Notes: generated from the letters alone by a model not told the origin. A stretch of DNA of 64,000 bases from an uncultured archaeon (GCA_938045545.1 CALIBN010000002.1:1-64000); one strand, 5' to 3'; counted from the first letter of the stretch, positions 1 through 64,000 are shown. A program made the numbers and translations.

Positions 1-1
1 A

Positions 2-196
2 TCTACTTTTGAAGCAGCAGGAGGCAGCACTGAATTCCACGTTTACTACGGGTTCCTCGGCGAAAATATGCATTTCATACGATGCATGATGGAGGACAGG
101 GAGCCTGAAACCTGTTTTAGAGATGCTGTTAAAACGATGGAGCTTATTGAAAAGATATATGAGAATACTCTTCGCGGACAACGAGTTTCTGGCTAA
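2..196 (+). CDS. C-terminal end of a Gfo/Idh/MocA-family oxidoreductase (truncated by window edge)
   Basis: Frame 2 is open from the edge to TAA at 194-196: ...YGFLGENMHFIRCMMEDREPETCFRDAVKTMELIEKIY..., typical of the GFO C-terminal helices. Confidence 0.6.
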   Translation, partial: STFEAAGGSTEFHVYYGFLGENMHFIRCMMEDREPETCFRDAVKTMELIEKIYENTLRGQRVSG

Positions 197-2316
197 GAAG
201 CTGGCGAATAGGGCTCTAAAACAATAACCTCGTATTCTTTTAGAAGTGGCAGTTTGAAAGCTACACCCTCCTCTGTCTCCTCTAAATTCAGCTCCATGTT
301 TAGTCGTAAGGCCTTAGCATGCCGTAGAGCTTTAAACCCATGTAAGCTTATAGTTAGGTCCCTAATGGGCACTATTGATTCTATTGGCCGAGTCATCTCA
401 CCGGTGAAATTAACTAGATGAACCAGAATCCTCCGTTTATCTGGCTGATGCCTTAGCGTGATTTCAACGCTTTGAGGACAATTATCCAGCGTTACTAAAG
501 TTCTGGCCATCAGGCGGACAGAGTTGACGATGATCACCCTATAGTCAGGATTATGATAGGAATTGTAGTGTTCGAAAAAATTTCCCGCGATGTAAAGGCA
601 ACTTCCTTTCCCATAGCTATTCATCAGAATCGCCGGCTTCCCAGATAATGGTGGGAGCTTCACGTACCGTGCAGGCATCTTCTCGTGGTACATCATTATA
701 ACCCTAGAAGTTGTTGGAATTACCTCCATCCCATATGTTGGGCACGGAAGCAGTCTCGCGCTCAGGCCGTCTATAGCTGGATGACCACTAACGACCGACA
801 TGTAGTCTAGCTTCATAGGGCCAAAAACCCCTTTGCCCGCCTTGACGCCGAAAACCTCGACCAACCCGGGTTCCCTAAGCAGGACTCCGTATTCATCGTA
901 CCTAGAGGTTTCAAAGCTGGCGATGAGATTGCCCCCGTTCCTCACGTAGTCTTTAATCGTCTCAACATTGTTTTCAGAGATGCAGGCACAGTTGGGAGCA
1001 ATTATCAGATCGTAATTACGTAGAACCTCAGGCCTTAAAGATTCCTCGTCAATAATATTGAACGGTATGTGTGACCTTACAAGTAGCTCGTAGCATCCCA
1101 GGAATTCGGCGTGAAAGTCTCCAGCAGCCACCTGTTTTTCAATTTTCCCCCCTTGAGGAGTAAAATCGGTAACAGGGATGCTTGACCTATAAAAGTCGGC
1201 TGTCCTAGTGGACCAGAAAAGCCCAACCTTAGCAACTGGCACTGCTCCCTCTAAAAATTCTGAGTTACTCAGTATGAAGCGGTTCATTTCCGCAGCTGCC
1301 AGAGCACCGGGCCTGTCGATTGAGCTCAAAGACACTCCATACCACGGGTTAGCACCGTTGGCAACAGTGTCTGCGTAAAGCAATCTCGTTTCAACCGGGG
1401 TTAAAAGATATTCATCCCATCCCTTATTGGCACCTGCTATGAAGACCACGATTGGTTTTCCATTCGACTGCGTCTCGAGGAGCTTAGCGGTCATTCCAGG
1501 TTTCCAAAGTGGCTCAGACCTTAGATCATAGTATAGGAAACCTCCTTCAGCCCCCAGAATATCCTGATGTGGCACTAGTCGCCTATTATCTCTGGCTGCC
1601 GGCCATGCCGGCCATAGGCCAGTTGAATTCATGTAGATTACCGCGTCTTGTTTAACTCTCTTTAGAGCTCTCTCAGCATCCCTAAGGTACTCAGCAACAC
1701 TGTCGTATCGGAACTCTATGAACCTACTCCAAGCAGGGTCCTCCCAATCTTCCCTCCTGGGCAGGTCTAACCCATGTTTTCGCCTAAACTTGTCCTGACA
1801 GCTCTCACAATAGCATGCGCCAGGGATGAAAATCGGCCCATCTAAGAATATTCCGTCGATATCGTAAGAAGCCAGGTCTTCAATTCCTTGGAGAGACCAT
1901 TCTCTCCAAGGCGAGTTTACGCACGGGACGTTCCCAGAACCATACAAGTCATCAATTATCTTACCCTGTGCATCTACTTGAAGCCAATCCGGATGATCCT
2001 TTCCGAACTCGAGGTTTAACCAGTGCACATTGTAATAAATCAAGACTCGGATGCCTCTTTTATGAGCTTCCGGCAAGTATTCGCTTAAGAGGTCTCTAGG
2101 CATGCTTTTTGCTATTCTAGTCTTAAAGTAGAAGATACCCTTCTCCCCTCCCCAAAAATCACTGCAACCCAGATGCTCAGTGTTGAAACCCAGTTTACTT
2201 TTAGCTTCTGCAAGCTCAGATGGATTTATTTTAAGAACTTCTTCAGCAGAGGGCAATGTGAAATCAGCAATGGTCAGCGGTTTACGCCACCATTGTTTCT
2301 CAGCCATGTTTCTCAA
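193..2316 (-). CDS. Putative glycoside hydrolase (GHL6/GH42-like TIM barrel plus beta-galactosidase trimerisation domain)
   Basis: 707 aa; HPDWLQ, CVNSPWRE, DGIFLDG, CYCESC motifs; C-terminal GATase-like segment (YDLIIAPN...GGNLIASFETS); no signal peptide. Confidence 0.75.
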   Translation of the reverse strand: MRNMAEKQWWRKPLTIADFTLPSAEEVLKINPSELAEAKSKLGFNTEHLGCSDFWGGEKGIFYFKTRIAKSMPRDLLSEYLPEAHKRGIRVLIYYNVHWLNLEFGKDHPDWLQVDAQGKIIDDLYGSGNVPCVNSPWREWSLQGIEDLASYDIDGIFLDGPIFIPGACYCESCQDKFRRKHGLDLPRREDWEDPAWSRFIEFRYDSVAEYLRDAERALKRVKQDAVIYMNSTGLWPAWPAARDNRRLVPHQDILGAEGGFLYYDLRSEPLWKPGMTAKLLETQSNGKPIVVFIAGANKGWDEYLLTPVETRLLYADTVANGANPWYGVSLSSIDRPGALAAAEMNRFILSNSEFLEGAVPVAKVGLFWSTRTADFYRSSIPVTDFTPQGGKIEKQVAAGDFHAEFLGCYELLVRSHIPFNIIDEESLRPEVLRNYDLIIAPNCACISENNVETIKDYVRNGGNLIASFETSRYDEYGVLLREPGLVEVFGVKAGKGVFGPMKLDYMSVVSGHPAIDGLSARLLPCPTYGMEVIPTTSRVIMMYHEKMPARYVKLPPLSGKPAILMNSYGKGSCLYIAGNFFEHYNSYHNPDYRVIIVNSVRLMARTLVTLDNCPQSVEITLRHQPDKRRILVHLVNFTGEMTRPIESIVPIRDLTISLHGFKALRHAKALRLNMELNLEETEEGVAFKLPLLKEYEVIVLEPYSPAS

Positions 2317-2367
2317 GAGGTGTCTGAAATATTAAACTTTTTTGAGTAGGTAAGAAGCTTTAGGCCA

Positions 2368-3543
2368 GTGAATATGGTGTTTACAAAACCTTTATATGTA
2401 AACCGGCATGCTGCGACAGGGATGCTGCCCGCTGAAAGACTTGACGCTGCATTTGAGGGTAAAGATTCTGACGCGATGCCCTGGTTCGCCGACCTAACTT
2501 ATTGGTGTCATGCGCACGAAGAGATGGGAACCCTACCACAAAAATACAAGGGGGAGAATAGGATAAACCTTTACATGGAAATGGGGTGTGGTGCACATGA
2601 GGAGCTATATCGCCCCGTTTTCAGAATAACGCATAAACAGGTGAAAATCCATACTTATGAAGAAAGAAGCTCCGATGGCAGCTTTGTTAGACGCGAGGTT
2701 TTCGTAACGCCGATTGGAGATTTGAAGTGCATAAGGAGGTATTCGGCAAAGTCCCACAGCTCTGCTATAATAGAGCATCCGGTTAAAACCGCGAGCGACC
2801 TTAAGGTACTCAGGTTCATAGTGAAAGACCAAGTTGTGAAGAAGGATCTGGAGATGTATGAATGGCAGCAACGTATGATGCGGAAATGGGATGGATGGGG
2901 GATTGTGAGTTCTCTCCCGCCCAGGACTCCTTTGATGAGAATGATAGTGGAGTTGGCTGGTTTTTCAAACACTGTGAAACTCCAGTGGATGCACAGGGAA
3001 GAGTTCGACGAGACCATTCAAGCGATGTGCGAGGCAGACGACCCTATTTACGAGACAGTTTTAGAAGCACCCGCCAAGTATGTTTACTTTGGGGAGAACC
3101 TGTCCAGCGACATGGTTAGCCCACGTCTCTTTAAGACATATCTTGAACCATATTACAAGAAGCGTGCTCTCGAACTCCACGCTAAAGGGAAAAAGATTTA
3201 CCTCCATATTGACGGTGGCCTCAGGGGATTGCTGCCATTGATTGCTCAAACAGGTGTTGACTGCGCGCAATCGCTGACGCCGGCTCCCGTAGGGGACGTT
3301 GACGTTAAGGATTTCAGGAAAATTGCTGGCGGAAACATTGTTTTATGGGGGGGCTTGCCGGGGGTTTTATTCAGCAAGGAATATCCTGTCGAAATGCTGA
3401 AGCAAGTGCTTGACGACATAATAGAGACTTATTTAAGTGACCGCGGGTTTATCATAGGGGTTGCCGACCAGGTTCCTCCGGACGGCGATATCCAAAGAGT
3501 GAAAATGGTCAGCGAAACTGTGGAGACTAGGGGTAGAAGATGA
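2368..3543 (+). CDS. Uroporphyrinogen decarboxylase / MtaA-CmuA-like family protein
   Basis: MVSPRLFKTYLEPYYK, LHIDG, LWGGLP, GVADQVPP motifs; the real start is probably ATG 2422, downstream of a TATA-like AAAACCTTTATAT. Confidence 0.75.
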   Translation: MNMVFTKPLYVNRHAATGMLPAERLDAAFEGKDSDAMPWFADLTYWCHAHEEMGTLPQKYKGENRINLYMEMGCGAHEELYRPVFRITHKQVKIHTYEERSSDGSFVRREVFVTPIGDLKCIRRYSAKSHSSAIIEHPVKTASDLKVLRFIVKDQVVKKDLEMYEWQQRMMRKWDGWGIVSSLPPRTPLMRMIVELAGFSNTVKLQWMHREEFDETIQAMCEADDPIYETVLEAPAKYVYFGENLSSDMVSPRLFKTYLEPYYKKRALELHAKGKKIYLHIDGGLRGLLPLIAQTGVDCAQSLTPAPVGDVDVKDFRKIAGGNIVLWGGLPGVLFSKEYPVEMLKQVLDDIIETYLSDRGFIIGVADQVPPDGDIQRVKMVSETVETRGRR

Positions 3544-3594
3544 TTGAAACCCATAGCCTTATAAATAAGCTTAACACGGTTTCGACGATGCGTC

Positions 3595-4650
3595 TTGGTA
3601 GAGATGATAGATGCTCCTCAGATTACCGAGAATTTCATAAGAAAGCTCTATGAAAGGACTAAACCGGCACTGTCCTTCAAAGCTACTTCTGAGGATGAGT
3701 TTTTCAAGTGGAGGGAGGAACTTAAGAACAAGATCAGGGAACTCCTAGGGGATTTCCCCGAGCCCGCCGACCTAAGCCCGCGTCTGCTCTCCCGTGAGGA
3801 AACGGAGAACTACGTCAGGGAGAAGTGGATCATACAGTCCGAGAAGGACTGCTGGGTACCCCTCTACCTCCTGATCCCGAAGAAGGCTGGAAAGCTTCCC
3901 GCAATCCTTTGCGCCCACGGCCATGGCACCTACGGCAAGGATTCAGTAGCAGGTGTTCATTTCAACGACCTGGATAGGAAGGCGGAGATCGCGAGGCTAA
4001 ACTATAATTACGCCGAGCAAATGGCCATTGCTGGCTTCGTTACGGTCGCTCCGGACTGGCGGAGCTTCGGCGAAAGGATAGGCTACCGCAATCCCTATCC
4101 TGGGAGGGACATATGCAACGTTCATTTCCTTCAACACTTGATCCTTGGGAGGACGCTTCTGGGAAGCAATATTTTCGACGGCATGCGGGTTATAGACTTC
4201 CTAACGACGCTCGAGTATGTAGACTCAAGCAGAATAGGTTGCATGGGGCTTTCCTTCGGAGGAACGATGACAACCTACTTGGCACTGCTCGACGACAGGA
4301 TTAAAGCAGCAGACATAATATGTTATGCCACAACCACTGAGCATTACGCGATATCCCGGCCAAACTTCTGCGGGTCTCAGCTAGTCCCTTATCTATACAA
4401 GTATGCAGACGTGCCTGATGTCATAGCTGCGATAGCTCCTAAACCCCTTTTAATAGAGAGCGGTGCATCAGACACTTGTTTCTGGATACACTCAGCCTTG
4501 AAGGCACATGACGTAATACGGAGGGCATACCAGGTTGCCGGTAAGCCGGAAAACCTATGGATAGATATTTTCCCAGGGGAGCACAGCTTCTCCGGGAGAA
4601 TGGCCTTTAGATTCTTCGAAAAACACCTTAAAACTGGAAAAGGCGAATAA
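3595..4650 (+). CDS. Alpha/beta hydrolase (acetylxylan esterase / dienelactone hydrolase-like)
   Basis: CAHGHG, nucleophile elbow GLSFGG, IAPKPLLIESG..D, C-terminal GEH. Confidence 0.8.
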   Translation: MVEMIDAPQITENFIRKLYERTKPALSFKATSEDEFFKWREELKNKIRELLGDFPEPADLSPRLLSREETENYVREKWIIQSEKDCWVPLYLLIPKKAGKLPAILCAHGHGTYGKDSVAGVHFNDLDRKAEIARLNYNYAEQMAIAGFVTVAPDWRSFGERIGYRNPYPGRDICNVHFLQHLILGRTLLGSNIFDGMRVIDFLTTLEYVDSSRIGCMGLSFGGTMTTYLALLDDRIKAADIICYATTTEHYAISRPNFCGSQLVPYLYKYADVPDVIAAIAPKPLLIESGASDTCFWIHSALKAHDVIRRAYQVAGKPENLWIDIFPGEHSFSGRMAFRFFEKHLKTGKGE

Positions 4651-4786
4651 GCCATCAAAAACATTGGAAAACCCATATGCTTGGGATCGCAGGATAAACT
4701 TTAACATTTAATGATGCGGATAATGCGAAAATGCTATGGGTAAAGCAAAATAGTTTCTTTTCACGCCATTCCTCAGCGTGGTCCAG

Positions 4787-4960
4787 ATGAATGTCTTTGA
4801 AGCAATAAGGATAAGGCTTAGATACGTGTCTATGAAGATAGGCCTGTTTAACAAGAAAAAACTTGAAGGAATCGTGGAGGCCGCTAGGCTGGTGCCATCC
4901 GCTGGAAACAGGCAGCCATGGCGTTTTATCGTAGTTCCCGGAGCGCGGAGGAGATTGTGA
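4787..4960 (+). pseudogene. Nitroreductase N-terminal relic
   Basis: MNVFEAIR...EAARLVPSAGNRQPWRFIVV then a stop; a middle segment (IRVYEDRPV) is in another frame; similar to the intact gene at 13067-13582. Confidence 0.75.
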
Positions 4961-5003
4961 GATACAACCATTGGCGAAAAAGCGTTAAAACATAACCTTT
5001 GGT

Positions 5004-6014
5004 TTAAAGAATTAGGCTTAGGACCTCTGTGGATTTTAAAACCTCTTCGCCCTGGAGATTCATTATCGAGTCGACGTTCTCCCTAGTAACGTTTGTCGTT
5101 GTCCCGACGCCTGTTACGCATGCAGCACCGGCAGCCTGTCCTGACATTAAGAGCCTCTTTAAATGTTCAAGAGGGATTTCGGAAGGGTCTTTAAGTTCCC
5201 CGTGCTTTAGTAAAGCGAATAAGATTCCTGCGCTGAACGCGTCACCTGCCCCAGTCGGGTCGATCACTTCAACTTTAAACCCTTTTTGCCTCATGTATTT
5301 CCCATTTTTCAAAACAGCTAGCGCACCCTTTTCGCCAAGGGTTACGAACGTTATGCCATTAACCCTTTCACTCGCCGCCCTCATTGCTAATGCTAAGCTA
5401 TCCGTCTTGAATATGTTCTTCAGCTCTATGTCGTTGCAGTGGAAAAAGTCTGCGTAATCTAAATGCTCAACTATATAATCCCATTTTCTTCCATAAGGCT
5501 CCACCATGTCTACGAACGTTAAGCTTCCAGTCTTCTTAGCGGTTTCAAGAACCTCCCTGAGCTTCCCGTCGAACTCGCCGCACAGGCCTGATGCGGCGTA
5601 GAAAACCCTCGGTTTGACCTCAAGTATCTTCTTGGACACGAAACCTGGATCAAGATGCCAGCTTGCACCAAGGTCTAAGTGAAACCGCCTATCCTCCCCC
5701 TTCACAACAAGCGCAATGTTTTTTGTTGTTCCGACTTCAACGAGCTCAAGCAAGTGTGCGACAACCCCTTTTTCCTCCAAAACACTCCTTATGAAGGCCC
5801 CGAAAATATCTTTTCCGATTGCCCCAACTATGCCGACAGAACGCTTTTCAAGGCCAAGCTGGATCAAATCTATAGAAACATTACAGGGATGCCCTCCAAC
5901 TGTCAACTTAACGCTTTTCTTGGCAAACACTATATGCCCAGGATCGGCGATTTTAGGCAGTTCTGCCAGAATCATATCAGCCACGATGAACCCCGAGGTA
6001 AGGACCTTCATCAA
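5004..6014 (-). CDS. PfkB/ribokinase-family carbohydrate kinase
   Basis: GGHPCNVS, GAIGKDIFG, VTLGEKGA and signature DPTGAGDAF. Confidence 0.9.
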   Translation of the reverse strand: MMKVLTSGFIVADMILAELPKIADPGHIVFAKKSVKLTVGGHPCNVSIDLIQLGLEKRSVGIVGAIGKDIFGAFIRSVLEEKGVVAHLLELVEVGTTKNIALVVKGEDRRFHLDLGASWHLDPGFVSKKILEVKPRVFYAASGLCGEFDGKLREVLETAKKTGSLTFVDMVEPYGRKWDYIVEHLDYADFFHCNDIELKNIFKTDSLALAMRAASERVNGITFVTLGEKGALAVLKNGKYMRQKGFKVEVIDPTGAGDAFSAGILFALLKHGELKDPSEIPLEHLKRLLMSGQAAGAACVTGVGTTTNVTRENVDSIMNLQGEEVLKSTEVLSLIL

Positions 6015-6069
6015 GAAGGTTTATGGTTAAGAGTTTTTAATCTTTTCCAAAATTCCTAAGTATATGATT

Positions 6070-7137
6070 CTAAACCCATTCTCTAAGAGTAGTTTCCTTT
6101 CCAACAGACCTGTAGAAGCTCCTCATCCTTTCAATAAGCTTAGCAACCCTATCCTTAGAAAAACCTTTTTCAAAGTGGAGGAACTCCATCAACCTTACCT
6201 CATCAAGCCCCGCATATTTAACAGAATACCCTTTTCTAACATCCGGGTCCATGAATACCCTTCTAACTTCAGAGTAATTCTCCGGAACCTCGGGAAGAAT
6301 GTTTCTGGGGATTTCATCTATCCGTCCATATTTCTTAATAAGTTGCAGAGCTTTTTTAGGGCCAACCCCCCTAACACCCTGGTTGAAATCCGTCCCGACA
6401 AGTATAGCAATATCCACCAGCTGTTCCCTAGTAATCCCCAGTCTGCCTAAAGCTTCTTCAGCCTCTATGAGCTCAGGCTTCAAAACCTTTGAGTAACCCT
6501 TACTCGGTAAAAACTCCGTGCTACGTATAGCTAAGTTTCTAACAAGCCTCGGAGAACCATATAGGAGAGTATCATAGTCTCTTCCAGCAACAGCGTATGC
6601 ATCTCCCTTCTGAACTATGAATGCTGCTTGAGCTTCAGCGTCCGATGGTGCTTCGACAAATGGGAGACCCATTGCCGACAGAAGCATCTTTACGTCTTCA
6701 ACCATCGCACTGGTTAATCTTGTTGAGGAAACGGCCTTGGAGAAGGCTTCTGCAAGCCTACCCTCTTTTATCGCTCGCCTCCACTCGGCTAAAGCCTTCT
6801 CTCTCCTATGTCTCCTTTCATCAAGCTCTCTCAGCTTGAGCGGAATAGGCCTCCCGTCGAATACGAATATGAAACGCATGCCGTAGTCACACAGAAGCCT
6901 TGTAACCCTGAAGGCGAAACCTATTAGGTGGGACGTAACTTTGCCCGCAGTATCCGTGAAAAACGATCCGTCAGGCTTACGTATTAACGCGAGAAACTGG
7001 TAGAGCATCTGGTTAGCGTCGACCGCGAAGCTTTCTCCTCTGAAGTCTTCAAGGCGCATCGGCTTCCTGAGGATTATGGGTGTTAAATTAACCCCCATCT
7101 GGGCCTCGAACCACCTATTGTTAATATACCGTGACAT
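6070..7137 (-). CDS. fen: Flap endonuclease 1 (probable start MGVNLTP at 7098)
   Basis: MGV N-terminus, AVDANQMLYQFLALIR, TSHL, VFDG, APSDAEAQAA, DYD, GTDFN.GV.GVGPKKAL (H3TH); C-terminal PIP-like ETTLREWV. Confidence 0.92.
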   Translation of the reverse strand: MSRYINNRWFEAQMGVNLTPIILRKPMRLEDFRGESFAVDANQMLYQFLALIRKPDGSFFTDTAGKVTSHLIGFAFRVTRLLCDYGMRFIFVFDGRPIPLKLRELDERRHRREKALAEWRRAIKEGRLAEAFSKAVSSTRLTSAMVEDVKMLLSAMGLPFVEAPSDAEAQAAFIVQKGDAYAVAGRDYDTLLYGSPRLVRNLAIRSTEFLPSKGYSKVLKPELIEAEEALGRLGITREQLVDIAILVGTDFNQGVRGVGPKKALQLIKKYGRIDEIPRNILPEVPENYSEVRRVFMDPDVRKGYSVKYAGLDEVRLMEFLHFEKGFSKDRVAKLIERMRSFYRSVGKETTLREWV

Positions 7138-7272
7138 TTATGGTTTTCAAGCATATTTTTGAAGAATACAGTATTTTTCACTAAAACTTATAAACATAGC
7201 CTTGATAATTTAGCGGCGAGAAAACGAAGGAAAACAGATGGTTCAAGACAGTTTCAAACATTTTAAAGAAAC

Positions 7273-7534
7273 ATGCCTGGGCTGCTGGGCTTGCTCGGTG
7301 CTAGGTATGTTTTTAAACAATGGGTCGGGCTCTTGAATTAAGTTCAGCCAGTCTTGTCTTCACAAGATATGAGTTGAGCCTGGAGATGCGGGCCATGTAT
7401 TCCGAGGATTAAACTAATATGATAGTCTTAATGGGGATTGTGTCTGTAGTGATTACTGTGATTGTTACACTCTCATTGCATAGAAGAGAGAGAAGCTTCC
7501 TCCCACGCCTCCATCACCTCCCGCTTCCACGTAA
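7273..7534 (+). pseudogene. Relic of a membrane-anchored cell-surface protein
   Basis: Broken frames give MPGLLGLLGARYVFKQWVG, a hydrophobic helix MIVLMGIVSVVITVIVTLSLHRR and a tail KLPPTPPSPPAST*. Confidence 0.45.
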
Positions 7535-7616
7535 CACTGGATTTCCCATACTTTTTCCTATTATTTTAGGAGCATAAGGCTCAAAAGGTTAAATCGAGGC
7601 GCGCGAAGATATTCCG

Positions 7617-8213
7617 TTGACTGGAGAACATAAACTTGAAACCCCCATTGGAAAGGAAGAGGTCACTAGACTTAAGGCTGGAGACATTCTGTATATTAGC
7701 GGGGAAGTATTTACGAGTAGGGATAGGACTCAAAAATTAATATTGGAGAATAGGAATAGGCTGCCCTTTTCCCTTCATGGCCTCATCGAGTTTCACGCAG
7801 GTCCAATAGTCAGAAAGAAGGATTCTAAGTGGGAAATCGTTTCAATCGGTCCCACTACGAGTTTCAGAATGGAGAATAACGAATACGGGTTTATCAGGGA
7901 GACAGGGATTGCAGGCGTCATTGGAAAAGGCGGCATGGGAAATAGAACCGTGGAGGCATGCCGAGAATTCAAAGCCTTCTACGGAGTTCTACCCGGGGGA
8001 GCTGCAGCGCTGATTGCTAAAAGCGTTAAACGTATTATTGGAGTCTACTGGCTTGAAGAGCTTGGAGTCCCAGAGGCAATGTGGCATCTCGAGGTTAATG
8101 AGCTTGGGCCGATAACAATCGTAATAGATGCTTTTGGAAACGATCTGTACGAGGACCTTAGGAGAAGAGTAGGCGAAAACCTTTCGCGTGTTTTGAAAAG
8201 CATGGAGGAATAG
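7617..8213 (+). CDS. Class I fumarate hydratase / L-tartrate dehydratase, beta subunit
   Basis: TSRD, FHAGP, GPTTSFRME, IGKGG, ELGVPEAMW, IDAFGNDLY. Confidence 0.9.
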   Translation: MTGEHKLETPIGKEEVTRLKAGDILYISGEVFTSRDRTQKLILENRNRLPFSLHGLIEFHAGPIVRKKDSKWEIVSIGPTTSFRMENNEYGFIRETGIAGVIGKGGMGNRTVEACREFKAFYGVLPGGAAALIAKSVKRIIGVYWLEELGVPEAMWHLEVNELGPITIVIDAFGNDLYEDLRRRVGENLSRVLKSMEE

Positions 8214-8217
8214 AAAA

Positions 8218-9087
8218 ATGCATCCCGCTAAGCTTAAGGAATATGTTGTCGAAGCAATAAGGCTCTGTGAAACATCCCTGCCTTTGGATGTTAAAAACAG
8301 TTTGAAAGAAGCCTATGAGCGTGAAGAAAGAGAGATTCGGAAGAAAATACTGGGTGCCCTCTTGAAGAATGTTGAAACCGCTGAAAAAGAAGGCAGGCCC
8401 ATATGCCAAGATACTGGCACATTAACCTTTTATGTTAAGAGAGGAGGATGGAGGGAAAATGAACTGCAGAGAATAATTGTTGAGGCTGTTGTGGAGGCAA
8501 GTGGTAAAATACCTTTGAGGCCGAACACAATAGATTTCCCCTCCAGAAGAAATCTAGAAGACAACACAGGGAGATTCGTCCCATGGATTGTCTGGGAGCA
8601 AGGTGGAGAAGATTTGGAGATAACGGTAGTGGCTAAGGGCGGAGGATCCGAGGCTGTTTCAAGCCTAAAAGTTTTGCCGGCCACTGCTGGAAGAAAGGAG
8701 ATTTTTCAAACGGTTCTCGAGAGCGTTGCAGAAGCTGGAGCCAAACCATGTCCCCCGATAATCCTTGGAGTCGGAATCGGCCCATCTTCAGAAATGGCTC
8801 TCGAGCTGGCTAAGAGAGCTGTTTACTTAAGGCCCATTGGGGAGAGGCATATGAACGGCATTATTGCGAGGATGGAGGAGGACTTGCTGAGAATGGTTAA
8901 CGAGCTTGACATAGGTATCCACGGCTTCGGAGGTATATCGGCCTTAGATGTTCACATAGAATACGCTTCAATACACCCTTCATCCATGGTCGTTGGTGTT
9001 GTGGCAAGCTGCTGGGCTTTGAGAAGAATCGTGTTGAAAGTTTCTGGAGAAACTGTAGAAATTAAAAACCATAGTTCACAATTCTAA
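8218..9087 (+). CDS. Class I fumarate hydratase / L-tartrate dehydratase, alpha subunit (Fe-S)
   Basis: [35 protein letters not shown]; three Cys ligands. Confidence 0.9.
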
Positions 9088-9097
9088 AACTGAAAAA

Positions 9098-9493
9098 TCA
9101 TTTGCAACTCGTTACTTCCATTCTCCTCGTACAGTAGTCTAAAGCGATCCTCATATTTTTTATTAGTTCTGTCCCTATGACTATTTCCTCAACCCCTTTT
9201 ACGGTTTCTATGAAGCCGCTGAACTGGTTTTTAAGACTCGGTATAACTACCTCGCCGAATGTCCCAACGGACTGTATAGAGAGGGCATTGGCAAGAACGA
9301 GTTGTCTTTGCTCCGTGGAAAACTGGTCAAAAGAAAGCCCTTTGAAAACAGTCTCCGGTATGAGTAAGAATCCTTCAAACCCTGTGTCAAGCACGGCGAT
9401 AACAGTGCCCTCGCTCGGAAAACTCTTGTTCATTACGGGATTCCTAATGATTATCTCCAGCACCGGAGTATCATCTAGAAAATAGGAATTCAT
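9098..9493 (-). CDS. Clan AA (retropepsin-like) aspartic protease
   Basis: 131 aa single domain; AVLDTGFEGFLLIP catalytic motif, LANA flap, IVIGTELI (IIGRD-like). Confidence 0.8.
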   Translation of the reverse strand: MNSYFLDDTPVLEIIIRNPVMNKSFPSEGTVIAVLDTGFEGFLLIPETVFKGLSFDQFSTEQRQLVLANALSIQSVGTFGEVVIPSLKNQFSGFIETVKGVEEIVIGTELIKNMRIALDYCTRRMEVTSCK

Positions 9494-9501
9494 CTTCCCG
9501 G

Positions 9502-9846
9502 CTATGTGTGGCTGAGGGTTGGTCTCATTCTATACCCGCCGCGGACCACTGGCTTAATCGGCTTCGTCGACACTATTCTCAGGCCCCGCGGTTCAATGCC
9601 TCTGCTTTTTAAAATCGACGCTAGCTCTTCTAGGGTACTGGCTTCCGCTACCACATTCCCCTCCCTAAGAGCTTTAAATACTGTTTTTTCGTAATCTGCG
9701 GATTTATCTAGGATCGCGAAATAATTCGTCAAAGCGTTTTCAATCACCTTTGACATTCCCCCTTTACTTGACCCGTATAAGCGTCTAACAATACTTCTAA
9801 GCTTCTTTTCAACATCGTCGTTAAGGGAGATCGTGATTGTGCCCAT
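9502..9846 (-). CDS. RHH/CopG DNA-binding domain fused to a small DUF5678-like domain
   Basis: MGTITISLNDDVEKKLR...KGGMSKVIENAL (RHH); C-terminal FKALREGNVVAEASTLEEL. Confidence 0.65.
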   Translation of the reverse strand: MGTITISLNDDVEKKLRSIVRRLYGSSKGGMSKVIENALTNYFAILDKSADYEKTVFKALREGNVVAEASTLEELASILKSRGIEPRGLRIVSTKPIKPVVRGGYRMRPTLSHT

Positions 9847-9851
9847 ATTAA

Positions 9852-9879
9852 TTTAATAGATATGTATGTCCTATTTAAA
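9852..9879 (-). promoter_or_regulatory. TATA box embedded in an imperfect inverted repeat upstream of the RHH gene
   Basis: TTTAATAG-atatgtatgtc-CTATTTAAA; the minus strand reads TTTAAATA about 26-33 nt before the ATG. Confidence 0.45.
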
Positions 9880-10035
9880 CATTATTTCAAATCTCTGATT
9901 TTCCACAAATGATGCAAAAACGAGCGTAAAAATAGACGAGCCACAGTATTTCACTGACATCTTAAAATAAGCAAAATCCTAATCCTTTAGTCTTCCGCTG
10001 AAAATGCTTTTATCAACTCTTTGTTTAAAAACATC

Positions 10036-10433
10036 GTGGAGAAAAGGATAAGATACATGGACAAGCTTGCTCATATAGATAGGAGGATGCTAATATAGAA
10101 TCTTGGTTACCCTCCCAAGATGAAGAGAGAACTTGATTAGCAATCTACAAGGCTTTTCAGGAGATAGTTGAAGCATTCTTTGACATGCTATCTATGAAAC
10201 TCGACGAATTGAAAATACCCCCGAAGGACGATTATACTAACATTCTGTTAATTGAAGAAAAAGGATTAATCGATAAAGATACCTCCAGTATTCTAAGTGC
10301 AAACGGATTGAGAAATAGACTTGTCTATAACTATAACAAAATATCAGACAAATTAGCGCTGGAATCGATAAAAACCCTCCTTCCCAAATTGGCTAAAATA
10401 AGGAAGGATTTAGAGTCATGGACGAGTACATAG
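10036..10433 (+). pseudogene. HEPN (DUF86/HepT) toxin, disrupted
   Basis: VEKRIRYMDKL..., frameshift, in-frame TGA, then AIYKAFQEIVEAFFD...PPKDDYTN...ANGLRNRLVYNYN; catalytic Rx4H reads RNRLVY. Confidence 0.8.
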
Positions 10434-10775
10434 ACCTATACCAGTTATCCAGATTAAGGGTGTTTTAGCAATACTCCTATTCGGCTCTAAGGCGAAGGGA
10501 GAAACGATGATAAGAGATGCCGACGTTTGCATAGTTACACCAGAGGTTAACGATAAAGCAGGATTAATGCTAGACGTGTTCTTCAGGGTTAATAACCAGA
10601 AGTACGATATCTGGTTGTTTGAAGAACTTCACTCTATATGAAGGCTGAAATCATAAAGACCCACAAGGTAGTATGGTATAGAGATATAGACGAGCTTTAT
10701 GACTATTTCGCTAACCTTATGAAAATATGGAGAGACCAAGAAGTCAGAATTAGAACGTATATCAAAGAATTATAA
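10418..10775 (+). pseudogene. Minimal nucleotidyltransferase (MNT/MntA) antitoxin, frameshifted
   Basis: ILLFGSKAKGE..RDADVCIV (GS..DxD) and YDIWLFEEL, then a frameshift to LYMKAEII...YDYF...KIWRDQ. Confidence 0.8.
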
Positions 10776-11165
10776 AAGAGGCAGATCATAAATTGCTGGC
10801 CAACCGCTTAACGCATGACGGAGGGAAATCAGGGTAGAAAAGAAAACTAAACACATTCTCATCGGAAACATCTTCTTCAAGTTGTAAACAGTAAAAAATG
10901 TTATTTATTTCTTAAGTAATCTCTCCCACTAGCTCTGAGTCTTTCAATTTGGGATTTCTAGCCTTGTTCAAAGAGTCGATCGAATATACTGCAATCGTAT
11001 TTAAATCGCTCACTTTAGATTCAAGGTCTCAGCAACCATGTAGCGCGCACAAGCGGGAGTAAACGGGATTCATGCCGAGCAATTTCGGAATAAGCTGGCT
11101 CACGCTTACTGGTAACTAAAGGATTGGAGTAAACTCGAAAATTCGTCCTTTCGAGCGCGTGAAGC

Positions 11166-11804
11166 CTATCTCCCAGTGGTCCAGATCCTCTGGAACTCCC
11201 TTTCGAGGGCCGTGGCCAGCTCCGCGCTTCGAATCACCAGCAAGTTCTCATTGTTATCTCGGTCTGCTGACGCAGTCCAATTGAAGCTGCCGATCAAGAC
11301 TATGTGACCGTCGATTATCGCTACCTTGTGGTGCATGAGATTCGGGTTAGTGTCGTTCCTCACCTGGACTCCGGCTGCCTTCAGGCGGAAGTATTCGCTA
11401 TACTTCGTAACTTGCTGCTCCTCGAACACGATCTTAACCTCTACCCCTCTTTGGTACGCAGCAAGAACCGCGTCGCCTATACTGTCGAGAGTGAAGCTAT
11501 AGATCAGGACGTGGATGCTCAAGTTAGCCCTGTCCAGCCAGTGGATCAAGGTTGAAGCACATCCGCCCCTTGGAGAGAAGTAGACACCCAAGATTGAGAC
11601 CTCAGGGACAGCTTCGGCAGCCTTCAGCGCTACTATCGTGGCGTTCAGCTCCTGAATCTCTTCATTCAGCCGCGAAATTTCGGCCTGAGCGGCACCTAGC
11701 TGAGACTGGAGGGAGCTGATCTGAGATCCGGCGAGACCGAAGTATCCCAAGGCCACGCCGATTAGAAGCCCGCCAACGGCCAGCGCAATCACCTCATTTT
11801 TCAT
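11166..11804 (-). CDS. Membrane-anchored phospholipase D-family (Nuc-like) endonuclease
   Basis: N-terminal TM helix, coiled coil, YFSPRGG, IYSFT, single HKD motif HHKVAIID, GSFNWT, NNENLLVI. Confidence 0.85.
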   Translation of the reverse strand: MKNEVIALAVGGLLIGVALGYFGLAGSQISSLQSQLGAAQAEISRLNEEIQELNATIVALKAAEAVPEVSILGVYFSPRGGCASTLIHWLDRANLSIHVLIYSFTLDSIGDAVLAAYQRGVEVKIVFEEQQVTKYSEYFRLKAAGVQVRNDTNPNLMHHKVAIIDGHIVLIGSFNWTASADRDNNENLLVIRSAELATALEREFQRIWTTGR

Positions 11805-12039
11805 TTTCTACGTCATTTGAATTCCTAGAGATTTGGATTAATAAATCCTACTTAGATGGCAGCAAGGTAAACTCCTAATCCGAGTTACCGCACACAACAA
11901 TAGCGCGCCTTTCTCCGATTTTTCGTCCAATAATATTTGGTAAGAGGATTAGTTGAATCTCAAACCTCACTTTCCTTCTACAGCTTCTCTAGGATTCTAT
12001 GATCTTCTCGCACGCTGAAGCAGGAAACAGTTTTAGAAT

Positions 12040-12930
12040 TTAGGTTTCAGATATTAGCTTCTTGATAAATTCCACGTCCTTTTTCAAAACAGTTTTTCTC
12101 TCTTCCCGACCATACTTTCCTAGAGACTCGTCTTCGATGGTTAAATCGCCAGCATACCCAGCTTTCCTCAAGACCTGAACGACCCTTTTCAAGTCAATAT
12201 CTCCTTCGTACAGAGGTACTGCAACCTGAGGAAAATCTATCCCAGGACGCCTCTGCTTTTCCCTCCTAGCTTCAGGATATTTTAAATTTTTAAGATGAGT
12301 ATGTTTAACTAGTTTTGCATACTTTTCTATGAGTTCATGAACCTTACTCAACGGATAACCATACCAATAGAAGTTTCCGGTGTCTAACGTCAAGCCTATT
12401 CTCTCATCATTCACCTCTTTAAAAGCATGGTCTAAAAATCGCTCATCGTTACTAACATAGCCGTGATTCTCTACAGCATAAGCTACGCTGCTGCCCCTCG
12501 TCTCTCTTAAAAGGGATTTCATTATTTTAACGAAGTGCTCAGCATACTCTTCAATTGGCTTCTCTCCCATTATTTGCATATGCGAGTTTATCCGTATCAC
12601 TTCAACCCCGATTTCATCCGCAAGTTGTGTCGCCTTTTTAATATAATTCAGCTCCTCTTCCAGATTTTCACTTGAAAAATCATTTTCCAACAATATGGTG
12701 CACGGTTTTATACCCATATTTTTAGAAAATTCTAAAAATTCTTTTCTTTCACGAGCGTCTCTCAGGTTAAAACCTAGCTTCACTATGTGGCCCATATCTT
12801 CATACGTGTCTTGAGTTAATGTTTTGTTGACGTACATTTCATACCTATCTAAACCCAAGTCCTTTAAACCTTTAACGAGATCCTCGTAACCAACCCATAC
12901 TACTGTGAAATCCCTTACTGAGACATACAT
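12040..12930 (-). CDS. Sugar phosphate isomerase/epimerase (xylose isomerase-like TIM barrel)
   Basis: AVENHG, LDTGNFYW, HTHLKN, GDIDL, TIEDE metal-binding motifs. Confidence 0.85.
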   Translation of the reverse strand: MYVSVRDFTVVWVGYEDLVKGLKDLGLDRYEMYVNKTLTQDTYEDMGHIVKLGFNLRDARERKEFLEFSKNMGIKPCTILLENDFSSENLEEELNYIKKATQLADEIGVEVIRINSHMQIMGEKPIEEYAEHFVKIMKSLLRETRGSSVAYAVENHGYVSNDERFLDHAFKEVNDERIGLTLDTGNFYWYGYPLSKVHELIEKYAKLVKHTHLKNLKYPEARREKQRRPGIDFPQVAVPLYEGDIDLKRVVQVLRKAGYAGDLTIEDESLGKYGREERKTVLKKDVEFIKKLISET

Positions 12931-13066
12931 TTGATCCTACAATAACAGGGATATTAATAAACTTATCAAGTGGCCAATATGCCAAATCTCATAAAGCCAT
13001 GCATAGCGATCTATAGAAGCAGTGTGGAAGCTGATTTGAAAAACATATAGTTCAATTAGTACTCGG

Positions 13067-13582
13067 CTATTTTGATTTTAACCCATATTTTTCCCAATGC
13101 GTTATTTCTTCAAGCGGTCTCCTGTTTCTGCTGGGTTTCTCATCAGGATAGCCGACTGAAACAGTACATAGAACTCTAAGACCGTCAGGTATTCCTAGCA
13201 GCTTCCTTATAGGTTCTTCAAAGGAAGTGTTCAAAACGCCCATCCAGCATGTTCCTAGCCCCATAGAGTGGGCAGCGAGAAGGAAGTTTTGCACGGAAAC
13301 CGCGACATCCCCGTGATACCAGTTGCTGCTCCTCCCGGGGTCAGCTATGAAAACCACTACGACGGGGCTGTCAGCCATGAACCTTCCGTACCTATGTATC
13401 TCCGCAAGCTTCCTCCTAGTCTCAGGGTTCTTCACCACTAGAAACTCCCATGGCTGAGAATTGTTAGCTGAGGGAGCCCATCTGGCTGCTTCAAGACACT
13501 CCATTATCTTCTCGTCCTCCACAGGAGTCGACTTATACTTTCTAATGCTCCGCCTAGTTTTAATCGCCTCCATCACATCCAT
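13067..13582 (-). CDS. Nitroreductase family protein
   Basis: RRSIRKY, AARWAPSANNSQPW, GLGTCW, VGYPDE. Confidence 0.92.
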   Translation of the reverse strand: MDVMEAIKTRRSIRKYKSTPVEDEKIMECLEAARWAPSANNSQPWEFLVVKNPETRRKLAEIHRYGRFMADSPVVVVFIADPGRSSNWYHGDVAVSVQNFLLAAHSMGLGTCWMGVLNTSFEEPIRKLLGIPDGLRVLCTVSVGYPDEKPSRNRRPLEEITHWEKYGLKSK

Positions 13583-13715
13583 CTTTAAACACCTAAGAAG
13601 ATTTCATGAAACATCTTAATATGGTTTACTATGATCTGGAAGACCCCTTTAACAACAGAATTCCAGAATTCGATTAGGGAAAGTAGCAAACGGGATTTGG
13701 AAAACTAGAAAGTTT

Positions 13716-14888
13716 TTAAGCCTTACTGGCTCCGGCTTCGAATACCCAGCTATCAAGGTTTTTACAAATTAATGTAAGGATCCGCATAGACTCCTCCGGT
13801 CTCATGGCGAGAAAAAGCGCGGCAACATGCTTGCAGAACTGTTTTTGACCAATTCTTTTAACCCAGTCCTCACAGTCATGCTTCAGCCTCCTGTTAGGAA
13901 TATTTATGATGACAGCGTATTCCTTAACCCTAGCTTTAACCTTCTCCTCTCCAGCCTCCTCAACAACCACTTTCCCAACCAGTTCCCTCGCCCTCTCCAG
14001 CCTACCCACCTCAAGGAAGGCTGAGACCAGTTTCTCAATGTCTTTTTCACCTGAAGAAAGCACTGCTTCAACCCTGCGAACCGTCCTCCTTAAACCCTGC
14101 TCTTCAAAGTAGTTTAGAACCCTGTTCAAAGCCTCCTCCTGAGGCTTTTCCATGACTCCGACGATTCTCATCATTTGAAGCGCGTTCTTCACCGCATATC
14201 CCCTGAAGTGGTTGTTAAAATAGACGTAAACCTTCTTAGCCTTGTACGAGAGCTCCTCAAGCTTTCCCTTCCACTCCTCAAGCTCCTCAATCCTGTAATC
14301 GTAATAGTACCAAGGCCTGTTCCCCCTGCCGTGAAACCTTACGTATGAAAAATCTCCCGTAACCTTCAACAATGCAGGCAGAAGAGGCTCGTCGACAATA
14401 CAGTAACCCACATTGTTCTCGGACAGAACCCTGAAAGACTCATCCATCAGCCAAGTCGGATGCCTGAACTCGACAGTAAAATCGTAACCTTCAGGAAGGC
14501 TTTCTAAGAACTCTTTAAAGCCTTTGAAGGCTGCAACAGGCTTGGGTGGAAGCTGGAAAAGCAGTGGCCCAAGCTTCCCGTCTTCCTTGAGAGGAGCCAG
14601 CGCACTCAGGAAGAGCTTTAAATCCCTCAGAGCACCCTTCTCCAAATCCATTAGTTTCACGTGAGTCACTGTTTTAGGAACCTTAAGGGAAAATACGAAG
14701 CCTTTCGGCGAGGACCTGGCAATAGTACGTATGAATCCCAGGTTAGGCTGTTTATAGAAGGTTGAATCCACTTCAACCGTCTTGAAAACATCCGCATACT
14801 GCTGGAACATTTTCTCACTACTTGTGTAGAACACAGTTAGCCAATCCTTATAGCTCCAGCCCGATGTCCCTACAACAATATTATCCAA
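13716..14888 (-). CDS. DUF72 TIM-barrel protein with C-terminal SWIM-like zinc finger
   Basis: GTSGWSY, VEVDSTFY, LFQLPP, VEFRHPTW, YVRFHGR, YFNNH; tail HDCEDW...FCKHVAALF. Confidence 0.85.
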   Translation of the reverse strand: MDNIVVGTSGWSYKDWLTVFYTSSEKMFQQYADVFKTVEVDSTFYKQPNLGFIRTIARSSPKGFVFSLKVPKTVTHVKLMDLEKGALRDLKLFLSALAPLKEDGKLGPLLFQLPPKPVAAFKGFKEFLESLPEGYDFTVEFRHPTWLMDESFRVLSENNVGYCIVDEPLLPALLKVTGDFSYVRFHGRGNRPWYYYDYRIEELEEWKGKLEELSYKAKKVYVYFNNHFRGYAVKNALQMMRIVGVMEKPQEEALNRVLNYFEEQGLRRTVRRVEAVLSSGEKDIEKLVSAFLEVGRLERARELVGKVVVEEAGEEKVKARVKEYAVIINIPNRRLKHDCEDWVKRIGQKQFCKHVAALFLAMRPEESMRILTLICKNLDSWVFEAGASKA

Positions 14889-15364
14889 CCCTTTAGAACA
14901 TCTACTCTACGGGTGATAAACTTTTAGTTGAATCTGACACTCCTATGACTAAAGCCAACTGGATTCCCGTCGTCGCCCTCGGGCCCACCATACCGGGTAA
15001 AGTGCTTTATGGAAAACGTATACCGCGCGCTTTTCTTAGGTTACTTCTACTATAAGGCAGGCAGGAACCTTTTAGAACCTGTGACTACCATTTCAGCAAC
15101 TTGTTCTTTAACATACCGTATGTATGGATGTAGCCGGCGGCAGTATCCTTTAGAATCCATCCTTTTTTCCGGAATTCGCGTGCACTGGTTTTCCCAATGG
15201 ACTCTGAAACCCCATATTTAAATCCAGATACTGATCCTTAGAAAGATTCGTTTAAACAAGCTAACCACATAGAGCAATTTAGAAGATTAGTATCAACCTC
15301 GTCTGCAATCTATCTAAAATGTTATATAATCTGTTGTAAGCTTCTAAAAAGGTAGGGGTATTTA

Positions 15365-16195
15365 ATGGCTCTCGGAGAAAAAGTTATAGCTTTGCAACTG
15401 CTTAAAAAAAGGTTAGGGATGCTCTGGGAATATTTAACAAGCCCCGATATAAAGGAAGTGGCTGAGAAGAAACTCGTCGCGATTCTCCCAGTAGGCTCGG
15501 TCGAGATACATGGACCCCACATGCCGACTGGAACAGACTCCATAACTATTCGCGAGATAACTAGAATGGCCGCTGAAAAGGAGCCTGCAGTAGTTTTGCC
15601 TACGCTATACTATGTTTATGTGCCTGAGAACCGGCATTTTCCTGGAACCATATCGCTAAGCGCTAGGACAATCCTTACTATTCTTGAGGAAATATGCGAC
15701 GAGGTGGCGAGAAACGGTTTTAAAAAAATCCTTATTGTAAACGGTCATGGAGGAAACAATAATCTTCTAAGGGTTTTCCTGAGGGAAAGCCTGCATAAGA
15801 AGAAGGATTATACTATTTACGCGTTAATTGAGCCCTGGTCATCAATAGAAGAGATTGCTGAGAAAATATGCGAGAGCAAGATAACTGGGCATGCTTGCGA
15901 GCGTGAAACCAGCATGGGGCTATACTTGTTTGAAAACCTGATTAAGATGGAGAATGTTAAGCATGAGGCGGAGATAGGAGGTACGAATCTGCCTGGAGTA
16001 GAGACGCCTGCCGACTGGCAGGCCTACGCGGTCCAGCTTTATCTCGGTGACCCTAGGCTGGCAACTAAGGAGAAGGGCAGAATCATGGTTGAAAAGCTTG
16101 TTGATTACGTGGCAGATGCTATAAGAAGGGTTAAGCAGGATGAGAGGGTTCCAGCGATACTCGACGATTTCTACAGGAAGGCCTACGGGCAGTAG
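15365..16195 (+). CDS. Creatininase / mycofactocin MftE-like amidohydrolase (probable start about 15419)
   Basis: PVGSVEIHGPHMPTGTD, NGHGGN, GHACERETS, GDPRLATKEKG. Confidence 0.88.
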   Translation: MALGEKVIALQLLKKRLGMLWEYLTSPDIKEVAEKKLVAILPVGSVEIHGPHMPTGTDSITIREITRMAAEKEPAVVLPTLYYVYVPENRHFPGTISLSARTILTILEEICDEVARNGFKKILIVNGHGGNNNLLRVFLRESLHKKKDYTIYALIEPWSSIEEIAEKICESKITGHACERETSMGLYLFENLIKMENVKHEAEIGGTNLPGVETPADWQAYAVQLYLGDPRLATKEKGRIMVEKLVDYVADAIRRVKQDERVPAILDDFYRKAYGQ

Positions 16196-16221
16196 TGAAT
16201 GCCAGCATGGAAAGCAGCATG

Positions 16222-17343
16222 CTAAAACCAGTCTGAGTGCCAGATATGGGGATTTCCTGGTGGAAACAATGTTTCTAAAGTTTTCTCAACCTTCCCCTCA
16301 TGCTTCACGGCTTGGTCGACTAAGACGTTCTTCGGATCCCTATATCCAAGAATGAGTTGCATCAACACCCATTGCGGGAGCTCAACCCAGTTCGCCGACA
16401 AGGTTTCTGAAAGAGACACCCCGGATTCGGAAACTTCGAGAGTAGCAATGCCTATGTCGGTTTTAAAAGATATTTGCGAAGCCAGATCCTTCACACACGC
16501 TTTTTCCAAACGGTCCTCAAATACTGAAACAAGCTTCTCGAAGGTCGACTTGAGATTAATGATTCTCCCCATGCCGTCTGAAGCATATGGATAGTCGATG
16601 CTAATCGTGCAGCCGAGGCTTTTACAAAGCTCGGCGAAAGGATGGTCAAACGGGACGTATATTTCAAGCTCACTAGCCTTCTTCTGGAAAGCAGTGCCGC
16701 ACGCGTAGCGGAGCACATGCTCATACAGGGCAGCGTCTACAGCACCCACCTCAGTTATCCTCATTACCCTCGGCCAACGGTCAGAAGCACAATAGGCAAC
16801 TATCCTTCCAGACTCATCTTCGAAGACTGTTCCGTCAGCAGGTACTCCCCACCAGCTTCCCTTTCTAAATCTGAACCATTCACCCCTATATCTTTTAAGG
16901 GGGCCCGTCCTATGCTCGTTAGCCAACTCGTAAATGTCCAAGATAGCTTCAGCATCGTCCTTCACCATCGGGCGGGCTTTAAGCCCAGGCCTAGCCCTCT
17001 CAGCATTTCTTAAAGGCATGGTTATCTTGCAATTGGGAAGCGTTGAAGCATAACCCCATCTAATATAATAGTCAGGTATGCCGAACAACATTGAAACATC
17101 ATATTCGTTTCTAACCATGTATTCGATAGAAAACTCCATAACCTTTCTAGAATATCCTTTCATCCTGTGTTCCTCGAGCGTTCCAACTCCACCTACTCCG
17201 CCCATTTTCAGGAAGGTTTTCCCAACTTTTACTTCAAGATCATTGATGATGAGCCAGCTAACCGGCGACCCTCCCAGCTCATCCAGAAGAAGCTCAACTC
17301 TATGGGATCTTGCCGAGTCAGTAACCCTTATCTCGCTTCCCAT
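16222..17343 (-). CDS. Eis-like GNAT acetyltransferase
   Basis: GGVGGVGTLEEHRMKGYS acetyl-CoA motif, LFGIPDYYIRWGY, C-terminal SCP2-like domain ending ...WHSDWF. Confidence 0.8.
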   Translation of the reverse strand: MGSEIRVTDSARSHRVELLLDELGGSPVSWLIINDLEVKVGKTFLKMGGVGGVGTLEEHRMKGYSRKVMEFSIEYMVRNEYDVSMLFGIPDYYIRWGYASTLPNCKITMPLRNAERARPGLKARPMVKDDAEAILDIYELANEHRTGPLKRYRGEWFRFRKGSWWGVPADGTVFEDESGRIVAYCASDRWPRVMRITEVGAVDAALYEHVLRYACGTAFQKKASELEIYVPFDHPFAELCKSLGCTISIDYPYASDGMGRIINLKSTFEKLVSVFEDRLEKACVKDLASQISFKTDIGIATLEVSESGVSLSETLSANWVELPQWVLMQLILGYRDPKNVLVDQAVKHEGKVEKTLETLFPPGNPHIWHSDWF

Positions 17344-17390
17344 AGGCCTTTCTAAAAAACATGCTGTTAAAAAAACTTAGCGTATGCTAA

Positions 17391-18389
17391 TCATTTGGAC
17401 TCAATATAGTAGAGATCCTGCCTCGGATCCCTTATTAAAGGCCTTTTCTTGACGAAGTTGTTTCCGACAAGTATTGCGAGAGCGTGTCGCACAGTCCTCG
17501 CGGGGAGCATCGTCTTCTTAACAATGTCTTTCTGAGTTAAAGCCCCCTCGTATTCGAGAACCTTCAAAATTAGTTTAGCACTAGGAGGCAGACTGCTTAT
17601 GTCGAGAGACATCCTAGCCTTCTTCTCGAGCCTTCTTGCGAGAAGCGCTTCGCTGAGCCTTACGAAGCCAGCGTCTTCACCCTTCTTAACGACGACCCTG
17701 TCAGTTATCCTCATTCTATACCCCCCATCCACGATTACTTCGCAAGCCGAATTGCTGACTATGTCTCGGATTTCTATGAGGCTTTCAATAGGAGTTACCA
17801 AGGGTCTTCTAGTAAGGTTTAAAGAGTTAACCGGGACTATGCCTACCACCTTGGCTTTCGGATGTATTATTGGTCCTCCTGTCGAAAGAGCATACGCCGT
17901 TGAACCTATGGGCGTGGAAACTATCAGGCCGTCGCCTATATCCCTCCAGACGAACTCGCCGTCAACGTAAAGGCTGTATTCAAGTATTGTGGCACTTTTC
18001 CTCGGGAAGATTGCCAGCTCGTTTAGCGCACACGGTGTTTCAGAATCATCCACAACAGCCTTAAGCCTTGAAGAATACTCCACGCTATACTCTCTTCTTA
18101 GAAAAGCTCTTAAAGCGTCGCCGAGCCTCTCCAGCGTTGTCTCCATCAGGAAACTATTATTCTCAGTCTTGCTAACCCCCAGGATGAGCACATCCCTAGA
18201 TTTCACGTGGTGTAACGCTTTCAGAACATCCTTATCCTCGCCCAAGACAAGGAGAAGACCCTCGTTAAGCTTCTCAAGCTCTTCGAGACGCTTGACGCGC
18301 GTAACCTCCGCCCCGACACGATTAACTGTTCTCAAGCACTCCTTAAGGAGACCATGGTCGAACCCCGCTGGAGCTAACACTATGTTCAA
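17391..18389 (-). CDS. NAD kinase-fold protein with C-terminal winged HTH
   Basis: ALNELAIF and GDGLIVSTPIGSTAYALSTGGP (NAD kinase), GGDG replaced by GEDK; tail LPPSAKLILKVLEYEGALTQKDIVKKTMLPARTVRHALAIL (wHTH). Confidence 0.85.
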   Translation of the reverse strand: MNIVLAPAGFDHGLLKECLRTVNRVGAEVTRVKRLEELEKLNEGLLLVLGEDKDVLKALHHVKSRDVLILGVSKTENNSFLMETTLERLGDALRAFLRREYSVEYSSRLKAVVDDSETPCALNELAIFPRKSATILEYSLYVDGEFVWRDIGDGLIVSTPIGSTAYALSTGGPIIHPKAKVVGIVPVNSLNLTRRPLVTPIESLIEIRDIVSNSACEVIVDGGYRMRITDRVVVKKGEDAGFVRLSEALLARRLEKKARMSLDISSLPPSAKLILKVLEYEGALTQKDIVKKTMLPARTVRHALAILVGNNFVKKRPLIRDPRQDLYYIESK

Positions 18390-18444
18390 CTGGTTTCAGT
18401 AGTGTGTTAGAAGGGCTATTTATTGCTTTCAGCAGTTTAAAAAC

Positions 18445-18521
18445 GTTGCAACTCTATTTTGCCTCTTAATGAAGCACCTATGCAATTATTGCCTTAATAG
18501 AACCCCTTAAATAAGAGGGTT
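18445..18521. promoter_or_regulatory. Divergent promoter region with palindromes between the NADK-HTH gene and nadA
   Basis: GTTGCAAC (18445-52), GCAAT-T-ATTGC (18482-92), AACCCCTT-AAAT-AAGAGGGTT (18501-21) overlapping a TTAAATA box. Confidence 0.45.
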
Positions 18522-18541
18522 TTAGGCTTCAAGAGAAGCTG

Positions 18542-19477
18542 ATGGAAAACCTTAGCCGTAAAATACGGGAAAAGGCGAGAGACATCGGGGCCATAGTATT
18601 AGCCCATAATTATCAGAGGCCTGAGGTGCAGGATGTTGCTGATTTCGTCGGCGACAGCCTGGAACTTTCGGTCAAAGCCATGGAGACCGACGCGAAAACT
18701 ATAGTTTTCGCAGGCGTAGATTTCATGGTTGAGCAGGCGGCTGTGCTGAACCCTAGTAAGACAGTGTTAACGCCTGAGCCAAGCTCCATCTGCCCGATGG
18801 CTTGGCAGCTTGACCCGCCAGTGGTTGAAGAATATCGTAGGAGAAACCCGGATGCACCACTAGTAGTTTACGTGAATTCATTCGTCGAAGTAAAGTCTAT
18901 GGCTGACTACGTGGTTACCAGCAGCAGTGCCTCTAGGCTGGTTTCGAAGCTTGACGCTGGGAAAATCCTTTTCGGACCGGATAGGAATCTAGCGTCCTAC
19001 GTTGCTGAAACCACTGGGAAGGAGGTTATCGCTGTTCCACTTAACAGCTACTGCCCGGTTCACATAGGGATCACACCGGATAAAATATTATCTGTTAAGG
19101 AAAGGATGCCGGATGCGAAGGTACTTGTGCATCCGGAGTGCCCGCCTGAAACAAGGAGGCTGGCGGATTTCGTGGGCAGCACTAGCCAAATAATAAGAGC
19201 AGTGGGAGAGATTGATGCAAAGCGTTTTATAATAGGCACTGAGAACGGGGTGATTCACAGAATTTCAAAGCTTTATTCCGGTAAGGAGGCTTATCCTGTC
19301 AGTAAAGACACGATATGCCCCAACATGAAGAAGATAACGCTTGAAAAAGTATACAGGAGCCTCGTTAGCGGCGAGACTCTTGTAAAGATCGATGAGAAGC
19401 TTGCTGAAAAGGCTAGGAGAGTTCTTGAAAGAAGCTTTACTCTTCTGGGGGTTGAGACACCTTGGTCGAGGAAGTAG
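18542..19477 (+). CDS. nadA: Quinolinate synthase
   Basis: LAHNYQRPEVQDVADFVGDSL, CPMA, YVNS, CPVH, HPEC, GSTSQI, GTE.G, CPNMKKITL. Confidence 0.96.
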   Translation: MENLSRKIREKARDIGAIVLAHNYQRPEVQDVADFVGDSLELSVKAMETDAKTIVFAGVDFMVEQAAVLNPSKTVLTPEPSSICPMAWQLDPPVVEEYRRRNPDAPLVVYVNSFVEVKSMADYVVTSSSASRLVSKLDAGKILFGPDRNLASYVAETTGKEVIAVPLNSYCPVHIGITPDKILSVKERMPDAKVLVHPECPPETRRLADFVGSTSQIIRAVGEIDAKRFIIGTENGVIHRISKLYSGKEAYPVSKDTICPNMKKITLEKVYRSLVSGETLVKIDEKLAEKARRVLERSFTLLGVETPWSRK

Positions 19478-20316
19478 TTTTCAGAAAATTTATCGAGTGG
19501 CTCTCCGAGGATATTCCCTATTGGGACGTGACCTCCGAGATAATACCTCCGCAAGTAACGTGCGAGGCGGTTGTAATAGCTAAGGAGGAGGGCGTTGCAG
19601 CCTGCTGTGAGGATCTTGCTATGATACTTGAGAAGATGGGTTTCACGGTTAGGGTTTTAAAGAAGAGCGGTGAGGAATTCGGAAAATGGGATCAAGTAAT
19701 GTGGATTAAAGGCAATATGCGTAGGCTCATGGAGATCGAACGACTATTGCTGAACATTCTCTCCCAAGCCTTCGGAGTGGCAACGCTAACCAAGGCCTTT
19801 GTCGAGAAGGCTAGAAGAATAAACCCGAACCTGAAGATAGCTGCAACTAGGAAGGTTAAACCCGGCTTCCAGTATTTCGAGAAAAAGGCTATTGCAGCCG
19901 CGGGCGGGGACACTCATAGGCTGAACCTGTCAGACATGATTCTCATCAAGGAAAACCATCTAAAGTATTTCAACTCGGTTGGTGAAGCTGTTAAGAAGGC
20001 TAGGGAACTGGCGAGCTTCAGCAAGAAGATAGAGATCGAAGTGGCTGAGGCTGAGGACGCTGTGGAAGCTGCTGAGGCGGGTGCAGACATAATCATGCTT
20101 GACAATTGCACCCCTGAAAAAGTAAGGAGGACGATTGAAATGCTTAGAGAGAAAGGGTTAAGAAGCAGGGTTCTAGTAGAGGTCTCCGGCGGAGTGAAGC
20201 TTGAAAATCTTGAAGAATATGTGGAAGCCGGCCCGGATATAATAAGCTCAGGAGAGCTAACGCATTCAGCGAAAGCAGTAGACATATCGCTCGAAGTCAC
20301 GAGGGTTGAGAAATGA
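19462..20316 (+). CDS. nadC: Quinolinate phosphoribosyltransferase
   Basis: ED.PYWDVTS, ERLLLN, ATRK, EK.A...GG..HR.NLSDMILIKENH, IMLDN, EVSGG. Confidence 0.96.
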   Translation: MVEEVVFRKFIEWLSEDIPYWDVTSEIIPPQVTCEAVVIAKEEGVAACCEDLAMILEKMGFTVRVLKKSGEEFGKWDQVMWIKGNMRRLMEIERLLLNILSQAFGVATLTKAFVEKARRINPNLKIAATRKVKPGFQYFEKKAIAAAGGDTHRLNLSDMILIKENHLKYFNSVGEAVKKARELASFSKKIEIEVAEAEDAVEAAEAGADIIMLDNCTPEKVRRTIEMLREKGLRSRVLVEVSGGVKLENLEEYVEAGPDIISSGELTHSAKAVDISLEVTRVEK

Positions 20317-21098
20317 AGAGGATAGGGTTGATAGGGTGTGGTGCAATAGGCTCCCTCATAGCCACGGCTGTGGACGAGGGCAAGGTTAACGCGAAGCTGG
20401 TTTATGTCTACGATTCTCGTAAGGAGGCTGCATCGAAGCTGGTTGAGAAGCTGAGGAGCAAGCCGAAGGTTCTGGAAGGAATAGAGGAGATGTTGAAAGA
20501 CAGGAGGCTCGAAGTTATCGTCGAGGCTGCAAGCGACGAGGCCGTTCTAAAATACCTTAAGCCCATCGTTGAAGCCGGGAAAGAGGTTCTCGTGATGAGC
20601 ATAGGAGGGCTTCTTTTCCCTGAGACAAGGAAAATATATGAGGAAAACACTCGCAGAATACATGTTCCGGCTGGAGCAATCGCTGGACTGGATGCTATCC
20701 AAGCCATAAGCCTAGTCGGCGTGGACAGGATGGTTTTAACCACGAGGAAGCCTCCGGAAGCATTAGCCTATTCCAACTATTTCAAGGAGAAGGGGATTGA
20801 ACTAGATAAAATCAGGGAGCCCACGCTGGTTTACGAGGGGCCCGTGGAAGACGCTTTAACGCATTTCCCAAAAAGCGTGAACGTGGCGGCAGCGCTAGCC
20901 TTATACTCTAAGTCAGGGGTTCTAGTTAGAATAATAGCAGACCCAACCAGGAAAGAGATAATGCACGAGATAGATGTTGAGTCAAAGGTTTCCAATCTAA
21001 GGATACTGGTTGAGAATGTTCCGCACCCGGATAACCCTAAGACAAGCTATCTGGCTGCATTATCCTGTATTCAGAAGCTTAGAGAGATTTGTGGCTGA
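20313..21098 (+). CDS. nadX: L-aspartate dehydrogenase
   Basis: GLIGCGAIG, VEAAS, GAIAGLD, TTRKPP, FPKSVNVAA, HEI, NPKTSYLAALS; overlaps the nadC stop (ATGA). Confidence 0.93.
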   Translation: MKRIGLIGCGAIGSLIATAVDEGKVNAKLVYVYDSRKEAASKLVEKLRSKPKVLEGIEEMLKDRRLEVIVEAASDEAVLKYLKPIVEAGKEVLVMSIGGLLFPETRKIYEENTRRIHVPAGAIAGLDAIQAISLVGVDRMVLTTRKPPEALAYSNYFKEKGIELDKIREPTLVYEGPVEDALTHFPKSVNVAAALALYSKSGVLVRIIADPTRKEIMHEIDVESKVSNLRILVENVPHPDNPKTSYLAALSCIQKLREICG

Positions 21099-21152
21099 GG
21101 CTTGAGATAGTGTTTTCTTAGCCAATCACCTTAGAAAAGTTTATAAACCCGT

Positions 21153-22736
21153 TTGAGAAAGATTCTCGAAAGCCGAGAAGAGATAGTTATGGGTAATAAT
21201 GCGGTTAAAGTCTATGTTCTAGACCCTGCTTCAATACTTACCGGAGTGGCTGCTAGAGCAGTTGAAAACGGTGAGGTAACTGGGAGGATAATAGTGCATA
21301 AGGCCATTGTCTCGGAATTCGAGAGAAAAGCCAGATTCGGCGATGAAACAGGGTTAAATGGCTTAAAATCCCTTAAGGACGCAGCTTCGGAGAAAGGGCT
21401 GGAGGTCGAGTTTATAGGCTCTTCCAATACTCCCGAAGAGGTTTCAACAGTTCTCAGAGATCTAGCGATGAACACAAGAGGCACTCTCGTTTCATGCGAC
21501 CCGGTTTTGACTAAGACTGCAAGAGCAATGGGGATTGAGGCAATCTACCTAAGCCCGGTTGGAAAGGCTAAGCTTGAAGAGTTCTTTAAACCAGGCATAA
21601 TGTCTATACATCTCAAGGAGAACGTTATCCCGAAGGCTAAGGAAGGGATTCCTGGCAGATGGGTTTACAGAGATGTTGGAGAGAAACCAATCAGTAAGTC
21701 TGAGCTTGAGTCAATAATAGCTGACATAATGGAGAGAGTCCAGTTTACAAACCAAGGCTTTGTGGAAATAGACAAGTCTGGCTCGACAATAATACAGCTT
21801 AAAGACCTTAGGATAGTCATTACTCGACCACCCTTCTCAGACGGGCTTGAAATAACCGCTGTTAAACCACTCATTAAGAGAAGCCTTGAGGAGTATAATT
21901 TGGAGGTAAAGCTTATTGAGAGGCTTAAGACTCAGGCTGAAGGAATACTCATAGCTGGGGCACCTGGAATGGGAAAGTCCACTTTCGCCCAAGCCCTGGC
22001 AGAGTTCTACAGGTCGATGAACAAGGTTGTTAAAACAATAGAAAGTCCGAGAGACCTTCAACTCCCTCCTGACGTGACACAGTATTCTAAGACAGCAGCA
22101 GAGCCCAGTGAGCTTCACGACGTATTACTGTTAAGCAGACCGGACTACACGATATACGATGAGCTTAGAGATACTAATGACTTCAACATTTTCATAGACC
22201 TTAGGCTTGCGGGCATAGGAATGGTCGGCGTCATACATGCTACAACACCCATGGATGCTATTCAACGCTTCACCGGGAGGACTGACCTTGGGCTCATACC
22301 CTCTATCATAGACACAGTCATATTTATGAAGGAGGGCGAGGTTTCGAAAATATACACGCTTGAAACAGTTGTGAAGATCCCTAAGGGAATGAGAAACGCG
22401 GACCTAGCTAGGCCGACGATAGTCGTTAAAAACTTCTTGACGGGGGAGGCGGAGTACGAGCTCTACGTCTTCGGAGAACAAACTTTCATAGTCCCGGTTC
22501 GCAAGAAGAAGACAGGATATGAAGAGAAGCTTAAGGAGGAAGTGCAGGCGATAGTGCGCAACCAGGTTTCAGACTTCGACGTCAGGATTGAGGGAGACAG
22601 TTTGATCCTGTATGTAAATAAGGAGGACATCCCCACACTCGTCAAGAAGTACAATAAGAAGCTCAACAGGTTTGCGAAAAGAATAAACATGAACATTGAG
22701 ATAAGCCCACAGAATAGGCATGAAAACAAATACTGA
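21153..22736 (+). CDS. PIN-domain ATPase with KH tail (archaeal PINA family)
   Basis: N-terminal PIN-like domain, MSIHLKE, RPPFSDGLEITAVKP, Walker A GAPGMGKST, ESPRDL, RPDYTIYDE, GVIHAT. Confidence 0.9.
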   Translation: MRKILESREEIVMGNNAVKVYVLDPASILTGVAARAVENGEVTGRIIVHKAIVSEFERKARFGDETGLNGLKSLKDAASEKGLEVEFIGSSNTPEEVSTVLRDLAMNTRGTLVSCDPVLTKTARAMGIEAIYLSPVGKAKLEEFFKPGIMSIHLKENVIPKAKEGIPGRWVYRDVGEKPISKSELESIIADIMERVQFTNQGFVEIDKSGSTIIQLKDLRIVITRPPFSDGLEITAVKPLIKRSLEEYNLEVKLIERLKTQAEGILIAGAPGMGKSTFAQALAEFYRSMNKVVKTIESPRDLQLPPDVTQYSKTAAEPSELHDVLLLSRPDYTIYDELRDTNDFNIFIDLRLAGIGMVGVIHATTPMDAIQRFTGRTDLGLIPSIIDTVIFMKEGEVSKIYTLETVVKIPKGMRNADLARPTIVVKNFLTGEAEYELYVFGEQTFIVPVRKKKTGYEEKLKEEVQAIVRNQVSDFDVRIEGDSLILYVNKEDIPTLVKKYNKKLNRFAKRINMNIEISPQNRHENKY

Positions 22737-22813
22737 GACTTAGAACCATACTTTCTAGAAAGCGCATGTTAAATTTTCCGCTGAGAAGCGAAACATAAAA
22801 AACATGGTTGGTT

Positions 22814-23185
22814 CTAACCTACTGCTCCACCAATAACCCCACCGATTATTGACATTATCGATCCGAACGCCAGCGATACTATGATTGCTCCGCCAGCAAC
22901 CAGGCCTCCTAGAAGACCGAGCAGCCCGCCGAAAACCCCTCCAAGCAGCCCCCCGGCTGCAACGAACCCGATGACTAGAAGTATGGTTGCAATTACTCCG
23001 CCAAACACTCCTGCCAGAAACCCGGCTAGGGCACCTCTGCCAGGTCCTCCTCCAGCTATTAAGCCGGATATGAAGCCGCCGATCAAAGGTCCGACCACCG
23101 GAAAGTACGCACCTAGAACAGAGTTTATTATGAACCCCAAGAATGCGCCAAGCCACAGGTTGCCTTCCCTCCTCATCCGCACCAC
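22814..23185 (-). CDS. Small Gly-rich membrane protein (DUF5518-like)
   Basis: PVVGPLIGGFISGLIAGGGPGRGALAGFLAG; several hydrophobic helices. Confidence 0.7.
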   Translation of the reverse strand: MVRMRREGNLWLGAFLGFIINSVLGAYFPVVGPLIGGFISGLIAGGGPGRGALAGFLAGVFGGVIATILLVIGFVAAGGLLGGVFGGLLGLLGGLVAGGAIIVSLAFGSIMSIIGGVIGGAVG

Positions 23186-23222
23186 TAAAGATATCCGGCA
23201 TTAGCCATGATTTAATCGTTTC

Positions 23223-25112
23223 CTACTTCTCTACGACAGGCTTCTTTCTAGCAAGGTAGAAAGTAGTGAAGCATGAAACTATTAGAGCAACCGTGACAAG
23301 AATAAGAACTGTCCTCAAGTTAAACCCCGATCCTTTTAGCGTTACAGATTCGTTTCGAATAAGATTAACATTCTTGCTTTCAGCAGAAGTGCTGACAATA
23401 TAGTTTCCAGCAGGAATGTTTGAAAAAACAATGCGGCCCTCAGCATCTGTTCTCCCGGTAGTTTGAAAAACCGATGATTCGTTTAAAGGCCTACTTGTCA
23501 CGGGATGCGGAGACGGAGCTATCTTGACTTCAACGTTTCCCATTGGCTCGCCGAATTCATTGACCACGTGAACGCTTATGGAATAGGTTTCAGTCCTCAA
23601 TTCAATTATCAAAGGCCTGCTTGTTATGGGAAGCGGAAACTCCGCACTCTGTTTAAGGGAAATCAGTGAGATACCCTTATTCGTTAGACTGAGATAACCC
23701 TTGAATACTTCAGCGCCATCACTCTTTACGATGACCTCGTAATCCCCAAGATTCGGGATGATTTTCAATTCACCAGCTCCTGAGCATACAATTTCACTAT
23801 TATGCTTCAACTCTACTACTGCTTCATCCAGTAGTCCGCCTGTGGAGTTAACTGCCCTAAGCTTCACCTCTCCTAAGACGATGACTTTCGTAACATTGCT
23901 AGCCCTCAACAATCTTACTCCACTAGCCTCGAGAATCAGAACATAGACCCCGGGCGACCCTGGCTTATAGCTTACGGTGAAAACCCCGTTTGGAGAAGGA
24001 TTCAGCCTAAAGGTTTCAACCTCCCTCCCACCATTATAAACACGCATAGTTAACTCAGCGGTTTCAGGATGCGTAACACCAATAAGAACCCCGTTGACCC
24101 GTACTTCCTCCCCAATCCTGATCAGAGAGTTCTCAACCCATGCTCGCAACATGCATACGCTTGGCAACACTGTTTGAAACCTCCCGTATGCAACCGAGCC
24201 GGTGTAAGTATCGTTCCCAGCCCACTCTGCCTTTATGAAGATATCTCCGAAAACCCTCGGCTTCCAAACCATTGAGAAAACCCCTATCGTAGCATTCAAC
24301 TCGGCGAAAAGAATCCATGAAGCATTGTCTAAGGAATAGTAGAGTAAAACGTTTTGAACACTAGGAGGATAAAGCCTCCCGCTTATACTAATGTTCTCAG
24401 CCCCTGCTACCACCACGGTCGGGCTTAAAGTCAGATTAAGAATCGACCTTGCTTTCACCCGAAGAGAGTACTCGGGTGTTGAAGCAGGCTCATACTCCGA
24501 GTCACCCGGAAAAAACGCTGAAATCCTATAGACGCCTAAAAGCGTAGGCGTAAAATCGAACGAGAAGCTTCCGTTTAAGGCAACCGACAACCGATATTCA
24601 TTCAGAATATTTTTCGGATCCCTAGCCTTCAAGTATAATTGGGAAACACTTGGATTAACCTTCCCAATTATCCTGACACTGGCGTTAACAGCAGCCTCGC
24701 TCGGGACACTAAGCTGGATACTAACCGGCTTTCTCGATGGTGGCGGGGAAGGCGGAGGAGGCGGGGGTGGAGGCGCTGCCGAAAGACGTATGTCTATCTG
24801 TACCGTACCCTCGCCCGTGGCAGATGCGCTACCTGAATAACTGTCTTTCGATGCGCTTACGATTATATTCACGGGAACCGAAGAAACAGTTAGAGTAACT
24901 GGCCCATATTTGCCGTCGCTCCCAGTAATTGTTGATTTAGAGTCTCCTCCACCAGAAATTGAAACAGAAGCGCCGACTGCAAGAGTCCCATCAGGCATAT
25001 AGACATACCCCCACACGTTTACCGGTACTTGCGCCCTAACGAGACTCGTGGTGATTGAAATTACTCCGCATAGAACGATTATACAGGTTAAGTAGAAAGC
25101 CTTCTTCATCAT
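23223..25112 (-). CDS. Membrane-anchored multi-domain surface protein (carboxypeptidase-regulatory-like and Ig-like domains)
   Basis: Signal peptide, VWGYVYMPDG..GASV, poly-Pro linker, F.GD..Y Ig-like repeats, TDAEGRIVFSNIPAGNY, C-terminal TM plus RKK. Confidence 0.8.
   Translation of the reverse strand: MMKKAFYLTCIIVLCGVISITTSLVRAQVPVNVWGYVYMPDGTLAVGASVSISGGGDSKSTITGSDGKYGPVTLTVSSVPVNIIVSASKDSYSGSASATGEGTVQIDIRLSAAPPPPPPPPSPPPSRKPVSIQLSVPSEAAVNASVRIIGKVNPSVSQLYLKARDPKNILNEYRLSVALNGSFSFDFTPTLLGVYRISAFFPGDSEYEPASTPEYSLRVKARSILNLTLSPTVVVAGAENISISGRLYPPSVQNVLLYYSLDNASWILFAELNATIGVFSMVWKPRVFGDIFIKAEWAGNDTYTGSVAYGRFQTVLPSVCMLRAWVENSLIRIGEEVRVNGVLIGVTHPETAELTMRVYNGGREVETFRLNPSPNGVFTVSYKPGSPGVYVLILEASGVRLLRASNVTKVIVLGEVKLRAVNSTGGLLDEAVVELKHNSEIVCSGAGELKIIPNLGDYEVIVKSDGAEVFKGYLSLTNKGISLISLKQSAEFPLPITSRPLIIELRTETYSISVHVVNEFGEPMGNVEVKIAPSPHPVTSRPLNESSVFQTTGRTDAEGRIVFSNIPAGNYIVSTSAESKNVNLIRNESVTLKGSGFNLRTVLILVTVALIVSCFTTFYLARKKPVVEK
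24738..24776 (-). repeat. Low-complexity poly-proline linker
   Basis: GG(N)-rich tract encoding PPPPPPPPSPPPS on the minus strand. Confidence 0.7.
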
Positions 25113-28100
25113 TCTTCTACCTCCAGCTCTACGAATCTGCGGGGAGAAGTCAAGTACACGAAGTAGCCGAAGCCTTGCTCTATTGGAAAATCGTCTCCCG
25201 GACTGCTGACTCCAGGCGAATAGCCCTTAAACTTCTGTATTGTAGTATCCCATTTCGCTATTAACGTTACTTCAGGCCCTATGGTTTTCCCGAGGTCTTC
25301 GGCCGAATACCCTGAAGATTGTTTAAAGACCAAGGCGATAAGATTGTACCTCTTAACCAGATTCCTGACATGGAAGCGTACAGTAAGCCAGCCGCTTGTG
25401 CTCTCAGTATCATTGGCCCTAACATAAATCGTGTGAAATCCGTCAGAATACGAGGAGGCGTTGAAGCTTATCCTGATGAACTCTATGTTCGAATCCCAAG
25501 ACCCATCCATAGGGGAGGGCATTATAGTCAGAGAATTGGTATCGTCGACTGCATACCCTGCTCCAGTAATGTTGTTGGGCGATGCTATTTTAACGGTTAG
25601 ATTGACGACCCCCGCTTGAACTGTGCTGTCCGCCACTCTCAACGTTAAGCTAGTAACTATTACAGTGAAGTTGGCTGTCACAGTTCCTGGACCGTTTATA
25701 GTTGCATAAGTGTTCGGCAAATAAGGGTCAGCTATAGTTATCTTCGATGTGTTTGAAAACCAATTTTTGAAGACGTAGTCAGGGTCAGGGATGGCGGATA
25801 TTTGTATTGTTGAGCCCTCGTTATACCAGTCCGAGCCGGAGGGCGATGCGGTTCCGCAGCCCAGTGGCTTAACCGTGAAGGTGACGTTATACTGTCTCTT
25901 GAAGAAGGCTTTTACAGTAGTGTTGTAACCGGGAACAGTGTAATTGTGGCTTTGGGCTCCTCCGTCGCTCCAGCCATACCAGACATACCTCGTCCCATTC
26001 TCTAGGTCCATGGGTGAGACTGCTTCCAGCAGGTGGGTTGAGCCCTCCTCCCATGTGAAGACTACAGGTGTCGTGACAAGTTGTCCATCAACCTTCACGA
26101 GGCCTGAGCCCCGTGGGTCCGAGTCGACAGTAATCTTAGATAAAGCGTTGAACAGTGAGAGACTAGGGTCACCGTAGAGGTTGAAGCAGAACAGGTTCAT
26201 CCACCAAACACTGCTATCATGAGGCAGCATCCCCTTAGCCTCGTAGAGAGCTACGCCTGCACTAAGCTTATCCTTTAACAGTTTCTCAACGTAGCGGTAC
26301 CCTATTTCAACATTATCCGCAAGCATACGGGGCCACCAGTAGCCAACTATATACCAGCTTACCCTCGAGGCTGAAACAGTTGCTACCGCACCATTCTTAA
26401 GCAGAGCATAGCCAAGGTTATTTTCATCCTCCGGATAACCATTGTTGCAGGAGCATTGGAATGTGAATGAGGGTGCGGAGCCGTTCAATCCAGGGGCATC
26501 AGAAGAGCCGAAGAATAATTGCCAACTCATCTCGCCGGACTCCGGCACCCCGTCACCATCGTCAAAACTCCAATACTTTCTGAAGGCCCCCTGGCTGCTC
26601 CCATGGCCGAACCAGAAAATCACCCCATAACCCTTCTTCCACTCGTTGACCAAGTTAGCCTTCGTCAATGGTGCTGAGTAATACGGCGCGGTCTCAGGCA
26701 CCGGGTCTCGTCCAGCTCTCTCATAAAGAACATAGTGCAACCAGCCTTCAGGCAGAATGTTTTCAACCGCGTATTTAGGCAAGTCTAACCCATCTGTTCT
26801 TTGCCAGCCCTGGTTATCTTCATTCGCATAGTTGCCTATAGCTACCGGAAGCAAAATCCTGTTTCTCCATCCTGTTCCTGAGAACACGTAGCTCATCGTC
26901 TTTCGGAGAACCTCATCTAGCGTAGCGTAATCATCATTGTAAACAGGTATTCTTCCCACATATACCTCCGCCGTGAAGTCTACGCCGGTATCTTGACCAT
27001 ATTCTCCATAATAATCGTCCCCGTCAGTATTCCAGTTTCCAGTAAGGTCAGCATAGAAATAGTCCGTGGGCGCAGTGTCATAACCCTGAACCCTCGGCCA
27101 GCACATCATCATTGGAACATCACCGTAAGAGTCAGATGGATTACTCGGGTCATCTGGATCAGGATTGCCTATTAGAAGAACATACTTGACCCCCAGGGTT
27201 AGATAATTGTTCTTTAACCAGTTTCTTATGTTTATTGCTCTCTGCTGCCCAGTTTCCGGCCCGTAATCATCCTCTGTGATCACCCTCACCTTGAAGCCTC
27301 TAGTGTTCTGAAGATGGTTAACGTAATTGGTTAGCTCCCTGCTTCCTGTTTTTATAGCCTTCGTAGTGACTATAACATAATCATACTGGTAGTCCAATGC
27401 CTGAAAAGACGGCAAATACCATTCTTTAGCGCTATTCCAGTTTACAAATTGTTTCTCAACGATTTTTTCAACTATCGTGTTCTTAACGGTGGCTGCTCGT
27501 CTACCTGTAAGCTGATAAGTGATCTTGAAAGATATATTCTCATGTATCTTAAGCCTCCCTTTTAACGGGTTATACTGAATGGGATTATATCGGATTCTTG
27601 CAAACACATATATTCCTCTATTAGAAACTTGGGAAACCTCTACAGCATTATCCGGATAATATTCTCCTCTCCCGTATACGAGAAGATTCTTACCATTCTG
27701 TATCTCCTTGCCGGTACCCCAATCCACTGTTTCACCGCATGCCAAAGGTGGCGCCGGCACTACTTCTGCAGTCACATTCATCTCATAGCTTTCATCCTGT
27801 AAAACACGTATACCTATGGTGGTTGTATTCACATCGGGTGGAAGCAACACGTCTAAAAACTTAGTCGGAAGCTTAGGATTGCCAGGTTCACCCAAATAAT
27901 TAAAACCATCAAGCTCAACAAATAGGTAGTTTCCGAAGTATGATATACTTGGGCTGCCACAGCCAACATTTAATTCTATTTCACCATATCGCGTTCCAGA
28001 AACCATTATAGTAGGCATCCATCTTACTGAGGAAATAGCTGAGAAACAGAATGCGATCAGAATTAGAATGGCGAGTAATAAATTACTTCCTACACGCCTA

Positions 28101-28225
28101 CTTACCAATTCTCTTCCTTTTAATATGGCTGGCAGATGGATATAAAATTTTTTAATTAAAATCTTGAAAAGACAATCTTCATTGCAGATCGACGTTGGGA
28201 AAATGTTTATAATTAGAGAAATCAA
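25109..28225 (-). CDS. Secreted C25-family (gingipain-like) cysteine peptidase (real start probably near 28105)
   Basis: Signal helix, propeptide GEPGNPKLP, YVLLIGNP, PTDYFYADL, VYVGRIP, catalytic GHG and CSC, FNLYGDP; C-terminal beta-repeat domains and a YNLIAL...GFGYFVY module. Confidence 0.85.
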   Translation of the reverse strand: MISLIINIFPTSICNEDCLFKILIKKFYIHLPAILKGRELVSRRVGSNLLLAILILIAFCFSAISSVRWMPTIMVSGTRYGEIELNVGCGSPSISYFGNYLFVELDGFNYLGEPGNPKLPTKFLDVLLPPDVNTTTIGIRVLQDESYEMNVTAEVVPAPPLACGETVDWGTGKEIQNGKNLLVYGRGEYYPDNAVEVSQVSNRGIYVFARIRYNPIQYNPLKGRLKIHENISFKITYQLTGRRAATVKNTIVEKIVEKQFVNWNSAKEWYLPSFQALDYQYDYVIVTTKAIKTGSRELTNYVNHLQNTRGFKVRVITEDDYGPETGQQRAINIRNWLKNNYLTLGVKYVLLIGNPDPDDPSNPSDSYGDVPMMMCWPRVQGYDTAPTDYFYADLTGNWNTDGDDYYGEYGQDTGVDFTAEVYVGRIPVYNDDYATLDEVLRKTMSYVFSGTGWRNRILLPVAIGNYANEDNQGWQRTDGLDLPKYAVENILPEGWLHYVLYERAGRDPVPETAPYYSAPLTKANLVNEWKKGYGVIFWFGHGSSQGAFRKYWSFDDGDGVPESGEMSWQLFFGSSDAPGLNGSAPSFTFQCSCNNGYPEDENNLGYALLKNGAVATVSASRVSWYIVGYWWPRMLADNVEIGYRYVEKLLKDKLSAGVALYEAKGMLPHDSSVWWMNLFCFNLYGDPSLSLFNALSKITVDSDPRGSGLVKVDGQLVTTPVVFTWEEGSTHLLEAVSPMDLENGTRYVWYGWSDGGAQSHNYTVPGYNTTVKAFFKRQYNVTFTVKPLGCGTASPSGSDWYNEGSTIQISAIPDPDYVFKNWFSNTSKITIADPYLPNTYATINGPGTVTANFTVIVTSLTLRVADSTVQAGVVNLTVKIASPNNITGAGYAVDDTNSLTIMPSPMDGSWDSNIEFIRISFNASSYSDGFHTIYVRANDTESTSGWLTVRFHVRNLVKRYNLIALVFKQSSGYSAEDLGKTIGPEVTLIAKWDTTIQKFKGYSPGVSSPGDDFPIEQGFGYFVYLTSPRRFVELEVEE

Positions 28226-28286
28226 GACAGAATATGAACGCCAATTATTACATCCGCATCTGATCAGCCATTTGGTTGTCTATGGA

Positions 28287-28847
28287 TCAACCTTTCGGGA
28301 TGGAGTCGGCAATCAGTCTGGATCGCTCAGGTGTTATTTTTTTCTCCTTAAAGAAGCCCGCCGGAGCTTCAATGGCATACTTGAAGTACTCATACGCACC
28401 ATATAGCTTAGTCGGGCTTGGATCCATGCGCAGGATCCCAACTATGGCTCCGTCCGCCTTGATGAAAGCTATGTCTAGGCTTGCCTCAACGTTGCGCATA
28501 TGGAATAAACCACTAACTTCATCGGGGAATATGAACAATATAAGAGTCTTCTCAATGATGCTCCTACTGATGTTCTGGAAGCCTGCTGCACGCTCATCAG
28601 GCTCATCCGCAACCTTAACCTCAAGCTCGAGAACTTGGCCCTCGTCGTTAACAATCTGGATCCTTGCACTACTCATCTTTTGAAACTCCTCGGTGACCCT
28701 TGAACCACCATTGTTGAAGTATGCCCAAAAACAGAGTAAAACTGCAGCGGAAACCAGCAGGATTTTAACAATCTTTCCCCGTCCTCCCAAGCTCTCCACT
28801 ATATTTATTAAGGCTGCTGAAAAAGCTTTAGCAGCATTTTTATACAA
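28287..28847 (-). CDS. DUF192 family protein with N-terminal membrane anchor
   Basis: VADEPDERAAGFQ, LFIFP, FHMRNV..SLDIAFI, YAIEAPAG. Confidence 0.85.
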   Translation of the reverse strand: MYKNAAKAFSAALINIVESLGGRGKIVKILLVSAAVLLCFWAYFNNGGSRVTEEFQKMSSARIQIVNDEGQVLELEVKVADEPDERAAGFQNISRSIIEKTLILFIFPDEVSGLFHMRNVEASLDIAFIKADGAIVGILRMDPSPTKLYGAYEYFKYAIEAPAGFFKEKKITPERSRLIADSIPKG

Positions 28848-28909
28848 GATGATTGAAAAACTAAATCTCTCTCCGAAACTTAGAGTTAAGTAAAAACTAG
28901 TTCCCCTAT

Positions 28910-30171
28910 TTATCCCGTAGGATTGCTAATCTTCCCCATGAAGAGAATGGCTCCCGTTTCCTTCTCCTGAATCATGAAGATGAACGGGTGGTCTGCTCTA
29001 AAGACTTTAGTCTCCGGCATGGCAGTTAGCTTCATGGCCACGGCGGTTGCGGCGGCCGCTTCAGTCCCCTTCTCATCAACCTTAACGTAAGCCTGGTGAA
29101 TAACTTGGCTGATAAACAAGTCTCTTCCGCCAGTCATTCCCGAGAAATCCCCTTCCCCAGTGAACGCGGTGGGCATTCCCAAGCTGCTTAAAGTCCCCCG
29201 CATAAAGTATTTGGTTTCAATCTCGAATTTCGGCAGGCAGATCTCATCCAGCTTCTCCTTCTTCATTTGAGCCCTATACTCTTCAAGCTTCTCCGCTGTT
29301 AGGGACAACTCTGTCGCCTCAATTTTTTCCGGTAGTATTATCAGCATAGAGAAATTACCCCCTTTGTACGGCAGCTCTAGAATTTGCAAATCCCTCGTAT
29401 CAACGAAGTTGAACCTTATTGTTTCATTTGGATGCATATGCATCATCTGGACCTTCATGCTTCTATTCGGAGTTATCCAGAAATCCTCTTCCACGATGAG
29501 GGATTCGTTGAACGCTATCTTCCAGTCGCCTTTGAAGTAGATAGCGTTGGTTAAGACGAGCCGCGTAAGCTTGTCGAGAACCCCGGGCGGGATCAAGTCT
29601 TTAATCTTATGATTTGTCTGCTCCTCTATGAAGACGTTGATTGCTTCCCGCGACTTTTCAGCTTCATGAATAAAGTCTAAAGCTTCAGCCTTCCCACCGT
29701 AGTATTTTTCAACCGTCTCCAAATATTCTTCAAGAAACGGATAGTCCTTCTGAACCCAGAGCGCGTTTCCAGTCCTCAACTCGTATTCTCTAACAACCTT
29801 ATTAATACGGTTATAGATCGCGGTGAAGTTCGGCCTTAACACACTGTTTTCCGGGAAGTTGAAAACCGTTTTCATTTCCTCCGCGGTTTTCCCCCTAGCA
29901 CCCTCATATGTCATTGCAAGAGCAGAGAAGATGCTGTAAGGAGAGAAGAAAATATTGCCGCTCCCAGTTTTAACAAGTTCCGAGTAAAGCTTTAATGCGA
30001 ATCGGTTATTGGCCTTTACAACCTCCTGAACTCCCTGCGGTATTGAACCAGCATCGTTCGCCTGTGGTAGTTGAATCGGCAATAAGGGTATGGGAGGAAA
30101 ATGGCTATAAGAGGTACTATAGTAGCCAGTAAGAGAATCGTCGCAACTATCCATAATCTCTTTTTACCCAT
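28910..30171 (-). CDS. Serpin (inhibitory-type hinge); N-terminal signal anchor is out of frame
   Basis: NIFFSPYSI, LVLTNAIYFKGDW, ELPY, LPKF, hinge EKGTEAAAAT, FRADHPF; ATG 30171 frame gives MGKKRLWIVATILLLATIVPLIAIFLPYPY, shifted by 1 nt near 30080. Confidence 0.88.
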
Positions 30172-30347
30172 TGCCGTGAAGAGATTCTAAGACATTTAGT
30201 TAAACGTTGTGTTGTTCGACTTTTTAGAAAAAAGGATTCGGGAAAAGAGCATGCTGTACATTTTTTCGAACAGCGTGCTTGGAGCGGGATGAATGATTTT
30301 ATGAATGGAAAACAATGGAATTAGAAAGAATCAGAAAAATAACCCGG

Positions 30348-31517
30348 TTAGAATGAAATTTCTATTCTTCTACCTGTTTCAGCCGACTTCAATATGGCGT
30401 CCATGATCACATTGTTTCTATAACCGTCCTCGAAAGTAGCGCCCAAAGGGGCAATATCCTCATCCTTAACCACGGCCTTAATGAAGTGGTATATTTCATT
30501 TATGAAAGTATGTTCCCATCCTATGATGTGGCCGGATGGCCAGTATCTCTCTATGTAGGGCTGAGTCTTCTCAGTCACGAGAATAGTGTTCCAGCCGCCT
30601 ATCGCCTTATCCTCCCATTCCCTCAAATATAGTTTCAGCTCGTTCAGCCGCTCAAGGTTGAACTCTATTGAACCCTTCTCACCGTTAATTTCAAAGTTAT
30701 TATAATTTTTCCTGCCGGTTGCGAACCTCGAGGCCTCCAAGGTACCTATTGCTCCGTTATCAAGCTCTATAACTGCCTCGAAAGCATCGTCAACCGTTAC
30801 TTTACCCTTCCTACTCGGATCCTCAGGCAGAGGCCTCTCCTCAATGAACGTTTTAACCATGCCCATTACTGACTTAAACTCCCCAACGATAAACCTTCCA
30901 AGGTCTATTATGTGGCTACCGAGATCGCCTAAAGGACCACTTCCAGCCTCCTCCTTCCTAAGCCTCCAAGCTAATGGGAAGTTTGGGTCAACAATCCAGT
31001 CCTGAAGGTACCTAGCCCTGAAATGGTATATCCTGCCGAGCATTCCTGATTTAACTATTTGCCTGGCAAGCTGAACCGCCGGGACGAACCTGTAGTTGAA
31101 CGCAACCATGGTTTTAACGCTGGCCCTCTTAGCAGCATCCCTGAGAATCCTCGCCTCCTCACCATTCCTTGCCAGAGGCTTCTCGCATAACACGTGCTTA
31201 CCTTTTTCAATAGCTTCAATCGTGGGATCCACGTGCATGTTGTTTGGGAGACAGTTGTCAACCACCTCTACTTCAGGGTCTTCAACAGCCTTCCTCCAAT
31301 CAGTAACATACTTTCTAAACCCGTAGTTTACCGCAGCATTCCTGACTTTTTCCTCAGTCCTGCCATATATTACCACCAGATCGGGTACGGCGGGTGGAGG
31401 ATAGAAGAAGTGGGACATGCTTTTGAAACCATGAGAATGCGCCTTACCCATAAACGCATAACCAAGTAATGCAACACCTATTTTGCGCGGGGCGCTCATT
31501 TCCCATCGTTTTATCAT
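30348..31517 (-). CDS. Gfo/Idh/MocA oxidoreductase, levoglucosan-dehydrogenase-like
   Basis: GYAFMGKAHS, CEKPLA, FNYR, YLQDW, GSGPLGDLGSH, VDD, WPSGHIIGWEHTF. Confidence 0.88.
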   Translation of the reverse strand: MIKRWEMSAPRKIGVALLGYAFMGKAHSHGFKSMSHFFYPPPAVPDLVVIYGRTEEKVRNAAVNYGFRKYVTDWRKAVEDPEVEVVDNCLPNNMHVDPTIEAIEKGKHVLCEKPLARNGEEARILRDAAKRASVKTMVAFNYRFVPAVQLARQIVKSGMLGRIYHFRARYLQDWIVDPNFPLAWRLRKEEAGSGPLGDLGSHIIDLGRFIVGEFKSVMGMVKTFIEERPLPEDPSRKGKVTVDDAFEAVIELDNGAIGTLEASRFATGRKNYNNFEINGEKGSIEFNLERLNELKLYLREWEDKAIGGWNTILVTEKTQPYIERYWPSGHIIGWEHTFINEIYHFIKAVVKDEDIAPLGATFEDGYRNNVIMDAILKSAETGRRIEISF

Positions 31518-31669
31518 CCAGAGTTCTCTAATTTAAGCATTATGGAATCCATTAAATTGGGGTAATGCATACTTGTGCATGCCAAATTTGATAAAAATAT
31601 CTTAGCGAGCACAAGCCGTTAAAAGCCTGACAAATTCTTATTAAGAGCAGCATAGATTAAAAATACAGC

Positions 31670-32002
31670 ATGACGGAAATGCGGATACCGGTTAAGATCA
31701 AGTACGCCGAGGACTTTGCAAGAGTATATGCAACGGGCGCGATTGGAGGCTTCAACGGGTTTGATTTTAGAATCGCCTTCTTCAATGATGTTGTGAATCA
31801 CCCGGAAGAGCCAACCCAACCCCCCACCGTAAGTAGGGAGATTAAGGTTGAAGTAATACTTACGCCAGTTGCATTGAAGCAGCTTACTAAATGGCTGAAC
31901 CAACACTTAGCCGAGCTCGAGAAGATGATTGGAGAGATTAAAGACCAGTATCCACCGCAACCGAGCCAGCGCAGAGAGCCTCATTCAGGCTACTACGTTT
32001 AA
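31670..32002 (+). CDS. DUF3467-like small protein
   Basis: VYATGAIGG...DFRIAFF...EVILTPVALKQL pattern. Confidence 0.65.
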   Translation: MTEMRIPVKIKYAEDFARVYATGAIGGFNGFDFRIAFFNDVVNHPEEPTQPPTVSREIKVEVILTPVALKQLTKWLNQHLAELEKMIGEIKDQYPPQPSQRREPHSGYYV

Positions 32003-32015
32003 CGAGAAATTATGA

Positions 32016-33359
32016 ATGGGCATGGGCGTTAAGGCTGTTAAACATGAGGGTACTAGAGTTGGTGTTTTAGGCGGCGGGCTCTCCGGAATTGCTTATGCTT
32101 ACTTTTCCTCTCGAATGGGTTTCAACGTTGCCGTGCTGGAAAAAAACAGTGTTCCCGGGGGTTTGATGAGGAGCATTGTTGAAGAAGGGTTTACCTTCGA
32201 CATTGGCGGTTCACATATAATTTTCTCGAAGGACACCGATGTTCTAAGCTTCATGCTTAGCCTTTTAAGGGGCAACAGGATTGAGAATAGGAGAAATACC
32301 GCGATCCTCTATAAGGGTAGGCTTGTGAAATACCCTTTTGAAAACGGTTTGTCCGACCTGCCACTTCTCGAAAACCTTTCATGCCTCCTTCATTTTCTCT
32401 ATGCCAGAATACGGAGAAAACGCGAACCGGGGAATCTCAGAGAGTTCTTTTACAATTCTCTCGGAAGCGCTATCTCCGAGAAGTACTTGATCCCGTATAA
32501 TGAGAAAATCTGGAAGATGAGCATAGAAGACATGTCTCTCGGTTTTATAGGTAGGATTCCTAATCCTAAGGTGATGGATGTTGTCAAGGCTTCTCTTGGA
32601 ATTGGTTCAGAGGGATATGTCCACCAGCTTTTCTTCCACTACCCGAGGAAGGGGGGAATTCAGGCGCTCATAGAATCTTTGAAGAGTAGCGTGCAGGATC
32701 ATGTGGTAACGGGCTTCGAGGCAAAGCATGCTGAAAACGAATCTGGAGAATGGGTTGTTTCAAACGGGCATGTAGAGAAAATTTTCGACAGAATCGTCTC
32801 TACAATTCCTTTACACGATGCCGTTAGAGTATTCAACGCTCCTCGAGACGTGAAGAGTAATGTCGAGAGGTTAAGGTTTAACTCTCTTGTGACGGTTGCA
32901 ATAGGGTTGGAAGAGCTTAATGTTAAGGGTTTAAGTTGGCTGTATATTCCCGATAGGAATATTCATCCACACAGGATTAGCTTCCCCTCTAACTTTAGCC
33001 CAGAAAACGCTCCGGAGGGGAAGTCGTCTATCCTCGCAGAGATAACCGTCAAGCCTGATGACCGTCTCCTTAGGACGAGTTGCGACGAGGTTGCAAACAT
33101 GGTGATTGAGGAGCTTGATAAGCTTAAGATTATTTCTAAGAACAAGGTTGTCTACAGGAATGTTTTTCAAAACAAGTATGCATACCCCATTCTGGATTCG
33201 AATTACCAAGAATGCATGGAGAGAATAAGAGGCTTCTTCAACGAGATAGGTGTGGAACTAATCGGAAGGTTCGCGGAGTTCAAGTATATTAACATGGATG
33301 ACGCTATTAGAAATGTTGCAAACCATCTCGGCATACATAAGGTAAGCGAATATGCTTAA
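32016..33359 (+). CDS. FAD-dependent oxidoreductase (protoporphyrinogen oxidase / UDP-galactopyranose mutase-like)
   Basis: LGGGLSG, PGGLMRS, FDIGGSHIIF, YPFEN, PYNEKIW, YAYP, GRFAEFKYINMD. Confidence 0.8.
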   Translation: MGMGVKAVKHEGTRVGVLGGGLSGIAYAYFSSRMGFNVAVLEKNSVPGGLMRSIVEEGFTFDIGGSHIIFSKDTDVLSFMLSLLRGNRIENRRNTAILYKGRLVKYPFENGLSDLPLLENLSCLLHFLYARIRRKREPGNLREFFYNSLGSAISEKYLIPYNEKIWKMSIEDMSLGFIGRIPNPKVMDVVKASLGIGSEGYVHQLFFHYPRKGGIQALIESLKSSVQDHVVTGFEAKHAENESGEWVVSNGHVEKIFDRIVSTIPLHDAVRVFNAPRDVKSNVERLRFNSLVTVAIGLEELNVKGLSWLYIPDRNIHPHRISFPSNFSPENAPEGKSSILAEITVKPDDRLLRTSCDEVANMVIEELDKLKIISKNKVVYRNVFQNKYAYPILDSNYQECMERIRGFFNEIGVELIGRFAEFKYINMDDAIRNVANHLGIHKVSEYA

Positions 33360-33382
33360 GGCAAGCTGTTTACCGCTGACGC

Positions 33383-35572
33383 CTATTGAATCTTTTTCAG
33401 AATGATGCTTGCAACCTTACCGTTGAAAGGCGGGATTTCAACCAGCAGCTTACCTTGAACCAGTTTAACACGTAGATTAGCCTCCTGACCGTCAACCGCG
33501 TAGAGTCTACATGCTACTTCACTATTGAGATTATAGAACTCAGAATCAACCTCTATTAGAAAACTCTTTTTCTCAGACCTGTAGTCAATAAGGTTTATCA
33601 ACAAGCTTCTTCCATCCAAGCCCTTAAACACCTTTGCAACAACTTTCTCAGAGTACCATTTTACTCCCAGGCTGTCCATGAACCTTGAATCATACTGCAG
33701 CTGCTTAACCCTCTTCCTGAGAGCTATCAATCTTCTTATATGCTCGGTTAATGGCTCGCCACTCTTAATCCTCGACCCAAGCGGGAGCGGTGTTACGTCA
33801 AACCTGAACCCGAGCAGGTAGACCCTGTTGAGAAGGTCGTCCAAGCCCACTTCACCATCCATATCCGGATAGTAGCATTTGCCTATCCATTCGACCGGCG
33901 GGTTGGCAAAGCCGTCTATTATAATATACTCGGGGAAAGTGTATGCGAAAACTTCTGGAGCAGGATGCATCGTCTGGCTTGAGAAACTAGTGTAAAGGTG
34001 AAGACTGCAATATTGCCCTACGGAGTCCCCATTTCCTTCGATACACAGTGAAAAATCTCGGGTAAGCTTCCTACCCTCCTCAGAGAGCTTCTGTATCGTT
34101 TTAACTCTTCCCTGGACTGAACACCCGTGATGCTTATGGCCGTGTGCAAGGTTGAAACAATAGGAAACAGGTGGGGAAAAAGTTTGATCGATATAGGCGA
34201 AGTCGGCACCATACTCCTTCAAGTATTTCTCCACAATCCAATGGACCAAGTATTTCTGCCAGCCCTCAGAATATGTGCACATTATCCTGAAACCGTCGTT
34301 TTCAAACTCTCTTCCAGGATACTGCACAGTCGTCGACCCGTCGAAGTTTGTTTGAGCGTAATTTCTGAACTCGCCCATCCAGTCCGGAATCCCCTCGGAT
34401 TCGGGAATCCTGATGCCTCTTGCACAAAGATACTCTCTTACGGAGGGTGAGAATGCTTGAATGTTAAAGTAGAAGCCTATTATACCGCCCTTACTTTTGA
34501 CCATGGATATTGCTTGCTTAAGCTCTTCAACCGTTCCTAGTCTCGGATCCGGATAGTAGAACCTGTAGCAACAGCCATCTCCAACCATCTGGCCCCACAA
34601 CTGAATATGGTTTAGACCAAGATACTCCGCGTCCTCAAAAAGGTCTTCAATATCCTTGAAGCTGAACTTCATCTCCCCCCCAGCTTTAAAGTGCACACCA
34701 TACCACCCGTCGCTCCATTTCAGCTTTTCAGGAACATTGGGCTTCACCATCCAAGACTCAGCCCACTCCCTATACCTATCGGCAGCCCAGTGCCAGTCCC
34801 CATCATGCACCCCGATTACAAAAGGGCTTGACCTCCAAGAGCTTCCAACGGGAACATATGCATACTTCCTCATCCCGAGGTTCATCGCCCCTCTCGAGCA
34901 ATCTGGGTTTGATTCTAGGGCAGTAAGTATTAGCTCCTTATCGTAACTAGCGATATAGAGTCCTGCTTTCTCATCGTAAATATCCATCCACATCATTGAG
35001 GCAAAACCGCCGTAAAGCAGCGTTCTAGGATAGGTTCCGCATTTTCCAACCGGATCCTTGATTTTCTCCCCGAAACGATTCGGCCTAACCAGTATGTCGT
35101 CCTCACTAGCATCACCTATACATACTCCTTTTAACTGCGGGAAGCCTATTCCGACAACATCCTCTGAGCAAACCCGATCCAGGGTATTGTCAACTTGGAC
35201 ATCGCAGGTTAGAAGCGGGCTTTCACCTTCAAGCGTAAAACTGTATTTCACATCCACCGATTCAATCCTGTGGAGAACCTCTATAGAGGAACGTGGGCCA
35301 TCCTTGTTCAACCGGATTTCCCTCAAGGTTTCAGGCCCCGATGAAACCATTCTGAATGGCTCGTCATCATTTGCGTAGACGGTGGATTTCTTTCCCTTCT
35401 GGAGGAACCAGATGTAAACCAATCCATCAGAGGGATACTTCAGATATGTGGTTGAAGCCTTTTTGTTCACAATCTGCTTTATTCCCCCGCTTTCTGGATT
35501 AAACACTACTTCGACCTTATCGTTGCTTAGAATTAGGCGATGTTCTCCTTTTTTCTCAGTCAGGGAGACCAT
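33383..35572 (-). CDS. Putative glycoside hydrolase (DUF6259-like)
   Basis: GDWHWAADRYREWA, YPDPRLGTVEEL, GADFAYIDQ, C..L.HGH, PEVFAYTFPE; no signal peptide. Confidence 0.65.
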   Translation of the reverse strand: MVSLTEKKGEHRLILSNDKVEVVFNPESGGIKQIVNKKASTTYLKYPSDGLVYIWFLQKGKKSTVYANDDEPFRMVSSGPETLREIRLNKDGPRSSIEVLHRIESVDVKYSFTLEGESPLLTCDVQVDNTLDRVCSEDVVGIGFPQLKGVCIGDASEDDILVRPNRFGEKIKDPVGKCGTYPRTLLYGGFASMMWMDIYDEKAGLYIASYDKELILTALESNPDCSRGAMNLGMRKYAYVPVGSSWRSSPFVIGVHDGDWHWAADRYREWAESWMVKPNVPEKLKWSDGWYGVHFKAGGEMKFSFKDIEDLFEDAEYLGLNHIQLWGQMVGDGCCYRFYYPDPRLGTVEELKQAISMVKSKGGIIGFYFNIQAFSPSVREYLCARGIRIPESEGIPDWMGEFRNYAQTNFDGSTTVQYPGREFENDGFRIMCTYSEGWQKYLVHWIVEKYLKEYGADFAYIDQTFSPPVSYCFNLAHGHKHHGCSVQGRVKTIQKLSEEGRKLTRDFSLCIEGNGDSVGQYCSLHLYTSFSSQTMHPAPEVFAYTFPEYIIIDGFANPPVEWIGKCYYPDMDGEVGLDDLLNRVYLLGFRFDVTPLPLGSRIKSGEPLTEHIRRLIALRKRVKQLQYDSRFMDSLGVKWYSEKVVAKVFKGLDGRSLLINLIDYRSEKKSFLIEVDSEFYNLNSEVACRLYAVDGQEANLRVKLVQGKLLVEIPPFNGKVASIILKKIQ

Positions 35573-35688
35573 ACCTTCCAGGCGAAGGTTAAGGATAAAT
35601 GTTTTTCTAGTTAGAATGCTACTATATCTTGTAAGAATATGGGATAGGCATATAGATTTATAACCTAAAAGCAGATGGAAGCAACTAT

Positions 35689-36459
35689 ATGCTAAAGATA
35701 GATTGTCATTCCCATATTAGTGGCAGGTTCTTTAAATGGGGGGTGGAGTTAAAAAGTCTTGTAGAGGCTGCTGATAAACTGGGTATCGATAAGCTGTGTT
35801 GCTCAATACCTATCGTTGAAGGTATGCCTACGCCAAGCGAGTTTAAAACCTGTAATAACGAGATGGTCAAGGCAATGAAGGAATATCCAGATAAGATTCT
35901 TGGCTATTGCTTCGTTAACCCTGGATATCAACAAGAATCTGTCGAAGAGATCGAAAGGAGGGTTCTTGAAGATGGAATGATAGGTGTAAAACTATATAAC
36001 CAGTATCGATGTTCCGATCCGGTTGTTTATCCAGTAGTTAGGAAGGCGGTAGAGCTTAAGGTTCCAATCCTACAGCATGCAGGATATCTTACGGATCCTG
36101 CCGAAGCGGCTAGGCAGCCGAATATTTCTAATGCTCGCGACATCTCGTACTTGGCCTCCCTATTTCCGGAAGCGATGATAATAGAGGCCCATCTCGGTGG
36201 GGGAGGGGACTGGGAATGGGCTTTAAAGGTTCTGAAAAACACGCGTAACGTTTACGTCGATACGAGCGGCAGCGTGATAGACTGCGGGATAATAGAGAAA
36301 GCCGTTAAGCTCTTAGGTGCAGATAGATTATTGTTCGGCACCGATTTGAGCATGGAGGAAGGGATCGGTAAAATATTGGGTGCGGAAATAAGCGAACGGG
36401 AAAAGAGCCTCATATTCGGGGAGAACATGCGGCGGATCCTGGAGGCTAGGTCCAGATGA
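35689..36459 (+). CDS. Amidohydrolase 2 family protein (metal ligands intact)
   Basis: IDCHSH, GVKLY, QHAG, AHLGGG, YVDTSGS, LFGTD. Confidence 0.88.
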   Translation: MLKIDCHSHISGRFFKWGVELKSLVEAADKLGIDKLCCSIPIVEGMPTPSEFKTCNNEMVKAMKEYPDKILGYCFVNPGYQQESVEEIERRVLEDGMIGVKLYNQYRCSDPVVYPVVRKAVELKVPILQHAGYLTDPAEAARQPNISNARDISYLASLFPEAMIIEAHLGGGGDWEWALKVLKNTRNVYVDTSGSVIDCGIIEKAVKLLGADRLLFGTDLSMEEGIGKILGAEISEREKSLIFGENMRRILEARSR

Positions 36460-37241
36460 TCATAGATTTCAACGTGTATCTGGGACACTGGCCATTCAGA
36501 AGGCTTTGCGTTAGAACCGCGCTCGGGATTCTGAGGCAGATGGATAGGAGCGGGATAGACATCGCTGTGGTCTCGTCTTTAAACTCCGTGCTCTATGCCG
36601 ATCCACATGATGGAAATCTAGAACTTCTACAGGAGATTGAACAATACAGCGAAAGGTTTGTTCCACTAGCCGTCCTCAACCCGAAATACCCCGGTTGGGA
36701 GGGTGACTTGGAGGAATGCATCAACCACGGCTGTAAGGGATTAAGGCTCTATCCGCAGTACCATAACTATTCGCTGACGGATGAAGAGTGTTTGAGGCTT
36801 GTTAAGAGAGCTCATGAAAGTAATCTTGTCGTCTCGATACCAGTCAGGCTCAGGGACGGTAGGGGGCGGCACTGGATGGACTCAGCGAGGGATATTAATC
36901 TGGAGGAGTTAAAGCAACTCGCGGAGAGAGTTCCAGAGGCGAAAATAGTGGTCTTAGAAGCAAGAGGGGTTGCTGATTCCCCATTGTTCGAGTATCCTAA
37001 CGTATATTTCGAAATATCCGGGATGGACGCCGCTTTCGGTGAGATCGACAGATTAATTGAACGAGTTGGCGATTCCAGGGTAGTTTTCGGATCCGGTTTT
37101 CCGTTAAAATACTTACAGAGCGCTATTCTAAAGGCTAAGCTTATCCGAAAGCCTGAGGAAACGGTTGAGAAAATACTATGGAAGAATGCATACGGACTCC
37201 TGGGCTTGGACCAAAAGAGACCTTCATGTAGGCTCAATTGA
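36456..37241 (+). CDS. Amidohydrolase 2 family protein (metal ligands degenerate)
   Basis: IDFNVYLGHWPF, GLRLYPQYHNY, FGSGFP; overlaps the upstream gene (ATGA). Confidence 0.82.
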   Translation: MIIDFNVYLGHWPFRRLCVRTALGILRQMDRSGIDIAVVSSLNSVLYADPHDGNLELLQEIEQYSERFVPLAVLNPKYPGWEGDLEECINHGCKGLRLYPQYHNYSLTDEECLRLVKRAHESNLVVSIPVRLRDGRGRHWMDSARDINLEELKQLAERVPEAKIVVLEARGVADSPLFEYPNVYFEISGMDAAFGEIDRLIERVGDSRVVFGSGFPLKYLQSAILKAKLIRKPEETVEKILWKNAYGLLGLDQKRPSCRLN

Positions 37242-39206
37242 AAACATGTTCTTCCCATAGTAGGTCAGGAAGGCGCCTATGGCCTCGCCGGCCCCTACGT
37301 TCGAAGAGACAACGGGCGTGGCCATTATTCCGACATCCCCTCGGGCAATCTTTCCCGTTACAGCACTCATGCACTCCCAGACGCTCGGATGCTTCAAGAG
37401 GAATCTCACCATCGAATCTTTCACCGCCTCTAAGAGGTCAGGATAGTAGTTGAAAGCCGCGGCCACCGCTAGGGAGCACGATTTCGTCCATGCCGGCCCC
37501 CTCCAGTAAACCTCCTCCTCAAACCCGGGCTGGCCCGGAGCGAGGGTGAAAACCCCGTATTCACCTATCAGTTTGAGGAAATTCTTCCTGGCTCGCTGAG
37601 CCTTTTCCGAGTCAACCAGCCCATAAGCGAATGGAAAGAGTCCGTCCACGCCTATCCTAGTATCCAGCGAACCATCCTGGTGAAGGACGCCGTACCAGTC
37701 TAAGCCTTCGTCCCAGAGGATGCGATCCATGGTCTGCCTAGTTTTCTCGGCCAGCCTAAACCATGTGTGCTCCTCACCGTTCTCAAGGATTCCGGCTATT
37801 CTGCCCATTGCTTGCTCGAAACGGCATTTTTCAGCCGCGAAGATGGTAGGATAGCAGAAATCCTCCCTCCCTCTAGAGTCGCCATAGGTCACTTTCTGAA
37901 ACGCTGGGAAAGTATCCAGCCCGGTATCAAAAGACGTGAGAATAGCCCAGAGGCCCATCCTATGTAGCCTAGCATCCCGAGACTCGTTGAGATAGTTGTA
38001 GTACTTCACCAGCCTAGGATACCATGCTTTAATACTTTTGAGATCTTTAGTAGCATAGTAGTATCTCAGCACGACCCATGGAATGTGAGGAGTCTGAATA
38101 ATATTTTTCCTGCTCCACGTTTCACCCGGAGTTCTCTCGCTGAGGTAAATTGCATGCGTAGTATAACCGTCTTCCCTCTGGTGTTTGAAAAATAAGTTCA
38201 GAAGGTTTTTGACGAAGCTAGGTCCTATTTCCGGGTTAAGCATCGAATGCCACTCGATAGCAGGAAGGGCCCATTGCCAATAGCCGCGGTAAACCGGTAG
38301 GGCTTCCAGAACGGTTTTTCCCAAACGTGGATGCTTATAGTAGTTTAACCTCACGTTCCACCAGCATTTATAGTACGCCTTTCTATCCGCCTCGGCTTCA
38401 AAACTCGGTGCGGGTAGAGAGTTGAACCATTTATTCCACTTCGCCCTAATGCTTGCAACAGGGTTCTTCAGCTTCAGCGCTTTAGCTGCTTTCTCGGGAG
38501 ACTGGAAGCTTATCCCGAACACAAGGCGGTCTCGCCCCCCCGATTTCAGAGCAATATTGTTTTCAAAAACAATATGACGCCCGGTTTTCCTACGTACATG
38601 AATAGTGCCCTTCTCCAAGTCGCCGAGGTATTCCTCTTCAGAAGAGTACACGCCGTAGTTGCTTGACTCGAAAGCTAAGAACAAGCTTTTCTTCCCAAGA
38701 TGGATTTTTAGAATATTCTTAGAGTTTTTGCTTACCCTTGCGGAGGAACCTCTCAGAGAAACAACAGTGTAGAATTTTCTGTTCACGCTGTATGGCGGGT
38801 GGCATCTGGCTTCAAGAATAATCCTCCAGAAGAAGCCTCCATTCGGACACTGGCCGAACAGCTCAGTAGCCTCAATCCCAACGTTTGAGAAAACGATTTC
38901 CCTCTTTACGAAGGAGGGTTGATACTCCATAGTCTTAAAGTAGAAAACGTTCTTAGCCAGCCTTCGGCCTGACAGATCTGGAAAAACATATTCTCCGAAT
39001 TTTAAAGCAGCTACAGGTGTCTCTTCATAAGTCGTTTCCTCCCTGTTATCTAAGAGCCAACCGATAGATCCGAATTCAGAGGGATATGCGAAGGAAATAG
39101 AGAAATCCTCTTCCTTCACGAGGATGGCGGTACGCCGGGGCAGTTTCTCATTAAAACCCTCTTTCACCAGATCCCAGAAATCCTGTCTTCTTGAAGACAT
39201 CCTCAA
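37224..39206 (-). CDS. GH63/MGH1-like (alpha/alpha)6 glycoside hydrolase
   Basis: YRGYWQW, QREDG, QTPH, DTGLD, LWDE..WY, YWRGPAW, WEC. Confidence 0.7.
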   Translation of the reverse strand: MRMSSRRQDFWDLVKEGFNEKLPRRTAILVKEEDFSISFAYPSEFGSIGWLLDNREETTYEETPVAALKFGEYVFPDLSGRRLAKNVFYFKTMEYQPSFVKREIVFSNVGIEATELFGQCPNGGFFWRIILEARCHPPYSVNRKFYTVVSLRGSSARVSKNSKNILKIHLGKKSLFLAFESSNYGVYSSEEEYLGDLEKGTIHVRRKTGRHIVFENNIALKSGGRDRLVFGISFQSPEKAAKALKLKNPVASIRAKWNKWFNSLPAPSFEAEADRKAYYKCWWNVRLNYYKHPRLGKTVLEALPVYRGYWQWALPAIEWHSMLNPEIGPSFVKNLLNLFFKHQREDGYTTHAIYLSERTPGETWSRKNIIQTPHIPWVVLRYYYATKDLKSIKAWYPRLVKYYNYLNESRDARLHRMGLWAILTSFDTGLDTFPAFQKVTYGDSRGREDFCYPTIFAAEKCRFEQAMGRIAGILENGEEHTWFRLAEKTRQTMDRILWDEGLDWYGVLHQDGSLDTRIGVDGLFPFAYGLVDSEKAQRARKNFLKLIGEYGVFTLAPGQPGFEEEVYWRGPAWTKSCSLAVAAAFNYYPDLLEAVKDSMVRFLLKHPSVWECMSAVTGKIARGDVGIMATPVVSSNVGAGEAIGAFLTYYGKNMFSIEPT

Positions 39207-39299
39207 ACAATATGAAGCTAAACCCAGTATTAAGGCTTACTTGAAGTATTAACAAATCTTAAATAATGCTTACAAAAGCTCTATTCAACAGTGTGAACA

Positions 39300-40514
39300 T
39301 TGGCAAAAGTTTCCGTTGTAAAGATTCCGCGAAAATGTTTTGACGAAGATGTTTTCCGCGGTGTGAAGCACAGCATAGAACTATTAGGAGGTCCAGAGGC
39401 ATTTGCAAGACATGGTGACAAGGTGGTTGTGAAACCCAATATTTTAAACGTTACGGATGTTGAAGCCACAGACCCCCGAATAATTTACGCTGTCTCTAAA
39501 ATATTTAGGGATATTGGATGCAACGTTATCGTTGGCGAGAACCCTCTTGTCGGAACAATATCCAGCGAAGTCTTTGAAAAAATGCGGATAAGAGAAGTCG
39601 CCGAGAGGGCTGGAGCAAGGTTTGTTGATTTCCGTAGGGATGAACAGGTAACCGTGGAGGTTCCGGATACGAAAGGCTGCCCTACATTAAGAATCGCTAA
39701 AACAGTAATGGATGCCGACCTCATAGTTAGTCTTCCGGTCATGAAGCAACATGGATTATGCAATGTTACGCTGGGGTTGAAAAACATGTGGGGTGTTATA
39801 GGACCAACTCAACGGCGGCTAGGTCATCTTAACAGCCTGAATTGGACGCTTGCAGAACTAAACAGGATCCTACGAGTGAGATTAACCATTATAGATGGTT
39901 TAATAGGAGTTGGCTATAATGAGGCTTTCCCCCTGGGGCTTATAATAGCCGGCGACGATCCTGTTGCCACAGACGCTATAGCCTGTTTGAGAATGGGTTT
40001 TAACCCGATGAGCATCGAGCATATTCGCTACGCCCATGAGCTCGGATTGGGAGAGATAGATCCAAAGAAAATAGAGCTGGTGGGAATAACGCTTGAGCAG
40101 CTCATTAAAGAGGGAAAAGCTTCGAGGAAAATTTTTGTAATGCCTCTTGCAAAACCCGCACGGCTTCTTAAGCGGGCTAGGAACGTTAAGCTAGTCCAAG
40201 GGAATGTGTGCTCAGGCTGCGAGAAAAAGCTATCCATAGCTATAAAAAAGGTTGGCATAAGACAGATTGCGAAAGGCCCTAAAATGGCGATCATTATCGG
40301 TAGGGGTGCTAAACCTTTAGATGGGCGTATAAACATTATTATAGGCAGGTGTCTCCAAGAATACAGAGACAAGGGGGTCTTTGTAGACTATTGTCCAGCC
40401 TACGATCCGGATATACAGCAGGCCATTGAAGTAGCCCTTGGAAAACGTGAAAAGATCACTTATCTCTGGGACGAGTTAGAACAGAAGATGGAGAAAGGAT
40501 TACCTGGATCCTGA
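39300..40514 (+). CDS. DUF362 family protein with C-terminal Cys-rich domain
   Basis: VVKPN, TDP, IVGE, PVMKQH, TLGLKNMWG, IIDG, DPVATDA; CSGC..GRC..YCP. Confidence 0.85.
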   Translation: MAKVSVVKIPRKCFDEDVFRGVKHSIELLGGPEAFARHGDKVVVKPNILNVTDVEATDPRIIYAVSKIFRDIGCNVIVGENPLVGTISSEVFEKMRIREVAERAGARFVDFRRDEQVTVEVPDTKGCPTLRIAKTVMDADLIVSLPVMKQHGLCNVTLGLKNMWGVIGPTQRRLGHLNSLNWTLAELNRILRVRLTIIDGLIGVGYNEAFPLGLIIAGDDPVATDAIACLRMGFNPMSIEHIRYAHELGLGEIDPKKIELVGITLEQLIKEGKASRKIFVMPLAKPARLLKRARNVKLVQGNVCSGCEKKLSIAIKKVGIRQIAKGPKMAIIIGRGAKPLDGRINIIIGRCLQEYRDKGVFVDYCPAYDPDIQQAIEVALGKREKITYLWDELEQKMEKGLPGS

Positions 40515-40629
40515 ATAGCCATATAGACGATTAGAGCCGAGATGTTTTAATATGGTTGTTGAAGACAACAGGATACGAAATTCTCATGGGGATGAATATT
40601 CAGCATGCGTGAAGAACTCAGGGAGGCTT

Positions 40630-40730
40630 TGGGCATACGAACGCGCGCGGTGCCTGTTGTAGCTCAAGCCTTGAACTTGAGTTTCCCCACAAGAGGGTGC
40701 GTTGCCCATACCGATTAACATTATCGGGTA
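40630..40730. ncRNA. Candidate structured RNA or double hairpin in a convergent intergenic gap
   Basis: Nested pairings TGGGCA/TGCCCA, AACGC/GCGTT, TTGT/ACAA, CTCAAG/CTTGAG, then CCGAT/ATCGG. Confidence 0.3.
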
Positions 40731-40794
40731 ACGTGAAAATTATAGTGTCGATTCACATAATATTGTAGAAAAATGCTGATGAAGGAAGGCTGGA

Positions 40795-42135
40795 TCAGCC
40801 TAATGTAGACTGGTTGTCAAGCTCCTTGATCTGCCGTCTCCTTGCGCCCCTGAGCCTCAGCCCATATTGAACCGTTAAGAGCTTCTCTGGCGCCAGCAGC
40901 ATGCTTGTAGCGTAGAGGACTAGAACCGTTAGGGCTGCTGAATACGGTATTCCGATTATGGTTTCAAAGGATATTGGCGTCATCGTCATGTCTTTAGCTA
41001 TCATTATGGGGTAGGATGTTGGCAAGGCGTATACTAAAAGCTGAAGAGCTAAAGGCAGCGTGTCGAGGTCCCCGTACATCATCAGGAAGGAGGGAATCAT
41101 TATTGGGACTATTACCACTCCGAGGAGAGAGTTCGCCATCCTGACATCGCTGCTTAACGCTCCAATCGCCACACCAAGAGACGTTACGAAAAGTATTGCA
41201 AGCAGCAGGCTGACCGCGAGAAGTATGAAGCTCTCAGGCGGTGGCGGAGGAAGCAATTGAGAAACATCTTTCACGGGAAAGTTGAAGCCAGACAGGGAAA
41301 GCATGTTGTTAAAGTACAGGACGAACCCGCCCGTAAACAGGATGCTTCCAATAACGGCTAAGATGGAGGAGCCCAGCAGCTTTGCCAGCAGAATATCGTA
41401 ACGCGTCACTGGAAAGGTCAAGAGCGTTTCCAAGGTTTTCTCCTCATTCTCAACCGCAGTTGCAGTAGCAGCAAACTGGACAACAGTAATCGACAGCATT
41501 AAAAGCAGAAGCGGAATCATGATGCTGTATCCCATTAGGAGCTGGTTGAAAAGCATTTGAGGAGGAACTTCAATTATTTTATCCTTAAGTATTGAACGAG
41601 CTGAAATGTTGAAGGGGTCTCGAACAACGTCAGGAGAAATGCTTGGGTTAAGTTTCGATATCAACATGTTGCTGAAAAACTTCGAAGATAAAGCCAGTAC
41701 TCCTTCGACAGCCGTGTACGCTCCCATTGAGCCTAGGCTCATGCTCTCCATTACAACGTATACTTCAACACTTGCCCTCCTGAAGTTAACCAGATCATTC
41801 TCAAACCCTTTTCTTATAACCAGCAAGGCGTTTGAACCGAGCTTTCTCGCTTCACCGACTGCAGTATCCAAGTCAGCAGCATCAATCCTCTTAACATCCG
41901 CACCCAAGCTCATAGACAGGTTCAGGAGGGCATTGCTTAACGCAGTCTTATCACAGTCAAGCACAGCTATTTTCAACCCCTTGGCACCGGCTTCAATAGA
42001 GTGGCTCATTGACGTTGACATTAGAAAACCCAGTAGCGGCATCAATACCACTGGCACTACGAGGCCTATGTATATCCTAGGGTCTCTTAGAAGATCCTTA
42101 ACCTCCTTCTCGACCAGTGAAAAAAGCTTCCTCAT
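40795..42135 (-). CDS. ABC-2 type exporter permease (NatB-like)
   Basis: KEVKDLLRD, extracellular loop, ENEEKTLETLLTFPV, AKLLG, multiple TM helices. Confidence 0.9.
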   Translation of the reverse strand: MRKLFSLVEKEVKDLLRDPRIYIGLVVPVVLMPLLGFLMSTSMSHSIEAGAKGLKIAVLDCDKTALSNALLNLSMSLGADVKRIDAADLDTAVGEARKLGSNALLVIRKGFENDLVNFRRASVEVYVVMESMSLGSMGAYTAVEGVLALSSKFFSNMLISKLNPSISPDVVRDPFNISARSILKDKIIEVPPQMLFNQLLMGYSIMIPLLLLMLSITVVQFAATATAVENEEKTLETLLTFPVTRYDILLAKLLGSSILAVIGSILFTGGFVLYFNNMLSLSGFNFPVKDVSQLLPPPPPESFILLAVSLLLAILFVTSLGVAIGALSSDVRMANSLLGVVIVPIMIPSFLMMYGDLDTLPLALQLLVYALPTSYPIMIAKDMTMTPISFETIIGIPYSAALTVLVLYATSMLLAPEKLLTVQYGLRLRGARRRQIKELDNQSTLG

Positions 42136-42866
42136 CTACCGGCCACCTCGATGAAGGCCTCTTCAAGATTCGAAACCCCCAGTTCCTTTATAATCGCCTT
42201 CGCCTCTCCTACAAAAAGAACGCGGCCACGATGTATGAAAGCAACTCTAGTACACAGATATTCTACCTCAAGCATGTTGTGGCTTGAAAGAACCACTGTT
42301 CCACCCTCCTTGACATGCCTGCTTACAACCTCCCTTATGTGTTTCGCGTGAAAAACGTCTAGGCCTGCGGTTGGCTCGTCTAAAATCGCTAGCCTCGGCC
42401 TCGTCATCAATGCCCTAGCTACCTGGAGCCGCCTCTTCATACCCTTGCTGTAAGTCTTCATCTTGTCATCTACCCTTTCACCCAGCCCAGAGATTCTAAC
42501 CGCCTCCTCAACAGCCATCGACGCCTCAGTATTTGAATCAAAGTATATTCTTGATACTATAGATAGGTATTCGCGGCCACTCAGGTTTCTATATGTGCCG
42601 GCGTCCTCAGCCAGGTATGAGATGTAAGGCCTAATCCTACTTGCCTCCTTAACAGCGTCATACCCAAGTATGTTTACATAGCCGCTTGTCGGCAGGAGGA
42701 GCGTCGCCATTATTCTTAAAATAGTGGTCTTGCCAGCACCGTTAGGACCTATTAACCCGAATACTTCACCCTCTTCAATTTTTAAAGAAACCCCGTTGAC
42801 AGCCGTCAGATCCCCGAAGCGTTTAACAAGGTTTCTGACTACAACTATGCTTCCAGCTCCCATCAT
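42132..42866 (-). CDS. ABC exporter ATP-binding subunit
   Basis: GPNGAGKTT, YSKGM, ILDEPTAGLD, SSH. Confidence 0.95.
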   Translation of the reverse strand: MMGAGSIVVVRNLVKRFGDLTAVNGVSLKIEEGEVFGLIGPNGAGKTTILRIMATLLLPTSGYVNILGYDAVKEASRIRPYISYLAEDAGTYRNLSGREYLSIVSRIYFDSNTEASMAVEEAVRISGLGERVDDKMKTYSKGMKRRLQVARALMTRPRLAILDEPTAGLDVFHAKHIREVVSRHVKEGGTVVLSSHNMLEVEYLCTRVAFIHRGRVLFVGEAKAIIKELGVSNLEEAFIEVAGR

Positions 42867-43051
42867 GAATCCGTGTCCATAGCGAAGGGGAGGCTATTTA
42901 ATTCTTCTGCAGAATTAGAAGAGGAAAAGGGGTTAAAGAAGCGAGCCTCACTAGTAACCAAGCATGAAGACATTCCTAAAAAAAGATTACATGGGATTCG
43001 TGTTCCACCAAGAAAAGATTTAATAGTGAAAAGAACCATTTAGGATTAGAA

Positions 43052-43492
43052 ATGAGCGAATTACGATATTATAGAGATTTTTCTTTAATCATGATGAGCC
43101 GGATTCTCGAGAAGGAGTTTGGGAAGGAAGCGCTTGACGTTTTATTAGACTGGAGGAATAGGAGGATTGAGGAAGAATGGAGGAAGCGAGGCCTAGAGGC
43201 TGAGGATAAGTCTCCAAGACATTTCTTAGCCCTGTTCAGTAAGGAGGCCCATGAGTTTGAAGTCTTGGAGGAAAGCGAAGAGGTCTTGGAAGTCATCGTT
43301 AAGAAGTGCATCCATGCTGAAGTCTTTAAAAAATTTAACGCGGCTGACATCGGGGAAAAACTAATCTGCAGTGGAGATCACTATGTTGTAAAAGGATTTA
43401 ACCATGGGATAGAACTGGTTAGGGACAAGCTTTTAATGAGAGGAGATGAGTGCTGCCACTTCCTGTTTAGGCTGAAAAATCAGTGGATGTGA
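43052..43492 (+). CDS. L-2-amino-thiazoline-4-carboxylic acid hydrolase-like (V4R-related) protein
   Basis: KKCIHAE, LICSGD, GFN..I.L...LM.GD.CCHF. Confidence 0.75.
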   Translation: MSELRYYRDFSLIMMSRILEKEFGKEALDVLLDWRNRRIEEEWRKRGLEAEDKSPRHFLALFSKEAHEFEVLEESEEVLEVIVKKCIHAEVFKKFNAADIGEKLICSGDHYVVKGFNHGIELVRDKLLMRGDECCHFLFRLKNQWM

Positions 43493-43505
43493 AAAACTTA
43501 TAAAG
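43491..43505 (+). promoter_or_regulatory. BRE plus TATA box, probably for a leaderless transcript
   Basis: GAAAAACTTATAAAG ending about 22 nt before ATG 43527. Confidence 0.55.
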
Positions 43506-43526
43506 TTCTTTCACTCGCCCGCTCTC

Positions 43527-44402
43527 ATGGTTTACAGAATAGGAATAGTCGGGTCAGATAATTCTCACGCAATTACTTTCTCACAGATTGCGAACGGCAT
43601 GGATAAGGAAAATTACGTACCGGGTTTCAAAGCAACCCACATCTTCGGGTTCGACGAAAAAAGAAACAGGGAGGTCGCAGAGAAAGGCGGTATTGAAAAT
43701 ATTGTTTCTGACGTAAACGAGATGATCGGGAAAATTGATATTGCGTTCGTGGTTTTTAGACACGGTGGACTCCACCTGGAATACGCGAAGCCCTTCATAG
43801 AAAGCGGGACACCGGTTTTCGTGGATAAGCCTTTAGCAGCCACGGTTGCAGACGCTAAAAAGATAATCCAGCTAGCGAAGGAGAGACAAACCCTTTTAAT
43901 GAGCTTTTCGACGTTAAGGTTTACGGATACCGTGCAAGAGCTGAAAGGAATTTTAAAGAACGAGGAACCGGTTTTCCTAAGCGTCCTTGGACCAGGAGAC
44001 CTTGAAAGCGAGTATGGCGGATTGATCTTCTACGGGATCCATTGTGCAGAGATTTTTAATGAGGTTGCGGGAACGGGGGTGAAGGAAGTACACGCTGTTG
44101 CGAAGGGTAAAAGCATTGTTGCAATACTCGTCCATGAGAGACTGATTGGGAGTATAAAAATCTCTCCAGAAATACCATATGTTTTCTCGGTCGAAGGTCT
44201 AACTAATAAAACCCATTTCTCAGCCAAGGTTGACTCTAAGGACTGTTATAAGAGGGGAATGATCAAGATTAGGGAGATGCTTGACAAGAAGCAGTGGATA
44301 CTTTCTGAAGGAGAAATGCTTGAGCCAGTAGCTGTTGTTAAGGCTATAGAGGAAAGCGTTAGAGAATCTTCTAAAAAGCCTATAAGTTCTAGCCAGTCTT
44401 AA
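43527..44402 (+). CDS. Gfo/Idh/MocA oxidoreductase
   Basis: IGIVGSDNSHA, FVDKPLA, FSTLRF, FYGIH. Confidence 0.85.
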   Translation: MVYRIGIVGSDNSHAITFSQIANGMDKENYVPGFKATHIFGFDEKRNREVAEKGGIENIVSDVNEMIGKIDIAFVVFRHGGLHLEYAKPFIESGTPVFVDKPLAATVADAKKIIQLAKERQTLLMSFSTLRFTDTVQELKGILKNEEPVFLSVLGPGDLESEYGGLIFYGIHCAEIFNEVAGTGVKEVHAVAKGKSIVAILVHERLIGSIKISPEIPYVFSVEGLTNKTHFSAKVDSKDCYKRGMIKIREMLDKKQWILSEGEMLEPVAVVKAIEESVRESSKKPISSSQS

Positions 44403-44964
44403 TGCTTATAGAGACTCCTTCCTGAGTGGGCACTATAATGGTTCTCCAAACCCTCCCAGAGGCTTCGTTTAGAAAAGCATCCACAGTGCCGTAGGTATGC
44501 CTGACGTTGTGCGCAAGCACCACTCCGCCGCTGGGGATCCTACTCTCAACCAGACGGAAAAACTCTAAGTAGTGCTCCTTCTCAATATCTATGAAGACTA
44601 AGTTCAGCTCTTCAAATTTCCTAACATGATTAAATGCATCGCCGTTAACTGGCATGATCAAGTTCTCCAAGTGATGCCTAACTACAAGACTCTTAAGACT
44701 CTTGAATCTTTGAATAGTCTTCTCAACTGCGTAGACATTGCCGTCAACCCCTGATTCTAAAATAGCTCTAGCAATCCATATTGTTGAAAACCCTGTGCCT
44801 GCACCAGCGTCCATGGCTTTCAGCCTTCCAAACCGTAGGGCCGTCAGGAAGGATGTTGAGTAAAGCACGCAGCCATCATCCATGCTTATCGTCGGAACCC
44901 CTAGGTCTCTAGAGGCAGCATACGCCTCCCGGATTATGCTGTTCCAGGCATAGTCTTCCCGCAT
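44389..44964 (-). CDS. Class I SAM-dependent O-methyltransferase
   Basis: DAGAGTGFSTIW, GDA, LVFIDIEK..Y, GGVVLAHN. Confidence 0.85.
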   Translation of the reverse strand: MREDYAWNSIIREAYAASRDLGVPTISMDDGCVLYSTSFLTALRFGRLKAMDAGAGTGFSTIWIARAILESGVDGNVYAVEKTIQRFKSLKSLVVRHHLENLIMPVNGDAFNHVRKFEELNLVFIDIEKEHYLEFFRLVESRIPSGGVVLAHNVRHTYGTVDAFLNEASGRVWRTIIVPTQEGVSISIKTG

Positions 44965-45022
44965 GGCTGTTAAAAATAATCTGCGGTTCCAACTTATAAA
45001 CTTGGCAGAGGAGGCTTGCGGA

Positions 45023-45394
45023 TTAATATTTATGACGGGCTTGACGACAGCCTTCAGTCAACTCTTCAAGCTCGTCTCTAACATAGGATGAAATCAGGTC
45101 CCTGACAACGTTTGAATTTGCTTTTAAGACGGCTACCTTTGCCTGTTGAAATATGCTTAGTGCCCTTGGTCCCATACCGTATACGATGACTGCATCCGGC
45201 TTAAGCTGAAGTATACGGTCTGCAGGCCGGCCCTTCCCTCTGAAATGCTCACCCTCGTTAAGCATAGTCCCTTTTTCAAAACTCTTCCCTCCTCATCAAG
45301 CTCAATCATCAAGAATAAGGGGGCTCTGGCCAAAATGTTCGGATAAGCGTGAATCTAAGCCACGGTCATCCTCCACAGGTATTACAATCCTCAT
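45023..45394 (-). pseudogene. NifB/NifX (dinitrogenase FeMo-cofactor-binding-like) family gene, disrupted
   Basis: MRIVIPVEDDRGLDSRLSEHFG, +1 shift before RAPLF, compensating shift before MLNEGEHF; GMGPRAL retained; stops lie between the shifts. Confidence 0.8.
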
Positions 45395-45492
45395 TTTGAA
45401 TCATCATGCTTACATACTTGTCTCTATATACGTCTTACTGTTAATAGACCTCCTCTATTCCTTTTTGTCCAAGGAATCCTTATCCTAGACAA

Positions 45493-46060
45493 TTACTTCC
45501 TTAACTCCTCAAGCCTATTGTTTACGTAACCGAGCTCCTGCTGGATAAGCCTTCTCTGTTCCTCAGAAAAACAACTCTTGCTCCCTAGCCGTCAGGGGTA
45601 AGGCAAACATCGGTGGCTCATACTCATGCTCCCCGCGGAGCCCATGAAAAACCCACAGGTATAGCTTCCAGAAACGCCGAGCGTAATTATGACGGTAGGG
45701 CGATGGCAGCCACCAGAACCCGCTCGCAATATCAGTACTCCTACTTACCGACCCCCCTTAACGCTTAATTCTTCAAGCCTTTTTCTAACGGTTTTCAACC
45801 GAGGCTCCAAAATCTTAATCTGCTGCTCAAGCATCGTTCGCTCCTGCTCCCCGCATAAGCCGGCGGAAAGCTCATTCTAAACGGAGTGAGTTCAGACGGC
45901 ATAGCGTGCTAAAGGGCTTTCGCAAAGGGAAGCAGGAGGAGGATGGGCGTCTCTAGGGGGATTGCGTGAGGCTTTTGCAGAGCGCTAGGAGAAAGACTGC
46001 TCAAGCCCTTAGCGAAGGCAAGCCAATACGCATTGGGCTCCCCCCTCAACAAAACTGTTC
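45493..46060 (-). pseudogene. Two tandem relics of DUF5320-like small coiled-coil proteins
   Basis: Fragments EQERTMLEQQIKILEPRLKTVRKRLEEL and EEQRRLIQQELGYVNNRLEELRK* with broken N-termini. Confidence 0.5.
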
Positions 46061-46114
46061 ATAGAAAACATGGAAGACAATGTCAAACAGGCTTTTCTAA
46101 GAGCATTCTCACAG

Positions 46115-47248
46115 CTATCTGAATGCTTTTTTCCATTCTTTCAGAATTTCTCGCGCAACGTTAAAGCTTTCAACACTGATTGAGAATATGACTCCAGTTT
46201 TATTTTCAAGAGATTTCGACACTTTATCGACCCAGGATCCTGGTTTCTCACCCTCTTGGGGACCCTCAGTCCATATTAGACACACGTGTTTCCTTTGAAA
46301 CAATTCCACGGTTTCCTTTAAGCCGTAGAACTTGGCGGGACTTCCGAAGAAGAATGCTTTAAAGGCTCCGCTTGACAAGATTGGTTCAAGAACCTGCCTG
46401 CCGTCTGAAGCCTCGCTGCAGCAGAAATGACCCATGCCTCCGTCGAAAAGCCTGACTGAAAACTCGTTAACCGGGATGCAGAACTTTCTGTATTGAGCCG
46501 GGTTCATCATCACCGCCACGTCCTCGCAGAGTCTAACACCGCCTTTATCCATCCATACGTTAGGCGTTCCGTGGAACCCCTGGTTAAGAGGCTCGCCGAC
46601 TATTTTCTTCTGCGCAATTGAGAACTCAACGTATACTTCGGCAACCCTCTTAAGAAGCTCCATTGCAAAGTCCGGGTGGCGATGGAAATCGCTCAGCAGC
46701 TTCGGTCCCCTGAGTAGGTAGGCTATGTCTAACGGGCCCTGAGTGTCGCACAGGTATACTCTTACCCCTGTTCCCTCAAGTTTTTTAACGAAATACTCTT
46801 CTGTCTCAATAACGCGCGTCATCAAGCTTTGACGAGACCAAGGATCCTTTAACTCGCCTAGGTCCGGAGGATCCTTCTTTAAAACCGGCTCTTTAACCCA
46901 TGGCATTTGGTCGGAGAAGGGTTGTACGACTATCTCGCTACCAAATCCGCTCGGCACGATTCCAACGCCATAATTAGCCCTTACGCATGGCATGCCATCA
47001 TCTTGAAGAAGGGCATGAGAATATACTGAGGCCAGTTGAGACAAAAGCATCTTATCCATATCGTAATATGTTTCATAGTATTTGAAGGAGGGCCAAGGTT
47101 CTGGAGGAGGACAGTTAATGATCAAAGGAGGGATTTCCACTTGTTTAAAATTCCATGCTGCAGCAATCCTGCTTCTCGCCTCATCGACTACCTCTAGATC
47201 CAATCTTGAGCTTACCTTCTTAACCCATTTTTCCACATCAATGCTCAA
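46115..47248 (-). CDS. Uroporphyrinogen decarboxylase / MtaA-like family protein
   Basis: DTQGPLDIAYLLRG, CED..VMMNP..Y.KF..P, GHFCC. Confidence 0.7.
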   Translation of the reverse strand: MSIDVEKWVKKVSSRLDLEVVDEARSRIAAAWNFKQVEIPPLIINCPPPEPWPSFKYYETYYDMDKMLLSQLASVYSHALLQDDGMPCVRANYGVGIVPSGFGSEIVVQPFSDQMPWVKEPVLKKDPPDLGELKDPWSRQSLMTRVIETEEYFVKKLEGTGVRVYLCDTQGPLDIAYLLRGPKLLSDFHRHPDFAMELLKRVAEVYVEFSIAQKKIVGEPLNQGFHGTPNVWMDKGGVRLCEDVAVMMNPAQYRKFCIPVNEFSVRLFDGGMGHFCCSEASDGRQVLEPILSSGAFKAFFFGSPAKFYGLKETVELFQRKHVCLIWTEGPQEGEKPGSWVDKVSKSLENKTGVIFSISVESFNVAREILKEWKKAFR

Positions 47249-47288
47249 AGTCGACGGTTAGCCTACTAAAAACTATTTAAGCTTTCCT

Positions 47289-48086
47289 ATGAAATCCGGG
47301 AAAGATTTATATCGTTTAAACTTAGACAGAGGAAGCATGAGCAGCTTGAAGATTGGCGCTCAACTAATTATCTGGGGAGCAAAGCCGCGGGAAAACCTTA
47401 AAGGAGTTCTTGAAGAAGTAAGGGAGGCCGGATACGATGGGATAGAAACCTCTCCTGAAATAGTTTCTACAGACATTATGGAGACGAGAAGGCTTTTGCT
47501 CGAAAAAGGCTTAAGGCTTGTCGCATTACACATGGGTGTTGGAAACATGGAACAGGTTGAACCGGCGGCAAGGCTATTGGAAAGGCTTGAAGGAGAATAT
47601 TTGACTTTTAGCGGTCCAGGTGGAAAAGGCTCTGAGGAAGACTATTTAAACTGCGCAGAGTTTTTAAACAAGGCGGGAAGAATTGCCAGGAAGCACGGGG
47701 TTAAAACCTGCTATCATAATCACGGGCACGAAATAGCTAATAATCAAAGGGGAATAGGAATAATCATTCAGAAAACGGAGCCGGAGTTAGTCGGACTATG
47801 CGTTGACACGTATTGGGTTAAATTCGGCGGGGCAAACCCGCTTCAGTTCATCAAGACCAATAGGGAGAGGATCGAATACCTGCATCTGAAAGACGGGTCT
47901 GAGGAAGACATGAAAAACAGGAAGTTCTCCGAGCTTGGAAAGGGCTCGATAGATTTTCCAGCCATACTTGGCTTCACGACGCAGCTTGGAGTAAAGTGGG
48001 TTGTCGTTGAACAAGATTTGACCCCGAGAAGCCCGTTCGAAAGCATGTTGGAGAGCAGGAATTACTTAAGAAAAATCGGGTATTAG
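47289..48086 (+). CDS. Sugar phosphate isomerase/epimerase, IolE-like (probable start 47337)
   Basis: GYDGIE, CYHNHGHE, VDTYWV, HLKD, ELGKGSIDF, VVEQD. Confidence 0.88.
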   Translation: MKSGKDLYRLNLDRGSMSSLKIGAQLIIWGAKPRENLKGVLEEVREAGYDGIETSPEIVSTDIMETRRLLLEKGLRLVALHMGVGNMEQVEPAARLLERLEGEYLTFSGPGGKGSEEDYLNCAEFLNKAGRIARKHGVKTCYHNHGHEIANNQRGIGIIIQKTEPELVGLCVDTYWVKFGGANPLQFIKTNRERIEYLHLKDGSEEDMKNRKFSELGKGSIDFPAILGFTTQLGVKWVVVEQDLTPRSPFESMLESRNYLRKIGY

Positions 48087-48189
48087 TTCGCTTTCCACAT
48101 ATAAAGGCGATCGTATACCATCCGTATTTCATCCATGTGCCATCGGAATGTCTATATGCCCGCATTTGTTAACATAATTGGGAGCTGCT

Positions 48190-48424
48190 GAGGAGCGTGA
48201 AACAGGGAGTTTTTGAAGAGGCATCTTAGCCTGCATTGTAACGGCTGAAACCCGCCTTTAATCGGGCATAGGCCTGGCGTGGCTTTTTCTTAGATTATAA
48301 GAAGGCGGGGTATGAGCTATACGCTTTATGGCAGGGGCTGAATTGACACAGCCCTTAACCCGGTAGGATGAGCTCCTAAGGGCGACGAACCGGGAACCCA
48401 ATACCTTAAGTAGAAGGATGCCAA
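48190..48424 (+). mobile_element. Possible eroded right end of an IS200/IS605- or IS607-type tnpB element
   Basis: Hairpins GGGCTG/CAGCCC (48335-54) and CCCGGT...ACCGGG (48359-94), then AACCC..TACCTTAAGTA.AAGGATGCCA, resembling tnpB 3' ends; no intact ORF. Confidence 0.35.
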
Positions 48425-48532
48425 CCGAGGAAAATCGGGTGCTATTTCACAAGCACGTGCTAACAGGCAGGCACTACAGTGTCAAACGCATGGAGGACTA
48501 AAAAACATAAATAGCCTTCCTCAGCCTCACGC

Positions 48533-49297
48533 ATGGAAATGATAAAGATCGGTTGTGCAGCCTACTCTTACAGGGATTATCTTAAGGATGGAAGAATGAG
48601 CTATGAGGATTTCATTGAGGAGGCATATAAGATCGGTTTGGACGGGGTGGAGATGACGCTCTACTGGCTTCCTTCAAGAGAACCAGGATACCTCAGGAAT
48701 TTAAAGAGGATTGCATTTTCACGAGGACTCTCCATTTCCTGTGCCGGAATCTCGACTAACTTCTGCAGCCCAGATCCTCGTGAAAGAGAAAGAATGATTA
48801 AGACTGTGGAGGAAGGATTAAGGATTGCCCGTGAGCTCGGTGCTCCTGCACTACGGGTTTTCGGCGGCTACGTGCCTGAAGGATATTCTGAGGAACAGGC
48901 CACACGGTGGACGGTTGAAGCTTTAAGCAGATGCATAACCTATGCTGAGGAAAACGGCGTTACAATAGCTTTGGAGAACCATGGGGGCGTTACGGCCAGG
49001 GCGGATAATGTAGTGAGAATAGTGGAGAGCGTGGGTTCACCTTGGCTAAGAGTTAACCTAGACCTCGGCAACTACAGGGAGTCAACGTATGAAGACATTG
49101 CGAAAACAGTTCCCTACGCAGTACACATCCATGGTAAGATAAGTATCTCTGAAAACACGAAGGTTGACTATGAGAAGGTTAAGAGGATACTTGAAGACAA
49201 TGGTTACAACGGGTTTATCTCAATCGAGTATGAGGAGAAGGAAGATCCTAAAATAGGGGTCTGCGAGTTTGCAAGATACCTTTTAAGGTTATTCTAA
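48533..49297 (+). CDS. Sugar phosphate isomerase/epimerase TIM barrel
   Basis: AYSYR, LDGVE, LRVFGG, ALENHGG, NLDLGNY, HIHGK, ISIEYE. Confidence 0.88.
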   Translation: MEMIKIGCAAYSYRDYLKDGRMSYEDFIEEAYKIGLDGVEMTLYWLPSREPGYLRNLKRIAFSRGLSISCAGISTNFCSPDPRERERMIKTVEEGLRIARELGAPALRVFGGYVPEGYSEEQATRWTVEALSRCITYAEENGVTIALENHGGVTARADNVVRIVESVGSPWLRVNLDLGNYRESTYEDIAKTVPYAVHIHGKISISENTKVDYEKVKRILEDNGYNGFISIEYEEKEDPKIGVCEFARYLLRLF

Positions 49298-49329
49298 GTG
49301 CAAGGAGGGAGCTTTAACTGAGCGGCCGG

Positions 49330-50361
49330 GTGAACGTCGGGATCTCTGGGCTCGGGAGAAGCGGATGGGACATTCATGCCAATGCACTCGAGAAATGCTC
49401 CGACATGTATAAGGTGGTTGCAGTCTTCGATCCACTTGAGGAGAGACGAAAGGAAGCTGTTAACAGGTTTGATTGCAGAGCATATACAGATTTCGGTTCA
49501 CTCTTGAGGGATGAAGAGGTAGAACTGGTGGTTGTGGCAACGCCAAGCCACCTTCACGCCCCACAAACCATAGAAGCGTTGAAATCCGGTAAAAACGTTG
49601 TATGTGAGAAGCCGATGGCAACAAACCTGGCTGAAGCAGACGAGATGATAAGGGTTGCGAAGGAGGCTGGAAGAATACTAACGGTATTTCAGAACAAGAG
49701 ATACACCCCAGACTTCTTAAAAGTTAAGGAGATAGTTAGATCAGGTAAGCTTGGGCGCATAGTGCTTGTGAAAATATATTTACACTCCTTCGGAAGACGT
49801 TGGGATTGGCAGACATTGAAAAGGTTTGGAGGAGGAGAACTTAACAATAATGCTTCCCATCTTATAGACCAGGCGGTTCAACTCGTAGGGGAGGAGGTGG
49901 AAGTACTTTTCTGCGACCTGCAGAGGACCCTAACTCTAGGTGATGCTGAGGATCATGTTAAGATAATTTTGGGAGGACCTAGCTCAACGAAGATTGACAT
50001 AGAGGTTACTCGCGCATGCGCCTACCCTCAGGATTATTGGCTGATAATGGGTACCCAAGGAGGACTTTCTGGAAACGGGACCTCGATAAAGTGGAAGTAT
50101 TTCGACCCTAAGGATCTTCCTCCCAGACAGGTTGAAACGAGGCCGACTCCAGACCGCAGCTACAATTGGGAAGATATTCCCTGGAGGGAGGAGAAGTGGA
50201 TTCTAGACGAGAATGCTAAGCGCGGCGAAATCTTGTTTTACGAGGAACTCTACAAGACTCTACGCGAGGGAGCCCCCCTGAGCGTTACGCCTGAAAGCGT
50301 TAGGAAAGTAATGTCATTAATGGAAAAATGCCGGGAATACTGCGAGGACAAGCGGTGCTGA
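49330..50361 (+). CDS. Gfo/Idh/MocA oxidoreductase
   Basis: GLGRSGWDIH, ATPSHLH, CEKPMA, FQNKRY, RRWDWQTL..GGGELNN. Confidence 0.9.
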   Translation: MNVGISGLGRSGWDIHANALEKCSDMYKVVAVFDPLEERRKEAVNRFDCRAYTDFGSLLRDEEVELVVVATPSHLHAPQTIEALKSGKNVVCEKPMATNLAEADEMIRVAKEAGRILTVFQNKRYTPDFLKVKEIVRSGKLGRIVLVKIYLHSFGRRWDWQTLKRFGGGELNNNASHLIDQAVQLVGEEVEVLFCDLQRTLTLGDAEDHVKIILGGPSSTKIDIEVTRACAYPQDYWLIMGTQGGLSGNGTSIKWKYFDPKDLPPRQVETRPTPDRSYNWEDIPWREEKWILDENAKRGEILFYEELYKTLREGAPLSVTPESVRKVMSLMEKCREYCEDKRC

Positions 50362-50450
50362 AGTAGTCCATGACGAGAAGACTATTCTTACTATTAAACT
50401 ACCAAGAAACTGTAAAAGCTTAAAGTAAACGCCTGAGGGTTAAGAAGGGA

Positions 50451-53400
50451 TTGGAGTTGACCGAGGACTTAACGATGATCGGCTTGTCTAAGCCCTTTGA
50501 AGAAGGAGGAAAATCATGTTTGAAAGCTGGAAGGCTACGTTGCGAGTACAGGGTTAACCCTCTGGGAATAGATGTTTTAAGACCCAAGTTAAGCTGGATC
50601 GTTGAATCGTCTGAAAGAGGACAGCTTCAGACAGCTTATCAGATTATCGTTTCGAGCACTAGATTAAACTTGGAGAAAGGCATTGGAGACTTATGGGATA
50701 CTGGGAAAGTTAAATCCGACCAGACGAGTCAGATAGAGTATTCTGGAAAGCCGCTTTCCTCAAGGATGGAATGTTGGTGGAAAGTGCGGGTGTGGGATAA
50801 AGACGGGAGGCTGTCTGAGTGGAGCGAGCCCGCACGTTGGACGATAGGCCTATTGACACCTGATGACTGGAAGGCGAAAATGATCGGGTATGATGAGTAT
50901 GCCGAGTGGGAGGAACCGAATTTCAGCGGTTGTAGATGGATCTGGTTCAATGAGGGTAACCCACTTAAAGAAGCCCCTGTTGCCAGTCGCTACTTCCGTC
51001 GCACAGTAGATTTGCCGTTTAATAGAAAAATACGTGGGGGAATCTTTCTACTAACCGCTGACGATCAAGCTATAGTTTTCGTAAATGGGGTGGAAGCAGG
51101 CAGGAGCGATGGAAAACCGCGAACAATCGAAATCACACGTCTGTTACGGCCTGGAAAAAATGTCTTTGCAGTTATGGCCACTAACCTAGGTGGTCCTGCA
51201 GGCCTACTCGGAAAAGCTGTGATCGAGTTTGAGAAGGAAGAGTCGTTTACCGTTATTACGGACAAAAAGTGGAAGGTTAGTGCATACGCAGAGGAGGGTT
51301 GGATTGGGCTCGATTTCAATGACGAGCATTGGGCTAATGCGCTTGAGCTAGGGGATTTCACGAAAGCGCCCTGGGGGGTCCTTGGAATAAAGCCCCCCTA
51401 TGTACGTCCACTACCATTGTTGAGGAAGTCGTTTAGCGTGAACAAGCAGGTGAAGCGCGCCTTCATATACGTTAGTGCATTAGGGAGCTGCGAGCTACAT
51501 CTTAATGGGAAGCGGGTCACGGAAGATTACTTCATACCAGGATGGTCTGACTTTCGAAAACGCGCATATTATCGTACCTACGAGGTCACTGATCTTCTTC
51601 AACCCGGGAGGAATGCGATTGGTGCGATTCTGCACAGCGAGTGGTACTCCGGCTATCAGGGTGGTTGGGGAAGGAGAAACAAATTCGGCCGTGGGCCACG
51701 CCTGCTCGTCCAATTGGAAATAGAATATGCTGATGGTGAAAGACAATTGATCGTTAGTGACGAGACTTGGAAAGCGACGTATGGGCCGATCCTTGAAGCA
51801 GACAATTACATGGGCGAGACCTACGACGCAAGGCGCGAGATTAATGGCTGGGACGAGCCCTGGTTCGATGACGGCAACTGGAAAGAGGTCGTTGCAGAGG
51901 ACGTTAAGGATATTGATTTGAGGCTCACATACCATCCGGGGGAGCCGATCAGGAAAACCATGGAGCTGGTCGCCAAGTCGATCAGGGAGGTTAGTTCCGG
52001 CGTCTTCATATACGATTTCGGGCAGAACATGGTCGGCACCGTGAGGTTACGCATCAGAAGCGCTAAGCCCGGCGATAGGATTGTGTTGCGCTATGCTGAG
52101 GTACTTAACCCCGACGGCACCCTGCACACGGCAAACCTTAGGGGAGCCCGTGCCACCGACGTATACTTCTGCAAGGGTGCTGCTGAGGAAGGCTTTGAGC
52201 CGCGCTTCACTTACCACGGCTTCCGATACGTTGAAGTGACGGGTTATCCCGGTAAACCGCTTCTGGATGCGGTGACTGGCATCGTCCTGCACTCCGACAT
52301 CCCCATAAGGGGAGAGTTCAGCTCTTCCAACCCGATTTTAAACAGGCTTTTCGAGAACATCGTTTGGAGTTTACGGGGCAATTACTTTGAGGTTCCGACG
52401 GATTGCCCCCAACGGGATGAGCGTCAGGGCTGGACTGGTGATGCGCAGATCTTCTCTCGAACGGCCGCTTATTTGGCTGACGTCTCCTCCTTCATGACTA
52501 AGTGGCTCATCGACCTGAACGACGGTCAAAGAGAGGACGGGGCTTATCCAGAGGTGGCGCCCGCAACCGGCTCCGGCTTCGGCACGCCCGCCTGGAGCGA
52601 CGCCGGGATCATCATACCCTACGTGGTTTGGCGGTTCTACGGCGACGCAAGGGTGATCCGGCTTTACTACGAGAACATGACCCGTTATATAGAGTACCTA
52701 GTTGAGAATAGTAAAGATTTCCTACGGCCAGAAATTGGATACGGCGATTGGGTTCCAGCCGGGTCAGAAACTCCCAAGGACGTGCTCTCCACGGCCTACT
52801 TCGCCTATGTCGTTAAGCTCATGGTTGAAATGGCTAGGGCAATCGGAAAGGAAGACGATGCTAAACTCTACGAGGAACTGTTCGAGAAAATCCGGTCCGC
52901 TTTCGTTAAGGCATACGTGGAACCGGATGGTCGGATAAAGGGAGAAACGCAAACCTGTTACGCCTTGGCGTTAGACCTGAAATTGCTGCCTGAGGAGCTG
53001 GAGAAGCTGGCCTTAGAACACCTCGTCAAAGACATTGAGAATCGCGACTGGCATCTTTCAACGGGATTCGTGGGCACACGACACCTCATGCAGGCACTTA
53101 CCAAGTTCAATAGAGTGGATGTCGCATATAAATTGTTGTTGCAAGAAACCTATCCGTCATGGCTTTACCCCCTGAGGCTGGGTGCGACGACGATTTGGGA
53201 AAGATGGAACAGCATGACCGAGGAGGGCATACACGAGCCCGGGATGAATTCCTTCAACCATTATGCTTTCGGAAGCGTTGGCGAATGGCTCTTCTCAACG
53301 GTTGTGGGGATCAGTACTGAAGGCGTCGGCTTTAAGCGGATCATAGTTAAACCACATCCATCAAGAGAACTGGGGTGTGTTCACTCAAAATACGAGTCGA

Positions 53401-53633
53401 TTAATGGGACTATTTCCGTGGATTGGTGGTTCTCCGGAAAGGACTTTCACCTGCAGCTGACCATCCCGGCTAACACGTCGGCACTAGTCCACGTTCCGAC
53501 GACGGATCCGAGAAGGGTAAGAGAAGGCGGGAAGCCTGCTGAGGAGGCTGAATGCGTCCGGTTTATCGGTATGAGAGAGGGCTACGCCGTGTATCTAGTC
53601 CTCTCCGGAAGCTACAGTTTCGTCGCTGCGTGA
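50451..53633 (+). CDS. GH78 alpha-L-rhamnosidase
   Basis: LRCEY..NPLGID, GETYDAR, DFGQNMVG, FTYHGFRYVE, PTDCPQRDERQGWTGD, GATTIWERW, MNSFNHYAFG. Confidence 0.95.
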   Translation: MELTEDLTMIGLSKPFEEGGKSCLKAGRLRCEYRVNPLGIDVLRPKLSWIVESSERGQLQTAYQIIVSSTRLNLEKGIGDLWDTGKVKSDQTSQIEYSGKPLSSRMECWWKVRVWDKDGRLSEWSEPARWTIGLLTPDDWKAKMIGYDEYAEWEEPNFSGCRWIWFNEGNPLKEAPVASRYFRRTVDLPFNRKIRGGIFLLTADDQAIVFVNGVEAGRSDGKPRTIEITRLLRPGKNVFAVMATNLGGPAGLLGKAVIEFEKEESFTVITDKKWKVSAYAEEGWIGLDFNDEHWANALELGDFTKAPWGVLGIKPPYVRPLPLLRKSFSVNKQVKRAFIYVSALGSCELHLNGKRVTEDYFIPGWSDFRKRAYYRTYEVTDLLQPGRNAIGAILHSEWYSGYQGGWGRRNKFGRGPRLLVQLEIEYADGERQLIVSDETWKATYGPILEADNYMGETYDARREINGWDEPWFDDGNWKEVVAEDVKDIDLRLTYHPGEPIRKTMELVAKSIREVSSGVFIYDFGQNMVGTVRLRIRSAKPGDRIVLRYAEVLNPDGTLHTANLRGARATDVYFCKGAAEEGFEPRFTYHGFRYVEVTGYPGKPLLDAVTGIVLHSDIPIRGEFSSSNPILNRLFENIVWSLRGNYFEVPTDCPQRDERQGWTGDAQIFSRTAAYLADVSSFMTKWLIDLNDGQREDGAYPEVAPATGSGFGTPAWSDAGIIIPYVVWRFYGDARVIRLYYENMTRYIEYLVENSKDFLRPEIGYGDWVPAGSETPKDVLSTAYFAYVVKLMVEMARAIGKEDDAKLYEELFEKIRSAFVKAYVEPDGRIKGETQTCYALALDLKLLPEELEKLALEHLVKDIENRDWHLSTGFVGTRHLMQALTKFNRVDVAYKLLLQETYPSWLYPLRLGATTIWERWNSMTEEGIHEPGMNSFNHYAFGSVGEWLFSTVVGISTEGVGFKRIIVKPHPSRELGCVHSKYESINGTISVDWWFSGKDFHLQLTIPANTSALVHVPTTDPRRVREGGKPAEEAECVRFIGMREGYAVYLVLSGSYSFVAA

Positions 53634-53706
53634 CAAGCATTTAACCCGCTGACTACTAACAGGCGTTTCGTCTCCTTAAAACTCTAAGCACCTGGCATAA
53701 CACGTG

Positions 53707-54312
53707 TCACAACATATTCTTAACGAACTCCTTTATTTTCCTCTTGATCCCGGGACGAAGGACGTCCTCTCCAGTATTAACATTACCCACTACTATATGG
53801 CCGATATACTCCATCCTATGATATTCGACAATCCTTCTATAAGCTTCGACAACCAAATCTGCTCCGTCGAATTCGTCCCCCGCCGCGGTCACGAGCAGGC
53901 CACATTTCTTCCCCTCGAGGAGCGAAGTGTAAGTGCCGTCCTCAGCGTACTTAGCCAGACAATAAGTCCGGTCGAGGAAGGCCTTCATTAACCATGAAAA
54001 CGACCAGTCAAAAACCGGCGTAGCAAGCAGGATACAATCGGCCGAAAGCATCTTGGGAAACATCTCCTGCATGTCATCCTTAATGGCACAGCCTGGTTCA
54101 TCCATGACCTTTTGACAGGCGAAGCATTCCACGCAACCAGAGATTTTCCTACCCATAAGATGGATGAGCTCCGTTTCATGCCCCCGTTTCCTCGCCTCTC
54201 GCAGAACTGCCTCCAGCAAGGTAGCGGTGTTCCCCTTCCTCCTAGGACTTCCGAGGAACCCGTAAATCCTCAGCTTCTTCGCGACCATGTTTTTAGCCCC
54301 TTCTCGACACAT
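53707..54312 (-). CDS. Iron-sulfur flavoprotein / NADPH-dependent FMN reductase (probable start 54288)
   Basis: GSPRRKGNT, CVECFAC...C..KDDM, ATPV, KAFLDR. Confidence 0.9.
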   Translation of the reverse strand: MCREGAKNMVAKKLRIYGFLGSPRRKGNTATLLEAVLREARKRGHETELIHLMGRKISGCVECFACQKVMDEPGCAIKDDMQEMFPKMLSADCILLATPVFDWSFSWLMKAFLDRTYCLAKYAEDGTYTSLLEGKKCGLLVTAAGDEFDGADLVVEAYRRIVEYHRMEYIGHIVVGNVNTGEDVLRPGIKRKIKEFVKNML

Positions 54313-54527
54313 GTTAAAAGTTTTTAGCTTTCAGAAGCGTTCTGTGGTGTTAGGACATTTCATAACGGAGTTTAGAGATGATGAGACGAACTTGACAAAC
54401 TCCCTGCCCAGAATTCCCCCGTAACGTGCGTAAGGACCGAAGGAAGGATTTCTAGCACGTGTTATTCCGTCTTGAAGAGGCACGGGATGCCATAGACTTG
54501 CCCGCCATACGACGTCTGCCCTGAGGT

Positions 54528-55535
54528 TCACCCATAGAACCACTCTATGGGGATGATCTTCAGCTTAAGGGAAAAATGCCTTCCCTCGCTGACGTAATAT
54601 GTCAACAGGGCCTCCTCGCCGAAGAATGTGACGCTGGGATAGGCATACGTGTATCTTTCATCGATCTCTATATTTTTAACGTTTTCCCAGGTTTGACCCT
54701 CATCCCGCGATATGGCCACTGTTAAGGGTACCCTTTGAGGTCCCTGTGTGTTATTCCAGACCAATAGGAGGTCGTTCGTCTCAGGTATCCTTTTCATCGT
54801 CTGAGGGGATTCCGGAGACACGACGTTCATCGGCTCTGGTCTGCTCCAAGTTTCCCCGAGGTCGTCTGAAAAAGACCTGTAGATGTAACCCAATGTGGTT
54901 CTAAACCACATTAGGAGCCTACCATCCTTCAGCTCAATTAAGCCCGGCTCATCTGCGGTAGCGTTGGGCAACGAGACATCCATCGCTGACTTGAACCACG
55001 TCCTTCCATTATCCTCGGAGTAGAAGCAAGAGGATACGAACTTGGGCGTTACCCAAGCGTTCAGGGCATAGGCCACCGGCAGCAGGATTCTCCCGCTGGA
55101 TGTTTGGATCGCCCGATCGTTATTCGTGGTGAAGTATCCGGGATAAGCCTTTGCGATGGGCACGGGCTCACTCCAGGTTTTCGCCTCATCAAGGGATCTC
55201 CTCACGTAGGGATGACAATCCGTCTCAGAATTCTTGACTGAAAAGAATAGGAGGATCTCGCCAGTTTTAAGCCTAAGGAAATCCGCTTCCATAACGTTCT
55301 CCACCCCAATATCCTCCTGTATCGTGAATGGTTCGGTCCACGTTCGTCCCCCATCCTTAGAAGTCTTCCCCGCAATCCTCGCCGGAGCCATGTCATGAGG
55401 ACTATAATGGTAGAACTCTGTGTAGCCGAGGAGTAAAGTCCCGTCCCTCAACTCGATTATGTCTGCCTCAGTGTTCCTAGGATTTCTTTCAGTCGCCGGG
55501 CAAACAATGAGTTCATAGATCTGCTCCCCATTCAT
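54528..55535 (-). CDS. Sialidase-like Asp-box beta-propeller (GH33-like), cytoplasmic
   Basis: Five Asp boxes (SKDGGRTW, SLDEAKTW, SEDNGRTW, SDDLGETW, SRDEGQTW), DEP..IEL.DG, R.PL, YAYP. Confidence 0.82.
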   Translation of the reverse strand: MNGEQIYELIVCPATERNPRNTEADIIELRDGTLLLGYTEFYHYSPHDMAPARIAGKTSKDGGRTWTEPFTIQEDIGVENVMEADFLRLKTGEILLFFSVKNSETDCHPYVRRSLDEAKTWSEPVPIAKAYPGYFTTNNDRAIQTSSGRILLPVAYALNAWVTPKFVSSCFYSEDNGRTWFKSAMDVSLPNATADEPGLIELKDGRLLMWFRTTLGYIYRSFSDDLGETWSRPEPMNVVSPESPQTMKRIPETNDLLLVWNNTQGPQRVPLTVAISRDEGQTWENVKNIEIDERYTYAYPSVTFFGEEALLTYYVSEGRHFSLKLKIIPIEWFYG

Positions 55536-55636
55536 AGGATATCACCCATTTCCTCATTTCTTCTCATCTATATAAGATTTTAGAAACATGTGACTATCCA
55601 AACCTTTATATTTACCCTTTAACTCAAAAAGGTCAA

Positions 55637-57073
55637 ATGGGATCGAAACTAATCATTGTGGACGATTGGCCACAGCTGTTTATCGACGACATGCTGATGG
55701 AACATTGGAGCAATGTTTCGTTGAGGATAAACCCGCCGATGAAGGCCGGTCCAGTCCTACGCGCAGACAGGCTTTGGGAAAGCCATAGGGTTGGCGCTTA
55801 TGGAACTGTGATGGAAGACCAGGGGATTTACAAAATGTGGTATGATGCCATAGATTGGGACGGCAGGATCTTTCATTGCTATGCCATCTCAAGGGACGGC
55901 ATCAGCTGGGAAAAGCCCAACTTGGGCTTGGTCGAGTACCACGGTTCGAAAGATAATAACATCCTTCCCCTCCCGCCGTGCGGCACAGTCTTCATAGACC
56001 CGAAAGCCCCTAGGGAGAAGCGCTATAAGTATATCACATACGGCCATGGCAGTGAGGCAGGATATTTAAACGAGCATGGCGTACGGATTTGGTGGTCTGA
56101 AGATGGACTTAGATGGCTGCGGAATAAGGACTATGCGCTTCCGTTGATCTCGGATACGCAAACTCAGGCGTTTTGGGACGATAAGATCAATAAATACGTC
56201 GCCTACTTGCGCGCTTGGAATCCATTGAGATGTGTAGCGAGAGTGGAGGTCGAGGACATACTCAAGCCATTTCCGTACGAGCCCCGAAGGGATGTTCAGT
56301 ATGGTCCAGTGAGCGCGCGAGAGAATTGCATAACCACCGAATTGCCCATAACATTCAAGTACGACGATGAAGATCCGAAGGATTCGGACCATTATAATCC
56401 ATGCGTGATAAAATATCGGTATGCAAAGGACGTATACTTCATGTTTCCAAGCGCATATTTACACTATCCGGAGCCCCCGGTGGGTAAACGTCACAACGAT
56501 GGGCCGCTGGAGATCCAAATAGCTACGAGCAGGGATGGGATACATTGGAACAGGCTCGATAGGGAGCCCTACGTGAGGCTGGGAAGGACGGGCGAGCCCG
56601 ATAGCGGAATGATGTATATGCTTATCGGGATGATCCATAAGGCTGACGAAATATGGATGTACTATGCGGGCTATGACTATACCCACGGTTGCTACGACCT
56701 CAGCTCTATGAAGTATACGGGTGCCATCTTCAGGGTCGTTCAAAGGCTCGACGGATTTGTGTCGATAGACGCAGGATATAAAGGAGGCGAGTTCACAACG
56801 AAACCTTTATTATTCAAGGGACGTAGGCTCCTGCTTAACGTGGATACCTCCGCAACGGGTGGGGTAAGGGTGGAGATCCAGGACGAGGATGGAAGGCCAT
56901 TAAATAAGTTCAATCTGGACGATTGCGATGAGATCCATGCTAACGATTGTCATAAAGTCGTGACATGGAATGGAGTTTCCGACGTATCCAGCTTAGCCGG
57001 TACTCCCATCAGGCTCCGCTTCTCGATGAAGAAGGCCAAGCTCTATTCCTTCCGCTTTTCTGAGCGACTTTAA
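55637..57073 (+). CDS. Putative beta-propeller glycoside hydrolase (clan GH-J-like) with C-terminal beta-sandwich
   Basis: QLFIDD, YKMWY, SRDGISWEKP, SEDGLRW, SRDGIHW, RLDGFVS, LYSF. Confidence 0.6.
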   Translation: MGSKLIIVDDWPQLFIDDMLMEHWSNVSLRINPPMKAGPVLRADRLWESHRVGAYGTVMEDQGIYKMWYDAIDWDGRIFHCYAISRDGISWEKPNLGLVEYHGSKDNNILPLPPCGTVFIDPKAPREKRYKYITYGHGSEAGYLNEHGVRIWWSEDGLRWLRNKDYALPLISDTQTQAFWDDKINKYVAYLRAWNPLRCVARVEVEDILKPFPYEPRRDVQYGPVSARENCITTELPITFKYDDEDPKDSDHYNPCVIKYRYAKDVYFMFPSAYLHYPEPPVGKRHNDGPLEIQIATSRDGIHWNRLDREPYVRLGRTGEPDSGMMYMLIGMIHKADEIWMYYAGYDYTHGCYDLSSMKYTGAIFRVVQRLDGFVSIDAGYKGGEFTTKPLLFKGRRLLLNVDTSATGGVRVEIQDEDGRPLNKFNLDDCDEIHANDCHKVVTWNGVSDVSSLAGTPIRLRFSMKKAKLYSFRFSERL

Positions 57074-57178
57074 AATTTCAGAGGGATATTTCAATAAAGC
57101 GATGGTCTGTAGGACTTAAAGCTGTATCTGGAAACCTGTAAAAGTTTTTAAAGTCTTTATACCGGAGTCCGAAGGCAA

Positions 57179-57943
57179 ATGAACAATTTTAAGGAAAGGA
57201 TGAGGAGTGGAGAGATACTATTAGGTACGGCAATAGAGACTCCGGAGCCGGATGTCGCGGAGCTCATGGGCATTCTGGGTTTCGACTGGTTCTGGATAGA
57301 CATGGAGCATTGTCCCCTTGACGTCAAAGATGTCCAGACGATACTTCAGGCCATGGGTAGGTCTGAAACCGCAACCCTAGTCAGAGTCCCTTGGAATGAC
57401 CCCGTTTACATAAAGAGGGCCCTCGACCTTGGGCCTACTGGAATCATAGTTCCCTGGGTTAACAGCGAGGAGGAAGCCAAAAAAGCGGTAATGGCCTGTA
57501 GGTATCCCCCGGAGGGGATTAGGGGCTGCGGCCCGAGGAGGCCAGTGTGGTACAAAGATTTCACTGAATACGTTAGGGAAGCCAACGAAAACGTGGTAGT
57601 TGTCGTCCAAATAGAGACAAAAGATGCCATAAGGAACCTGAGGGAGATAATCTCCGTCCCGGGCGTGGACGGCACGATGGTTGGACCAGGAGACCTGTCC
57701 GCTTCCTTAGGCCACTTGGGCTATCCAAATGATCCAGAGGTCCTAAGCGCGATAAAGACCATAGTCGATGCGCATAAGGGAACAACGGTATGTCCTGGAA
57801 TGGCGTCTAATCCTGTGGATGCGGAGAAGCATATAGAGATGGGTTTCAGGCTGGTGAATGTGGGAAGCGATTTAGGTTTCATGAGGACTGCGGCTACGGA
57901 AACCTTAAGTAGATTAAGGAATTATCTGAAAGAAAGCCGTTGA
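57179..57943 (+). CDS. HpcH/HpaI class II pyruvate aldolase (GarL/RhmA-like)
   Basis: GFDWFWIDMEH, LVRVP, LDLG..GI.VP, RYPP.G.RG, QIET, VGPGDLS. Confidence 0.92.
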   Translation: MNNFKERMRSGEILLGTAIETPEPDVAELMGILGFDWFWIDMEHCPLDVKDVQTILQAMGRSETATLVRVPWNDPVYIKRALDLGPTGIIVPWVNSEEEAKKAVMACRYPPEGIRGCGPRRPVWYKDFTEYVREANENVVVVVQIETKDAIRNLREIISVPGVDGTMVGPGDLSASLGHLGYPNDPEVLSAIKTIVDAHKGTTVCPGMASNPVDAEKHIEMGFRLVNVGSDLGFMRTAATETLSRLRNYLKESR

Positions 57944-57986
57944 CTCGGGTTAAGTATGTAAGCATAACTCGATTGTTTAGCGGTGC

Positions 57987-59108
57987 ATGGATATGAAAAG
58001 AGAAGTCGCCATTTTATCCCTAGTCACATATTTCCTGTTTTTGGGAGCCGGTTCATCACAAATGTTTCTAATTCCTTATCTTAACCGCACGTTTTCCAAC
58101 GTGCTGAATTCGCTGGTTTTGGCAGTGGTATACATGTCCATAATTTTAGGGATCCTTCTTCTGAACGTTCCCTCTAAAGGGAGGCACTTAAAAAATATGC
58201 TCGTCTTTGGCGTAACCGGATATGTTGTTTTTCCCTTCCTCGTATTCTTAACGAAAGAGTACATATTGCTCATCACATCCTCGATATACTGGGGAGTAAC
58301 TGTGGCATTCTTTTGGATCTCGACCCTTTTCATCGTACTGAACATTTCTGACGAAAAGGAATCTGGAACAAGCTCAGGCACGATTTTCTTCGGAGCATGG
58401 CTCGGGACGTTCTTCGGGACAAACCTACTCGGTCTGGTTCAAAAAACATATGGTTATGACCTTGTCTTCCCAGCGGCTGCCTTTTTAAGCATGTTAGCAT
58501 TCCTTCCTATCTACTTTCTGCCCCCTAGTATAGAAGAGGTCTCGAAAAAAGTCAAGCTCAAGGATTTACTTGTCATGGGTGGAAGTAAAATAGTGACGTT
58601 CTTTTATTTTTTGAGCTGCTTTGGATATGGCATTCTCATAGGCTCCGTAAGCTGTGTCGTGTCCTCAACTCTAGGTCCCTCTATGATAGGACCCATCTTA
58701 AGTGGGTACTCCTTGATCTCGGCCCTGTTCAGCATCTACGGAGGGAAGGTCTCTGACCTCATAGGAAGAAAGAAGACGTTCATAATCGCGTTCTTCCTGG
58801 GAGCCCTTGGCCTCTTTCTAGGCTCCATCTCCATGAACCCAGTAACTCTCATAATCCTTTGTATCCTAGTAGGGTTTCAAGGGAGCGCAGCACCCGTTAA
58901 CGCTTTCGGCTGGATAGGGGATAAGACGAGGGAAAGCGGAAGATTGTCGAGCATATGCTCAAGCTTCGTATGGAATTCCATTGGTGTCACCTCTTCTCTC
59001 CTCCTTTCGTCAACCATCTATGAATTTTCAGGAAGCTATCAGACAGTGTTTTTCTTATTCGGAATTCTTTCCTTATTTTGCAGCATACTTGCCCACTTTT
59101 TAAAATAG
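57987..59108 (+). CDS. MFS transporter
   Basis: About 12 hydrophobic helices, motif A-like GKVSDLIGRK. Confidence 0.85.
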   Translation: MDMKREVAILSLVTYFLFLGAGSSQMFLIPYLNRTFSNVLNSLVLAVVYMSIILGILLLNVPSKGRHLKNMLVFGVTGYVVFPFLVFLTKEYILLITSSIYWGVTVAFFWISTLFIVLNISDEKESGTSSGTIFFGAWLGTFFGTNLLGLVQKTYGYDLVFPAAAFLSMLAFLPIYFLPPSIEEVSKKVKLKDLLVMGGSKIVTFFYFLSCFGYGILIGSVSCVVSSTLGPSMIGPILSGYSLISALFSIYGGKVSDLIGRKKTFIIAFFLGALGLFLGSISMNPVTLIILCILVGFQGSAAPVNAFGWIGDKTRESGRLSSICSSFVWNSIGVTSSLLLSSTIYEFSGSYQTVFFLFGILSLFCSILAHFLK

Positions 59109-59273
59109 ACGGAGACGAGATCACTAACGTCAAGGGTTAGCAGTTAAACCTTTTCTTAAGTTTCCGCTCTTCGTAGAGCGAGAAGTAACGCTCAGCTTTC
59201 TAACCGATATTAACACATCCCGTTTCTTCACATTGAAAAACTTTTTATTCACCTGAAAAATAAGGAAAGCTTC

Positions 59274-60431
59274 ATGGAACCTTTGACACCGAGAGAACGG
59301 TTTCTCCGAGTGGCCTTATTTAAGAACCCCGATAAGATACCATTATGGAGCGTGGGGAGCGCTAGGCCCGCTACGCTGAAAAACTGGATTAAGCAGGGGT
59401 TGCCGGAAAACGTGGATCTGGCTAAATACCTTGGTGTTAAGGGCTGCGAGGTTGGAGCTGTCGACATAGCATCCTACCCGGGTGAAGGATTTGAGTGGAA
59501 ACCAGATCCGAATTTGATCAACCTAGGGCCGGAGCCAGCATTCGAACACAGGATAATAAAAGAGGACGAGAGACATAGGGTTTGGGTCGACAGCCTAGGG
59601 ATAACACAGATAGGGTTTCAGGAAGATTGGAAAAATGGATGGAGCGGTTTCGCAACTAGAAGTTGGGTCGATTTCCCTGTGAAGAATCGTGAGGACTTCT
59701 TAAAGATGAAGAAACGTTATGACCCCAAGGACCCGGAGAGATACCCCAAGAACTGGGACCAGTTAGTTAGGAAATATAGGGAAAGGGATTATCCCCTATG
59801 CGTAACGATTAGAGGACCGTTCTGGTGGGCTAGGGATATGGTCGGCCTAAAGGGAATTGCCTTGGGAATACATAAGGAGCCCAGCCTCATCAAGGAGATC
59901 ATGGATTTCTGCGCTGAGTTTCAAATCCAAGCCCTGCATAGGGCTTTGGATGATGTGGAACTGGACTTCGTGATTTTAAGTGAAGACATGGCTTACAAGA
60001 ACGGCCCAATGATAGGGCCCAAAGCTGTGGAGGAGTTCATGAGCACGGCATATCGCGAGATAGCTAGGTTCTTCAGGGAACACGGCGTGAAGGTTCTAAT
60101 TGTGGATAGCGATGGGAACGTGGAACAGATTATACCAATCTGGCTTAAGCTCGGCTTAAATGGCGTAACACCGTGTGAAGTGGCAGCAGGCATGGATGTG
60201 ATTAAGCTCGGAGAGAATTACCCTGACTTAATAATGATAGGCGGGATAGATAAGAGGGAGCTTGCCAAGGGTAAGGATTCGGTGGAAAAGGAGGTTGACC
60301 ACAAGGTTCCTCCGCTTGTAAGGAGGAAAGGGTATTTCCCGGGCGTCGACCATGCCGTACCCGCTGACGTGCCTCTTGAAAACTACAGATATTTTGTTTC
60401 GCTTTTAAAGAAACATTGCGGATGGGAATGA
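59274..60431 (+). CDS. Uroporphyrinogen decarboxylase / MtaA-like family protein
   Basis: LTPRERF, FPVK..EDF, EDMAYKNGPMIGP, VDSDGN, PCEVAAGMD, GGIDKR, PGVDHAVP. Confidence 0.82.
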   Translation: MEPLTPRERFLRVALFKNPDKIPLWSVGSARPATLKNWIKQGLPENVDLAKYLGVKGCEVGAVDIASYPGEGFEWKPDPNLINLGPEPAFEHRIIKEDERHRVWVDSLGITQIGFQEDWKNGWSGFATRSWVDFPVKNREDFLKMKKRYDPKDPERYPKNWDQLVRKYRERDYPLCVTIRGPFWWARDMVGLKGIALGIHKEPSLIKEIMDFCAEFQIQALHRALDDVELDFVILSEDMAYKNGPMIGPKAVEEFMSTAYREIARFFREHGVKVLIVDSDGNVEQIIPIWLKLGLNGVTPCEVAAGMDVIKLGENYPDLIMIGGIDKRELAKGKDSVEKEVDHKVPPLVRRKGYFPGVDHAVPADVPLENYRYFVSLLKKHCGWE

Positions 60432-60440
60432 TTAGCCGAG

Positions 60441-61826
60441 TTAAAGGTAGGCGCCCTGTTGAATTAATGTTTCTCTAAGCTCTTTCCCATCAAGTTGCCT
60501 AGGCCTTAAACCCTTTTTAACGCATAGGGCAGCAGCAACCCCTGCTGCCTGGCCTATTGCCCTCATGTTAGGCTGGATCCTTACCGCAGCGTGAGCTTCG
60601 AAGGAAGCTGAAAGAGCCCTGCATGCAACAATCAAGTTTTCAACCCTCAATGGTATCAGTGATCTGAAAGGTATTTCATGGTACTCCTCAGGGCCTAGTT
60701 TTTCTCTCGCTGGCAGATGTCTGGTTGGCAGATGTATGTCAATCGGATACCTGTTTCTTGAAACAGCGTCTTCAAACTTCTTGGCGCTAAAATAATCCTG
60801 CGCGGAAAGAACATACTCGCCGATTATTCTTCGAGACTCCCTTACACCGACCATCTGAGCAGTCATGGCCAAGTAGGAGTTTTCGAAACCAGGTATTTTC
60901 TTCCTTAGGAACTTGAAAAGCCTGCTTATTCTCCTCCTACCCTGTATCGCTGCCTCCGTGAGATGATCCGCGTTAAATCCCTTGAAGTTGCCGATTATTC
61001 TTGGACAGTTGAACGCGATGACCCCCGGCATCCCAGGTACGCTGAACGCTTGAAAATAAGCTATGTCCGAATCCTCCAGAATACCTTCTTCAACACCCTC
61101 GTTGAAGTATTTTTCAAGTGGCCATCCTCCACCCGGGACCATTGCGAACTCTATGAGCGGCGGGTCGACATAGCTCCTGCTGTCATTTTCAACAAGGAAA
61201 ACAGCGAGTTTTTCGATGTTAACATTTCCCACCATGAATCTTAGTGACATCGGCTGGCTAACACCGTCCTCCTTTCTCCCGGATTCGAAGGGGACCCCTG
61301 CGAGTGCAGCAACATCCCCGTCGCCAGTGGAGTCAACGACAATCTTCGAGAAAACGGCCTGTCTACCAGACTTGTTCGCTATCACTATTCCCCTTAGTTC
61401 ATCAGCATCCATTATAACGTCCTCTACAAACGTGAAATAGAGAACCCTCCCACCAGCTTCCAGAACCATTTCCTCCAACACGAATTTTAAGGCCTCCGGG
61501 TTAAACCAACCATCATTACCATTTTTATCTATGGCAGCGCAACCCATTTCTAGAAGACGCTGCTGTATCTCCCGGCTTATCCCCCTGACAAGCGGCGTCC
61601 CCCCTACATGGTTCGGCATCATCGGCACCACGAGCGCCGCCGACCCGCTTCCACCTAGAAAGCCGAATTGCTCGACCAAAAGGGTTTTAACACCGTTTCT
61701 CGCAGCAGCTATTGCAGCCACAGCTCCGGCAGTACCACCACCTGCCACAACCACGTCGAAACACCCATAGGTATTAAGCCGTCTAGCTTCCTCTAGTTTC
61801 ATCTTTACCCGGTAAGCGTAAAGCAT
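60441..61826 (-). CDS. FAD-dependent oxidoreductase (PF12831-like)
   Basis: DVVVAGGGTAG..AAIAAAR, DSTGDGD, GVRESRRI.GEY, YPIDIH, IPFRSL.P, GQAAG. Confidence 0.88.
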   Translation of the reverse strand: MLYAYRVKMKLEEARRLNTYGCFDVVVAGGGTAGAVAAIAAARNGVKTLLVEQFGFLGGSGSAALVVPMMPNHVGGTPLVRGISREIQQRLLEMGCAAIDKNGNDGWFNPEALKFVLEEMVLEAGGRVLYFTFVEDVIMDADELRGIVIANKSGRQAVFSKIVVDSTGDGDVAALAGVPFESGRKEDGVSQPMSLRFMVGNVNIEKLAVFLVENDSRSYVDPPLIEFAMVPGGGWPLEKYFNEGVEEGILEDSDIAYFQAFSVPGMPGVIAFNCPRIIGNFKGFNADHLTEAAIQGRRRISRLFKFLRKKIPGFENSYLAMTAQMVGVRESRRIIGEYVLSAQDYFSAKKFEDAVSRNRYPIDIHLPTRHLPAREKLGPEEYHEIPFRSLIPLRVENLIVACRALSASFEAHAAVRIQPNMRAIGQAAGVAAALCVKKGLRPRQLDGKELRETLIQQGAYL

Positions 61827-61882
61827 ATTTTAATCTAACTCGTCCATGGGCTGCTGATAGACACTTGCAAGACCAGAGGTAT

Positions 61883-62962
61883 TTAGAACCTTGAAAACGC
61901 CTCTTTCACCGCATCCTTCAACTCAGGATGTTGCAACGGGTAAAGGAAGAAGCAAACCCCGTTGGAGCCTTTTTCTAACGCTACGTTCACCGCTTCCTCC
62001 ACATCCCTTCCGCTCCTTAGGAATTCAAACTGTATTCCAGCGACTATCATTTTGCCGCAGGAAACACCTTCCATGACTGCTTCGCCAATCCACCTTATAT
62101 TTTTCCCATAGTATTCATGGTATATCATTGGTTCGAAACTGTCAAGTGGCCATTCGCACCACTTTTGAAAAACGATCCTGTAAGCATAACCCGGAGTTGC
62201 GAAAACAGCGGCTGAAGTCTCAATAGTATTATCATATTTTTTCACAGTCCTATGGAAGTTTTTAACTATTTCAGTAATCCTTTCAGCTCTCCATGCATGC
62301 CATTCATACCATTTTCTCGATCCGAACCTGATTTCGAAAGGATCTATGCCAAAATCTTTTTTAAACCCGTTTCTACATTTTTCACAGTAGCAGAAGTCGA
62401 ACTTCTCCCGGTAGACATCTATCTCCCTTTCCAACCCATATCTTTCTCTTAATCCTTCTGGAAGGAAAAGATCCGGAAGCCTAATATAGTCTAAATGAAC
62501 CCCATCCAAGTCATAAATCCCCATGAGCTCCTGAATCATTCCAATGAAGAAGCTTTTAACATCATCGTTCGACGGGCAAAGCCATTTATAGCTTTCTACA
62601 TAAGGCGGGTTATCAACACAGCTCTTCCCCTCCCTGCTGACTACAAACCAGTCTTTACTCTTAGCAGCCAGCTCCGCGTTGGGCTTGTTTAAAGCAACCA
62701 CCCAAGCATGAACCTTTAATCCACTTCTCTTCGCCTCCCTTATAATGTCTCCTATCAAGCTCCTTTCAGCAGCTCCTTTTGCAACAACTGAAAACTTGGC
62801 CGGGTAGAGTGCCCCCTCACCATCTATGCTTAGCAGAAAAATCTCGTCTGCACCCATTTCCACAATCTCTCTAACATGTTTCTCAGGATTTTGAGCAATA
62901 GGCCTCGGATTCACCCAGAACGCCTTTTTATAACCGCTCGCCATAGCTACTGCCTCAAACAA
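61883..62962 (-). CDS. Putative glycoside hydrolase (GHL10-like)
   Basis: GLKVHAW, WLCPS, YDLDGVHLDYIR, CYCEKC, SAAVF, PMIYH. Confidence 0.75.
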   Translation of the reverse strand: MFEAVAMASGYKKAFWVNPRPIAQNPEKHVREIVEMGADEIFLLSIDGEGALYPAKFSVVAKGAAERSLIGDIIREAKRSGLKVHAWVVALNKPNAELAAKSKDWFVVSREGKSCVDNPPYVESYKWLCPSNDDVKSFFIGMIQELMGIYDLDGVHLDYIRLPDLFLPEGLRERYGLEREIDVYREKFDFCYCEKCRNGFKKDFGIDPFEIRFGSRKWYEWHAWRAERITEIVKNFHRTVKKYDNTIETSAAVFATPGYAYRIVFQKWCEWPLDSFEPMIYHEYYGKNIRWIGEAVMEGVSCGKMIVAGIQFEFLRSGRDVEEAVNVALEKGSNGVCFFLYPLQHPELKDAVKEAFSRF

Positions 62963-63091
62963 CGTTTTTATAAACCTTTATCGGTAGTTGAAAAGGATGC
63001 CCTGCAAAAACCCTGTTTAAACATTTCTAACGGTATTTCATGTGAAAACCGTTTTTACCAGTAACCCATTTTTTTAAATACGAGGTTTTAG

Positions 63092-63829
63092 TTGTTTAGG
63101 CAAGCAGAATTGGGGAACAAGAAAATATCCGTAGTGGTGCCAACGTTCAACGAGGAGAAGTATGTTGAAAAGCTACTCACGACGCTAAGTTGGCAAACAA
63201 TACCTAGGACGGAATATGAGATCATTATTGTAGACGGGGGAAGCGTGGACAGAACCTTAGAGATATGCAGAAAGTATGCTGATAAAATAGTGATACAGGA
63301 GACCCCTACGGTTGGAGGAGCGAGGAACGATGGAGTGAAAAATGCAGAGGCAGACCTAGTTTTCACAACTGATGCAGACTGCATGGTCACGCACAACCTG
63401 CTTGAGAGAGTAATACGCGATTTTAAAGCCTATCCGGATGTCGTGATGGTGTACGGCGTGGTGACCCCCATAGAAAGGAGTTTTAAAAACACTTTCCTAA
63501 TAGAGTTAAACAATGTTTTCGTTAAAATCCTTTACAGGTTTAAGATATACCTGAGTGTAGGTGCCAACACTGCCTTTAGAAAGAAGCCCTTCATAATTAT
63601 GAGGGGTTTTCCGGCAGTAGGGGCTGGGGACGACTATGGGCTTCAATTCAGAATGAGGAAGATTGGGAGAATAATGTTTGATGGAGGACTCAGAGTATAC
63701 TTCTCCATGAGAAGGTACGAAAAGTATGGTTTTGGCAGAAGCTTTTACGAATGGCTTTATAACGTTTTCAGCGAACTCCTCAAAAGAAGGGTTCCACCCG
63801 AAAAAAGATACTATAGAAAACTATATTAA
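63092..63829 (+). CDS. Glycosyltransferase family 2
   Basis: ISVVVPTFNEE, IIVDGGSVDRT, GARN.G, TDAD, GAN, DD, SMRR. Confidence 0.92.
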   Translation: MFRQAELGNKKISVVVPTFNEEKYVEKLLTTLSWQTIPRTEYEIIIVDGGSVDRTLEICRKYADKIVIQETPTVGGARNDGVKNAEADLVFTTDADCMVTHNLLERVIRDFKAYPDVVMVYGVVTPIERSFKNTFLIELNNVFVKILYRFKIYLSVGANTAFRKKPFIIMRGFPAVGAGDDYGLQFRMRKIGRIMFDGGLRVYFSMRRYEKYGFGRSFYEWLYNVFSELLKRRVPPEKRYYRKLY

Positions 63830-64000
63830 TTTTTCATGAAATCTTATATTGAAAACAGGATGAAAAAATAGGGAGCTTCTTTTAAAGTTGGAAACAGTAA
63901 ACGATGGATTGATCTTAAAGGGCATTCGACTTAGAACACCGCATACTCTTAGAAAGCTTTTTAACCATGCGCGTTAAAAGTTCTAACATGCTACCGGTGG

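Follow-up and report, generated by a model that had tools for sequence, protein, structure and literature searches.

Is the protein encoded head-to-head with the nadA-nadC-nadX genes of this uncultured archaeon an NAD kinase (NADK), or does it regulate NAD synthesis? The question is raised by a gene within the 64,000 nucleotides of DNA that were analysed (the window), in which an NADK fold is joined to a C-terminal winged helix (wHTH). The genes and protein regions concerned are:

17391..18389, minus strand: NADK-fold/wHTH fusion gene, proposed NAD regulator (open ORF of 332 aa with a TTG start; Pfam, AlphaFold2 and Foldseek)
17406..17591, minus strand: C-terminal wHTH, residues about 267-328, PPSAKLILKVLEYEG...RTVRHAL...RDPRQ (Pfam, model and PDB profile matches)
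17685..18026, minus strand: NAD_kinase_C domain, residues 122-235, which contains the NE motif and DGLIVSTPIGSTAYALSTGGP and is presumed to be the sensor that binds NAD(P) (PF20143, 94.7-97 bits)
18228..18242, minus strand: GEDKD codons, residues 50-54, degenerate GGDG(T) loop with the Asp kept and both inner glycines gone (alignments)
18542..19477, plus strand: nadA, quinolinate synthase (PF02445, 345 bits; NF006878, 370 bits, cut-off 294)
19462..20316, plus strand: nadC, quinolinate phosphoribosyltransferase (TIGR00078, 293 bits, cut-off 198)
20313..21098, plus strand: nadX, L-aspartate dehydrogenase (TIGR03855, 214 bits, cut-off 206.6; PF01958 and PF03447)

Domain composition and predicted fold

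The TTG start of the fusion ORF occupies the same position in its homologues. The protein matched PF20143 (NAD_kinase_C) with 94.7 bits against a cut-off of 23.7 (E 4.5e-27), while its score with the N-terminal NADK model PF01513 was 17.6 bits, below the cut-off of 25.5 and compared with 46 bits for the stand-alone NADK of the same genome. All 18 NCBIfam NADK equivalog models remained below cut-off as well, the best being NF002984 (140.9 bits vs 326). The AlphaFold2 model (mean pLDDT 85.8) presents a two-domain NADK fold, for which the top Foldseek matches were all NADKs (TM 0.77-0.86 normalised to the target, E down to 2e-24), and the sequence match to solved canonical NAD kinases reached E 7e-25.

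The initial annotation had described a C-terminal wHTH of about 65 aa fused to this fold, and both Pfam and the model bear it out. HTH_9 was matched at residues about 267-323 (24.7 bits, cut-off 23.4), and three helices (269-281, 286-293 and 297-309) with a two-strand wing were modelled in the tail. MarR (18.3 bits, cut-off 24.6), MarR_2 (19.0 bits, cut-off 27) and TFIIE_alpha were all below their cut-offs. A profile of the wHTH searched against the PDB matched archaeal wHTH regulators, TFE and MarR; in the model, the likeness to the MarR family (PF01047/PF12802) is restricted to the wHTH core, with the NADK body in place of the flanking MarR helices. The tail (PPSAK..RTVR..RDxRQ) is the best-conserved region of the fusion protein.

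Kinase motifs

The alignments agreed with the earlier description of the kinase motifs as well, namely that the NE motif and region II are kept while GGDG(T) has become GEDKD and the Gly-rich segment ENNSFL. GEDKD falls opposite GGDGT in the stand-alone NADK of the same genome and opposite GGDGS in the P. aeruginosa NADK, whose structure is solved; SKTENNSFL occupies the position of the canonical Gly-rich G-x-L-G-F/Y-L stretch, which is eroded in the genus of the window. N123-E124 and DGLIVSTPIGSTAYALSTGGP (D153...P173, residues 153-173) are present. Among 120 fusion homologues GGDGT was never found and GGDG only once, the Asp of the motif was invariant, and Lys or Arg stood at the fourth position in 99, giving a family form G-x-D-[KR]-x. 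The NE/D motif and the region II columns were invariant or nearly so across 25 fusions, so that the features conserved across the family are the Asp (D52 in the window), the NE/D motif, region II and the wHTH signature.

In the part of PMC8553519 available to us, GGDGT is reported for 124 of 127 archaeal NADKs, and mutagenesis of M. tuberculosis Ppnk is reported to have identified the Asp of GGDG, Asn-Glu, and the Thr and Tyr of region II as vital. Every one of these residues has an equivalent in the fusion, which could therefore still be an enzyme. We consider loss of kinase activity to be a little more probable than its retention.

Paralogues and ancestry

The genome of the window also carries a separate canonical NAD kinase with GGDGT (268 aa, contig C9), the paralogue for which a search had been suggested. 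In a search of genome contigs for related loci, most were canonical NADKs and 12 of the 80 loci listed (L007-L018) were fusions. Of 401 genomes sampled from the phylum, 145 carry the fusion, which was also found in Asgard MAGs. Two NADK matches are present in most of these 145 genomes, and of eight checked among those with a single match, seven have further PF20143 paralogues. In the phylogenetic tree the fusions form one clade (support 100/99) apart from the stand-alone NADKs; judged from these sequences, the fusion is an ancient, monophyletic NADK paralogue. Family members are publicly annotated as “NAD(+)/NADH kinase”, “ATP-NAD kinase” or “sugar kinase”.

Linkage with nad genes

Since the ends of nadA, nadC and nadX overlap, they were read as one operon. 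The fusion gene lies head-to-head with it, and the intergenic gap measures 152 bp (18390-18541), exactly as first described. A divergent nadA(-nadC-nadX) adjoins the fusion gene in all 12 genus relatives with enough flanking sequence, and the same pairing was found in a Thorarchaeota MAG (L013) and in L017, L139, L140, L141, L151 and L152. In L147 nadA is located 1.5 kb from the fusion gene, and in L154 the fusion and nad genes are co-directional. Linkage of homologues to nad genes thus extends to at least seven other lineages, which answers the question of linkage raised by the initial annotation, and the recurrence of the arrangement throughout the genus and in several other families argues that it is not due to chance.

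In most sampled lineages the fusion gene is located away from nad genes, with genes for a PfkB-type kinase, CTP synthase and trpAB as neighbours. A PfkB-like kinase gene is kept upstream of the fusion in Nitrososphaeria-type loci. The fusion gene also occurs in genomes without nadA, namely in five of seven of genus g21, all four of g32 and all 14 of family f31. Three neighbouring genes were considered as leads to the NAD pathway and rejected: a 149-aa cytidylyltransferase-like protein in L138, considered as an NMNAT, is a phosphopantetheine adenylyltransferase; a phosphoribosyltransferase in L126 is an adenine PRT; and an isochorismatase in L148, considered as a nicotinamidase, better matches RutB/biuret hydrolase.

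Candidate operator and promoter elements

Four elements were delimited in the intergenic region:

18417..18424, minus strand: AATAAATA, presumed TATA box of the regulator gene (read from the sequence; 28 nt from the start codon)
18457..18463, no strand assigned: half-site-like block TTTTGCC, possible auxiliary contact (18 nt upstream of the palindrome; genus alignment)
18481..18493, no strand assigned: proposed operator, palindrome TGCAAT-T-ATTGCC, with a 13-bp family consensus GGCAAT-N-ATTGCC (genus conservation, genome-wide rank)
18499..18514, plus strand: AGAACCCC-TTAAATAA, presumed BRE and TATA box of nadA (genus conservation, archaeal promoter layout)

Eleven of the 13 positions of the palindrome are invariant in 13 genus relatives, and the other two vary in two and one of the 13 sequences. 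Scored with a matrix built without its own sequence, the site of the window ranks first in the whole 2.03-Mb genome. The predicted operator ends 13 nt upstream of the TATA box of nadA. The BRE/TATA stretch, which we take to be such from the general layout of archaeal promoters, is invariant across the genus at 15 of 16 positions, the remaining one differing in one of 13 sequences. The nadA ATG follows 28 nt after the presumed TATA box, so that the mRNA would be near-leaderless. L017, L139, L147, L152, L120 and L122 also have a TATA-like box, equally far from the palindrome. Part of the columns of the presumed TATA box of the regulator gene is likewise invariant across the genus. The TTTTGCC block is present in all 13 aligned genus sequences amid an otherwise variable stretch, and in L120 and L122 a further, less strong site lies at a comparable offset; the block may possibly serve as an auxiliary contact of the regulator. 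An inverted repeat (18462-18474/18506-18518) was rejected as operator, as it straddles the TATA box and the genus alignment shows no conservation of its left arm.

The motif was then sought at nadA in other genomes as a site of at least 13 bits within 200 bp upstream, a score reached by 1.3% of 2000 random windows. It preceded nadA in 16 of 20 fusion-bearing genomes in which fusion and nadA are unlinked, and in none of 20 genomes without the fusion by the same threshold and distance, counts that overstate independence because the motif-positive genomes are related (13 in family f5, the others in f56, f58 and f14). The four exceptions have weak sites (L166 and L171) or none usable (L173 of g21 and L174 of g38). 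The same motif is found at nadA in distant lineages, and the perfect palindrome is single-copy, with nadA as its location, in four of five complete genomes. In L120, L122 and L125, which have no nadA, the motif is found in the region that separates the fusion gene from a transporter gene of the MFS or ABC type. From these comparisons, the conserved palindrome appears to mark nadA promoters solely in fusion-carrying genomes, which supports the reading of the fusion as a regulator.

Some lineages depart from this pattern. Genera g61 and g32 have only degenerate sites beside the fusion gene. In Nitrososphaeria-type loci the distance between site and TATA box exceeds that in the window by about 45 nt, so that one mechanism may not fit all lineages. 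No consistent site was found upstream of unlinked fusion genes, and autoregulation is therefore proposed only for the divergent layout. In the genome of the window, sites of at least 13 bits number 17 in all, four of them intergenic; those other than the proposed operator have genes without a Pfam family or for a zinc-ribbon protein as neighbours, and no wider regulon was found in this genome.

Proposed role and alternative explanations

The combined evidence supports the original interpretation of the fusion as an NAD regulator: it is probably a transcription factor that senses NAD(P) and governs NAD synthesis and the uptake of precursors. A duplicated NAD kinase would have become a transcription factor in which the NADK fold serves as sensor of NAD/NADP and as oligomerisation module, and the winged helix as DNA binder. 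A protein dimer, or two dimers of an NADK-type tetramer, would sit on the predicted GGCAAT-N-ATTGCC operator, with occupancy set by NAD+, NADH, NADP+ or NADPH in the conserved NADK pocket. Expression of nadA-nadC-nadX, and of the regulator's own gene through the common 152-bp promoter region, would in this way be tuned to the NAD(P) pool, while NADP supply would be left to the separate canonical NAD kinase. Our best guess for the mode of action is ligand-dependent repression through blocked access of TFB/TBP. Activation by the fusion protein is the alternative, and a possible one since the site is located upstream of the TATA box and not over it. In archaea, a site upstream of BRE/TATA is more usual for an activator than for a repressor.

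A more far-reaching version can be put forward tentatively, and we lean against it as a whole. The fusion might be an ancient pseudo-kinase predating the Thermoproteota/Asgard split, in which G-x-D-[K/R]-x has taken the place of the ATP-binding glycine loop, so that the pocket holds NAD(P)(H) without turnover, and in which the Lys/Arg possibly reads the 2'-phosphate, as a sensor of NADP or of the NAD/NADP ratio. An NADK tetramer with two winged-helix pairs could bridge the main and auxiliary operators, and NAD supply in a third of Thermoproteota, marine ammonia-oxidising archaea among them, could have this protein as its master regulator.

Three other explanations were weighed. A bifunctional “trigger enzyme” resembling RbkR, in which a working NAD kinase would also be the regulator and active-site occupancy by substrate or product would set DNA binding, is unlikely in our estimate. 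It would account for the retention of D52, N123-E124 and two region II residues (Thr and Tyr), which vary little or not at all in the family and are vital in Ppnk according to the available part of PMC8553519, as well as for the confidently predicted complete two-domain NADK fold (AlphaFold2, Foldseek). RbkR is an earlier example of such a protein from these groups of archaea (PMC5397151, as far as its text was available). However, GGDG is absent from 119 of 120 family members, with Lys/Arg at its fourth position in 99, the Gly-rich G-x-L-G-F-L stretch is eroded in the genus of the window, and PF01513 and all NCBIfam NADK equivalog models are below cut-off. Moreover, nearly all genomes have a stand-alone NADK beside the fusion, whereas RbkR is given as the sole RibK in 96 of 119 genomes in that same portion of PMC5397151.

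The palindrome could instead be bound by another factor, the fusion having an unrelated job (such as control of nucleotide or redox genes, or catalysis by an enzyme tethered to DNA) and its adjacency to nadA being a lineage-specific accident. The location of the fusion gene away from nad genes in most sampled lineages, beside genes for a PfkB-type kinase, CTP synthase and trpAB, and its presence in genomes of g21, g32 and f31 that lack nadA would fit such a view, which is nevertheless improbable given the occurrence of the motif before nadA with the fusion but not without it (16 of 20, mostly within one family, vs none of 20), the recurrence of the divergent nadA pairing in separate families and an Asgard MAG, and the presence of the motif at the promoter common to fusion and transporter genes in nadA-less lineages. 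It is hardly credible that the protein is simply an NAD kinase whose motif has diverged and whose C-terminal extension is a structural or oligomerisation add-on without a role in DNA binding. This would agree with the public kinase annotations, but the tail is the best-conserved part of the protein, its model shows a wHTH of three helices and a wing, and DNA-binding regulators are among its PDB matches; a matching palindrome also co-occurs with the fusion.

Significance

Full-text literature searches, with subscription journals and supplementary tables outside their scope, returned no description of an NADK-HTH regulator and none of a transcription factor for NAD biosynthesis in Archaea; the portion of PMC11237513 available to us describes no NADK-HTH regulator either. 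If the proposed role of the fusion as an NAD regulator is correct, its family would fill this archaeal gap for some Asgard lineages and for a large part of Thermoproteota, including Nitrosopumilus-type ammonia oxidisers, in which the perfect predicted operator is single-copy at nadA. The NAD-kinase fold would become one more of the few enzyme folds that transcription factors have recruited for sensing metabolites. A widespread annotation would also be corrected, as the labels NAD kinase and sugar kinase could lead metabolic reconstructions to count the fusion as an NADP-forming enzyme. With operator, target genes and candidate ligands all explicit, the hypothesis is directly testable.

Comparison with known systems

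Canonical NAD kinases (EC 2.7.1.23), such as those of P. aeruginosa (7QVS/7MH7), M. tuberculosis (1U0T) and A. fulgidus (1SUW), share the two-domain fold, the NE/D motif and region II with the fusion, which differs from them in having G-x-D-[KR]-x for GGDG(T), an extra wHTH of about 65 aa and a separate clade. The bacterial regulators NadR, NiaR and NrtR resemble it in that a DNA-binding domain is joined to one that binds a ligand or derives from an enzyme, but they have other operators and no sequence or fold relationship to the fusion, and no NMNAT/RNK, 3H or Nudix domain was found among its Pfam or NCBIfam matches. In the available part of PMC2330246, they are described as controlling nadA/nadB/nadC and niacin-transporter genes; NrtR is further comparable to the fusion, as its sensor is a catalytically degenerate Nudix domain and its gene is often divergent from nadA.

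RbkR is a riboflavin kinase/regulator of Crenarchaeota and Thaumarchaeota (Rodionova et al. 2017, PMC5397151). From the portion of that paper available, it combines a CTP-dependent RibK fold with an N-terminal wHTH and is usually the only riboflavin kinase of the cell and catalytically active, whereas the fusion has an NADK fold with a C-terminal wHTH, a degenerate GGDG loop and a separate canonical NADK beside it. To the same extent, RbkR is, and the fusion would be, an archaeal regulator of a cofactor pathway in which a MarR-like wHTH is joined to a kinase of that pathway, and both follow from the same comparative logic, that is, gene linkage together with palindromic sites at pathway and transporter genes.

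Architecture and fold of the fusion protein

The fusion gene, which combines an NAD kinase (NADK) fold with a winged helix-turn-helix (wHTH) at the C-terminus, and the nad operon facing it are arranged as follows:

17391-18389, minus strand: fusion gene, 332 codons, open throughout
18542-19477, plus strand: nadA, across a 152-bp gap from the fusion gene
19462-20316, plus strand: nadC, with ends that overlap its neighbours
20313-21098, plus strand: nadX (aspartate dehydrogenase), overlapping nadC

The fusion protein matches PF20143, Pfam's model of the NAD kinase C-terminal domain, at residues 122-235 (E 4.5e-27), followed by the wHTH at residues ~267-323, where HTH_9 scored slightly over its cut-off and MarR, MarR_2 and TFIIE_alpha scored under theirs. 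The cut-off of the N-terminal NADK model (PF01513) was not reached (17.6 vs 25.5 bits), and all 18 NCBIfam NAD kinase models stayed far under cut-off, the top one with 140.9 vs 326. In alignments with the stand-alone NADK of the same genome and the solved P. aeruginosa NADK, GEDKD (residues 50-54) occupies the position of GGDGT/GGDGS and SKTENNSFL that of the Gly-rich G-x-L-G-F/Y-L stretch; the NE motif and DGLIVSTPIGSTAYALSTGGP are unbroken. The initial annotation had described these motifs, the wHTH and the divergent nad operon, and ORF, Pfam, NCBIfam and alignment analyses proved it correct in every element. Because the GGDG motif and the PF01513 and NCBIfam cut-offs failed, the protein is filed here as an NADK-fold paralogue and not as an NAD kinase.

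From 25 family members AlphaFold2 produced a model with a mean pLDDT of 85.8, whose top Foldseek matches in the PDB were NAD kinases only (E down to 2.4e-24; TM 0.77-0.86 of target), spanning both NADK domains. The tail is modelled as three helices (269-281, 286-293 and 297-309) and a two-strand wing, and a tail profile made from 26 sequences matched small archaeal wHTH regulators (2D1H, 1SFX), Lrp/AsnC-type HTH, TFE and MarR proteins.

Two genes on the downstream side of the fusion gene, encoding a 373-aa GNAT acetyltransferase (Acetyltransf_9; 16222-17343, minus strand) and a creatininase-family amidohydrolase (15365-16195, plus strand), showed no link to NAD metabolism by Pfam. Directly 3' of nadX lies a 527-aa ORF (21153-22736, plus strand) with a T2SSE/PilT-type ATPase core, its Walker A region at about residues 254-374; Pfam assigns no family to the ORF's long N-terminal extension.

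Paralogy, ancestry and active-site state

The genome itself, 2.03 Mb in size and 92% complete, also encodes a separate canonical NAD kinase: a 268-aa stand-alone protein on contig C9 with GGDGT, G-Y-L, NE and a complete region II. Among 401 sampled genomes of the phylum, 145 best places, one per genome, align with the query across the wHTH, reaching at least residue 308, and most of these genomes hold a second, shorter NADK match. Eight genomes that showed one match only were checked with PF20143; seven revealed further paralogues, and none was found in the eighth (G363, 91% complete). The fusion is thus a paralogue and not the housekeeping NAD kinase.

A maximum-likelihood tree built from 51 NADK domains separates all the fusions (26 rows and two from genus g38), by a branch with support 100/99, from the stand-alone archaeal and bacterial NADKs, same-genome ones included. 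Four members from the homologue search, two of them source-labelled Thorarchaeota, form the sister group to the remaining fusions, among which the Njordarchaeia-labelled ones are placed. Judged from this tree, the NADK-wHTH fusion is old. The fusion gene of one genus relative (L100, G047:C13:26592-27581) contains an in-frame TAA, which may reflect a pseudogene or an assembly error.

Across 120 homologues, each carrying the PPS[AS]K signature of the wHTH, GGDGT is absent and GGDG occurs once, and the first Gly and the Asp of the motif are invariant bar one gapped row. The fourth motif position is Lys/Arg in 99 homologues, Gly in eight, Ser in nine, and another residue or a gap in four; conservation also covers the NE/D motif and region II. 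By comparison, GGDGT was reported for 124 of 127 archaeal NAD kinases in an NAD kinase review (PMC8553519), and the residues listed there as vital in M. tuberculosis Ppnk all have counterparts in the fusion, so that the NAD pocket is preserved and the glycine loop is not. This combination in the sequence favours a ligand-binding sensor, a loss of catalysis not being proven thereby. More speculatively, the Lys/Arg that the family shares where the glycine loop used to be (K53 in the window's protein) may touch a phosphate of the ligand, perhaps a 2'-phosphate.

Gene linkage of the fusion family

The proposal that such a protein senses NAD and controls the facing operon raised the question of how its homologues are linked to nad genes, for which 81 fusion-gene loci were surveyed by tblastn with NadA, NadC and NadX of the window. 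Adjoining nadA was found within the genus and in other lineages. Divergent nadA(-nadC) adjoins the fusion gene in all 12 genus relatives whose flanks are long enough (L095, the thirteenth, stops at a contig edge), as well as in L017 (a Thermofilaceae MAG), L139, L140, L141, L151 and L152, and divergent nadA alone does so in L013 (a Thorarchaeota MAG). At L147 nadA lies 1.5 kb away, and at L154 the fusion gene is co-directional with nadA-nadC-nadX and lies immediately 5' of it. In all remaining lineages of the 81 loci the fusion gene showed no nad linkage. In Nitrososphaeria-type loci it is accompanied by genes for a PfkB-like kinase and CTP synthase and by trpAB; its neighbours elsewhere include aromatic-acid/H+ symporter-type MFS transporters, an ABC transporter whose binding protein is of the Peripla_BP_6 type, and an amino-acid permease.

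In Nitrososphaeria-type genomes the gene for the 290-aa PfkB-like kinase nearly always precedes the fusion gene by ~30 bp on the same strand (17 loci), and in 19 loci a convergent CTP synthase gene follows it (layout at L008-L012, L127-L135, L143, L144 and L156; gene clusters c2 and c1). The kinase is a possible operon partner of the fusion gene in these genomes. One Nitrososphaeria-type genome (G020) encodes a stand-alone 274-aa GGDGT NAD kinase (L159:734-1558) beside nadC (1758-2576) and a nadA-nadX pair, its fusion gene lying elsewhere on the chromosome, away from this nad cluster.

At E 1e-20, nadA was not found in 5 of 7 fusion-bearing genomes of genus g21, 4 of 4 of g32 and 14 of 14 of family f31. 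No sampled genome of family f21 combines the fusion with nadA: the four g32 genomes have the fusion without nadA, and eleven genomes of other genera have nadA without the fusion. Since g32 and f31 carry the fusion without nadA, the putative regulator persists also in apparent NAD-precursor auxotrophs.

A conserved palindrome at nadA and transporter genes

A 13-bp palindrome with the consensus GGCAAT-N-ATTGCC is present in nadA-proximal intergenic regions of seven separate lineages; in family f14 the half-site has GACA in place of GGCA. In the window's genus, an alignment of the 152-bp region (13 members, mean identity 74%) contains three conserved blocks, each with at most two variable positions:

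18457-18463, window strand: TTTTGCC
18481-18493, window strand: palindrome TGCAATTATTGCC, candidate operator
18499-18514, window strand: AGAACCCCTTAAATAA, presumed BRE and TATA box

The ATG of nadA follows 28 nt past the TATA box, which implies a near-leaderless transcript. On a weight matrix made from six sites of other lineages only, the window palindrome scored 17.35 bits, and no other position in the 2.03-Mb genome scored that high.

The association was also examined where the two genes are unlinked, using nadA with 3-kb flanks from 40 genomes: 20 fusion carriers with the gene elsewhere on the chromosome (families f5, f56, f58, f18 and f14) and 20 genomes without the fusion (f15, f35, f32, f59, f3, f43, f12, f19, f17, f30, f26 and f40). 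Among the 20 carriers, 16 have a site scoring at least 13 bits in the 200 bp upstream of nadA, versus none of the 20 without the fusion. The positive carriers are related genomes and not independent events; the matrix, however, was derived from other lineages, and the flanking intergenic sequence has diverged. When 2000 windows of 210 bp were drawn at random from these loci, 1.3% of them reached the threshold. Two loci have weak sites at nadA (L166, 11.6 bits; L171, 9.8 bits), and at L173 and L174 the matrix detected none within 200 bp upstream.

Five complete genomes of five genera were searched for the perfect palindrome. Four contain a single copy, placed 108-120 bp upstream of the Pfam match for nadA. 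In the fifth, G068 (4.3 Mb), two copies in a duplicated element accompany the one at nadA, and the reversed pattern did not occur in any of the five. The extra copies in G068 (L213 and L214; contig C4 around 140174 and 924991) sit in an apparent inverted duplicate of a small element, beside ORFs of 128 and 85 aa, in an assembly over double the size that is usual in its family.

In nadA-less lineages the motif lies in the promoter region common to the fusion gene and a transporter gene, namely an MFS transporter (L122, 15.1 bits; L125, 17.6 bits) or an ABC binding protein (L120, 15.3 bits); at L018 a 12.6-bit site is immediately upstream of a co-directional MFS gene. A TATAATAAAT box follows 12-13 nt after the end of the site at L120 and L122, a spacing as in the window, and a second, weaker site there, 25-30 bp further upstream, recalls the TTTTGCC block. 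The MFS proteins have matches in the aromatic-acid/H+ symporter subfamily and weaker ones to SV2-type proteins. The NiaP niacin transporters belong near these, a link that we regard as a lead only.

Possible mode of action

NAD kinases form dimers and tetramers. Their NAD site needs the dimer, according to the review (PMC8553519). A pair of wHTH domains from an NADK-type dimer could bind the palindrome, and a pyridine dinucleotide in the conserved pocket would then alter DNA affinity, giving feedback control of de novo NAD synthesis and precursor uptake. Both in the window's genus and in f31 the candidate operator lies directly against the presumed BRE, so that the bound protein could interfere with TFB. 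In Nitrososphaeria-type promoters the palindrome stands ~45 nt further upstream than in the window's genus, and sites upstream of BRE/TATA are often activator sites; for these reasons repression of nadA has only a slight edge over activation. Fold, motif state, paralogy, monophyly, gene linkage and the co-occurrence of the family with the palindrome are established by these comparisons. The feature is real, and the reading of it in the initial annotation is supported.

Comparison with known systems

In the full-text literature, with few subscription journals and no supplements, neither an NADK-HTH regulator nor any factor for an archaeal NAD regulon was found described, and the available part of a survey of archaeal fusion proteins (PMC11237513) likewise gave no such description. 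Judged at the sequence level, the fusion is a new family of putative metabolite-sensing transcription factor, of a general kind already known, with an explicit candidate operator and target set. The bacterial regulators NadR, NiaR and NrtR (PMC2330246) act on the same target genes and likewise rely in principle on a sensor derived from an enzyme, but Pfam detected none of their domains in the fusion. In logic and host range the nearest analogue is RbkR (PMC5397151), in which a wHTH is fused to a riboflavin kinase and which controls riboflavin genes in Crenarchaeota, Euryarchaeota and Thaumarchaeota. RbkR differs in its kinase fold and in the N-terminal rather than C-terminal position of its wHTH, and it is active and the sole RibK in 96 of 119 genomes, whereas the NADK fusion is accompanied by a separate NADK.
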